64,000 bases of DNA from Octopus sinensis (taxonomy: Eukaryota). Positions 1 through 64,000 of the stretch are shown in pieces. The notes beneath the pieces were generated by a model. The model saw only the letters and a list, made by a program, of their open reading frames with translations, did not search any database and was not told the origin of the DNA. How positions within the stretch are numbered: position 1 is the stretch's first letter; every line of letters begins with the position of its first letter. The DNA is taken from assembly GCF_006345805.1 (NCBI RefSeq), contig NC_043007.1, positions 6,634,001-6,698,000 on the forward strand, written 5' to 3'. A program made the translations under genes and the position numbers.

Positions 1-238
1 CGGGACGGGAATGTCACCGGTAGGGTGAAAAATCGAATATTACACTAGAGTCACTTCAAAATATCGAATACAAATATTGATTTCTTACATTATCAGATAT
101 AATCGAATTTTATATACGCTGCACAGTCGATCAGCCCAACCTTTATAATTGAATTATATTTTGTTTATCAAAAAAGAAGAGAAGAAAAACTCGAAGAGGT
201 CTCAGCTCAAGGTAAAAAGCTATTTACTAAAAACTAGA

Positions 239-376
239 CGCAAGAATTTTGTGGTAAGAAGCGTCCTTCCTATCCACATGGTTTCGGGTTCAATCCCACA
301 GCGTGGCACATTGAACTAGTATCATTTACTATTGCCTCGAGCCTACCAAAGCATTGTGAGTGGATTTGGTAGACGT
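239..376 (+). mobile_element. tRNA-derived SINE (family A), decayed 5' part
   Basis: A-box-like GTGGTAAG, B-box GGTTCAATCCC, then body ...CCAAAGCATTGTGAGTGGATTTGGTAGACG shared with copies near 16980, 28919, 38568 and 43984. Confidence 0.75.
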
Positions 377-1309
377 GCGTATATATTTGTATATGACTGT
401 ATGTGAGGATATTTTTATACCTGAGAAGGGTTATTTTGCCCATAATAAACACACGCTCAGGTTCTATTTAACTTTTTCTGGTTATTCGGTAATTGCTTCA
501 GTATTTAACAATCTAATCGATTATCTGATTAATAATTTGATTAATCAGTCAATCACCCAGTTTTGTATGTGAGAATTCCTTCGACGTCAACCGCAACCTC
601 TTTAATGATATTCCCTCTCTACCCCACTTTTGCCTCAGGTCTCTCTATCTGCCTATCTCTTTGATATTCAGTTGAACAGTTGTTTAATTGTTAAGGAGAA
701 TGTTCGTGAATGTGGGAGGGAGAAATAAATAGAGTGTGTGCGTTGTTTAGTATGAGTGTGCATGTGTTTATGCGAGGATGCGTGTATGTTTGATGTCGCT
801 AATTCTGTAAATGTATTAGAAAGAACATGTTTGTGTGTCTGCCTGTAGATGTGTATGTATGCCTGTGTGCGTGTTCGCATTCGTGTATGTGTCTGGTATG
901 GGATTTGTGACGGATGTGGATGGTGAAACTTTTCCCTCTGAAACCATTTATCTATTGGTCCTGTGTTTATGCGTGGGCATCGGTGCGTATGACTCCACAT
1001 ATTGTCCAATTGAGTTACTTGTTTATAGAATGGTGCGGATCGAATTACATTTTAATAACATTTCCTCTCTCACTTCAATAATATCAATGAAGGAGTTTGA
1101 TGCCTGCTACTTCCATTTCGCCCACGTAAGCAAGCAGATAGTTCCGCGTGTACACAGAGGCTGCTTGTTTAAAACACCACCATCGAGTTGCTGGAGGTGG
1201 AGTGGTTTCTACATTTTAGCAGAATAATTGTTTTCAGCGAAGGAAGATTTCCAGTCACTTAATTGTATTTGTGTTATCTCCCTTATTGGTCACAAATATG
1301 GTGGAGGTA

Positions 1310-1520
<211 letters not shown>

Positions 1521-1653
1521 GGCGACGTGTTTCTTTGCTTCATGTGTGGTTTATTATTCATCTTGTACCTCTTGCCTGTGGACCGTATCCTTGAATATGT
1601 CTCGAAGTCCTGAGTAAAATACTGTAGACAAATAGGCTTGTTAACTATATGCG

Positions 1654-2110
1654 TCAAATGAAAGGTATACGAGGCTACAGTGCTTTCTTCCCTTCTTTGA
1701 GGAGCTGAACTTTGGACTGTCTATATAGCTCGACTGGGCAGGTTACATGTGCGTATTATGAGACGGATGCGACGAATTATGGATACCACTCTCTTTGACA
1801 AGATCAGGAATAAGAAAATCCTACGGTTGGGTTACCGCCAATGACGGAAATCCTCATGGATAGAAATTAGCATCACGTACACATAATGGGCTACAACAGA
1901 CTCCTCAGATAAATTTTCTGCTCCCGACTATGGAAATAGAAAGAAATCTTGGGTGACCTAGACTGACATTCAAAGATATTGCGAAAAGGAGTATGAAGTG
2001 GAAAGGAATTAATCACAAGAGATGACAAACTGAAGCAAAAAAAAAAAAAACTAAGGAGAAAGCATATGAAGCCGTGGTACAGCCATGAGCAGTCATCGTC
2101 GCGACGTCCG
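1654..2110 (+). pseudogene. RTE-clade LINE, decayed C-terminal ORF fragment
   Basis: Manual translation across stops and frameshifts: KVYEATVLSSLL*GAELWTVY...FDKIRNKKIL...HVHIMGYNRL...G*PRLTFKDIAKRSMK, matching the RTE post-RT motifs KVYxAxVLxxLLYGxETW, WxDKIxN and GRPRLRxKD. Confidence 0.75.
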
Positions 2111-3039
2111 ACTGTAGATAATGATAACGATCATTATTCATCTTAGTTATATTCATGGTGAGGCTATGTCGCCGGTGGAATTCTTTGCATCCTATTAGTA
2201 TACAGATAGATAGATAGATATACATATATGCATATGCACATTGCATGTTTATACATATATATATATATATTATATATATATATATGTATGTATATATATG
2301 TATATATGTTTACACACACATACATATAAACATACATACACTCACACATATATACATACATTGCAAAAGTCATACATTATTTGGAGAAGAACGTTCGTTT
2401 GGTTCGTTATTCTAGATGAGCAAAGTTAAAAGAGGGCAAGTAGAAATGGTAGCATTAAGTTTCTTGATTGATAAGGAATAGAAGTGAAAAGGCAAAGTTC
2501 ACAGATTGGTACCATGCTGCCGAAGAATATATCAGAGAGTCGAAAGGAAATATAAAAATTCCAAATTTAATGGAATGTGTTAAGAAAAATAACATGAAAT
2601 GTATAGAGTCTATAGTAGAATGTAACTTATGCAGCATCGTCGTATCGATCATGTTTGACCCTGTAAATTAAACAAGCAACTGGGCTTTAGTATTTTGAGT
2701 ATATCATGCAAAGATGTTCGCATAATCTGGACGTATCTTGTGATTGTTGGCAACGATGGTGGACACACTAATAGATCTTACGTGAAGAGGCGAAACGGTT
2801 TAAAGGAATGAATGGTTTCAGCAATGAGGAGAAAGTTCGAGGCGAGATTTAAGAACGTGGAAGTGCAGGGTCGGAGAAAATGACAAGAGCTTGCCGTTGT
2901 GAAGGATGATTGTATATATTTCTGACATACTTTGTTAATAACTTTCATAGATTAACGATCTATAATCTACGTCTTTACAGTGTAATTATATTTTCTATTA
3001 AATATAACACTCTCAAGTTTCATTGTATTATATTTTGAT

Positions 3040-3260
3040 AAGGCTGTGAGCAAGCGCAACTGTTGGTGCACCGGAAAACTACTAAAGAACATAACGTCCG
3101 TCTTTACGATCACCATTCAAATGCCGTTGAGGTCGACTTTGCCTTTCATCCTTTCGAGGATTTTGAAATAAGTAGCGGCTTGGCTTTGGGTTCGATGTAA
3201 TAGACTAACCCCCGCGCCCCATACACAAATATCAGGCATTGCGACTATAGAGGGAAGAAT
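3040..3260 (+). mobile_element. tRNA-derived SINE (family B, Meta-domain-like core), decayed
   Basis: Core GAGGTCGACTTTGCCTTTCATCCTTTCG shared with copies at 10812, 17700, 26737 and 40126. Confidence 0.7.
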
Positions 3261-5866
3261 CCTACAATCTTTGCTGATATCATTGTTGTTGGGGGAATGG
3301 GATTTTGCAAAATACTTTACCAAAACATTCTAAAAACAAAACAAAAAAAACCCCAGAAAACGAGACATTTGTATTAATCTGGAATGAAATGTGAGTTCTG
3401 ATTTCCACACATATTTTCCCTTTTGAGAACTTACTGCACCCATTTAAATGAAAAACTTTTACCGGTAATCAAAGAATCTTGTTATCTTCGAAAAAGCTTG
3501 TATAATGACTCGCTATAATTAGTATATTTAAATGGTTGTTTGCTTTCTTGGTACATTTCCGACATTAGAAAATTTCAATATCTGCTGCGGTTGAATATGT
3601 CGTATATATTTAATATTCACGTTCAGAGAAGAAAAACCTATCCCAGTAGTATCGGTGCACTACGTGGTGGCTCTTCTTTCAGCTCCATACATAGAAGCCA
3701 CATGCTCTCATGGTAAACTTCATCAACACACAAACATACGAATATTACACTTACCCAAGATATCACTGGCAGAAACGTTTCCCCCAAAAGTCAAACCCAA
3801 GGGAGATAATCAATCAAGAGTGGTTAGACAAGATTCTTCTCCTTTGAGTTTTTCTTGTTTATCAAAACTTCTCGTGAGTCTTTATCCTGTCTTCCCGTGT
3901 TTTCTCGTGTTTTAATCCAATATGGAGACGAACACATATTTGTCTCTACACTCGGCTTGAATAATTGTTTAGATAGTTTCTTAACATGAAACCAATAGCA
4001 GCCACTAATGCACAAATAAAATATGCATGCATACATATATGTGTGTGTGTGTGCGCGCGCTCGTGTGTGTGTGTGTTAGAAAAAGCTTATTTTCCTCGAA
4101 TTAATTATTTCTCATGTGTTGAACTCTAGCCAGATCAGTGGCAACAGGATATTACACTATAGTCTGGAGGCCATATTAAATTAAAGACAGTCTAATGAAT
4201 AATACTAGACATTTTGACATTTCATGTCACCCATATCTATATATAATCTTGAAGTTATGATCACGTAAATTCAATTATTATTTTCGAATTATATTTAAAT
4301 AATGTTCCACCATAAAATAACTTATTGATTTCTATGTATGATGTATGATGGAGACATATTTGACTGAATCCTGACACACAAAACATGATAAGGTAAATTA
4401 ATAATGCATAAGGTTTCTTTATATTACCGTTAGTTTGTCGCCATAGACTTGCAGAATCGTTAGCACACCAAAGAAAATTATAATGCCATATGAAGTAAAC
4501 TTTGTCGTTCCTCATTCTGGGTTTTAGTTAATAATAAAGTAATGTTTTAGTTCATTGGTCGATTTAATCAAGTCTACTTCTCACCAAAATATGTAGCCTT
4601 ATGCCACTGTTACAGTTACAAGTTGATATATTACTAGCAATTAGCTCTACAGAACCAGTTATTTTGAAAGGAAATCTCACTTTTGATTCCCTGGTAAATT
4701 ATAAATGCAGGTCATCGAAGTTTGTGCGCCAAGAAATCTTTCTACTTTTGTGCATGAATGATATCGACAAATCGTCATAGCTGTGGTTTTTGAAACATGT
4801 CCGAAAATGTCCATTGTATTTTATTATTAACAATGATTTAACATCTTACAATTTAGTGCTAACAGTGTTTACACCTGTACAGGAATGAGATTTCGTTGAT
4901 TAAATCTTGTATTATTATTTATTTCTCCCGCCGAACATCTAACAACATTTGGAACCTTTTCTATCCATTAACTACTTCCAAGCAGAAATCTCCATAGTCC
5001 TTGCATTTACGTACAATTTTATCCGGTATAAATAGTCCAACATATAACATATTTGAGAAATAAAAGCAACTTAAATAATATATAACAAAATATATAAGCA
5101 ACAGGATATACTTCAATAAAATCTCACGTAGCACGATCTTTTCTGTAAATAGATTCTTGCACTGATACACTTCATCATCGTATTGTAAATAATGATGAGA
5201 TTAACACTGGTTATATATTTGTATATCTAAACAAATCTACAATACCTTCTGTTGTAGATAGATTTGTTATAGATACATGTGAATCAAATCTTCTAGACTG
5301 CTTTATTATATTGAGTAAACACTCGCTATGCTGACATTTACATATCTGCCATATTTATCTTTCGTCTCAGGACTGGAAATCTCAAAACATGACAACCTTT
5401 TCTTTCCATCTCAACTTTCGTATGCTCTCCTTATTTGCCTTCTCTGGTTATCAAACATCCAAATCAAACACAGAAATGTATTTATACGTACATTTATTTG
5501 TCTATTTATTTATTTTGTGTAAAAGATTCATCGTTCTCCGATAATATAATATACGATGGATATAAAAACCAAAAACCTATTTAAATTGCATTACGGATTT
5601 ATACATAAATCAATTACAGCCACCATCACAATTGCTAGCGCGAGATTTCAGGATTTGATGTTCTTTCGGAAAACTATTTTTTCGAGAACTTGTTTTGTAT
5701 TTGTTATTATATATTTTGTTTAACACAATAAGAGCTGTGGACATCAAAATCAGTGGAGTGTAATATTAAAGACCTTTCAGATTTGGTTATGTTTCATTAG
5801 GTTTTGGGTAGAATATTTCACAAAATTGAAATTGCATTCCAAATATTCGATGTATATGTGTGTGAT

Positions 5867-5928
<62 letters not shown>

Positions 5929-6653
5929 ATTTGTATACACACCCACCCACACCTACATGTAGACATGCGCACAGTAAACAGCTAGAATAAAAACAGTGAG
6001 TTAAATATTCATTCTGATTTCCTTCCGGCAGCTTTCAACTTAAATATGCTAATCAATGTTGTTTCTCATAAATGGAGGAATCTGTGTTCATACCGGATCA
6101 GTAAATAACTTATTTGTTGAGTTATAATCAAGAGCCACAAAACTTTGTTAGATTCAGTAGACCGGGGATGGCTTTGGTTGTCAAGGCACAAGTGGTTCAA
6201 AACTCTCTTACGCGAAAGAATCAACTAAGTTGTGACAAAGCAGTCATCTGAAAGAAGTTATCCTCTGGCAAGAAACAGAATCACGTTCGAATCTACCGGA
6301 ACGTCAATTTTTTGTGCTTGCTATTAATTGCAATTATTCGTGCTATTAATTGGAACAATTTTGTGTACAGAGATCCATTCCAAAAAGAAATTATTTCTCA
6401 TTCTCTCGTAATATTTTAAAGTCTTATAACGTCGACAATCTGGTGAGAAGAAACTTTCTAAAATGGGTGTAAATTTTCGAAGAATTGCTTTGTTCCAAAG
6501 GTAGAACGACTTCTGTCCTGTCTCCAGGAACGGCAACCTTCGACTTATTTTATTGATAAGGTGTTTTGAAATTAATATATACATGGTTATTTATAGAATT
6601 TTACAAAATTAATTATTTTAGTTGTCTCGAAAATTCATAACTTATTGTAACGT

Positions 6654-6739
<86 letters not shown>

Positions 6740-6741
<2 letters not shown>

Positions 6742-7029
6742 GAAGGTTTGGAGATGATGTACAGGTATTATATATTAGAAAAATTGAGGTAATCAGATCA
6801 GATGGTTCATATTTGTAGATATTTATTTATATATTACATTTTTTACATATATATCATATCATATCATTCGGATTTCGGACTAGCGCTTGCTCCCTTTCTA
6901 GTGGGCTTTTCAAATCAAATCAAAGTTGTGGGGAGTTTGAACATTTTATAGTTTCATAGTAGTGGGTGAGGAGGAAGTGAGACAGAGAAAAAATGTGTGT
7001 ATGTGTATGTGTGTGTGTGTGTATATGTG

Positions 7030-7077
<48 letters not shown>

Positions 7078-7539
7078 TTTATATCTGAGAGTGAAGAAGT
7101 GAAGAATGATCATAGAAAGTGGGACATTTGCCAGGCCAACCTACGCACAACACACACTCAGTGACATCGAAATGGACGGCCAAAGTTCTTATAAAACCAC
7201 AGGCGGTCCAGCAGACCAACGGAAATAACACTTCTTCACTCTCAGATATAAACGCGCACACACACACACACACACGCGCGCGCACACACACATATACACA
7301 CACACACACACACATACACATACACACATTTTTTCTCTGTCTCACTTCCTCCTCACCCACTACTACGAAACTATAAAATGTTCAAACTCCCCACAACTTT
7401 GATTTGATTTGAAAAGCCCACTAGAATGGGAGCAAGCGCTAATCCGAAATCCGAATGATATGATATGATATATATGTAAAAAATGTAATATATAAATAAA
7501 TATCTACAAATATGAACCATCTGATCTGATTACCTCAAT

Positions 7540-7560
<21 letters not shown>
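6740..7560. mobile_element. (TA)n-flanked element with ~330-bp inverted arms (Penelope pLTR/retrozyme-like architecture)
   Basis: Arm 6769-7101 is the reverse complement of 7229-~7555, including an internal (CA)n; 127-bp spacer; long (TA)n on both sides. Confidence 0.75.
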
Positions 7561-7571
<11 letters not shown>

Positions 7572-8489
7572 CATATTTAATTGTGTCTCTTTTCTGGTGC
7601 TTCGCCGTTGAAATGGTCATATGGGGTGGGGCTGTTAAATAAGTAAATACATAAATAGCTGGGTGGCCTTATCCTTTGTACGACCGGTTGTAACGATCCT
7701 TCGTTATTTGATTCCCCCTCACCCCATCCTCTAACTTCCTTCATTGCTATAAATCTTCTTTACCCACACATGACATCGCGTTAGTTTTCATATATAATAC
7801 TACCAACATGAAATAACAAATGTTGTCTAAGGCCAGCAAGGGTCATAGAATCATGAATGATCACATGCTGTTGGATTTTGAATGTTTTTGAATGTTGAGG
7901 TTCACGTATTCACCTGACGAAAATGATTTTTTTATAATGATGTCATCGTTAATCAATTAAAAATTCATTGGAAACTTCTGAAGTGAATTGACACACCATC
8001 CATCTCTTATTATTTATTTATTTACTATTTACCTCCCTCGGAACCTGCTTCTTCCCTTGATCCGAAGTATATTATGGACCGTACATTTAATGCAATGCTC
8101 GTTTTTTGATTAGCCTCACGATATACTCAGGCGGCCCCGGTGAATTGAATACATAACCTGAATATCTTTCTGTCTGTACTTTGGTCCCCGCGTATGAATT
8201 TCTCTATTTTTGTTGTGTATGCATTTTATTTTGCGACCCGAGTGCCGGTGCCTTACCATTTAAGTGCTTGAATCACTGGAATCCTGATCTATTATGAATG
8301 AGCGTGTGTGTGAGTAGCGGTTCGGCAAAGAGGTCGATAAAATAAGTACCAGGCTTAAAATAGAAAATCACTAGGATCGATTCATTCGACTAAAACATTT
8401 TCAAGGTGGTGCCCCAGCATGACTTTAGTCCAATGGCTGAATCAAGTAAAAGATATAAGTAAAAGATATATATATATATATATATAATA

Positions 8490-8707
8490 GAAATATTAAA
8501 ATTACTAAGTCTCTCTAAAAGAGAACAACGGCAGCGTTCCCGGAAAATATTAGTTATCGCCATACTAATATGGCATTCAAAGGTTATATGGATACAGTTT
8601 GTGTATCAAATAGCTAACTTAAGGCGATGGCCTCATGGAGCTAATAAGCGGACAGCTTTATTCTTATTTTTATAAGAATGCCATATTAGTATGGCGATAA
8701 CTAATAT
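8490..8707. repeat. (TA)n-flanked short element with 32-bp inverted repeat
   Basis: ATATTAGTTATCGCCATACTAATATGGCATTC (8547-8578) versus GAATGCCATATTAGTATGGCGATAACTAATAT (8676-8707). Confidence 0.8.
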
Positions 8708-8839
8708 ATATATATATATATATATATGCATATATACATGTGTGTGTGTATGTGTGGAGACATAGAAGTAGTGGAGAAAGTGAATAAAATGTGTTATATA
8801 ATTAATGTTGCGCGGCGCCCGTTTGACTGACGAAGAAGG

Positions 8840-9055
8840 AAAGCGATTATGGCGGAATCGTTAGCGCGCCGGGCGAGACGCTTAACGACATTTCATCCGT
8901 CTTCGTGTTCTGAGTTCAAATTCAGCCGCGATCGACTTTGCTTTTCATTATTTTGAGGTCGATAAATGAGGTACGAATTGAGTACTGGGGTCGACGTAAC
9001 CGATTTACTCCCTTCTTCGAAATTGCTGGCTCTGTACCAAAAATTGAAATTATTA
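8840..9055 (+). mobile_element. SINE family B copy
   Basis: GGCGGAATCGTTAGCGCGCCGGGCG...GAGTTCAAATTC...TCGACTTTGCTTTTCAT...TACTGGGGTCGA. Confidence 0.75.
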
Positions 9056-9814
9056 TTGCTGCTGCTGTTGCTGCTGCTGCAGCTGTTGTTATTACAATTT
9101 ATAGTAAATCAAATTTCAAAATTAAGTCAACGATAAATGACTCCTGTTTCCACGATCCGATGCTAATTTCGTAATGTGTATTATCATTAAATTAATGCCT
9201 CTGCCTAATTTGCGAAGTTAGATAAATACGGTCGAACTGCAACTTGTCACACACACATATCTCCGAAATCCGCGTTCGCTTTATTTTCTCAGTAACCAGA
9301 TGAAAGCAATGATATACTAGCGATAGTGTTCAGGAAAAACAATATAATCGATTAGGTCTTACTCACTGGTTGGAATAATTTGAGCAAGAGATTTCACATT
9401 ACATTTAATACACTCATGTGAATTTAAGGTCATCATAATGTGTGTGTATGTGTGTGTGAATTTCCTATTTATATAATTTTACCAATGAATATACAGGCCT
9501 AATTCAGAGGTTTCTTCGAAAATTGATAAGCCCCAATAATCGATTTCCGAATCACATTGGGGTCTCATCAGAGACGTCTACGTCAATTCAACCAATCCCA
9601 GAGAGAGAAGCACTCAATGTTGTTTATATATACTCATCAATTACAGCGGAAAAGAGAAAATTCACGTTCCGTAAATGCTAACGCTATTTTACATACATAT
9701 ATATATGTACATACATACACATACATACATACATACATACATACAGGCATACATACATGCATACATACGTACATACATACATATATACATACATACACAC
9801 ACACACACACAACC

Positions 9815-10253
9815 CAATCAACCGCAGGGAGAAATTTCACATTGAGGAGCCTGCGCTGCCACCCAGACTCCGACGGATAGTATCCTCTATCTAGTGGGGT
9901 TCAATTCCAGGTGGCAAACCACTGACCCAGACCCTCATCAATTTTTACCCACAATAAGTGGGAAGAAACAACATTTCTTTACCCTCAACGGGCTGGCTCG
10001 CAAAACAGCGAGCTCCCTCTGAGGTGTCAAACAGCAACCACACCGTTTCATGTTTGATACCCTTAGAGATATACTTAATGATCGGCAGATGTTCCGCCAA
10101 CTCCTGCTCAATCATCTGCTTGGAGAAGACAGTAATGGTGTCGAGAACCTTTGAATACGTTCTCAACACCACCGTCCTCTCCTCTTGTTGTCTGAGCCAC
10201 TCCTTAGGTGGGACTATCTCCCACTCTACAAACTTATCCGTATTTTTTGCCAT
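9815..10253 (-). pseudogene. Probable L1/Tx1-type LINE ORF1 N-terminal fragment
   Basis: Non-repetitive 102-aa ORF whose frame continues past the stop as *KLMRVWVSGLPPGIEPH*IED, resembling the RRM-like VxVxGxPP segment of non-LTR ORF1 proteins; in-frame stops; A-rich purine leader upstream. Confidence 0.5.
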
Positions 10254-10811
10254 GTTTTAAATTAAAAAGAAGTCCAAAACAATAGTTCACAAATTTCAAA
10301 AAGAAAAGTGAGAAGTGAAAAGGAAACAAAAAGGAAGAAGAGAAAAAGCAAACAGTTCAATAAAAAAGTCACAATAGAAGAAGAAAACAACAGTTCAACA
10401 ATTCCTCGACTTTCGCGGGTTTTACGTTCCAAAACTTCCTCCATTCTGCATTTCAATGCGAATCGTTTTGATTTGCTACAGGTGATTGTTTCAATTTCGG
10501 ATTTTGATTAGGTAAGAACATTTTATTTCTCAAGCAAAATTGAGGCATTTTGCACACTATCCGTCATGACATCAATTTGACAAAATTTGTCTGAAAGCGT
10601 AAAATTCCGCCATTTTACGCAAATGCACAAAAATGACGACGACACGGGTTCAATGCCAGACTCTGCTCCTTTTTTCGTCAAATTAGTCCTACTCGTTAAT
10701 ATAGATTTAAAATCTTTGCAAAATGTCTAAATTTGATGAAAATGTTTCATGGCTATCAATAGACATTTTATTGACGGTAAATCATTATCGGGTACCTCAG
10801 CTAGTATCTAT

Positions 10812-11045
10812 ATATTTCTTTATTGCCCACAAGGGGCTAAACACAGAGGGGACAAACAAAGACAGACAAACGGATTAAGTGGATTACATCGACCCCAGTG
10901 CGAAACTGGTACTTTATTTATCGACTCCAAAAGCAGGAAAGGCAAAGTCGACCTCGGCGGAATTTGAACTCAGAACGTAACGACAGACGAAATACCGCTA
11001 AGCATTTCGTCCGGCGCGCTAACGTGTCTGGCAGCTCGCCGCCTT
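10812..11045 (-). mobile_element. Full-length SINE family B with 13-bp target-site duplication
   Basis: Minus-strand head AAGGCGGCGAGCTGCCAGACACGTTAGC...GAGTTCAAATTCC; TSD CCTCAGCTAGTAT at 10795-10807 and 11047-11059. Confidence 0.9.
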
Positions 11046-11062
11046 CCCTCAGCTAGTATATA

Positions 11063-11143
<81 letters not shown>

Positions 11144-11177
11144 ATATATATACATATAATATATATATTATATATAA

Positions 11178-11231
<54 letters not shown>

Positions 11232-12434
11232 ATAAGTGTGTGCATGTGTCAGTGTACAGATGAGTGATTTTGTTTGGAATATATTAGCAGCTGATGAGAC
11301 TCATATCGTAATATCTCGAGGATTAAGAAAAGTGTCTAATCAATTGGATGACCAGAATCGTTGCATCTTTTGCATCATTCATCTTGAAAGTTGGTCACTA
11401 GTTATATATCTTGAAGGCGAGATTCTTATTAGTTGTGACTGATTACGCAATCGAAATTCACGCGGGCTGCTGTTAAGATCAATTAAAGGCATCATTATGC
11501 CATGGTCGCTTTGCTGTTATCTAGCATTCAATCTGAGGCATACCTTCCATTTGAAAGAATTTCACATCTTGGTTTTCCTGGCATTATTTTCAGAGTCAGA
11601 TGTTTGGAAAATACTGCATGGGAAAATGACTTCAGTTATGATGATACCTAAATTACTCTTTGAGGATAGAGGGAGCTGCTTTATTAAATGGAATTTTATT
11701 TTAAAGAGGCAGATCCTACGGCTATTAACCGATGAATATGGTGGGACCTACCGACGATGACCAACGTTAAGAAGGGAAATCTTTGCTCTGTTGTTTATTT
11801 TCTAAATTAAGCAGGTCATTAAAGTGTAGGATACAAAAAATTGTAGATACCACCTATAATGCATTTTGATGTGGTTGACGGTGATCCTTATATACATTTC
11901 ATTTGAATAACATTTGGAAGTAACTCTAAATACTACGGTTCTGCGAAAGCAAAATTTCGTCAGTGGCAAATTGACTAAATTTAAACTAAATTTGAGAGAG
12001 ATTTGCTTGGATAGATGTCATAAATGTAAACTGCCGTGTAATGCTGGGACCAAGTTTAGCATGTATTACTATTGTTAACAGTATAAGCACTGAAAAATCT
12101 GTGGGTATCTATATTAAATCGTGATGTCGTGCTCTATAAATATACAAATCACGAAGTAATATCTTTTGTGTGAGTGGACTAACCCATTTTATTTTCTGTC
12201 CTCTGGTATCTCTATTTTGCGGATGAATGATAAATTATCCATATACTCTAATATAAAGGAGAAGAAAATCCTGGATAGCGATTCAGCATTGTAGGAGAGA
12301 GTATTAAAAGAATTTCCCTAACGGTTAATGAGCAGCTGTGTCTCCTTGTATATGCCATTGGTGTTCTAATTGTAGCAGGGGTAGTTGTAGGTCTTACGGG
12401 TATATATCTATATATGTATATCCATATCTATGTC

Positions 12435-12515
<81 letters not shown>

Positions 12516-12527
12516 GTAGATAGATAA

Positions 12528-12564
<37 letters not shown>

Positions 12565-13357
12565 GAGATAGATATAGATATATATAGATATATAAATCTT
12601 CTGCTCGTTTGATTTTCCAAAGAAATATTTCTTACCAATCTGAAGATCACATGTAATATGTAAGAAAATTGTTATAAATTATTTGAGCGAAAGAAGATAT
12701 ATCTGGGCTAATCTCCTGGAACATAGCTACCAGACCCATTCTGAATGTTACAAAAATTGTGGTTTTTCAATACTGTATGAGAAGCCAATCTTCCGAACCA
12801 TTGTTTTTTTATTGTTTTTTTTTTATTTTGAGCTGCTGTCAGATATAAGAAGTGTTTCTGTTTATGAGTTGTTATCAATAAATAATCTTGAATTCCAGAT
12901 ACCTTTTGTCTGTCGTTGCCGCCCTTCGAAACGCTGAAAAGCGAGTTACCCATCTATCTTATTTGATAGTATTAACCATATTTTAAAACGTAAGTCGTTG
13001 GCGTTCTATAGTTCGCTACTCTTACAAGTTACTGATTTTAAGAAACTGTTTCCCGAACTTTAGAGCTTTAAAAGGATTGTCTACAAATGTGGATGCGTAG
13101 AAATAAAAGTTGACAATATCAAACTTAATAAGTTTCGAGGAGATTTTGCTTATAAACTCAATTACAGGGACGCCGTACGCTTTTAATTTCCAGGTTAATG
13201 AGAGAAAGAATGCGCTCCCTCATTATGCCTAATTTGCTTTGCGTGCTGAAAAGATAATTGTAACCCGTAAGAGTAATGAGGAAGGACTCATAGCGGTGTG
13301 ATCCACGTGGTATTCTGTGTGTCAATGGCAAACACTTGCGTTCCTGCATCTACATTA

Positions 13358-13563
13358 CACTAATCCCTCGCAATATCGCGGTTCACCAATCGCGCACTCA
13401 GTACTTCGCGTATTTTTCTGGCTAATATATATAAATTTGTATCTCGGACTCCTTAGTATATCCGGGTTTCATCCGCCGATATATATTTATATTTTTTTGG
13501 GTTGTTAATTTTTTCTGGAGGAAGTTTTGGAACGTAAAACCCTCAAATGTCGAGGGATTACTG
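13358..13563. mobile_element. Tigger/pogo-like MITE
   Basis: TIRs CACTAATCCCTCG ... CGAGGGATTACTG (12/13 match), preceded by TA; start resembles the Tigger-type CAGTAATCCCTCGnnATATCGCGGTT terminus. Confidence 0.7.
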
Positions 13564-13819
13564 TTTATATTTCGGAGATGGTTTCCTTCGTAGTTTGTGT
13601 GGTGTTCTCAATTAAAACCCCTACTGGATGTTATGATGACAACTTCAGACAACATTTGGCATGGAAACGAAAGTACAAACAACGAATCATACAGCTTGGA
13701 TGAATAACGTCCGAACAAAAAGTATCATATTTTCCCCCAAACATTATATTTTGTAAGTATACATTTCCTCGAAAGTATGTGCGTGTGTGTGTGCAAGTGT
13801 GTATACATGTGTGTATGTA

Positions 13820-13867
<48 letters not shown>

Positions 13868-13999
13868 TATATATACGCATCCACACACATTCATTCGCGC
13901 ACTCACACATATATACAGCTTGTGATGAGTGAATTGTCGACATTTTGTATTTTTTATTTTGCGCATGTGCATTGTTTTTTTTTTTTTTCTACCTTATCG

Positions 14000-14645
14000 A
14001 CTACACAGTATAGTAGAGTCCGTTGGGCCCTGTCTGTGAGAAAAACAGCACCATGATGCAATTCACTCCGTCACAAATTTGGATACGACATGCTGTACTG
14101 CTTGGCATTCGCGCCGGAAGCTCCATTACGAATATTTCAGGATGTTTGGGTATCAATTTGAGGACAGAGCAATCTGAGGACATGTACGGAGAGTGATAAA
14201 TATTAAACATCCAGTCGTTATGATGTTTAGAGTAATCACCAGTGATGGTGACGTTATGCCTCCATTTATCTTCCCACGCGGCTTCAAAGTCAACAGGGAG
14301 GACTACATCTAGTAGGCAGTACTGGAGGTGGTAGTCCTGCCCTTGGTCAAAGGAGTAGCCGCTGCATGACCCTATACATGGGAAGAGAAATCTGCACCAT
14401 GCCACACAAGCAGGAGAACCCAGTTAATGGCTGTCAGACAATTTCTACGACCATACCATCCCTAAAATCTGGACACCTAACTCCCCAGACTGCAACTCCC
14501 TTGATTATTATGTGTAGGGCGCGGTTGGGTGAGAGACCAACAAAACTCTTTGTAACACCAAAGGTGAATTGAAGGCAAAGATTATGGCTGCATTCACAGA
14601 CTTAACGGAGAGAGCGTCCAGATAAAGTGCAGTAGATTCCGAAGC
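14000..14645 (+). pseudogene. Internally deleted DD37D (maT-like, IS630-Tc1-mariner) transposase
   Basis: HTH-like start MMQFTPSQIWIRHAVLLGIRAGSS at 14053 joined to KHPVVMMFRVITSDGDVMPPFIF...SAPCHTSRRTQ/WLSDNF...IWTPNSPDCNSLDYYV; about 37 residues between the second (mutated) and third Asp positions; stops and frameshifts. Confidence 0.8.
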
Positions 14646-15203
14646 CCAGGAATTATTCTTTGCAAGCTTAGTAGTGGAGGAATTGCAACCGTGTTTCGTG
14701 GTCTGCTACCACAACAGCTCCTTTATAGGATCCAGTTAGCTCAAGACATCATCAGGAAGAACCACGTCTGGTTTCGGCCCCTACTCCTCTACCGTTTTGA
14801 TGCCCCCGCCTTTCGGAGGCGTCTTCAGCTCTGGTGTTGGGTGCATGTCTTCTTCTTTCTTCTGTTCCCTGGCCTCTTCGATGTGTCGTCAACGAGTGTC
14901 AGCGGGCGACTGACTGGTTTCTCTCTTTAAATACCTGTCACGTGACACTGTCTCATCTTAACTGACAAGTGCAGGCGCGTAGTTTAAGCCCACGATTTCC
15001 CTAAACGACCGTCACCTGTCAGTCAACTTGTCTCACCTAATGATGTTATTTCCCGTCGGCGTGTTTATGACTTTCAAGCCATTTTCGGTGTTCCCGCTTC
15101 AGCCATATATACAAGATGGCTTTTCCGACCGCCTCCTCTACTCTCCTTCTTAGTTTACGCGGCTCGGGGCTTATTCCAGGAATTATTCTTTGTAAGCTTA
15201 GTA
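14646..15203 (-). mobile_element. ~500-bp GC-richer insertion bounded by a 28-bp direct repeat, with HHR-like motif
   Basis: CCAGGAATTATTCTTTG(C/T)AAGCTTAGTA at 14646-14673 and 15176-15203; minus strand 14683-14758 reads TTC-CTGATGA-[GTCT/AGAC, GCTA/TAGC, TCCT/AGGA stem]-GAAAC-ACG-GTT-GCAA. Confidence 0.55.
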
Positions 15204-15290
15204 TTTATTCTATCGGTCTCTTTTGCCGAACCGCTAAGTTATAGGGACGTAGGCACACCAGCATCGGGTGTCAAGTAATGTTGGGGGACA
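15176..15290 (-). mobile_element. SINE family A 3' tail fragment
   Basis: TATTCTATCGGTCTCTTTTGCCGAACCGC is the reverse complement of the tail seen at 8317-8350, 38700-38740 and 44168-44205. Confidence 0.75.
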
Positions 15291-15597
15291 AATATATACA
15301 CACACACATACACACATATATATATATATTTGACGGGTTATATATATATATATATATATATACATACAAACGCATGCAGATATTTGCACACACACACACA
15401 CATACGCAAACACAAACGACATTGCTATTCAGCTGTTTGTGGACTGGTTTTCTCTTAGTGTGTTGCCATTGAGGATTGATCGAAATATTTGTTGCATGCA
15501 CGAAACAATAATCAATAACAGGCGTCGATAAGATAATGAATCAACAGAATAATAACGCAAATTATGTGTAATTTACAAAATTAAATTGCTATAAGTA

Positions 15598-15715
15598 AAT
15601 AATAATAATAATAATAATAATAACAATAATAGTAATAATAATAATAATAATAAAATAATAATAATAACAATAATAATAATAACAATAATAATAACAATAA
15701 TAATAATAATAATGA

Positions 15716-15759
<44 letters not shown>

Positions 15760-15800
15760 TTAATAATAATACAAGAATAATAATAATAACAACAACAACA
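15598..15800. repeat. (AAT)n microsatellite
   Basis: Direct reading. Confidence 0.95.
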
Positions 15801-15980
15801 ATATTAATATTGATGATAACAATAATTGCAACAATAAATTGTAATAAGTAACATTAATTAGAAAATGGATGGAAGAAATGCAACAATATTAATGCTAATG
15901 ATATTGCCGAAAATTGGTGCTCACATGATTCTAGACCTATACGCATATATGTATGGGTGTATGTGTAAACATAAAAATGC

Positions 15981-16028
<48 letters not shown>

Positions 16029-16979
16029 GTATATACATACATACAATATTAAATCTCTGAGCGAGAAGTAAACAGTAGCAGTACGGAATCGCAAAATATA
16101 ATTGACAACTAAATATATATATATATATATGTATATCTATATATGCATCTATACACAAACACATATATATGTATGTATGTATTAATGTTAGCATTCCAAC
16201 ATGCCAACTCAACTACTCTTGTGTACGTGTACATGTGTGTACATTAAATATACATACATACATATATATATATGCATGTATATATATATGTATTTATATA
16301 TATATATATACACATAAATATATGTACATATATATTTATATATTGGTATATATGTATATGTATGCATACATGGCTATATATATGTGTGTGCTTGTGTATG
16401 TATATGTGTGTATATATATGTGTGTATATATATGCATGTATAAAGACGCATATATGCGTATATATCTTTTTGTATATGTGTGTGTGTTTGTCCGTGTGTA
16501 TGCACGTGTAACTTACAGAGATTGTGAACCTACAACATCGTGTTTGTGTGTCGGCTAAATGAATGCCAAGAACTAAAGAACATACTATTATTGACCCATA
16601 TTAATTGACATAAATGTAATTAACCGTCGAATTGTTCTAAGAATATTTTATTAAATTAATCTCAAAGATAAATTTGTTAATTAATCAGGGAGAAAACAGG
16701 TGTGATTACATGAAGACATGCCATGTTCTGTTTATATTATATTTGAATCATTACAGATTCGAATTTTTCCTTGATTCGTAAGGCTGTAATGAGTGCAACA
16801 AAATCTGTTATATATGCTAATTAAATCACATAATAAACATTATTTTATGTAATAAAAGCAAATTTATATTGTAGTGTATTTTTTGCCTGTTTTATATACA
16901 TTTTGTTACGATATGTGGGGTAAGTCAGTGGAAGAAATGGAGTAGAAGATGGGGTGGGGTGGAAAAGTTCTACTAACAA

Positions 16980-17135
16980 CGGCGCGATCACGACGCGGTG
17001 ATTAAGAAGCTGTCCTGGCAACCACTTGATTCTGGGTTCAGTTGCAATGCGTGGCAGCATAGGAAAATGTCTCCTACTTTAGCTCTGCCTTGTTCAATGC
17101 CATATAAAGGAATTTGGTTTACGGAAAATATGTGG
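16980..17135 (+). mobile_element. SINE family A, decayed
   Basis: GGTGATTAAGAAGCT...GGGTTCAGTTGCAATGCGTGGCA...TGTCTCCTACTTTAGC; homologous to 239-376. Confidence 0.65.
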
Positions 17136-17198
17136 AAGACTTTTGTGTATACGTATGCGTATATATACACAGGTATGTGTGTATACATGCAGATGTGA

Positions 17199-17270
<72 letters not shown>

Positions 17271-17574
17271 ATCTGTTTGACTCCACACCATTTGACTGCT
17301 GCAGATGTTTCGTTTACGTGTGAGTAACGCAGGGAATTGGCAAAAGTATCCGTTGTGACTTAATAAAAAAATTGCCGGGGTCAGTTTGTTTAATTACACT
17401 CTTCAAGGTATTGACATATCCGCAGCCCAGTCGTAGCTAAACATAAAAGTCTTACCGTAAAATCTCAGCTTTGTTTCCGTGTACTGGGAAAAAAAAAATG
17501 ACAAAGTGATTGCCGATGCGGTCTGAAATCCTTAGTGACGGTAAAAGAATCGAGAAGGGAAAGAATATATAAAG

Positions 17575-17939
17575 ACATTTTTTTCTACTCTAGGCACCAA
17601 GCACGAAATTTTGAGGGAGGCGGGTCAGTCGATTAGATCGACCCCAGTACGCAACTGGTACTTAATCTATCGACCCCGAAAGGAGGAAAGGCGTGCTAAC
17701 GTTTCTTATTTATTTATTGCCTACAAGGGGCTAAACATAGAGAGGACAAACAAAGACAGGCAAAGGGATTAAGTCGATTACATCGACCCCAATGTGTAAC
17801 TGGTATTTAATTTATTGACCCCGAAAGGATGAAAAGTAAAGTCGACCTCGGCGGAATTTGAACTCAGAACGTAACGGCAGACGAAATAGGGCTACGCATT
17901 TCGCCCGGCGTACTAACGATTCTGCCAGCTCGCCGCCTT
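17575..17939 (-). mobile_element. Two adjacent SINE family B units with different 3' tails
   Basis: Full copy 17700-17939 with the TTAATCCCTTTG...AGCCCCTTGTAGG tail; partial copy 17575-17690 with the CCCTCAAAATTTCG...GCCTAGAGTAG tail. Confidence 0.85.
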
Positions 17940-18512
17940 GGTTATATAAAGCAATATAAAGACCATGCACAATATTCGTAAGGAGAATGGATGCAGTAAT
18001 GGCGTTTTTAGCCGACAACTTTGAACATATGATAAACGTAGTGCACGTGTCAGGTTTGTATGGAAATTAGTGAAGGAGTGTGCCTTGAAGCAAAGTTTAT
18101 GTATGTACGACAAGTGTGAGTTGAAATGACGTAGATTTCTGTGTTTGCCTGACAGTGAATAGGGAATGAAATGTGTGAACAAGAAGGTGTAAATATTTGG
18201 TTGTCTATGCAATGATGGAGAATGAATGCAAAGTGTTATAGAAGGTAAGGTGCTTGTAGAATGAGTTGAGAAGCTATCAGAGTTGGTGTGGTTTTAGGTG
18301 TTTAGAGGACGGAATGCTCAAGTGTCTGCTGTGATAGTGAAGTATAAAGATGTGAGGTTCGTGGAGAGCATGTGCGTTTGTATGCAATATTGGGAAATAT
18401 ATTCATGATCGTATGCGAAGCTTATGCTGTTAGAAAAATAACTTTATAAATTGTGAATGCTGGTGTGGTACTAAAAGATAAATACATATAATATGTTGAC
18501 TTAGTAAAATCC

Positions 18513-18740
18513 GTCAAACTAAAGGGTTTGACAAAGTAAAAGAAAATAAATATTTGACAAAATAAAAGAAAAAATAGTGTAAAGGTTCGACGATGTGAAT
18601 TTTCCGAGTTCTCTCCCCGACCTCCGTTCGCGAGCGTGCATTTTCTTCATATTCGTTTACAGCAAATTATTTTACACCTATTACACTATTTTTTCCTCTT
18701 TTTTTTTTTTTTTTGCTCGGGTCAAACCCTTTATTTTGAC
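18513..18740. repeat. Imperfect inverted repeat (MITE-like)
   Basis: GTCAAACTAAAGGGTTTGAC (18513-18532) versus GTCAAACCCTTTATTTTGAC (18721-18740), 19/20 complementary; inner AAAAAATAGTGTAA / TTACACTATTTTTT. Confidence 0.6.
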
Positions 18741-19577
18741 TATTTTCCCAGAAATGCTTTGTGGCGTTTCTTCTATTTACGCTCAGATTTCAGATTCTGC
18801 CGTGTCCAGCTTTGCAGCTTATTCTTTCAACAGTTACCAATTGAATACTGGTAAAGTTCTTGGAAATTTGATACTATGTGGTTGGTATAAGCCAGACGTC
18901 ACAGTAAGTGATTTGAATCGTATATTACTGCATGCTCAGAAATATAGAATTGGTGAGTGTATATTATGGCAGTCTATGGCAGAAGAGGGAGTAACGTGTG
19001 CGCGCATGACGTAGAAATTTGAAGGTTGCTAATTTAATTTATTCGGCGTCAGTTGTTTAAGCAAAGAATTGTTGTTCATAACAAGGATGATTTAGTTTGA
19101 GTCGAGACTTAGAGTCTTGTTATAGATATATCATGAATCACCAACTTTTATGTGATGAATTTTATCCTTCACAACATTTCAAAGACGATATTACTTTTAC
19201 CTGTAAATTTAGTAAGAGTAATGATCGTAGTCCGTATCTTCTTTCAGTTTTCCTTTTGTAGAGCCGTATGGACCCTGTACGAATTGTCAAAAGACGTTGG
19301 TGATACGAGTGAGTCCTTAATGAAACACACACATTCTTTTGTGATTGCTGTGTATCTAGGACTAGCAAAAAACGCGCTTCTCTCCTACGCTTCTAAGATA
19401 ATAGTCAAGCGATTTGACTAAGGCTTTTGCTGCTCGAGCTACAGTATAAAATGATGTTTTTCTAAAAAGACCAGTTTCATGAATATATTACACTCGTTCC
19501 AGGGTGTAGAAGAATAATGTATATCACAAAAAGCTAATACTTAAGTCCAAAGGCCGTAATAACAATTAAAAATCAAA

Positions 19578-19951
19578 TGATGGAAGCACTCCGTCGGTTA
19601 CGACGACGAGGCTTCCGGTTGATCCGATCAACGGAACAGCTTGCTCGTGAAATTAACGTGTAAGTGGCTGAGCTCTCCACAGACACGTGTACCCTTAATG
19701 TAGTTCTCGGGGATATTCAGCGTGACACAGAGCGACAAGGCCGGCCCTTTGAAATACAGGTACAACAGAAACAGGAAGTAAGAGTGGGAGAAAGTCGTGG
19801 TGAAAGAGTACAGCAGGGATCACCACCATCCCTGCCGGAGCCTCGTGGAACTTTAGGTGTTTTCGCTCAATAAACACTCACAACGCCCGGTCTGGGAATC
19901 GAAACCGCGATCCTACGACCGCGAGTCCGCTGCCCTAACCACTGGGCCATT
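19578..19951 (-). mobile_element. tRNA-derived SINE (family D, tRNA-Arg-like head), near full length
   Basis: Minus strand ATGGCCCAGTGGTTAGGGCAGCGGACTCGCGGTCGTAGGATCGCGGTTTCGATTCCC contains A and B boxes, followed by a ~300-nt body. Confidence 0.85.
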
Positions 19952-20104
19952 ACATTACACGGATTAGTAATACAGTAGAAGCCAAAGAAAGTAGTGATGT
20001 TATAAGGAAGAACAAAATACCGTATAAGTCCATGAGCAAAAATATGAACAAAAATAAGACCGGCAGTGAAGTGAAGCAGAAAACAAGATACAGGTCAGTT
20101 GTAT

Positions 20105-20168
<64 letters not shown>

Positions 20169-20547
20169 GAGAGAGAGAGAGATTTGATGAAAGCAAGTAT
20201 GGTAAGGTCCATAAAAGGCAAAGTCAGTTGAAATAGTGGAAGCATCAACGAGATTAGCGAATGGGATGGGAACGCGTATATGCTGGCATTCTCTGAAAAA
20301 TAGTTATCGTTCTTAGTTTGTGAAATTGTTAAAACTTATCCGAATATTCACCAGAGCAAAATTAGTAGTTTTACATATGGAATTCTGTAACCAGAATTTA
20401 TGTAACGAAAAGACAAGCCTTTTGGCATTTTGTATCCATTAATCAACGAAGAATCTTCTGTTCAACTAAAATATGTTTTCAATGTATTCGGTTTTTCTCT
20501 TTTCGTTTAATGTATACATCTATATCCAAATATGTCTTTTAATATTC

Positions 20548-20615
<68 letters not shown>

Positions 20616-20629
20616 GTGTGTGTGTGTGT

Positions 20630-20716
<87 letters not shown>

Positions 20717-23070
20717 GCTCGCTCGCATATGTTTGGATGTGCGTTAGTATATATATACATCAACATACATACTTTATGTGTAGAAGTCGGTGTATGTATA
20801 TGTGTTCAATGATTTCTCATATCTAGATATATTCCTATACTCACATTTACGCAGTTTTTATTCTCTCGATATTTTTTTTATTTCTAATTTAAACTAATTA
20901 GTTCAAATCGGAAATTTTCTGTCAACTAAATTTATAAACCTCTCCTTAAAAAAATGTTGATTATATTCCTTGATAAATCATTAATGAAACATGTCTGTAA
21001 ATTTGACTGAACATCCTTATTTTTAAAATCAGCGCTATGTTACTGAGAATAAATTAACAACAAATTCTCTTTTAAAATCTCTTTTGTGCGGCGCAAACAA
21101 CTTGTTTGTATTGTATTGTATTTTGTAAAGAAAAGAAAAGTCTACGAAATTCCATCAACACAATGTTTTTATTTTTTGTTATTTTTGTTGAGGCTGAACC
21201 ACAGGCCGTTTGTGATTTATTAATTGTATGATCAAAACATCCCTGCTGTGTTCACTGTATTGTCTATATATATTTTTCTCAAAAATATCTCGTACTCTAT
21301 CACCCTTTGATCATTCCATCTCATTTTAAGAAGGCTTGGTTTAATTTGAGGAAGATCTAGCTGCTCTTTCGCGCTGATCGGATAATCATGTAAGCCTTCA
21401 ACTTTTATTTCGCAATATGATTGTGTTTTATATTTTTGACTCTCCAACATATTATCATCTCTATGTAAACACGTGATCAATATGTCGTCTGCATAAATTT
21501 TCCTATGTTTAAGTTGACGCTTCTCAGCTTAAGTCAGCCATGATCGAACAGATGCAATAACTCATTTAGCGAACAATGTTATAATCTCATAAAGAAAACT
21601 TTTAGTTATACAATACATCTGTTTTATGCCAGACCAATACAATTTAAAGGATTTTTCTTGCAACACTTGGCAGGTTGCGCAACCGCATAGAAATTCCTTC
21701 AATGTTTTGCCACATTTAATACATTCCTGAACACCAAATTTCACGTTAATTCTGGCAGTTCCTTGAGGCTTCCGCTTTAAATGTTGAATATTTATAAAAT
21801 CAGGTGTTAATCCCTTAATACAATGGTTAAAATCATTAAGCAATAATACCAAAAATTCTCAATAAAATCAAATTGAAGAGGAAGAACTATGAAACCATCA
21901 CAGAATAAATGACGTTGCCTCTATACAGTTGACAGAATTGACTGCTAGAAATAATAGCGGTCAAATCTCTCTTAGACCACATCTCAAAAGAGGACACATT
22001 TAAAATTCTTAACCCAGATATCCGAAAAGATTCGATGGTAGTTATAGCCTAAATATCTTTGGTTATAGGTATGGTCCACCGAGGCTGACAAGAAACTAAA
22101 CAGCATGATAATCATCAAGACAAATATAACAAGGAAGTAAATTGTGCTTCAGGAAATGGTCACCGCTTTGCTAAGAACTGCTAGCTGCCAAATATCTTTC
22201 CGAGCTACTTTCAGAAAGGAATACTATATATATATGCACTTAATAATTTATTCGGAAATATTAATGAGTGTTCACGGATGTAGCTGTTCGATTATGTCTG
22301 ATCTTAAATAAACCATATGATTAGCAGTATGACAACAGTATAATTGTAAATGCCACCTTTTATGTGGGCGTGAATTTTCAAGTCATAAGATTGTTGTCTA
22401 AATCTGAAGGTCTTCCAGGGCGACTTGCGCCTTTTACGCTACAACACATTCACCGAATGCCTCAAAAACGGTTTAAGATGTTTCTGCTGTGTTTTCCCCT
22501 ACGTGACTAAAATGCATTTCTTCTTTCTCCAATTCTGAACTTGATAAGGGCGGATACAAATAAGAGATATACTCACTTTTTTATGTGAGACGTAACCTGT
22601 ATGTTACAACGTTCAAAGCGATTCCAACAGATTAGTCTTACCAAGCTTACAAGTGTTTTGCGATGCATTTAAAAACAGAACTATCGCACGGTCTTTCCAG
22701 ACGACCCAATAGTATATGCTGAGCAAATTACTTACCGCTGCAGTCTATAATATTGCCAAATATACTAAAAAAAATATTTTAATATATATATACAAATTAC
22801 TGCGTGTTGGAAAGTATTGACTGAAAGTAGAGAGATAATAATAATGGAAGTATTATTTGTTATGAATCATCATTGGTGTTGCTTAAATTGAACTAAACAC
22901 GCACAGAAGCATAAAATATATTTTGTATTAGAATAATTTCAATCGATCTTAAATCCTCATGTAATAATCTCCTCTTCACTCTCTTTCTCTGTCTACGAAA
23001 ACTTATTTGTATTTTAAATTTATAATTTAAATCTGTATGCATGTATGTGTGTGTACGTATGTATGTATGT

Positions 23071-23455
23071 ATTAATGTCATTATTCAGTTTTATTTCAAG
23101 ATTGCTTGCCATTAGAGAAAGAGCCGGTTTCTAACCTAGATCCAAGGCTTCTTCAATGGAATTTCGACATCAACAACAGGGTATTTTTGTATGCATATTT
23201 GAATACATGTATGCAGATCTGTATGTTTTGTTTTATGTATATCTTCTCATGAAAAAACTTACATGTCTAGACATGGTCATATATAATCAAAAACTTCTAG
23301 AAAGTTTTACAGATTTTTACAGTTCCAGTGATGGATTGGATCTGTAGTCTCCGAATCAGCTCTTTCCTTTCTGCTTTTTCGAAGCCTAATTTCTCAATAT
23401 TGGTATTTAGGCAGTGTGTTACATATACCAGTGCCCTGATAATTACAGGTATAAT
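23071..23455 (-). mobile_element. R4/Dong-clade (RLE) non-LTR retrotransposon, 5'-truncated 3' end
   Basis: Minus-strand translation IIPVIIRALVYVTHCLNTNIEKLGFEKAERKELIRRLQIQSITGTVKICKTF* (stop at 23297-23299) resembles the R4-clade C-terminus (IPVVIGALG...LQK..LGT.KI); the 3' UTR runs into (ATAC)n. Confidence 0.75.
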
Positions 23456-23698
23456 GCAACTGTAGATTTCAATAGTCCAGCGTAGGTATTTCCTTTTCCC
23501 ACCTTCATTCTAGAGAGAAGAGTTCTATATAGCCAGAGTGAGTGAGAGAGAGAGAGTGAGAGAAAGAAAGCGAGAGGGAGAGAGGAAGAGAGAAACATAG
23601 AGAGGGAGAGAGAAACAGATATAGAAACTGTTTGGTAGATACAGATATATAAAAATATATACATATATATACATGCATATATATATATACATATATAT

Positions 23699-23752
<54 letters not shown>

Positions 23753-23817
23753 CATATATATATATTATATATATATATATATTATATATATACATACACA
23801 CAGATATACACACATAC

Positions 23818-23872
<55 letters not shown>

Positions 23873-24042
23873 CACACACATATATATATATATATTTATT
23901 TTATTTTATTTTTTAATTTTATCTAGTTTCAGCTCACGACCTGTGGCCATGCTGGGGCACCGCCATATATATATATATATGGCCACAGCTCAAGAGCTGA
24001 AACTGGAAAAACAAAACAAAAAACAAACAAAATATATATATA

Positions 24043-24401
24043 GGTACGTGTCCCAGTGTTTAGAGAGTCGAAATTACGATCGTCAGGTTGTGTGTTGGAT
24101 CCACGGACCGGGTTGTGCGTTGTGTCCTTGAGCAAGACACTTTATTTCACGTTGCTCCTGTTTGCTCAGCTGTAGAAATGAGTTGTGACGTCACTAGTGC
24201 CAACCTGCATCAGCCTTTCGCTTTCTCTCGGATAGCATCAGTGGCGTGAAGAGGGGAGGCTGGTATGTATGGGCGATTGCTAGTCTGCAATAAAACAACC
24301 CTAGGTTGTACGTTTGCCGTTGAGACGACTTTTCGACCAGACTTGTACCCCGGAGGGTAACCTCTTAGGAGTACCCAGAGTCATTCGTGACCGACGGAGT
24401 C
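24043..24401 (+). mobile_element. tRNA-derived SINE (family C), older copy
   Basis: Collinear with 40897-41226; CORE/V-like GTGTCCTTGAGCAAGACACTTTA. Confidence 0.85.
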
Positions 24402-24411
24402 GAGATTATAT

Positions 24412-24506
<95 letters not shown>

Positions 24507-24585
24507 ACATATGTAATACACTTTGATCATAGTCAAAATGCTATGTATACGTAAAAATGTATGCTCAGATATGTATGTATGTACG

Positions 24586-24629
<44 letters not shown>

Positions 24630-26399
24630 TATATATATACATATAACATATACGGTATTTGATGATGAAATATATTTCAAATTTCCTCATAAAAGTTAAA
24701 AGATTAAGTTAGAGTGAAAGAAATGAAAAAGCACGCATCAGATGTCGATCATATTTTATTTTATACTGCCGCTTCACCAACTTTTCTAGTGATCAGTAAC
24801 TTCCATACTACAGATCTTTAATCGCCACATTAATTGACTTATCCGGAAATCTCACCCTACAATGAACGTGACATTTCATAATGTGAGACTATCAATAATA
24901 TAGTTCCCTCTACCATCATAGCATTCAGAAGAATTTTATGGAGTCCATCTGTGTATTTCTCTTGAACCATGAATCAGAACAAGTATATAATCTCAATACA
25001 GTTAAAGAAAATACTGTCGAGCATTCATATAATCTCAGTAAACAGACACACATTCGTAAACACATTCGCTGACCCAGTGTAGGTGGATGAGCAGCAAAGG
25101 CCAAGCATATATCTGTGAAATACTAAACATTGTCAATATTTTCATTTATTTTCATTTAATCGAATTTTTATGGTATTTAGTGATACTCACGATTTATTGA
25201 CTTGTATATCATTCTCGTTTTATACGCTCTTTAATGCTTTTAACTTTACAACAAACTTTAAAATCGATATTTCATGCTACGTCACGCTGTGATGATACCA
25301 AATATTATTACAGATTAGTAGAGAGATGCAGGAAATATTTTATCTCTAGAATGAGTTTTTATGGATTTGATCTTTAATTGGACAGGTATGTGTACGTGTT
25401 TCTAAATACAAAATAATGGGTAACAATTTCTGATTTTCTCACAGATGATGTCCATTTCTCAAATAAATATATTTATTGGAAGTGATAATACAGCCTTAAC
25501 GGGACATACGGCCGCGAAGACTTCAATGAGCTTTCCTTTTAATTTTCTCTCATCAATAAAACATTCATTGTTGAAAATTAATTATAATGTAACATTAATG
25601 TCCTTTGTATCAAATATTATACACTGTATTCATATATAAATCATTGATTCTGAAGTTATTCCTTTACTTAGCAGCCATTAATTAACGGTTCATCAGAGAA
25701 AAAGAAACAATCTTATGGCATTTGTAGACGTTTGAAAGCTGGTGTAGTCACTGCTATAAATGTCAAGTTGAAGTCGTGTGTTTGTTAGAAGCGCTTGAAA
25801 AGAGAGGGATTTTAGCTGTGAAAGAAAAAGTTTAATACGAGACACTATTGGTAAGTGGTGCTGAAAGGTAAAGAATTGTATAATGAGGTGGGCTCCATAG
25901 AGTTGGCATAGAAACTGTCGGTTTACAGCATGACCGACTTTTCGTAGATATATTAAATGGAAGATATAATAAATGAACACGTCAAAGAAATAACGATTCT
26001 AGCCTCGTGTTGAACATGTGTTTGCCAATCAGCAGTTCTCTCGTAATCCAGAAGATTAAACCCGCTGAGTGTTATTTTACAACTTCGATGTTCCATAGGT
26101 GATTGCTCTATCTTATAAACACAAATGTATGTAATGACATTCATATATTAATTTGCATATGTTTTGACAATAGGAAAACTTCCGTGGAAGATCGATTTAT
26201 TTTAAACATGCAGTGACGGTGCACAATAATAAACGATATGTTTGATATTTTAGTTGAAGTAGTGAATAAATGTCTGAAATTAAAAATCATTCAATTAAAT
26301 ATGTAACGTGTTAAATGTGTGCAGTTTTATAAACAAAAATCAGAACGTACAGACTCATATCTACTAACATTTTGGAATATGCGCGTGTATATGTGTGTG

Positions 26400-26453
<54 letters not shown>

Positions 26454-26736
26454 TTAATCGTTATATCATGAATGACAATTAAAATAGCCTAGGAGTTGGA
26501 GAAGGGAGTCGTTTCCCAAGCTAAATGTAATATAATTATTTACAGGATCTAATAATTTCGAGGAATTTTAATAACAAAGGAATTTTAATATCAAAGACGA
26601 ATGAATCATTAGCAATGATATAAAAGTTTTTCCACACACACTCACAAACAAACACACACATATACATATATGCTTACCTATGTACGTGTGTTTGTGTGCA
26701 TAATCATGTATATATATGTATATCTAATAGTTGAAG

Positions 26737-26947
26737 AAGGCGGCGAGCTGGCAGAAACGTTGGCACGCTGGGCTAATTCTTAGCGTTATTTCGTCTGGCT
26801 TTACGTTCTGAGTTTAAATTTCGCCTAGGTCGACTTTGCCTTTCATAATTTCGGAGTCGATAAATGAAGTACCAGTTGCGTACTGGGGTCGATTTGATCG
26901 ACTGGCGCCCTCCTCAATATTTTGGATCTTGTGCCTAGAATAGACAA
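26737..26947 (+). mobile_element. SINE family B copy
   Basis: AAGGCGGCGAGCTGGCAGAAACGTT head and core; degenerate TSD GTATATCTAA(T/A)AG(T/C)TG on both sides. Confidence 0.85.
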
Positions 26948-26970
26948 GTATATCTAAAAGCTGTAGGATT

Positions 26971-27037
<67 letters not shown>

Positions 27038-28918
27038 AGAGTTTACGAAAAAAAAACCAAAAGACGAAGACAGGTGGTGTACAAAACAAACAAATGTATT
27101 AGTATAATGTTCAGGAATAGAAAAAGTCATTTACGTTTATATATGAAAGGAAGTAAAAGAATGTGCATATGTTTGTAACTTATTGGGTGGGTCGCACTGT
27201 CTTCAGCGCTTGCATTTTGAAAAGTGGTAGGCTTGTGGTTACGCAACCGAGATTTGACCTGGATCTTTCCAGTTTGTTTCTTTCTTGCGTTACAGAACAG
27301 ATAGAACATCTCCGCTGCTAGTGCACACCGAGGAAGAACAGAGCGCAGAGATCTGATTCCTCTCGGTCTGAATATGTGTCAGGGACTGAAATTCATCGCA
27401 GACTACGAGTACACTACGAGGACAGCGCTCTACCCAGCAGAAATGGGATGAATGGATCAAGAGCACGAAGGGGAGCACGGATCCCATCAATCCCCACCAA
27501 TGAGGTGATGAGTTAACAAGTTCGGGAGATGAGTCTAGGGAGCCGACGAATGATAAGGGAGTGTGTTCTCTGCAAATTAGTCGTGGCTCTCCACATGAAA
27601 TCTTCCACAAGGTTCGTTTCGGTAAAGCCTGTACGAGTTGGGATCCAAGAGACCATACAGAAGTGCACAAGCGCTTCGGTTAGGACATCTCTCAACGATT
27701 ACTCTCTTTGCTAAAATGGTGAATGTGATCTTTGTGGAAAATTGTCTCAGAGGTGGAGATCTGTGTCCATATAGTTACTCCATATTATGTTAGTAACAAA
27801 CAATTTGTGTTTACAAGTAATGTGTCGGGGATATGTAGTTTGGATGAAATGTGTGTTTGTATGGGAAACCTGTCTGGACGTGATATTGGGGAGGGGCAGT
27901 TATCTCATCTCATATTAGTGCTAAGAAGTATATAAACCTAGTGAATACAAGCTCATATAATAACAGACGAAATCAATGTTTTAATTATTGGATGCGTCAA
28001 AAGTGTTTCTAACCAATGCCAAATAAAAGATGTAATTTACAAGTGCTATGTAACAACGCATGAAAATGCATCATGCGTAGGTGCTTGCACAACGAAGTTC
28101 AAATCTCGAATACATAATCGTAAGACTTTATTTAAATATATAACTAAAGAATACCACCACACATTATCAAGTTTGTTTGGAGCCTCAGGGAGAATAGTAT
28201 ATGATCTATACAATAGTGTATGGAAGATAGCGCCCAGCCATATAACAGAGGGCATTTTAGACGTAGTTTGTGACTCAAGGAAACACTGCAAATTCTTAGA
28301 TGCGGCTCTAATCTAATAAATTAGCATAATAAATTTATTCTGCATTGCTCACATTCATTAAGTCCAACATTCCAAGTTTTCCCAAATACAACTACTATTT
28401 AATTATCGCAACATGATACAAATAGACAGATTCGTATTCCTTAGTAACTTACTCTTACTAATGCATACTCTTCGTATGCATTAACAGCTATTTACAAGCT
28501 GCCAGGTACTATAACTAATTGTTTAGTCACTGTATCATTTATTAAAAATTCTTCTTTCTAATTAAACTGAGAGAATCTGATAACCTATACCTTCCTTGAA
28601 CATGGACCGAAAACTGGCAATAAAATGAATACTGCGGTCTGGTATATATATAGCTTTTTGACATCTTCGCACATTATTTCAATATATAAACATTTTAGCG
28701 ACAGCTTCTTAGCTTTCAGAACAATAACTTGATAGTTCGCTGCGCTGTGCATCAGGCTCATTAATCGATCTAATACTGAATCAATTAAATACGCATAGCA
28801 ATGGGCCAAGCTATTCGAAACACGTGTAAACCTGATAATGTGTCTTCACTCGTTGCGTTTTCTTTACACATATAAATACACATAGACGTGCGCACATACA
28901 CGCATGCGCATATATGTG

Positions 28919-29078
28919 CAGGTGCGGTGGTGTGGTAAGAAACTTGCTTCTCTAAAACATGACTCCGCATTTAATCTCACTGTGCGACATATTGAGAAAG
29001 TGTCTTCTACGATAGACTCTAGTCGACCGATTCTTGTGAGTAGATTAGGTAAACGGAAACTGAAGGAAGCCCGTCGTT
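28919..29078 (+). mobile_element. SINE family A, decayed
   Basis: GTGTGGTAAGAAACTTGCTTC...GTGTCTTCTACGATAG...GGTAAACGGAAACTGAAGGAAGCCCGTCG. Confidence 0.75.
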
Positions 29079-31052
29079 TTTGTATGTACCCGCGTGCGTA
29101 CGTGTGCGATGTGTTTGTATGTATGTATGTGCATTTGTGTGTGTCTTGAGCAAACTGAATCTTGATATCTTAAGTCATTGTTTGCATCTGTGTATATATT
29201 AGTCCAGACATTTTGATCACTTTAATTTATTATCTGCTTTTTTATTCACATTCCATCAATTTTAGTATCTGTAATAAATTTGGGAAGCGCTTGTTAAATA
29301 TTATACAGAGCCAAAAAGTTAAATTATAAATTAAGAACTTAAATACTTTCATGAAATTCTCAAATACAGATGACTTCAAAAAGGAAGGAAAGTGGATAAG
29401 ATATAATAGATCTAGTTTACTTCTCCATAAATCATACTTTAAACAACTTCATAGAATTCAAAGGACACTTATTTACATCAACGCAAACAAGGAATCACTG
29501 CAACTCTATCCAGGTTTATTTGTAGGTGAAGAGAGGAAGTAACACGTTTAACCTGCGCGTAAGAAATAATTGACAATCACCAACAACTAGAAATCGATAG
29601 ATGACTTGTGAACAGTTTACACAAAAGTTTCCTTCATTGGCCATCACTGTTTTGTTAAAAAACAAAATGCATTTCAACTTCGGATCAAAACAAAAGTACA
29701 TGAATAATGATGAATTACGTTTGACTTTAAATGTGACATGTTTAATTATGGCGCAAAATACCTTTTAGGTATTAATTTTTATTTCTTTTGAAACCCGGAT
29801 GATAACACTCAATACAGTAAGATTGGTTGCACAAAGCATTTATGTTTTCATTATCCTGTTTAACAGACCAACACAGACATTCTGCTCGCGTCAAAAAGGA
29901 AGTTTAAAGGAGACAAAGCGTAAATGACAGAAGGACGAACTACACAACCGAAATAAAGACTAATGTATCTTCCAGAAAGATGGCGTTCAATCAAATGTCG
30001 TCCATTAATTTCTTAGTACTATTTTCTACGGGCGAAAAATTCGTACTTACTCAATTATTACTGAAAAGCCCCAAATTATCTGGGAACATTTTTGGGATCA
30101 TGACTTCATTAGGATTCCTGTGGAGAAAGCCCTCAATACATGCAGAGCATGCTTCTCTAAGAATTTTCTTTAATGCTAGTATTTCCGTTTACTTAGGTTA
30201 TCGACATAACACTCAGGTATATAGAAATACAATCACACAAACGAACACACACACATGCACACACACAAACAAAAGAGATAGACACAAAGCAAATATCTTT
30301 GCGTGTCTGTGTTGTATCTCTCCGTATATATAATACGTATTCAATAGACAACTGCATCGTAAAAAGCTAATAAAATAAATATTATTAGACTTGCACACAA
30401 ATTATATTAAGACACAAATACATAAATTCTTTATGTAATATTTCATGTTCTATCAGCAACCATTATTAAAACTCTGTCTTCGTGGTATTGGTTGTATTCA
30501 TAACTAAATGTCTATCTTGAAATGTGATAACAATGGTTCGTTAATGTTTTGCTTAATATTGTTTAGATTGAAAGTAATACGGACATTGAAGCATCTTTGC
30601 ATTTACATAGAACTGCTTCAGTCATCACAGTTTTCGCGTTACGCTAAAAGTAGCACTCAATAACTTAGAATCCCGCCATTTATAACTGGGATATTTCTAC
30701 CCAATGCCTTTTTAAAGGTGTCGTGCAATTTAACACTAGCGGTGTTACATAGAAAGAAAATTGATTTAATTTCACTTTAGTTGCACTTATGTCATGAAAT
30801 GGAATAATTGCACATGGCCATGGTCACCTAAATCAATCCCTGCAAATAATGGATTAGCATTGAGTGTTGGTTTGACCCTATACGTTTTACAAGACAATCT
30901 TGACGTCGGTGAGATTTTAATTAGCAGGTACGGGCTAAATATCAACAGGGATTCACTCTTTAGTCCCCTCATAGGACATTCTAACGTCTCCATCATACAC
31001 ACGCACAACAACCACCCTTTACAGGTATGTGTCTGTAGCCTCCTCTTTCTCC

Positions 31053-31095
<43 letters not shown>

Positions 31096-33882
31096 CATAT
31101 ATATGAGTGCGTGTGTGTTTGTATACATGCGTGTGTGTTTGTTTTTCTGTGTGTAAATATGCACTATACTTACACACACACACGCGCACACACATACATA
31201 CATACATACATACACACATACATACATACATACATACATACATACATACATACATACATACATACATACATACACACGTACATAAATACATACACACTCA
31301 CATGCACACATAATGAAGAGACATTTCTCAAGTAAATATCGATTTCCGTCTGCAGTAGAGCAAACTAATATTAATTTTGTCTAAAATAAAATCTGAGACC
31401 TGAAACTAAATCGCGCATCAGTTATGTCTATAATCATGTCTACCCAGAGGCCCTCCGAGACGAATATATATTAATGTGCAAATCGAAATATAATAAAAAG
31501 CATGTTCTATTAATATATTCGATACATTTTAGTACTTATCCTCAATAATGTTTCATATAACTCACTATCAGGAAAAAAAAGTAAAATAAAAGAAATATTA
31601 AAATCGCATCTTGCAATGGAATGTAATATAGAGGTGTAACTTCATGAACCGTGTTCAGTAACCATATTTTCAATACAAATATTTTCCCAACGGATGCTGT
31701 TAATATATTTTGAACCAAGGTCCTAGAAAAATATGTCCTCGGCAAATTATACATTTGGTAATGAATATTCACTTTGGCTTTGCTATTCATTTTGTTGATA
31801 ATTTCATGAATTTTTTCTTCTGCTAGCATCTACTCTGTCGTGTGTTAAACAATATATCATATTGAGGTTGGTTTAATCGATAGGTGCCAAGTTTACTCGG
31901 AATAGATCTTGACCCAACAGAATGACAGCACTGGAGAAAAATATCTTGCTATTCGAATATTTGCATTGGAAAAAAATATATTGTTATTTGAATAACTCTA
32001 TTAGAAATTTATGGCAATATCTATCAGAAACGAAACACTCTGAGAGTAATATTTATATATTCACACTCATATGTGATTAATACTATTTTTAATAGAATAT
32101 ATCAACTTACATGCAAAATAAGGAAAAGTAACATTTTCTGAAACATTATATTATAAAACCTTAAAATGTATATAAAGATTACGATAAACATCTCTAGTCA
32201 ATCGCGAAATTTGCCAATATCGAATTTAATGAAAAATGCTCCGTTTTACAAAAAGCAAGGTGCTTCGGATTCTGTTAGACTAGACAATTACTTTGATAAA
32301 AAACCATTATTCTTTCTATTCTAATAATCCTACGATACAATATATAAGGATAGATATTTATATTTATACAAAATAATCAAAATTATCTCGAGATACTCTT
32401 AGGTAAGCTGATGTTGAAATCTTGACGAAATGTATACACATCCTAAACTCTAGTATACAAAAAAAGGATAAAGTCCTTAGTTATGAAATACTTAACCAAG
32501 AACGAAGAATTTAGCCATTTGCAACTAGCAATGGCTTTATTATTCACAGACATTTACAAAATGTTTAATGATTTGCATCGCGAATTGACTAGAAAACGCT
32601 ACAATTAAATATATACATTAGTTATGCAAAAGAAATCAAGATTGTAATTATAGTGTAATGAGAGCTTATTTAAGACATCCACTCTTTTGAATTAATATTA
32701 AATTTCTTTATAATTACTATATTTAGTTACAGATTATATAATTGCACCGAATGTGATATGGCTCGGAAAATGATTTCTGCATAAACTGATTGAAATAATC
32801 TGAAGAAACTAATATAAAATCATTGAACAATGCCGTACCATAAAATGTTTCATAGGAAAATGGTAATATATGGTATTTCCTAGTTACAAAAGTAGGATAG
32901 GCAGCAGAGCACAGAACTAAAGGAATTATAGAATTTTCGATTCAGCTACATAATTCCTGCGGTTATAAACAACAAGCGTTGACTCAACTTACATACTTGT
33001 CTCTACGTATTGGATAACAAAAATATTGGAGTTCTTTTAACTATCGAACATAATCATTCTCACTAAAAATTAGTTTTGTTTCTCTGTAGGAAATCAATCG
33101 ATATATAACAATTTACCCATTTTTCCTCCCCTGTTCAATAACTGTAAGTTGCGAAATGTTTTTATACATCATTATACTGAAATTAACTTAACTTTAATAA
33201 AAACTGAAAACATGTTATTTTATATAATTTTATATTTTTTTCGCGGGTAGCAGATATACTTTCTAAATATTCTTGTGATATTTTATTTAAAAAGATTTAG
33301 AAAATAAATTTTTCATAAACCTAACCTTCTCTGAAGATCAAAAATGAAAATCAATATAAATTTCTGTATTGACATCAGTGCAATGAAATGAAAACAAAAA
33401 AACACAAAATTCTTTGATCTCTTTTAATACTATTGACCAAGAATGATTACATATATTTGTTACTTCATATTACAACCGATTCATAATGTATTTCAACCAC
33501 TCAATGAGTGTTATTAATAGATTGTCTACTGTAGAAGTTCCTAGCCTTTATGGCTCTGTGACCCCTGTCAAAGAAGACCATTATATATTTTCCCCTGGAC
33601 AGATGATGAACAATTCCTAGAAACCAATGAAGATAATTTTATTCATAAATACCACTCCAAAACTAAACAAAAAACAATAACCAACTCAAATTACGAATAC
33701 AACAGTATTGAAGCCATATGGGAGTATGAACTAAGTATTCTCTGAGTAATCAGAGTTACGTATACAAGTAAACGAAATATTAATGTACACTTTTTAACAT
33801 TACGATGTACACCTTTATACACATTTTTCTTTAATTATTAACACCGTAGTATGGGGATGGTTAAATTTGTATGTATATGCAT

Positions 33883-33928
<46 letters not shown>

Positions 33929-33931
<3 letters not shown>

Positions 33932-34260
33932 TGGCTTTTTGGAGTCTGCAATGCGACGCTTCAGCTGGAAACCAATAGCCAAGGCCGAAGGGCTACAATC
34001 ATTTACTTTTGTGGCTCTTTGGTGACCGCAGCCAAAGCTCGATGGCTAATGCCAAAGGGAGTAAATCAATTAGTGTTTACTTTTATAACGAGATATTTCC
34101 CATTCCATATTTTGCAGAGGTCTTACGCCAGCGATGTCTGGGTTCTGAAGATACGCCGTAAGGTTAAACCCCTTATGAGTGAGAAATCCAGGGTGACCCC
34201 ATAAACCGGTCCCCCCATTATAATATAAACTGCTCTGCATCTTAGAGTGTACCTCTCCTC
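33929..34260 (+). mobile_element. (TA)n-adjacent element with decayed HHR-like motif
   Basis: 34140-34199: GGGTT-CTGAAGA-[CGTAAGG/CCTTATG stem]-GAAA-TCCAGG-GTG-ACCC; the cleavage triplet is non-canonical. Confidence 0.4.
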
Positions 34261-34306
34261 CGGATTTATGTATTTGTACAAACGATATATATGTATATGT
34301 GTGTGT

Positions 34307-35250
34307 GTTCAACCGATTTCGACTCGAAAAATTGATCCAACCAAGCTCTCAATGCTGCATGAGTATGAAACGAAATTCCGCGCATATCATTTGAAAGAGA
34401 TCGAAAGAGGTGGAAATCCGTTGGTGCCAAATCAGGAGAGTACGGTGGGTGTGGCAACACTTCCCAGCCATGCATTTGAATGGCTTCCTTGGTCATGTTG
34501 GCGATATGAGGGCGGGCGTTGTGGTGCAGCAGAAGAACTCCATGCTGACGATTAGGTCTTTTCTCTTGAATAGCCGTGTTGAGTCGTTCCATCTGTTGAA
34601 CATAGAGTTCCCTATTGACTGTTTGGTTCCGTTCAAACAATTCGTAATGGATAATCTCTTCCCAGTCCCACCATACGCACAACATCGTTTTACGCGGATG
34701 AGGATATTGTTTCATGCGCGTGTAGCTTGTTTACCGGAGTCAAGCCATTCCTTACGCTGCTTCATATTGATGTACAGGCACCATTTTCCGCCGCCAGGAA
34801 CGATTCGGTAAAGAAGTTGTGGCTTGTGTCCATGAGTTGAGCGGTGACGAGCAAGTAGACCAGCGGAGATTGTGGCTTGTTGATTTTTGTTGTTGTCAAT
34901 TAAAGCATGCGGAAATCATGCTCCACACTTCTGAACATTTCCCATCGAGTGAAGAAACTTCTCTATAGCAGGGTGAAAGCATTCCATTTTCTCTGCCAGT
35001 TCTCTTGTCATTTGACCAGAATTTTCGTGCAAAAGTCGGTTTCATCACTCTTCATCCAACTCAGCTGGACGGCCAGAACGAGATGCGTCTTTGAGGTCAA
35101 AATTTCCAGTTTTGAACTTGGCATACCAATCACGAGCAGTTCTTTCATCTATGGCACCCTCTCCATACACAGCACAAATGTTGTGAGCAGCTTTTGCGGC
35201 CTTAGAAGCTTGATTGAAAGCAAAGAGTAGGCGGTGTCGAAAATGCATCT
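34307..35250 (-). pseudogene. mariner (DD34D) transposase pseudogene
   Basis: ORF 35045-35248 HTH (RHRLLFAF...ICAVYGEGAIDERTARDWYAKFKTGNFDLKDASRSGRP) and ORF 34266-34715 (KTMLCVWWD...LHHNARPH...HPPYSPDLAPTDFHLFRSL); catalytic D changed to H, stops and frameshifts, no TIRs seen. Confidence 0.93.
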
Positions 35251-36211
35251 GGAATCCTAATCGTCGTAGTTGACGGAGGACCAGTTATTTGTATCAAGTT
35301 GTTATTTTCTCGTATATTGCTTCTATCTAATCTTTGCGAATTATTTTATTGAAACTGTTCTTATATTTCACGAGACAGTTTCATATTAAGTTTAATATGC
35401 TAAAGTTTTTATGAGAGATAAACGTTAATATTACATATTAAGAATATCGTTGCTTACAAATATGTAAACACATTTACACAGAGAATTGCAGGTTGCACAA
35501 AGTCAGGTATATACATAAATACATATGATCACGGGCCTGTCTGCATGTCTCAGTGTTTCAAGACCGGATTGTAATTTCATTTATAGATTTCCGTGATGGT
35601 AACGGATTTACATGTTCTATTTCGATGTATGATCGAATTAGTAAATATATTCATTAGAACATCAGAAAAAATAAAATAATTCCAAATAAATATATCTCGG
35701 GCATTATTTCATTTACTCAATATTTCGCTTGAGGATGCTTAATACTAGATTTGCTGACATGGCAAAAAATAACTATGTCAAACGATTCAGACAAGAAATG
35801 CGCGTTTTATTTCATTACGTTTCCCATTTTGTGCATGATAACCGTATTAGTTTAACACTGAGATATTGATAGTCTATTGCCTGATGTAACGAATGACGCT
35901 AATGTACATCATTGGAGGAAAGAAGTATTTAATTTCAAAGTCGCTCTGTTAAGATTCTACCTCATTAATTCCTAACAATGCTAGCAGCAAATCTTCTCCT
36001 CCTCCGTAAATGAATTGAAGCGAGTCAACACTATATTTAAGTAAAACCTTCTTGGAATCTAGCTGTGAGCTGCAAGCGTGCAACAGATTTAGCATATTTC
36101 GTAATTCAAACATGTCAGACAGAATCATCGAGTTAATATTAATTCTCTGATTATAGATTGTGTGTACATACCTTCAGCGTTAAATATGGTTCCCCATATC
36201 ATGCTTCAACT

Positions 36212-36253
<42 letters not shown>

Positions 36254-36910
36254 GTACTACTACTACTACTACTATATATAATAATCCTTTCTACTATAGA
36301 CACAAGGCCTGAAATTTTTCTGGAAGCTCCTAGTCGATTCCATCGATTCCAGTAACGAACTGACACTCGTATATAGACTCCCAAAAGATGAAAGACGAAG
36401 TCGCTAAGCATAAAAAAGAAAGAAGGCAAAAACATGGGAAAAGATGACAATATCCGTATATCAATATCGTCAAATATCGTTACACAGTCGTTTGTATAAA
36501 TCTCTAAGCGTATTCGACTAAAAAAAGACTGGAGAAAGTTTACTGATGTCATATAACCATCTTGGAACGGGAGATGAAAAGAAAGACGGAGAAAGAGAAA
36601 GAAGGAGTTCGAAACAGAGCAAGTAGTATAGGGAAAGAAAATATATCAGACCAATTATGAAAAATACGGCCGATCTACTCCCTATTTGCAACCGGCATCT
36701 GGTAAACACGATATGACATTTTTCAGGCAACAGAGAGAATACTTTGGCTAGAAGACCGAGTAGCATTCGGTCGCTTTCAGTTTAACAACTGCCATGGCGT
36801 CCTTCAACAAAACTGATTCCGAAGATCCTACTGAAATATGTATATACATGGGTATGTGTATGATATCTATCTAACTATCTTTCTGTCTATGTTTGTATGT
36901 ACCTGTCTCT

Positions 36911-36988
<78 letters not shown>

Positions 36989-37090
36989 ATCAATATGCCC
37001 ACCAATCTATCTATACCTATATATATGTATATATACATATATATATATGCATGCATCTCTCTCTCTCTCTCTGTTCTCTCTCTCTCTCTG

Positions 37091-37129
<39 letters not shown>

Positions 37130-37144
37130 CATATATACACACAC

Positions 37145-37194
<50 letters not shown>

Positions 37195-38148
37195 ACATGC
37201 TGGCCACTTGATAAAATCGTTATTTTATTTGAAATTAACCATCTTATCCTTATATATATATATATATTTACGTATCTATGTATATATCTATGTATCTATG
37301 TGTATGTATATATATGTATATATATATATGCATATATATGTATATGTATATATATATACTCACACATACATACACATATATATCTATATGTGTGTGTAGG
37401 TATATATGTAAGCATATAAGTGTAGATGTGTTTGCATATATGAATATATAGATGCATATAAATACATAAATAAACACACTCAAATGTGCACATATATTAC
37501 ATATTTACGTATATTCTATATGTGCACGCACACACATATATACTTATACACATGCAAGTGTGCATGCATTTGTCTCTGTGTGCATATGTGTGTGTGTATG
37601 TAAATACATATATACATGTTTGAGTGTATACGCATGTATAAATACATTTGCGTATATGTGGAAAGAGTTCCTTCCTATTTTGAATCATATATAGTTATGA
37701 TGTATAAATATGAAAAAAAATATGTTAAAAATGTAGTGTATTGACGGTTACATGATGAAATTTGAGAAGAAACCATATTTTAGCTAATCGAGATTCGATT
37801 CGTTCTTTTTCTTTTGTTTTGTAAGCGAATATATGCGTGTCTATGTATGTGTGAGGGCATAAGTGTGCGTGTGCTTTGCATCGTCGGATGTAACATGTCT
37901 TCAGCAAAGTCCAGGCTGAAGAATTACAGTTTCATATTGTATGACCTGTCAGACTTTCGACAGACCACCAGCAAAGCAGCTGATGTGATTATGGGCTGCA
38001 TTAATGATTAAGAAAGCCATACTAATACTCGACAGATGTCCCAATATTATTTGCAAGCGAAAAATATTTCTGCAAATTATTTTAGAAAGTATAAAATTAA
38101 GAAAGTTTGCAAGTTCCATATGATATGGCGACACAAATTTATGCGCTC

Positions 38149-38189
<41 letters not shown>

Positions 38190-38498
38190 AACGTTTTATA
38201 TTTCGAGATGGGGCTTTTTTCTCTTTTTGCAAATAAACAAACGCCCTATATATTCGTTTTTTATTTGTTTATTACCGTTCTTACTTTATATATATTGCCA
38301 GGCAATCTTTCACTGCACTCCTGTGACCTCTTCAGTGACTTTCAGTCCAACGCATCTCTTCCTGCTCATAGAACAGAAGACACCTGGATAGGATGACCAT
38401 CCCGAAATATAACAATATGTTTCAACACATGGTTTGACATCTGGAATCGTGCAAAACAAATTCATAAATGTCTGTGTGTGTGTTGTATATATATACAT

Positions 38499-38561
<63 letters not shown>

Positions 38562-38567
38562 AATATA

Positions 38568-38842
38568 GCTTCGGAACGTCTAATGCCTTGCGAGTGGATT
38601 TGGCAGACGGAAACTGAAAGAACCCAATCGTATATGTGTGTGTGTGTTTGTTCCTCATCTTGGCAACCGATATTGGTGTGTTTACGTCCCAGGAACTTTG
38701 CGGTTCAGCAAAAATCGTTTGATGGAATTAGTACTAGACTTGAGGAAAGCGAATGAATTATAACTAAGGCCGATTCGTTCGACTAAAATTCTTCGAGGTG
38801 CCCCAGTTTGGCCGTGGTTGAATGAGTGGAACAAGTAAAATA
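38568..38842 (+). mobile_element. SINE family A body and tail
   Basis: GCCTTGCGAGTGGATTTGGCAGACGGAAACTGAAAGAA...GCGGTTCAGCAAAA...GGTGCCCCAG...AACAAGTAAAA. Confidence 0.8.
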
Positions 38843-38848
38843 TGCAAG

Positions 38849-38884
<36 letters not shown>

Positions 38885-39924
38885 GCCCACACACTCATGT
38901 GTGTATGTATGCGCATTATGTGTGTAAGAATGGATGGATGGCTCGATGGATGGATCGATAAATGGTTGCAAACATGAATGGGATGTACGGATTTCGTTTT
39001 CGAATGCAGCCATTGCTTGATGTTTTATTCTTTAAACTTATAAAAAAAACAATCTATACACACACACGTGCGCGCAGAGACATCCGCGCATGCACACAAT
39101 TTTTTATACACATTCACGTATTTGTGTTTTATTTTCTCGCTTCATATTATTTAGGCATTTGTTTTTGAACTGAGAAAGAAACATGCTTGTGTGCGTATGT
39201 ATGTGTATATGTATGTATATTCGTGTGTATGTGTGTATTTGTTTGTTTATGTCTGTGTGTGCGTGTTTGTGTGTGTCTGTGTAGGAGAGACGTGGCTGTG
39301 CGCGAATGTGTAAATTTGTTTTTGCAGCGCTTTTCAGAAAAGACATTCTTCGGCAACATTTCGATTTGCTGACAGTGCGAAGTTGAAACAGAGAATGTAA
39401 TCGATGAGATGGCGAGAAGGGCAGCAGATTATTATTAATGCATGTGGCAAGCCCTAAATTTGTAGCTTCAGATATATTATTGACAGGTCAACTAAGGGGC
39501 CTGTCTATCGTCGCTGCGAGCTTCTAGTGTTTGCAGGGAAATCTTTGCGTAAATTCTATCTTGAATAATGTCATAAATATAACAGACGCATTGTGGTTTC
39601 TGTATAGGAAAATGTCAGCCGTCGCAGCAGGCAGGCATCTCACTTTGTCTCATTAAGACTGTCCGCCATCGAAGCAACAGCAAATGTATCAGAAAGGAAA
39701 AGAAAGAACAGCAACGACGACCATGTGTCATGCATTGTCGCGAAGCTGTAGCGCACCGTGATGAGTTGTTACCAGATGGAATTTATTTAAAATGCTCTGA
39801 TCGTGAGGAAAGGAATAAGTAAGATGGATGATATTTTTCCTTGATGTATCCTGAAAATGAACGAGATTTTTAAGTGCTTCAAAGGGTAATATTCGTTTGG
39901 AATTTTGCTACAAGTCCAACAGTT

Positions 39925-40337
39925 TTGCGTGGAGGGAAAATTTGATAATATCGACCCCGGTACTGTACTGGTACTTATATTATCGACTCTCAAACGATTC
40001 TACATTTCAGGTAGGATGAAAAGCAAAATCGACTTCAACGGAATGGAAATTCAGAATGTAAAATGGCGCGCTAAAGATTCTGCTATCTCGCCGGCATACT
40101 TGATGAGGTAATTTTGGTTGTGTATAAGGCGGTGAGCTGGCAAAAACGTTAGCACTACGGGCGATATGCTTAGTGGTATTTCGTCTGTCTTTACATTCTG
40201 AGTTCAAATTCCGCCAAGGTCGACTTTGCTTTTCATCCTTTCGGGGTCAATAAATGAAGTACCAGTTGCATACTGGAGTCGATCTGGCCCCACACCAAAT
40301 ATTTCGGGCCCCTTGTGCCTAGAGTAGAAAATAATAT
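39925..40337. mobile_element. Divergent pair of SINE family B copies (old minus-strand copy 39925-40095; younger plus-strand copy 40126-40337)
   Basis: Family B head and core are present on both strands. Confidence 0.8.
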
Positions 40338-40715
40338 TGTTGTTGATATTGCATAAGGATACGCATCTTACTAATTATAAGAATTCTCCAGTAATTTCGA
40401 ATTTTCGATTTGGGAGAGATTTAAGCAGGCAATGAGTTCCAAAAGAAATGTGTCCTGTGAAAAGAGGAAGGTTTAAGAGATATACGATGGGTTAGGTAGT
40501 GGCAGAGACTAAGGGTAGAGAGGAAGGAAGAGAAACAGGCAAAGAGAACGAGACAGAGACAGACAGAGAAATAGAGAGAAAGAAAGTGACGGAGTAATAA
40601 GAAAGTGATAGAGAGAGAAGAAAGGAGACAGTGCATTAAAATGTGAGATGTCGACGGTGTAGGGGTAAGAATGATTCCGATGTAATGTTATATGTGTTGT
40701 TTATATGTATATATA

Positions 40716-40746
<31 letters not shown>

Positions 40747-40799
40747 CAGAGAGAGAGAGAGAGAGATAGAGAGAGAGAGAGGGGGAGATAGACAGATAT

Positions 40800-40896
<97 letters not shown>

Positions 40897-40897
<1 letters not shown>

Positions 40898-41226
40898 GCG
40901 CATGGCTCAGTGGTTAGAGCGTCGAGCTTACGATCGTGAGGTTGTGAGCTCGAATCCCGGACCGGGCTGCGTGTTGTGTTCTTGAGCAAGGCACTTTATT
41001 TCACGTTGCTCCAGTTCACTCAGCTGTAGAAATGAGTTGCGACGTCACTGGTGCCAAGCTGTATCGACCTTTGCCTTTCCCTTGGATAACACTGGTGGCG
41101 TGGAGAGGGGAGGCTTGTATGCATGGGCGACTGCTGGTCTTCCATAAACAACCTTGCCCGGACTTGTGTCTAGGAGGGTAACTTTCTAGGTGCAATCCCA
41201 CGGTCATTCATGACCGAAGGGGGTCT
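40897..41226 (+). mobile_element. tRNA-derived SINE (family C), near intact
   Basis: GGCGCATGGCTCAGTGGTTAGAGC (A box)...GAGCTCGAATCCC (B box), CORE/V-like GTGTTCTTGAGCAAGGCACTTTA; second copy at 24043. Confidence 0.9.
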
Positions 41227-41757
41227 AAAGAAAGATATATATATATATATACAGAGAGATAGAGAGAGAGAGAGATAGATAGTTAGATATACACTTGCGT
41301 GTGTGTATATATTTATACAACGATGGCTACATATATGAACCAACATATATATATTACTTGTATATATGTATGTGTCTACGTATACCACACACACAAGCAA
41401 AGAAATATATGGCCGCATGCGTTATGTCGTGCTGCCTGGAAAAGGGCATTGCTGATGTGGTTCTTAATGCATTGATGCACTCTGACACCTGCTTCAGAAA
41501 GGGACGAGGCTGTCACAGATGACAGTATAAAGAGTATGTTTGATCACAGGTGTCCTGGGGCTAAACAAGAAATATGACATCAACGATTCAACGACTGAAC
41601 CTTTGCCCAATTTCTCGACACGCTACATATCGCAGCTAAATCATCAAATAATCAGAATCACCATATTGTCTTCAAGAAATGAAAGAGTAGTTTTCATATG
41701 CATATGGACTGTCCATTCACCGTTTCAAAACCTGTTATCACACATTGGTTCGCGTGC

Positions 41758-41814
<57 letters not shown>

Positions 41815-41841
41815 CGCACGTACACACATACACTCACACAT

Positions 41842-41879
<38 letters not shown>

Positions 41880-42781
41880 TCATGTATGTATATAAATGCA
41901 TATACATACATGCATATCCCTACAGCATTATGTTTAAGACACATTTCTTTTGAAGTATGCCAGCGCGAGTTGTGTGAGTGTGTTTGCATTTGTATGTGTG
42001 TGTATGTGTGTGTGTGTGTGGTGTGAATGTGTGTGAGTGTGCGGCGTGTGTGTAGATAGTCTGTTGTCTGTATATGCGTATATGTTTATCTTTTAATCTC
42101 TAAATATATGCACACATAGGACTGTTGAATCGATATAAGAGTTATTTCACTGCCAGCATTTCCTGAAACATGAAAGGGCAAAGATGGCTGATAACAAGGC
42201 TTCTAACGTCTTTCTGTGAAACAAAAAAATAACGAAAATCAAACACAAAAAAAGCGGTAATTTATCAGCATCAGATACTAATTTCATCCGAGCTTTGTGG
42301 CTGTTGAGTCTGGTATCGATTAATCAACTAACTTATTTTTTAAAATTTTCTATCGATACAAATAGCTTGTAGCATAATACACCAGATGACTAGATGGAAT
42401 GTGTGTCACGCCTAAGGTCGAATAGATACAAAAGTGAGAGACTATATAACCGGTGTCCTTGGTAATGCCTCGAAACGCGACTTTGATTGAAAAACACAGT
42501 CTGGTATCGTCTAAATTAAGATTATTTTATTTGCGCTTTTTTCTTTACTTGGATTAATGCGATTAATTGAAGAATGTGCAACGCGAATATTCCAATATGT
42601 TCAATGACTGAGATGTGATTGTCTACCTTTTCTTTTTCTTTTCTTATATCATGCTTTAACATATAATCATGAGATGTCTGGTTTGCGCTCACTTATTTTT
42701 TTTCTTTTTTCTTTTTACAAGTTTTCGTTTAAATTGTAATACTACAGACATATTATTAAACAATCTCTCCACCATACCAAA

Positions 42782-42832
<51 letters not shown>

Positions 42833-43902
42833 AGATGCGTTTCAAGTCAATAAAATGCATTCTGCAAAGTAATGTACATTCTAAGAGAGTAAAGAAAATG
42901 GTTACTAATGCATCAGAGATTAAAGAACATAAGACTAGGGTTTTTAATTCAGACACGAGGCCGGAAATTTTAAACGGAGAATTAGTTGATGCCGTTGGCT
43001 GCAGCTTGACACCTACCTTACTGCCGCAAAGGGAGAAAAAAATTGAAATCGACTGGATTTGAACTTAGAATGTAAGGTGTCAGAAGGAATACCACAGTGA
43101 CATCTCCCCCCCCCCCCATATTCTAACAAATCTGCTAGTTGGACGTCATTAAATCAGTTAGAATTAAATCAGCAGACGATATTAAACAACTTGTTTTTTC
43201 TTAAAGACAAATTCCCACCATGCCCCACGTAAACAATTTTCTGATCGTATTTCCGCGATCAAGGGCATGTATGGATGTGGAGATAGGGAGCTGTCTCCGA
43301 ATCCACGTGGTTCAGTGTTCTATTTCGTTACTATGTAGTAACGTAAGCATCTTCTACGAAACTCCTCTCTTTACCAATGCCTTCGAATTTGGTCGACAGA
43401 AACAATATAGAGGTCCGTCCTGTAAAACTGAATTAGTGCTTTTCGCTGCTATCACCAGAAGCTGGTTTCGATCCCAATACGAGACATCATTTATCATAGG
43501 CTGAAATCAATTCAAGCTCTCTGAAATCGGGCGAAGAGGTGATGAGAAATTGTGTAAAATCCCGTCACACGAATTGTAACTATAATTCAATGACCTAGTT
43601 TTGTCAAACAGGTGCGAATTGCTTTGATGATATACGTGACTGTGGAATACTCAAACCCTTTCCAGGCACTTTTATTTCATAGGACTTTTTGTTGATTGAG
43701 ACTTTGCACTCTTATACGTAACTCGGCAAACAAAATCAACCATATAAACGCATACACTGAAACACACACCCACATATACACATGTACACACTTTTACACT
43801 CACAAACACAGACACAGAAGTCCAAACTCTCGCACACACACACATATATATATATAGAGAGAGAGGAAGACATGTCTAGGTGTATCAAGAATTTATTACA
43901 TG

Positions 43903-43934
<32 letters not shown>

Positions 43935-43935
43935 A

Positions 43936-43968
<33 letters not shown>

Positions 43969-43983
43969 CTATAAGACATATCA

Positions 43984-44298
43984 GTGACTGTGTGGAAAGC
44001 AGCTTGCTTCCTAGCAATATGGTTCTACTACTATAGCCTAGGGCCAACCAAAGTCTTCTGAGTGGATTTGGTAGACAGAATATGAAAGAAGCCCGTATGT
44101 ACGTGTGTGTTTGTTCCTCACCATCGCTCGACAATTGATCTTGGTATGTTTACGTTCCCATTACCTAACGGTTCGGCCAAAGATACCGATAGAATACCTA
44201 CTAGGCTTAGAAAGTTCTGGGGTCGGTTGGTTCGACTACAGGCGGTGTTCCAGCATGGCCGGAGTTAAATGGCTGAAACAAATAAGAGAAAAAGAATA
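43984..44298 (+). mobile_element. SINE family A copy (internally deleted head)
   Basis: CTGTGTGGAAAGCAGCTTGCTTCC...GAGTGGATTTGGTAGAC...GGTTCGGCCAAAGATACCGATAGAATA...CCAGCATGGCC...TGAAACAAATAAGAG. Confidence 0.85.
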
Positions 44299-44821
44299 GA
44301 CACGCACACACACCTTGCATCATATTAGCTTCCCGTACTTTAGCATCTCCAAGAAACTGCTGAATAAATAAAGGCGAAGATTTTTTGACAAAACTTTGAA
44401 TCTGTCTAATATTATCCGTTCTTGTTACCTTTAACTCGATTTTTTGAATATCAAGCCATCTTCATTTCTGATTGAATAATTTTCCTATAAGTGTATGTGT
44501 TGACTGTACGTACCTGCGTATGTGTGCGTGTCTGTGGTGTGGTGGTGTGTATATATATATATATATGAGTATGTATGAATGTCTGTGTGTCTGTGTCTCA
44601 CCACTTGGCAAGTGTGGGTATGTGTACCTCCTCGTAAATCTGATGTGTAGCAAAGGGAAAGAGAGGGAATGCAAGACTTGGAATGTGTAAAACTGTCGAT
44701 TCTGGTATTACTGAGTATTACCAGATGGTGCCCTAACATGGCCACTGTCCATATGTCTGAAGCGACAACAGGACAGAGAGAAGGAAAGACTGACAAACAG
44801 ACAGACATACAGACAAACTGG

Positions 44822-44855
<34 letters not shown>

Positions 44856-45443
44856 CATACATACATACATACATACATACATACATACATACATACATAC
44901 ATACATACATACATGCATACATAGGGAGTACTAAATATTTATGCATCTTAAAGTTGCCTATTTCCAGTAATCCGAATCTATTCGATTTTCTTCTCGCACA
45001 ATGAAATTTTCCAATTCTAACATTTAAATTTCTTTCTCTCCGAAATTTGATAGTTAACAAATATTATGTTCTTTCCACTTTACTTCTCAAAAGGTTAAAT
45101 ATAAAACCTTAGATAAAGATAATAAATATGTCGTAATCTAACTTTATAATTGCTCATGTTAAATGCTTATGTTGGAGATTATTTTCTTCGTTACTCAGAC
45201 ATGCTTTCGGTAAAACTTTCACTCAATAAGGATATACGACCTTCGTTTCCTCTTTAAGTACTTCAATCGTGTTAAGCAGAAAGTGAAATCAAATAATATG
45301 AGTTAGAAGTCGAAATTAAGTTCTAATCTTAGATACATTTTGCTGGAAGCTTACCTCATTAATCAACACTTAAAACAATCATGCCACTTAGTATACTTCA
45401 ATGAAGGTAACATAAATGGCGACTGTTTTAATGTTTTATAGCA

Positions 45444-45489
<46 letters not shown>

Positions 45490-46289
45490 CTGTACACAAA
45501 TATAAAACAATAATAAAAAAGAATAAAACAATTCCTCACTTTCAAAAGAATTCCAAAAATGTAGAATTAAATGTATCTCATTAAATTTAATTAAAACATG
45601 ATGTAAGTGGAAGGATAAAAGTGAAATGTTATAAAGTGGAAAGTTAAAATAGTACGTAAACAATGGCTGTGTTAGAAAAAGTAAATACAACAGGAACGAC
45701 AACACCAGTGCATGAATAATGAATCTTGTTCTCCTTTTAAGTTGATGGAATCGTATCAGGCCGAAAACAAAACGACAGGATTTCCAAAGAAAAAGAAATA
45801 GTAATAATAATGGTAAATAATTAAAAGAATGAAAGTTAAATAGGAAATGATTTTATCGGAAGAAAGCACTCTTCCACTTATCAAATGTGAAGTCTGGCAT
45901 AACGGGATTTATAAGCGGAAGTCAATTGAAGGAGGACATTTCAAAATAGAATTAGATCACATTGATCAACCTAAATGTTGATTAATGCGGTCTTTGTACA
46001 CGATGCCATTGATACAAAAACAATAAACACTATGTATTGAAGGACGTATGCAAATGTGCTTGTATGTATTGCACTGTGAGAGCGCGTGCCTTTCTGTGTG
46101 TCAGTGATCGTGTGTCCATATTTGCTTTCTTGTATACGAAAACTGAAAGAAGCAGCGCACATGCTGGGACACAACAATCTCATAAGCAGACCGAGCGCAG
46201 ATATGAACAGCATATGGGAACCGGGTATTAAGGAAGAGTAGGAAAGTATTAGATTTATAAGCTCTATAATTCACTCCATAATTGCACAC

Positions 46290-46575
46290 GGGCATATGGA
46301 GTAGTGGTTAAGAGTGCGGTCTACTAACCCCAAGATTCCGAGCTCGATTCCAGGCAGTAACCTGAATATTAATAATAATAATAACACAACCAAAAATACC
46401 TTAGGAATGAGAACACAGGTTCGAAATTTCTCCAAGACACCTGATGAAGGCTGGAAGGTATATCAGCCGAAACGTTGTGTTAACAACAAACAAGATCAGG
46501 ACATATATCCGTCAAATGTAAATAAGGTAATTAATGTAAATGGTGTACATAATTCCTCATCTCTTAAATATAGAA
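46290..46575 (+). mobile_element. tRNA-headed SINE-like element containing a hammerhead ribozyme
   Basis: A box TGGAGTAGTGG (46297-46307), anticodon-arm-like GCGGTCTACTAACCCCA, B box GCTCGATTCC (46342-46351), (AAT)n linker, HHR at 46436-46481, AT-rich tail. Confidence 0.75.
46436..46481 (+). ncRNA. Minimal type I hammerhead ribozyme
   Basis: Stem I GACAC/GTGTT; core CTGATGA; extra A; stem II GGCTG/CAGCC; GAAA; stem III reduced to the palindrome AACGTT; predicted cleavage after GUU at 46476. Confidence 0.75.
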
Positions 46576-46729
46576 ATGTATTCTTCTCTTTTCCATTTTT
46601 TTTTTAGTTTAGAATGAATTTTCACTCGCCACCGTTTTGGTAGCAAGGTTATGAAGGAAAGTATTTTCCTTTGCTCATCATCCTTTAAATCTTAGGAAGA
46701 CCGCTTCTATTCCCAGATATCGTGGTCCT

Positions 46730-47490
46730 TTATAGTACATGAATCAACGATATGAGTTTCCTCCTCCCAAGAACACAAAATCAATCATAGTTTGCTCCAA
46801 ATGGAGCTTTTATGCTACAGGAATTTGTGGGGACCTCTTGTTCTCGGAATACTTATCTTAGGATGTCAAACATCTGTGGGTGCTACATGCCTAGCTTTTC
46901 ACATGATCAGTCCGCTCTTTGGTTTCTGCTTGCTTTCCCCCTGGCACTCTGGTACTATCTTCTTAGTGGCTTCGATCATTTTCTTCCGATGAATAGATTT
47001 TATTTTTGCTCCCTGACGAAAGATCTGTATCACTTCTTATTTTATATTTCTCTTAAAGTTCATTATCTCAATTTCGTTGTTGATTTCCTAATCACAAACT
47101 TGGACAAAGCAGTTGTTAGTTTCTTTCCTTTGCTGCAAATATTGTTCCATTGTCACATTCGGTGCTTCATATCACATTAATACAGGCTTGAGACCACAAC
47201 CACTATACTTACATGGTGTGTGCACCCTGTCTACATCTTCCCTGATGTTAAAATTTCCTGTAACACTGATCAGCATGCGATTTCGGACATCTGTGCTATT
47301 AAGTTCCTGTAGTGACCAGTTCAGAAGTCCATATGTAGGCTCGGAGACAGACACTGCAATAGTGTTGCTGGCAGTATGCATGCTGTAAGATCGAGTTTTC
47401 ATGATCACATTCTCATTAATGTCCTGGGGTTTTCAGCCCAGCTTTTCTCTTTGTTCATGGGTCCATCATATCTTATCTATAATACCTGTA
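46730..47490 (-). pseudogene. R4/Dong-clade LINE, decayed RT-thumb to zinc-knuckle region
   Basis: ORF 47172-47408 ASNTIAVSVSEPTYGLLNWSLQELNSTDVRNRMLISVTGNF...DVDRVHTPCKYSGCGL resembles the R4 motif N.FA.PVL...FG...W...D..TRK.L...D.DRLY.PR..GGRGL; downstream fragments REQEVPT and EETHIVDSC (CCHC remnant). Confidence 0.75.
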
Positions 47491-48135
47491 ACTGTCACCT
47501 GAATGTAGAGCTTTTATGATGTTTATTTCTAGATGTATGTATGCATGAATGTATGCACCTATATATGTGTTTGTGTTTGTTTGTGATTGTGTTTGAGTGA
47601 ATGTATATGTGTGAGTGTGTGTGTGTGTAAGAGAGAGAGGGTGGAGAGAGAGAGAGAGAGAGAGGAAATGTATATATATTATATGTATGAAAGATTTAAG
47701 CATAAAATGTAGAGCATAAAAAGAAGTCTTGGAGCGAGTTTTTTGCTAGTTTAAGTAACATATATTACAATGAATATCATCTTTTGTGGCTTGTATTTAC
47801 TTGTTTCAGTCATTGGAGTGCGGCCTTGCTGAGAAACGGACAGCAACAGTTTAGGCGACACAAGTGTAAAATCCTAAGGCGCAGTATTTATTGTATTGGT
47901 GTCTTTTGCCTAACCACTAATTCACACACACACACACACGGTAAAGAAAGTAGCACCGTTGTTGAGGCGTCGGTGAGGGATGAGTAGAAACTCACGCCCG
48001 TATGCACACACATATACACACACTTACACATACACACACACGCATGCACACATATATGGATATATATACATGCATGCACATGCACACACGTACACACACA
48101 CACACATACACACACACACACACATATATAAATAT

Positions 48136-48261
48136 AACTTTTAAAAAAGGACAAAAGAAAAAATTATTTCCATCCCAATATGCTGATAACAGACTTTTAA
48201 ATCGTCTGTTATCAGCATATTGGCATGGGAATAATTTCTCTTTTGCCCTTGTTTGTAAGTT
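48136..48261. repeat. Long hairpin-forming inverted repeat
   Basis: Perfect 20-bp stem 48175-48194 / 48204-48223 with 9-nt loop, extended imperfectly to ~55 bp; the element runs on to (TA)n at ~48353. Confidence 0.8.
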
Positions 48262-48351
48262 GGTTATAATTTTAACCTTTAAATGTATTTTAATATGCTG
48301 CCACTTTTTGATGACATGTTTTCTGAAAAAATAAATTATCCTATATTAATA

Positions 48352-48452
<101 letters not shown>

Positions 48453-48557
48453 GTATATATATAATATATATATATTATATATATGTATATATATAACATT
48501 ATTGGTGAATTGAAGAAATGGAGCTGAACGCAGATTGAACAGAAATCGTTTATTTCA

Positions 48558-48636
48558 TTCTACACGTGTTTCGAAAGCACAAATTACCAAAATCCGATTG
48601 AATAATGGGAACATATTGTGTCTTTCTCTTCAGGAA
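48558..48636 (-). ncRNA. Minimal type I hammerhead ribozyme (long stem II)
   Basis: Minus strand TTC-CTGAAGA-GAAAG...CTTTC-GAAAC-ACGT-GTA-GAA: stem I TTC/GAA, G10.1-C11.1 pair, palindromic loop III, GUA triplet. Confidence 0.8.
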
Positions 48637-48710
48637 GAACAAAGGAAATCCGTTGAAAAACAAAAACAGAACTGTTCTGTTTTTGTTTTTCCAACGGATT
48701 TCCTTTGTTC

Positions 48711-48789
48711 TTCCTGAAGAGAAAGACACAATATGTTCCCATTATTCAATCGGATTTTGGTAATTTGTGCCTTTCGAAACAGTGTAGAA
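48711..48789 (+). ncRNA. Minimal type I hammerhead ribozyme (mirror copy)
   Basis: TTC-CTGAAGA-GAAAG...CTTTC-GAAAC-AGT-GTA-GAA; lacks one C of the loop III palindrome (mutation or base-call error). Confidence 0.7.
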
Positions 48790-50373
48790 TGAAATAAAAC
48801 GATTTCTGTTCAATCTGCGTTCAGCTCCATTCTTCAATTCACCAATAATGTTTTAATTTCAATTATCCGCACCAACGCACGGTTGCAACGCCAGATGGTT
48901 GTACCTCCAACCGTGCTGTTCACTGCTGTGATTTTTGCTACTAAGGTATCGGTTAAACTTTTGATTAATCCACTACAAGATTATTCATCTTTCTATTTCA
49001 CATATGTATATATATATATATATATATATACATATAGTTCTGTTTACCAAATAACTAACAGATCTTATGGAGGTACGAGGCTATTTTAGATGACACATGC
49101 GCAAGATGCTATCTGTGCGTGTGTGTTCAAACATTGTGGGAAAACATTTGTGTTCCCGTAAAATATATACTGTAAATTTCGATGTTGTCCGATGGTGCAG
49201 AAATCTCTGACTCGGATTTTACATCGGAATCTCTACGATGGATCAATGTCGACATAATTAGGAAACGACGCTGCATAACATGTGCTAATAACTATTAAGA
49301 CCTTCGTGCACAAGAAAATGATTTATTGATAAATAGAGGCAAATCAGTAGAGTAAGGTGTATGAAGATAATCGGTAATCCAAGGCCGAGTAAATATGAAA
49401 AGGAGAAAAATTATGTCATGATTGTTTTGACCGAAATTATGTAAAACGTTCGGTCTTGTTTGATTATGATCACGTGCAGAAAATGATTCTGACACTGAAT
49501 TCCAAGAGCTAGATTATTTTTACCCTACAAAGGAAATAAAGTAGGGAAGTGGTAGCACTGGTCATCGATTAGGATTATACTTTAGATTATATGGATGAAA
49601 TGAAGCGTAAACATTTGAATATTTGTAGTCTGGCGAAAATAGGGATCAGTATGATGTATGGAAATTAGTGCGACTTGGCAATGATTTTATGATAGAGTCA
49701 TCTTATAAATTGAGAAGTACCACTTAAAATAATTTTGGGAAATAAGAATTACTTAAAAGGCGACCATGTTTTACTGAATATGAGATAGAATCGAAAAATT
49801 AATTTGGCCAAACACAGATAATGTTTGAAAGAGTTAGGAAGGATATGCGTGTTTTGTGATCTAGAACATGTAAATGATAGAGCGTCGCCAGAGATATGAA
49901 TAAAAACGAAGGATCAATGTGCTAGAGGATCATATATTGAAGAGAAGCAAAAAACAGAATGAGCGAGAGGGAAAGAGAGAAAGAGCAACAGGTTGAGTTT
50001 GCCTTTATGATTTCTGGGTCAGGAAAATAATTACCGGTTGAAAACTGAAGTCTATATCATCGACTTCCACCTAGACCCGAACTTGCTGGCCTTGTGCCAA
50101 AATTTGAAACCAATATTAAATCAATTATTGCAAGAAAATCACAAAGCGGGCGAGCTATGGCAAGTAAGAGATTAATCAGTCATCAGTTTTGAAGCAAAGA
50201 TCTAATGCACGGATATGGGTTAAGAGATTACCTAATAATATAAATGATGATAAAATAAATATTAAAGGAATCAGGAAATATATTTAAACAACTTTAACGA
50301 TAGGAGCAGGTTAGAGAAAGTAGGATTAATGAATATAATCTCGATTAATAAAATGTGAAAATTATAAAGAACA

Positions 50374-50404
<31 letters not shown>

Positions 50405-50433
50405 ATATATATATATTATATATATATATATAG

Positions 50434-50492
<59 letters not shown>

Positions 50493-50497
<5 letters not shown>

Positions 50498-50656
50498 GAA
50501 AAATATCGTTATAGGTATAAAAATATACCTATATATAACGTATTTATGAATCCAAATTTGTATTAAATCTAATTTTAGTGCAACATCTTTTTCTCCTCCA
50601 CTTTTATATTATTATTTATGGTATATTTTTATACCTATAACGATATTCTTCAACTA
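50493..50656. repeat. (TA)n-adjacent 37-bp inverted repeat
   Basis: TAGTTGAAAAATATCGTTATAGGTATAAAAATATACC (50493-50529) versus GGTATATTTTTATACCTATAACGATATTCTTCAACTA (50620-50656), one mismatch. Confidence 0.8.
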
Positions 50657-52573
50657 CTATTTTCATATTCTTATTACTTGCTCTGGCTGTTTTTTATGAA
50701 TATGATGAATCTTAATTAGAAATCATTATTTCTCTCCTTTTAGACTCGTCAAAATGTTTGAATTGTTCCTTTTTGAAGTTATTTTTCAAACATACACTCA
50801 CACCAGCATGGCTACAGCTCGTGAGCTTAAAGTAGATAAAATAAGATAAAATAAATATGTATGTATACATGTATACATATATATGCATGAATGGATACGT
50901 TTAGCATGGATGAACTTCTAATGCAATTGAACGAATAGGATGCAACTGAATGCCATATCCCCAGAACATTTATGCAGTAGAAACACATGTCGGACAGTGT
51001 ATACATTCTATATAATACAGTAATAAAAAAAATAGTTTGAGTAAGTATAACGGTCAATTCTTTTTTTAAACGTTCTAATTGTATCCTGTTTGCTGATTAA
51101 AATCCGAAAAAGTGTACCAAGTATTTCCACATCCAGTAAAATATATTTACATAGATATGTACACATATGAACATGTATATATATGATCCCATACATTATT
51201 AATCTAACCTCGTGTCGTTGCTAATGTAAGGTTTCTATTTCAGTTCCTTATTACATATTACATCCTAGGCATTATATCACAGAATAACCGATGTTTGAAT
51301 TTAATAATATTTCCTTTGAAATATTTCCATATATTTTTATGATCTATTACAACATCAATATCGTTTAAATATATTTCCGAGTAAATATAGGAAAATATAT
51401 TGACATACATTTCTATAAAAACATTGCAGAAACAGAAAAGCTTGAAAGAACAATATATATTGTACATTTCAATATTGCACGTATATTACCGAACAAACAT
51501 GTACGATACAGCAAGTTCTGGTCCAGATCCTACGGGGGAACCTCTAGAGACCCCTTCAATCTTTGTGAACGATTGATAATTAATCCTGTATATTTGTCAT
51601 GGTCGGGCTTGACCATACAATAGTTCAAGAAATTAAAATATTGTAATCTCAAAGATTTGGACAAGAAAAGCTGCATTTTAAAGAAATAGAAAGATCAGAA
51701 AACCGTATTTTTCGCGATATATGAATCAATAAAAGCGCATCTATTTCTATTAATTGCAAAATTAAATTATATTGCATTTCTTTATTTACAAATAATACAT
51801 AGCACGTGGCATTTTAGCTAGTCTGCACTAAATCCTTAGATTTCATTGGCAGGGTCTTCACTTTCTCATGTATAGCATAAGTATGGAATTATGTTTAGTA
51901 AATTATGTGTATATTTCTTTTCAAATATTATTTGATTCCGCTACTTGAGAAATAGACTGGAGAAACAGCATAGAATCGGTATTCTCATTGGGAGACATAA
52001 ATCTTTATTCTTCGAACACATAACACATTATGAAAGACGAAAGATTCTCATCCATTTCTAAGTAATTCTCATGCATTCAGTGAAATATGTGGTGTTAAAT
52101 TACAATTAATGACTAAATAAAGGATAAAAATATCGCTTTCATTATATAATACTGCTTACAATGGATCCTAGAACTGATGATATATTTCATATTTCCTTGT
52201 GTATCGATACATAACACCAATTTTCCATTATAAATTGTCAGGATGCCAGATTAACGTAATGATGTAAACATTCTTGTGTTCTTTAAATACATCATAGTAT
52301 TTAAAGTTTCCATACTCCAGTAGTTTATATCCTCTCAATTCTAATGGTTGGTGCATGAGAGGGGACAAATCTATACAATACGTTTCCGAACCGTCTATCG
52401 ACATCAACATTACATTGATATCAAATGTATGTGGACCTGGAAAGAAGTATCATTTGAATGAATAAAACAATAGCAATATATGTGAATGTATGTATGTGTT
52501 TACAAGTGTGTCTATGACTGATGCCTATCTATTATTTATCGCTCTCTCTCTATATATATATATACATACATAC

Positions 52574-52606
<33 letters not shown>

Positions 52607-52798
52607 TATTATATAAAAGGGCTTAGTAAAATAAATTACTTTGCCGCATACTGAACTCATTAGAAATAGCAGCTAAAAAACTTTTTTAAAGCTATTTCTA
52701 ATACTTAAAGAAAATCTCTCTCATATATAGTGTTTGCTTAATTCAACTCACAAAAGTTTGGGGGTAAGGACATCGAAAAATCAAATGCTAAGGTTATT

Positions 52799-52850
52799 TG
52801 AGAACGTACGTTTCAAGATTAGTCAAAACAACACTTCTATCATCAGCTCA
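52799..52850 (-). ncRNA. Hammerhead ribozyme, inverted unit
   Basis: Reverse complement of the motif at 53606-53657. Confidence 0.75.
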
Positions 52851-53605
52851 GAAATTCCTTGGTTTGGATTTGGAAACACTGAAAATAAGAACATACCCTT
52901 TCGAAGATCTGCTCGTAACTAACAGTGCCAACAAATTCAAATAAGCAAGTGAAGAATCTCTGTTCTCCCCCTTCCACCAGCGTGGGTTAAAATCATCAAA
53001 CACTATGCTTATTTCGGTAAAATCCGAAGCATTAATCAGAGGGAGATTAATTATAATTTCAACAATTGAGGGTAAAATTAATTAATTATTAATCAATTTC
53101 ACCAATGTTCAGTATGCAAAGGGACCATTCAAGCGAATTCAAATTATTACATTATATAAAAGAGCTTAGTAAAATAAATTACTTTGGCCGCATACTGAAC
53201 TCATTAGAAATAGCAGCTAAAAAACTTTTTAAAGCTATTTCTAATACTTAAAGAAGTTCAGTATGCGGCAAAGTAATTTATTTTACTAAGCCCTTTTATA
53301 TAATGTAATAATTTGAATTCGCCTTGAATGGTCCCTTTGCATACTGAACACTTGGTGAAATTGATTAATAATTAATTAATTTTACCCTCAATTGTTGAAA
53401 TTATAATTAATCTCCCTCTGATTAATGCTTCGGATTTTACCGAAATAAGCATAGTGTTTGATGATTTTAACCCACGCTGGTGGAAGGGGGAGAACAGAGA
53501 TTCTTCACTTGCTTATTTGAATTTGTTGGCACTGTTAGTTACGAGCAGATCTTCGAAAGGGTATGTTCTTATTTTCAGTGTTTCCAAATCCAACCAAGGA
53601 ATTTC

Positions 53606-53657
53606 TGAGCTGATGATAGAAGTGTTGTTTTGACTAATCTTGAAACGTACGTTCTCA
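53606..53657 (+). ncRNA. Minimal type I hammerhead ribozyme, unit 1
   Basis: TGAG-CTGATGA-T-[AGA/TCT, AGT/ACT]-T-GAAAC-GTAC-GTT-CTCA: stem I TGAG/CTCA, palindromic AACGTACGTT stem III, GUU triplet. Confidence 0.78.
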
Positions 53658-54146
53658 AATAACCTTAGCATTTGATTTTTCGATGTCCTTACCCCCAAAC
53701 TTTTGTGAGTTGAATTAGCAAACACTATATATGAGAGAGATTTTCTTTAAGTATTAGAAATAGCTTTAAAAAAGTTTTTTAGCTGCTATTTCTAATGAGT
53801 TCAGTATGCGGCCAAGTAATTTATTTTACTAAGCCCTTTTATATAATTTAATAATTTGAATTCGCCTTGAATGGTCCTTTGCATACTGACACTTGGTGAA
53901 ATTGATTAATAATTAATTAATTTTACCCTCAATTGTTGAAATTATAATTAATCTCCCTCTGATTAACGCTTCGGATTTTACCGAAATAAGCATAGTGTTT
54001 GATGATTTTAACCCACGCTGGTGGAAGGGGGAGAACAGAGATTCATCACTTGCTTATTTGAATTTGTTGGCACTGTTAGTTACGAGAGATCTTCGAAAGG
54101 GTATGTTCTTATTTTCAGTGTTTCCAAATCCAAACCAAGGAATTTC

Positions 54147-54198
54147 TGAGCTGATGATAGAAGTGTTGTTTTGACTAATCTTGAAACGTACGTTCTCA
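54147..54198 (+). ncRNA. Hammerhead ribozyme, unit 2
   Basis: Identical motif, CTGATGA at 54151. Confidence 0.78.
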
Positions 54199-54688
54199 AA
54201 TAACCTTAGCATTTGATTTTTCGATGTCCTTACCCCCAAACTTTTGTGAGTTGAATTAAGCAAACACTATATATGAGAGAGATTTTCTTTAAGTATTAGA
54301 AATAGCTTTAAAAAAGTTTTTTTGCTGCTATTTCTAATGAGTTCAGTATGCGGCAAAGTAATTTATTTTACTAGCCCTTTTATATAATGTAATAATTTGA
54401 ATTCGCCTTGAATGGTCCCTTTGCATACTGAACACTTGGTGAAATTGATTAATAATTAATTAATTTTACCCTCAATTGTTGAAATTATAATTAATCTCCC
54501 TCTGATTAATGCTTCGGATTTTACCGAAATAGCATAGTGTTTGATGTTTTAACCCACGCTGGTGGAAGGGGGAGAACAGAGATTCTTCACTTGCTTATTT
54601 GAATTTGTTGGCACTGTTAGTTACGAGCAGATCTTCGAAAGGGTATGTTCTTATTTTCAGTGTTTCCAAATCCAAACCAAGGAATTTC

Positions 54689-54740
54689 TGAGCTGATGAT
54701 AGAAGTGTTGTTTTGACTAATCTTGAAACGTACGTTCTCA
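54689..54740 (+). ncRNA. Hammerhead ribozyme, unit 3
   Basis: Identical motif, CTGATGA at 54693. Confidence 0.78.
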
Positions 54741-56363
54741 AATAACCTTAGCATTTGATTTTTCGATGTCCTTACCCCCAAACTTTTGTGAGTTGAATTA
54801 AGCAAACACTATATATGAGAGAGATTTTCTTTAAGTATTAGAAATAGCTTAAAAAAGTTTTTTAGCTGCTATTTCTAATGAGTTCAGTATGCGGCAAAGT
54901 AATTTATTTTACTAAGCCCTTTTATATAATGTAATAATTTGAATTCGCCTTGAATGGTCCCTTTGCATACTGAACACTTGGTGAAATTGATTAATAATTA
55001 ATTAATTTTACCCTCAATTGTTGAAATTATATATATATATATATATGCGTATATGGATATATATATATTGACAGATAGATACATAGACAGACAGACAGGC
55101 AGAAGACCGATCGATAGATAGATAGGTACATGCATACAATCCTTTTTATATGTACAAATTTATTGACATAGATGCACAAATGTTAGTAAGTATATATGTT
55201 TATATGAAATCACAGAAAATGATGCAGTTGTGTAAGTACTGAGAGGATAGATGTGTGGGCCAGAATTGTAAAGGAATTTAAAGGAATTTACATGTTTATC
55301 GTTTACAATCCTAAATTTAGACCCGCTGTACAAGTAGGTTCTTTGGTTAAATCAAACGTTCTTTGACTTAGGAGAGGAATATATTTGAAAACCATTCAGG
55401 TATGTTTGTGCAAATTGAAATCTACAGGAACCCAAACACTCTACGAAGCAATATAATTTAATTTCATAAGAGCAGCAAATACACGTCTATGTTAATACAT
55501 CTTTGAAATGCAATTGACTTTGATGATATCAAAGATAGCATTTTCTGTGGGTGTGCTGTGCTTTAAAGGCAGAATATGTAATGGAAGAAAACGAAATCAT
55601 CTCAGGAAGGTCATCAGAAAGGCATTTCGATCTCCCACTGTCTTATCACTTCATCAATGGCATCAGATTGATATTCTACTAGATGGGTGTTCGCTACACC
55701 GGTGAATGCTATATTCTGTTCCCATATATCTGAGGCAACAAATGTCGTCTTACAATGGGGCTGACTGTGAGTACACGCCATTGATAAATCACAACGTGTC
55801 CAAAATGATTGTGCGGCGGCGACATTCATATTTTCCGATATATGTTCTTAAAATCAGGATATCTTTAAGAGGTAGAGTATCTGGAAAAAGACCGCTTTAA
55901 ATTACGTTTCCATGATATATCTATTGCTATTACAAGAGACTTCTATTACAACATAGGAACAATTTATATGGAACCCGTTATAACAAATATAACATATCAT
56001 GACTTTGTAATCCGCGGCATGTGATCAGAACTAGCATCTAAAGATACATAATACGTTTACGTGTTAGAGATTGGAAGCTTATAGACATTAAACGTCTGGG
56101 AATACTAAAACTATGGGATGCAGAATCAGACTCTCACTATACATAAATATAAATAGTCTACAAAATCGTCCGATTGTTCTCGTGAGATTTCTGCATTCCT
56201 CCATTCGACTCAGTGAGTTGATATTCCTGAAGACAGGCTTCATTCTTATGAGAGCGATTCAGTTAATGAATATTTCATGACATACATATATATTATCATA
56301 ACATGCTCTACTCCGGGGAACGTTTCGGTATATACATTTTGGAAAACTAAATACATGTACATG

Positions 56364-56395
<32 letters not shown>

Positions 56396-56444
56396 ACACA
56401 CACGCGCACGCACACACACACACACACACACAACACACACACAC

Positions 56445-56491
<47 letters not shown>

Positions 56492-56903
56492 TATAAATAC
56501 ATTTATAACTATAGATTTCAATTTATTTATAAATATAAAGGCATATATATCTATATATGTTTCTCTCTCTCTCTTTCCATATATATGTGTGTGTGTATAT
56601 GTGTGTATGTATGTATGTATATTACAGAGATGTACTTGCATAGCAAGCGACTTGAACTGAGATTGTGTGCTAGAACAAAAATAATTGCAGCGTGGATGAT
56701 GTTTATAGGCATTTTAAGAACACGCGAAAAACCGTTAGATTCACTTCAACATTTAAATTTATGTCAAAATATTTTCGTCGCTTTGAAATTGTGACCTGTT
56801 CACTGACAAAACTTTGTGCTGCATATATAATATGAGAGGTTTTGGCATCCAGAAGACCCAAAAGGTCTATCTATCTATCTATAAATATATATATATATAT
56901 ATA

Positions 56904-57295
56904 CTAGCAGTATCGCCCGGCGTTGCTCGGGTTTATAAGGGAAATAACTATATAAGCATTTTTAGAGTTGTAAAGTATAATAGCCATCGCAATATGGCTA
57001 ACCACAAAGGGGGGTGTTACTGTAGCTTTTTACGTTCTGAGATTTAATAATACATTTTTAGAGAGTTACTTCCCTTATATAATAGCAAAAAATGCATTAA
57101 AAATGGGAAAAAATGATGGTAATTTTTTTTTAAATCATAGACTCATCGTAGACGCGCGCTAATACACAGAAGGGCTCGATGTGAATCACAACTATAAGAT
57201 ACCCGCTTTTGGTTACACTGAACCGCAAAATGTGGGAGTTGTTAGGAATCTAAATCATAGGAGACATACACACAACTTCACTTTATATATAAAGA
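56904..57295 (-). mobile_element. Non-autonomous Helitron
   Basis: Minus strand begins a|TCTTTATATATAAAG and ends with hairpin CCCGAGCAACGCCGGG followed by ...CTGCTAG|t: 5'-TC, 3'-CTAG, subterminal hairpin, A|T insertion site, no TSD. Confidence 0.88.
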
Positions 57296-57324
57296 TATAT
57301 ATACAACACACAACACACATATAC

Positions 57325-57356
<32 letters not shown>

Positions 57357-57360
57357 ATAT

Positions 57361-57406
<46 letters not shown>

Positions 57407-57419
57407 TATAAAATAAAAT

Positions 57420-58013
57420 AAATAGTTAAGGCAATACTAGAGTATTGCTTCCAGTAAAGAATAGCCCGTGAGGGAAAATTATACATAGAAGTAAATATAT
57501 GGCACAGCGAAGTACCGATATTTACTGGAAAATAGCGAACGTAATAAATACGACGCTATTGTATAGCTTCACCGCGTATGTACTAGCAAAAATGCGTGTG
57601 TGCAACAAACTTGAAAAAAATTGTCTTACCTCCAGGGAGAACATCTGAAAGATGAAATACCTAAATAGGGATAACGTGGGACCGGTTTCAGATTTTTCAA
57701 GATATGTCTGCACACATATACTTGATTTATCTTCATAAGCCAAACATATACCCGACAACATTTCAGATGTTGCCACATCAATGCTAATACACTCGACTGA
57801 AACGCCAAAACGCTGACAGAACGAGAACGGTGAAGAAGTTTCAATAAAAATAGTAATGCAATACTAGAGTATTGCTTTCCAGTAAAGAATAGCCCGTGAG
57901 GGAAAATTATACATAGAAGTAAATATATGGCACAACGAAGTACCGATATTTACTGGAAAATAGCGAGCGTAATAAATACGGCCGTAATGTATAGCTTCAC
58001 CGCGTATGTACTA
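57420..58013 (-). mobile_element. 427-bp structured unit (~1.4 copies) with HHR variant
   Basis: GCAATACTAGAGTATTGC at 57431 and 57858 (~155-bp terminal redundancy); minus strand 57677-57742 TGG-CTTATGA-[AGAT/ATCT, TCAAG/CTTGA, ATATGT/ACATAT]-GAAAC-CG-GTC-CCA. Confidence 0.75.
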
Positions 58014-58255
58014 AATGCAGTGCTCCAGCATGACTGACACAAATAAAAGAATACATACACACACACATATATATATATATACACATATATAATATATATA
58101 TATTATTAATATACATATGTATATATATATCTGTCTGTCTGTCTATCTCTATATCTATCTATCCTATATGTATATATATATATACATATGTATATACAGA
58201 GAGAGAGAGAGATACATATATATGAGTGTGTATATATATATAATTATTATATAAT

Positions 58256-58291
<36 letters not shown>

Positions 58292-58323
58292 TATACATAT
58301 ATTATATATATATATATTATATA

Positions 58324-58390
<67 letters not shown>

Positions 58391-59057
58391 CTAAATAGTA
58401 ATGCAATACTAGAGTATTGCTTTCCAGTAAAGAATAGCCCGTGAGGGAAAATTATACATAGAAGTAAATATATGGCACAGCGAAGTACCGATATTTACTG
58501 GAAAATAGCGAACGTAATAATACGACGCTATTGTATAGCTTCACCGCGTATGTACTAGCAAAAATGCGTGTGTGCAACAAACTTGAAAAAAATTGTCTTA
58601 CCTCCAGGGAGAACATCTGAAAGATGAAATACCTAAATAGGGATAACGTGGGACCGGTTTCAGATTTTTCAAATATGTCTGCACACATATACTTGATTTA
58701 TCTTCATAAGCCAAACATATACCCGACAACATTTCAGATGTTGCCACATCAATGCTAATACACTCGACTGAAACGCCAAAACGCTGACAGAACGAGAACG
58801 GTGAAGAAGTTTCAATAAAAATAGTAATGCAATACTAGAGTATTGCTTTCCAGTAAAGAATAGCCCGTGAGGGAAAATTATACATAGAAGTAAATATATG
58901 GCACAACGAAGTACCGATATTTACTGGAAAATAGCGAGCGTAATAAATACGACGCTAATGTATAGCTTCACCGCGTATGTACTAAATGCAGTGCTCCAGC
59001 ATGACTGACACAAATAAAAGAATACATACACACACACATATATATATATATATACAC

Positions 59058-59088
<31 letters not shown>

Positions 59089-59214
59089 CATATGTATATA
59101 TATATCTGTCTGTCTGTCTATCTCTATATCTATCTATCTATATGTATATATATATATACATATGTATATACAGAGAGAGAGAGAGATACATATATATGAG
59201 TGTGTATATATATA

Positions 59215-59260
<46 letters not shown>
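58391..59260. repeat. ~971-bp tandem duplication of 57420-58390 (element plus microsatellite flank)
   Basis: Same element (HHR variant at 58649-58713), same SINE-tail scrap and the same order of microsatellites. Confidence 0.9.
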
Positions 59261-59262
<2 letters not shown>

Positions 59263-61407
59263 GATAAGAGAGGAGAGGGAGGGAGAATACGGAGAGAGGA
59301 AGAAAGAGGTAGAGAGTGCGAGAAATATATATTTGGAATTGTTAGAAAAATTCCATTTTCTAATTTCAATAATGTCTTCGGAAATATCCAATATGGTGTT
59401 CTAAACCACCAGAGATAGAAAAATGCTATATTTCATTATCTCACTTTTAAATTTGTGCATATTTCTAAACTATTTCAGTTTTATGTTCTCTAAATCGGAC
59501 TGCAATTTTCATATTGTTTCAATATATTTGAATTTATTTATTATAAAACTACCACTTAAATTTATAATGTATAACACGTGAGTATTACAGAAGTGTGAAT
59601 AAATTTATATTTTAAAGATTGATAGAAGAGATTACCTTTTACACTCTTCCCCGTCGTTTTTGTAGTTGAGAGAATGATTGAATAGAATGTTTTCTATTTT
59701 CTTATTCAGTTTCGAAGAGCTTCGAATGTGTCAAAGATATCTTTTTAAATAAGGGGTTTTAATATTTATAGCTTTCCAAATCTATGGTCGTCAGATAAAT
59801 TCGCTCGGTTTTCTACTTGGCATTCAGATTCTATATCTCTGAAATAACAAACGTTTATCAAAATTTACAAAATGATAAACAAATTTAGTGGAATAATGGA
59901 GCTGGAAAACCATAAAAGATTTCGATATATATTTTACTCGTTTATTCCAATAACATTGGAAATGATTAGAAGAAACTAAACAAAAAAAAACAGAAGTTTA
60001 ACTGGTAACCCAATATCCGCACCGGCATCCACCTCCTCTATACATGACCGTGTGAGTGTGCGTCTGTGTGTGTGGATGTGTGTGTGTGTTTGTGTGTGCT
60101 TGTTTATATATTTATATGCAACTACCTATATGCAACTACCCACTGATCCTTATTGAAAATGTTGTACATACATATATACATAGTACTTGAAAAGTTTAAC
60201 ATTAAAAACATGATAGGTGCGTGTCTTCCACCTGGATGCTTAAGCAATTCTAGGTATCTTCTGATATGGAGTATTAAACGAAAACGGAAAATTGTCCCAA
60301 GCGATTTATCCATCTACTTACGGACAACGGGTCGGGGTATACTTTTATTCCATAAATCGAGAGCTGTGTCAGTATGTATTATTTATAACTGCGCGCACTT
60401 TCATGGGTCCATGCGTGTGTTTTCACACAAATACACTCAAACACATATCTATTTAGATACATACTTGTGTACATCCATCCATCCATCCATCCATCCATCC
60501 ATCCATCCATACATACATACATACATACATACATACATACATACATACAGAGTCGCATACGTATATACATGAATACATGCATACATCTATATATAAAATA
60601 TATACATATATACATAAATGAATATATATGTGTATGTTTGTGTGTGTGTAGGTGTATAATTAAGGGCATAGAAAAAACTCTAGCCTGTACGCTGAAAGGA
60701 GACGCTAAGTCGTCGAACCACATTAGATATTTTCACTACTATTGTTACAAAGGTGTCAAAAAGCGAGGGAGCAAGTTAACGGAAATACATAAAATCCAGT
60801 TCTCGCTAGATCGGCTAATTTCTAGATTAACCCAAGGTTTTTTTTTTCATCAGCAGACAATGCCGAAGAAATCAATGAAACATTTAAATATACCGACAGA
60901 AAAACAGACGCAATGCCATGAATGCACGTAAGTACCCCAATTATGTAAAAATGCAAAGCTCTTCTCCCTAAAATGCAGTTGTTTAAAAAAATATAGAGCG
61001 GAAATTAGCACGTATGGAAGAAGACCTTCATGTCTGTGCTGATTACCATTTAAGATTTAACGCGTCATATCAATTACAACAGGGGTCCAAATTAAGCTTA
61101 GTTCCGATTTCGAATTGTAAAAACAGATGCCGTATCGTAGAAACAAGAGATGTTTACCAAGTTCTTCCTGGCTGCAACGGATACTTTAAATGACACACAG
61201 ATGTGTGCCGTACGAAACTAGGGAAGCCCATTGCGTCACACCACACAAATTACGTTGCCTAAAGCATCACATAAAATTCAACAACATATGAAATGAATAA
61301 GTAGAACGGAATTGCATAATTCTCGTTTATTCTATAATGCAGTTAACATCAAATAATTTTTGCGCGAAAGTACTGCGTTATGTGTACACCTATGTGTATG
61401 AAGTTAC

Positions 61408-61451
<44 letters not shown>

Positions 61452-61876
61452 CATAGATATATATAATGTATATTTAATATATATATATATAACTAAATAA
61501 ATATATCTATATTTGTGTGTGGGTGTGTGTATGGATATATGTATGCATGCAAAGTCAGCAAATTCTTGCTTCCACATCTTACGTATATCGTTACAAAATG
61601 CAGATAAGTTTGGTGTGAATTTGGTACGTTTGTAGTGGAAAATAATCATTGGAAATTATCATGCACGAAGATGGCGGTGGTTGTGAGGGAAGTCTCCAAT
61701 CATGCACACAAACACACCGAGGCACATACGCACACTCGTACATACAAACATACACACAAATACTTATATACATATGTACATATATAGCGAGAGGATATAC
61801 ATATATATGCATATATATTTATATATCTATCTATCTATGTATCTATGCATCTATCTATATATATATATATAGACCA

Positions 61877-62527
61877 TTGAAGAAATAGCCAAATTTTTGG
61901 CTGCTATTTCTGAAAAGTTCGGTGTGTGGTAAAGTGAATTCTTTTACTTTACCATATTTTTATAAATTAATACTTCAAATATAGCATAAATGGTCTTTAC
62001 ATACCGAATACTGCTTGGTCGAATTTATTAATAATTAATTAATTCGACCCCCTTTTTTGATAACAATATAATGCTTTCTCTCCAAGAATTTGAACTGCAG
62101 TTTTTACCTCTGTAGAAATGTAATGCTCTATGACTCACGTGGGTGGACAGGGAGAATAATAGATCTCATTCGTATTTTTGGATTCGCTAGTACTGGGTGT
62201 CTGACATGGTTTGTCCGATGTTACAGATATCGGACGGGTATGTTTGATTCTTAGTATTTTCAAATCTAAATCAGAAGAAATCTCTGAGCTGATGAAGGAA
62301 AAGTGGCGTTTTACCCACAAATCCAGAAACAGACTGTCCTCGGGTATCGTATATGGATGCGATCTTTCATTGTTTTTTCCCTTATACCTATGTGAGTTAT
62401 TTTTCTGAGTATGCATTGTCTGGAGACTTTTATTTGCAGTTGAAGAAATAGCCAAATTTTTGGCTGCTATTTCTGAAAAGTTCGGTGTGTGGTAAAGTGA
62501 ATTCTTTTACTTTACCATATTTTTATA

Positions 62528-62531
<4 letters not shown>
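61877..62531 (+). mobile_element. 563-bp HHR-containing unit with 92-bp terminal redundancy, within (TA)n; diverged relative of the 541-bp unit
   Basis: 61877-61968 equals 62440-62531; collinear shared blocks AGAAATAGC..GCTGCTATTTCT, GTTC(A/G)GT, TTAATAATTAATTAATT, GGGTATGTT and TCTGAGCTGATGA. Confidence 0.88.
62284..62343 (+). ncRNA. Type I hammerhead ribozyme
   Basis: CTGAG-CTGATGA-A-[GGA/TCC, GTGG/CCAC]-A-GAAAC-AGACT-GTC-CTCGG: stem I CTGAG/CTCGG, GUC triplet. Confidence 0.8.
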
Positions 62532-62569
<38 letters not shown>

Positions 62570-62578
62570 CAGGCTATC

Positions 62579-62609
<31 letters not shown>

Positions 62610-62933
62610 CTATTTATCTACATAACTACCTACCTATATATAAGGGTGTGTGTGTAAACATATACACATCTATGCAAATATATATATGTGTTTGTGTGAG
62701 TGCGTGTGTGTGTGTGCGGGCCTGCGTCCGTGTGTGTGTGCGTGTGTGTGTGTATGTGTGTGTGTGTTAATGTATGTATGTGCCTTTTCTGAAATAAAGT
62801 CTCATGATATATTTCAGAGATATCAATACCACATTTTCAGTAACATACCCTCTCTCTTTCCCTTGCACTCTTTCTCTTACACTTCCTTTCAGTGTCTCTC
62901 ACCTTTCCCCTCTCCCTCCCTGTTTCTCTTACG

Positions 62934-62980
<47 letters not shown>

Positions 62981-64000
62981 TGACTCTCTCTGCTCCATAC
63001 TTCCATACAGTGTTCATATGCAAGCATATATAGTGACGCAATGACATATACATTTGTATGTATACATACACAAACACACACACACACACATATATACACA
63101 TACATATACATACATGTATCTACCTGTCTACATACGCACACATACACACACACATACGTATATACATATGTATATATTTATATACGTACATAAATACACA
63201 CACACACACACATATGTCACATATATAAAACATAGTGTATCTACGATTCATTTCATATCCTGTTCCTACCCAGAACAATTATCTGTTGAAAGTAACTTCA
63301 GAAATTCAATTACGCTAAACAGTACATTGTCAATCAATATTTTGAATTCATAGGAAACTTAAACACTGGTTTTGTAATTAAATAAGACATCATCCACTCA
63401 ACGATGTTGCGCCTAATGAATAATCGATAAACGAGATGCCAAGTGTCACAGATATGAGTAGCTTTGAAATGTGTTGCCTATTTGCACAACATCGGGAGAG
63501 ATTTCTACTTATCTCTTCCTCTCTTAATCTCTCTCTCTCTCTCTCTCATACATAAATATATTACATATCTAAGTATTCCTGCATGTATACACATATATAT
63601 ATATATATATGAACTCATATATGTATGTGTATAGACAGTGATCACAGTTTCTGTAGACATGCACATCCATTTAAAGACATATTTAAGTGTGAATGTGCCT
63701 ATACGTTTGTGTAATCGTACATAATATATATGGTTATCTTGATATCTACTTCCCCTTGTATCTACCTACCTACCTATATACATACATACATACATACATA
63801 CATACATACATACATACATACATACATACATACATACATACATACATACATACATACATACATACATACGTACATACACTCATACGTATGTCAGGTCGCT
63901 CTGACTGCTATCCAGTACAAAGCAGTTTACGGTAATTTTCTCACTAATGTATCAGCGCGCCCACTGGTGATAGCGAGTGGTGTGTTAAATATATGGAATA

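Follow-up and report, generated by a model that had tools for sequence, protein, structure and literature searches.

The stretch of DNA under study, hereafter the window, is a 64,000-nucleotide segment of the Octopus sinensis genome (RefSeq assembly GCF_006345805.1, contig NC_043007.1, positions 6,634,001 to 6,698,000 of the forward strand), in which positions are counted from the first letter. Towards its right end, bounded on both sides by (TA)n-type microsatellite, lies an insertion made of one 563-bp unit (34.8% GC) and an exact 92-bp direct repeat (61877-61968 = 62440-62531; period 563), just as a preliminary description made from the letters alone had reported. This insertion, its parts and two relatives elsewhere in the window are the following.

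61877..62531, plus strand: family B insertion, one 563-bp unit plus 92 bp, 5'-truncated, 3' end at site S1
61881..61911, plus strand: hairpin P1 (AGAAATAGC/GCTATTTCT), with a second copy at 62444-62474
61917..62009, plus strand: long-range helix P2, arms at about 61917-61927 and 61999-62009
62017..62049, plus strand: hairpin P5
62066..62072, plus strand: end site S2, unit position about 194, about 98 nt beyond S1, a terminus in other copies
62071..62439, plus strand: predicted long rod, with the hammerhead as a side branch
62283..62344, plus strand: type I hammerhead motif, read from the sequence
52608..55031, both strands: family A inverted insertion, about 4.4 units in total
48125..48355: short inverted insertion of a third, older superfamily member, without hammerhead

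Helix P2 encloses hairpin P3 (61928-61953), an AT-rich loop holding S1 (about 61968) and a small hairpin, P4, that is mutated in this copy; the predicted fold of the P2 region (61912-62058) has a z of -5.7, and the distal hairpin of the rod, at other loci the target of a site-specific LINE, occupies unit positions 326-343. All ten helix and hairpin motifs previously quoted outside the ribozyme are present, and the hairpin coordinates 53354-53386 and 62017-62049 are exact. The 563-bp unit is non-coding: no sense stop-to-stop frame of at least 100 aa occurs in the A or the B unit, and a 123-aa antisense frame in the B unit has no counterpart in A. At the 5' junction of the B copy (61871-61878), AGACCATT is the reverse complement of unit positions 114-121, which may mark a very small inverted arm or may be a chance match. 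Elsewhere in the window, a 154-aa frame on the minus strand (34266-34730) presumably resembles a mariner transposase fragment.

The A insertion has a minus-strand left arm ending at S1 (52608) and a plus-strand right arm ending at S2 (55031), with the centre of the inversion on hairpin P1 (about 53204-53248). Its unit, previously put at 541 bp, belongs to a family with units of 541-545 bp, of which 545 bp is the majority length. Aligned along the whole unit, A and B are identical in 373 of 516 columns (72%), and blastn relates them at E values of 1e-21 to 1e-9. The third copy in the window, D/K-like (74-75% to families D and K), with an S1-type left and an S2-type right end, came from a profile search of 273 loci in which the 3' module of A and B was also found in further lineages (K, M, H, D and N); from the ribozyme to the module end, these lineages are only 46-94% identical to A. 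Across the 2.72-Gb assembly, exact ribozyme-core patterns gave 298 matches for B, 550 for A and 607 for the mostly A-like C families; looser hammerhead patterns matched at 2434, 113 and 961 places, where the reversed controls matched at 45, 7 and 10, and brought out many more lineages, K, M and H among them. DNA searches yielded family D (about 475 bp; 5275 first-look candidates) and family N (2278 first-look candidates).

Superfamily units, 475-563 bp long and low in GC (33-35%), are dispersed through the genome as short head-to-tail arrays, which reach from about 1 to about 10 units in B, up to about 17 in A and more than 20 in C. A and B are members of one superfamily, spread over the genome, of tandem repeats that carry a type I hammerhead and are inserted in (TA)n. 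The earlier identification as a retrozyme is supported by the tandem dispersed units, the hammerhead motif, the non-coding character and the small low-GC unit, and independent transposition by dispersed copies with ends of their own. Family N carries the same module, and its inverted copies end at 84 and 183 (L239:2090-2272). A separate abundant type I hammerhead family, 'GAAACAGCTGTAAG' (L144-L173; about 2400 pattern matches), lacks the module and ends about 75-100 nt past the ribozyme, in microsatellites; it was left out of all counts.

Each superfamily unit carries a motif that reads as a type I hammerhead. In the B copy, stem I is TCTGAG/CTCGGG, the core CTGATGA stands at 62289-62295 and GAAA at 62326-62329, stem II has an A-A mismatch at its base followed by GGA/TCC, stem III is short and near-palindromic, and cleavage is predicted after the GUC at 62338. 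The change of stem II from AGA/TCT in A to GGA/TCC in B, noticed earlier, is plainly present, and the core and stems are kept in 21 lineages, with covariation in stems II and III. In silico the motif is weak, with fold z values of +0.4 and +1.2. The Rfam check that had been proposed gave no relevant match in the window, the hammerhead being absent at the gathering score across the window and at E<10 over 61800-62600, and viral contigs gave 0 matches to the hammerhead pattern. Eight of nine tested Xenopus retrozyme dimers did not cleave in vitro, according to the available part of one report (bioRxiv 10.64898/2026.07.22.740005).

Read in the hammerhead sense, the 3' ends of the insertions cluster at two homologous sites about 98 nt apart, and the 5' ends are scattered. 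S1 is the AT-rich loop inside P2 (unit 91-108), and S2 lies directly after P5 (unit 192-202, about 194). With the 72 family A 3' ends rounded to these ranges, 33 fall at S1, 37 at S2 and 2 elsewhere; homologous end sites occur in B, D, K and M. Among 62 head-to-head inverted insertions with both ends visible, 44 pair S1 with S2, 2 have S1 at both ends, 2 have S2 at both and 14 have one non-standard end, where ends were classed within 13 nt of a site, families N and H were left out and the D loci, picked by a query ending at S2, are biased towards that site. The pairing is thus S1/S2 in 44 of the 48 insertions with two standard ends, and then in 23 of 23 newly resolved ones, one of which had been retrieved for another purpose; these 23 come from a further 26, the rest being one family B insertion with a non-standard end and two that ran past the examined stretch. 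The A group totals 47 of 49 (p = 2e-12 against 50:50). The A array of the window obeys the rule, and the window B copy is a direct insertion ending at S1.

The 92-bp terminal redundancy (1.16 units) had been taken to fit reverse transcription slightly more than once round a circle. As a signature of rolling-circle copying it was rejected, since the 3' end is a family-wide site and 5' truncation is random, with B arrays of about 1 to about 10 units; in a direct insertion ending at S1, the overlap only shows where the truncation fell. S1 and S2 are themselves most likely start sites of reverse transcription (RT), and the pairing rule suggests that one start site is used at each end of the target. 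Because the two sites lie in and directly after the conserved module, the earlier idea that the fold carries RT-priming signals gains support. A purified Penelope-like element (PLE), predicted to act as a dimer, cuts and extends both strands in vitro and starts RT at two internal sites bounding the genomic 'tail' (PMC11167929); the two fixed ends, their pairing in inverted insertions and the variants shared by all units of an insertion match such a tail and suggest two-site priming on one circle. Most inversion junctions show short overlaps or gaps, and RNA stems were rejected as guides to them, with a match at only 2 of 23 (A 2/17, B 0/6; chance about 3% each).

According to the preliminary description, compensatory changes between A and B point to selection on a branched fold over much of the unit. 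Some of these changes stand, and several of those quoted are one-sided wobble changes. The AGAAATAGC/GCTATTTCT stem is indeed conserved but is invariant between A and B and hence shows no covariation, and of the two changes in P5, the one from G-U to C-G in the GGTCGAATT hairpin is true of the window copy and two other B insertion records at most, 15 of 18 such records having a C-U mismatch there (the changed state is thus found in 3 of 18). The module was examined in a sequence-only alignment of 23 representative copies, in which helices P2-P5 are 81% paired (40% when slid); their 40 double-change cells exceed the shuffled value of 17.9, and none of 500 shuffles reaches them. The register of P3 is off by one in many rows, and its score is low for that reason. 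RNAalifold finds P2 and P5 unaided. Under a tree-aware null, the module shows 9.25 compensatory events against 1.6 ± 1.2, for a structure partly picked by eye from A, B and D. Tests of single pairs found none covarying at E<0.05.

The whole unit was tested in 12 lineages with pairs predicted from A alone and every simulated alignment refolded. Against this null, the rod shows 12 compensatory events (4.5 ± 1.9 expected) and the 3' module 6 (0.9 ± 1.0), neither value being reached in 150 simulations. A and B fold independently into a multi-branch module and a long rod, and the pairs common to the two folds number 45 against 3 in each part (0/150); among the exact pairs common to both predicted folds, 4 in the module and 3 in the rod have changed on both sides. 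L187 and M share the outline of the fold, with fewer exact pairs in common with A. The rod is the weaker part of the structural evidence: in the A-to-B comparison by itself, its double changes fall short of significance, being equalled in 13 of 150 nulls, and its broken pairs are no fewer than in the null. A separate test gives a concordant result: insertion-fixed variants keep 26 pairs and break 15, against 12 kept and 54 broken by singletons (p = 5e-4 pooled), with family B alone going the opposite way, its fixed variants breaking 4 of 5 paired sites. On the plus (hammerhead-sense) strand, G-U exceeds A-C by 55 to 20 pair types, and this strand folds better (z -6.0/-7.2 against -4.1/-2.7), which together point to an RNA of hammerhead-sense polarity. 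In aggregate, the covariation tests support the earlier proposal that much of the unit is under selection for a branched RNA fold.

Substitution divergence is 0.18% within and 1.40% between insertions in B (67 units, 21 insertions), 0.33-0.38% against 0.61% in A and 1.2-1.4% against 6.7% in C-like units, figures to be read with the reservation that assembly or long-read polishing could homogenise neighbouring units. Opposite arms of an insertion resemble each other as closely as tandem neighbours within one arm do, and variants private to an insertion are carried by every one of its units (6/6 at L021, 5/5 at L025, 4/4 at L041). The junction at the predicted cleavage site is without a seam; a ligation scar there was considered and rejected, the apparent one-base losses being due to loci picked by a pattern that selects such losses. 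Clonality within insertions and the seamless junction suggest a single-unit template read repeatedly, most simply a circle, and it is this clonality, instead of the 92-bp overlap, that supports rolling-circle copying; uniform linear precursors or polishing of the assembly could also be its source. The head-to-tail joint is crossed by contigs in three of four sequencing runs, whose RNA type was guessed, none being listed as RNA, and DNA arrays carry the same joint. Runs X1 and X5, RNA by guess, are each dominated by one unit variant, different between the two; a 597-nt contig in X5 goes once round the unit, and the large run X16 is split into many variants.

The insertions show two 3' termini, 5' truncation, head-to-head inversions and an AT-rich target, all features of PLE-type insertion; two papers describe, in their available parts, PLE insertions that are truncated on the 5' side, include inverted copies, target microsatellites and carry a tail of 30-40 bp, often at just one of their ends (PMC8557442; PMC3846280). 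An ORF combining RT and GIY-YIG is absent from the A and B units, which are therefore not autonomous PLEs. Intact young RT plus GIY-YIG elements do occur in the genome (at L103-L110, L101/L102/L111 and L108) and also end in (TA)n. Their 781-aa RT plus GIY-YIG frame, whose linker is CX4CXXC (Neptune-type), is preceded by a further frame of 479 aa to which Pfam gives no match; the 3' region has CCAAT/TGACGTC-rich repeats, the tail, as in the commonest of these elements, is their own and short (about 33 nt), and the element itself shows no hammerhead match. No autonomous PLE with the retrozyme module as its own end was found in 273 loci, nor a PLE partner among ORF fragments adjoining modules, in a partner search that scored 150 of 5029 GIY-YIG candidates and retrieved 32 loci. 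At L103:6480-7591, a PLE copy took about 1.1 kb of 3' flank, containing a family D copy and another repeat, into its upstream pseudo-LTR (3' transduction). At L118:2064 and L274, a family D arm with its end at S2 abuts, in head-to-head orientation and without intervening (TA)n, a 5'-truncated PLE from a different family, and the D arm stops directly beside S1; the arrangement represents a chimeric insertion or else a PLE that integrated at S1.

A 6-kb same-strand spacing in a B array, considered as a partner PLE, turned out to be a LINE insertion. LINEs of 5.3-5.5 kb with AP-endonuclease and RT domains (Pfam), which we take to be L1/Tx1-like, have entered family B at one and the same position (unit 326/329-343) in three independent cases: L318 (G000:C5:48163164-48168666), L012+L320 (C12:75192741 onward) and L319 (C1:62936329). 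A target duplication of 15-18 bp is present at both loci where two ends are visible. The element looks like one that targets the distal hairpin of the retrozyme site-specifically, and nothing was found in the literature on a LINE targeting a retrozyme.

It is likely that these sequences are young non-coding type I hammerhead repeats, a non-LTR retrozyme mobilised in trans by a PLE RT-endonuclease. In the model that we propose, an array would be transcribed, adjacent hammerheads would cut out monomers and ligation would yield circles of about 560 nt, whose P1-P2-P5 module would bind a probably dimeric PLE protein and offer two AU-rich unpaired start sites. The PLE endonuclease would cut both strands of a (TA)n target, one DNA end would prime at S1 and the other at S2 of the same RNA, each RT would circle the template a variable number of times, and the two cDNAs would be joined head to head via short microhomology into an inverted array; extension of one end only would leave a 5'-truncated direct array such as the window B copy. 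To this model as a whole, with its circular RNA, two-site priming by a PLE and inverted arrays, we assign a probability of roughly 0.7, and the low z of the hammerhead, its stem II mismatch, the Rfam miss and the Xenopus dimers count against it, as do the negative partner search in 273 loci, the runs not listed as RNA, the non-significance of every single pair and the noise in the rod. The specific proposal that the P1-P2-P5 scaffold holds two start sites for a dimeric PLE RT, so that both ends of the break are primed on one circle and each is rolled into a multimer, has in our judgement an even chance of being right; if it is, the repeats preserve in the genome the traces of rolling-circle retrotransposition from two sites, and amount to a minimal cis-acting PLE substrate that a site-specific LINE in turn parasitises.

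Circles could be dispensed with altogether if the template were linear, either an uncut multimeric transcript of a uniform array or one monomer copied several times over by template jumping. In vitro, the anole PLE accepted unprocessed RNA and hammerhead mutants still inserted (PMC11167929), the head-to-tail contigs would come from DNA arrays too, and uniform source arrays yield uniform daughters; yet private variants that occur in all units of the two arms require the process to pass through one unit somewhere along the way, the cleavage-site junctions are seamless, and the hammerhead core and stems are kept across many lineages. Retrozymes of mussel, coral and axolotl, moreover, accumulate as circles (PMC7229834, in the part available), and we regard a linear template as unlikely.

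The fold itself would be incidental if the compensated inverted repeats acted or arose as DNA, through cruciforms, palindrome correction or endonuclease recognition, or by antisense self-priming. That G-U is favoured over A-C on one strand only, that the plus strand folds better, that the long-range helix P2 covaries and that no more than 2 of 23 inversion junctions match a predicted stem all speak against these accounts, which we consider improbable, even though the local hairpins P1, P3 and P5 are AT-rich near-palindromes, the window A junction falls inside P1, and inversion-junction palindromes of rotifer PLEs have been read as antisense self-priming (PMC3846280, in the part available). It is more improbable still that the units lack an RNA cycle and are only pseudo-LTRs which an autonomous PLE left behind and which then multiplied in place as satellites: the young copies are dispersed, number in the hundreds and have, at each locus, their own primed ends and clonal arms, a PLE ORF is continuous with the module in 0 of 273 loci, and the sole 6-kb same-strand spacing checked is a LINE insertion. 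Such an origin finds a parallel in Xenopus retrozymes, which are related to pLTRs and for which local tandem amplification is one proposed route (bioRxiv 10.64898/2026.07.22.740005, in the part available).

A search of the open literature, with Dfam, Repbase and subscription journals outside its scope, turned up neither an account of the A/B family nor a retrozyme module that covaries, nor strict pairing of two sites. The earlier remark that no description of this structured family was known agrees with that for the family and its module; the class, non-LTR retrozymes, has already been published. The testable features of that class, as given in the available parts of three papers (PMC7229834; bioRxiv 10.64898/2026.07.22.740005; PMC11722881), are found in the A/B superfamily, and the same parts propose PLE mobilisation of circles and leave the mechanism open. 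Cephalopods are unmentioned in the part of PMC7229834 available and none are sampled in that of bioRxiv 10.64898/2026.07.22.740005; the accessible text of a 2026 octopus repeat annotation reports active Penelope-like families and makes no mention of ribozymes (PMC13282606). How animal retrozymes are copied back into DNA is open in the literature, as are the one-end tails and head-to-head inversions of PLEs. Young insertions of the superfamily number in the hundreds, obey the S1/S2 rule almost strictly, have clonal arms and surround the start sites with a covarying RNA module; the superfamily provides a defined 200-nt substrate and sharp predictions for the existing in vitro PLE assay, and constitutes a new structured-RNA family for Rfam and Dfam.

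The closest likeness is to metazoan non-LTR retrozymes. In the parts of the papers available, these too are non-coding low-GC tandem units, each with a type I hammerhead, are predicted to form highly self-paired circles and coexist with PLEs; the mismatch at the base of stem II is common to the B hammerhead and axolotl HHR_Amex2 (PMC7229834; bioRxiv 10.64898/2026.07.22.740005). The units described here (475-563 bp) exceed the 170-400 nt first described (PMC7229834) and lie inside the range of 51-972 bp (bioRxiv 10.64898/2026.07.22.740005), and the covarying module, defined priming sites, S1/S2 inversions and within-insertion clonality are unreported in those parts. EN+ PLEs (Penelope/Poseidon, Neptune), as far as the available text goes (PMC8557442, PMC11167929, PMC3846280), share 5' truncation, partial tandems, head-to-head inversions, microsatellite targets, a tail confined to one end and the order of a hammerhead followed by two RT start sites, whereas the retrozyme lacks an ORF, has a longer tail (about 98 nt, and about 89-119 nt in sister families, in place of 30-40 nt) and forms whole-unit tandems of up to about 17 (A) or more than 20 (C) units. 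The Chlamys elements, for example MRC1 (PMC8557442, in the part available), resemble it as non-autonomous PLE derivatives with multicopy head-to-tail insertions, but mostly lack hammerheads and have a 3' end like that of an autonomous partner, of which none was found here. Viroid-like circular RNAs and plant LTR retrozymes likewise combine a rod or branched circle with a hammerhead; the octopus repeats differ from them in having a type I and not a type III ribozyme, in lacking LTR, PBS and PPT, and in being integrated in the genome with PLE-type ends.
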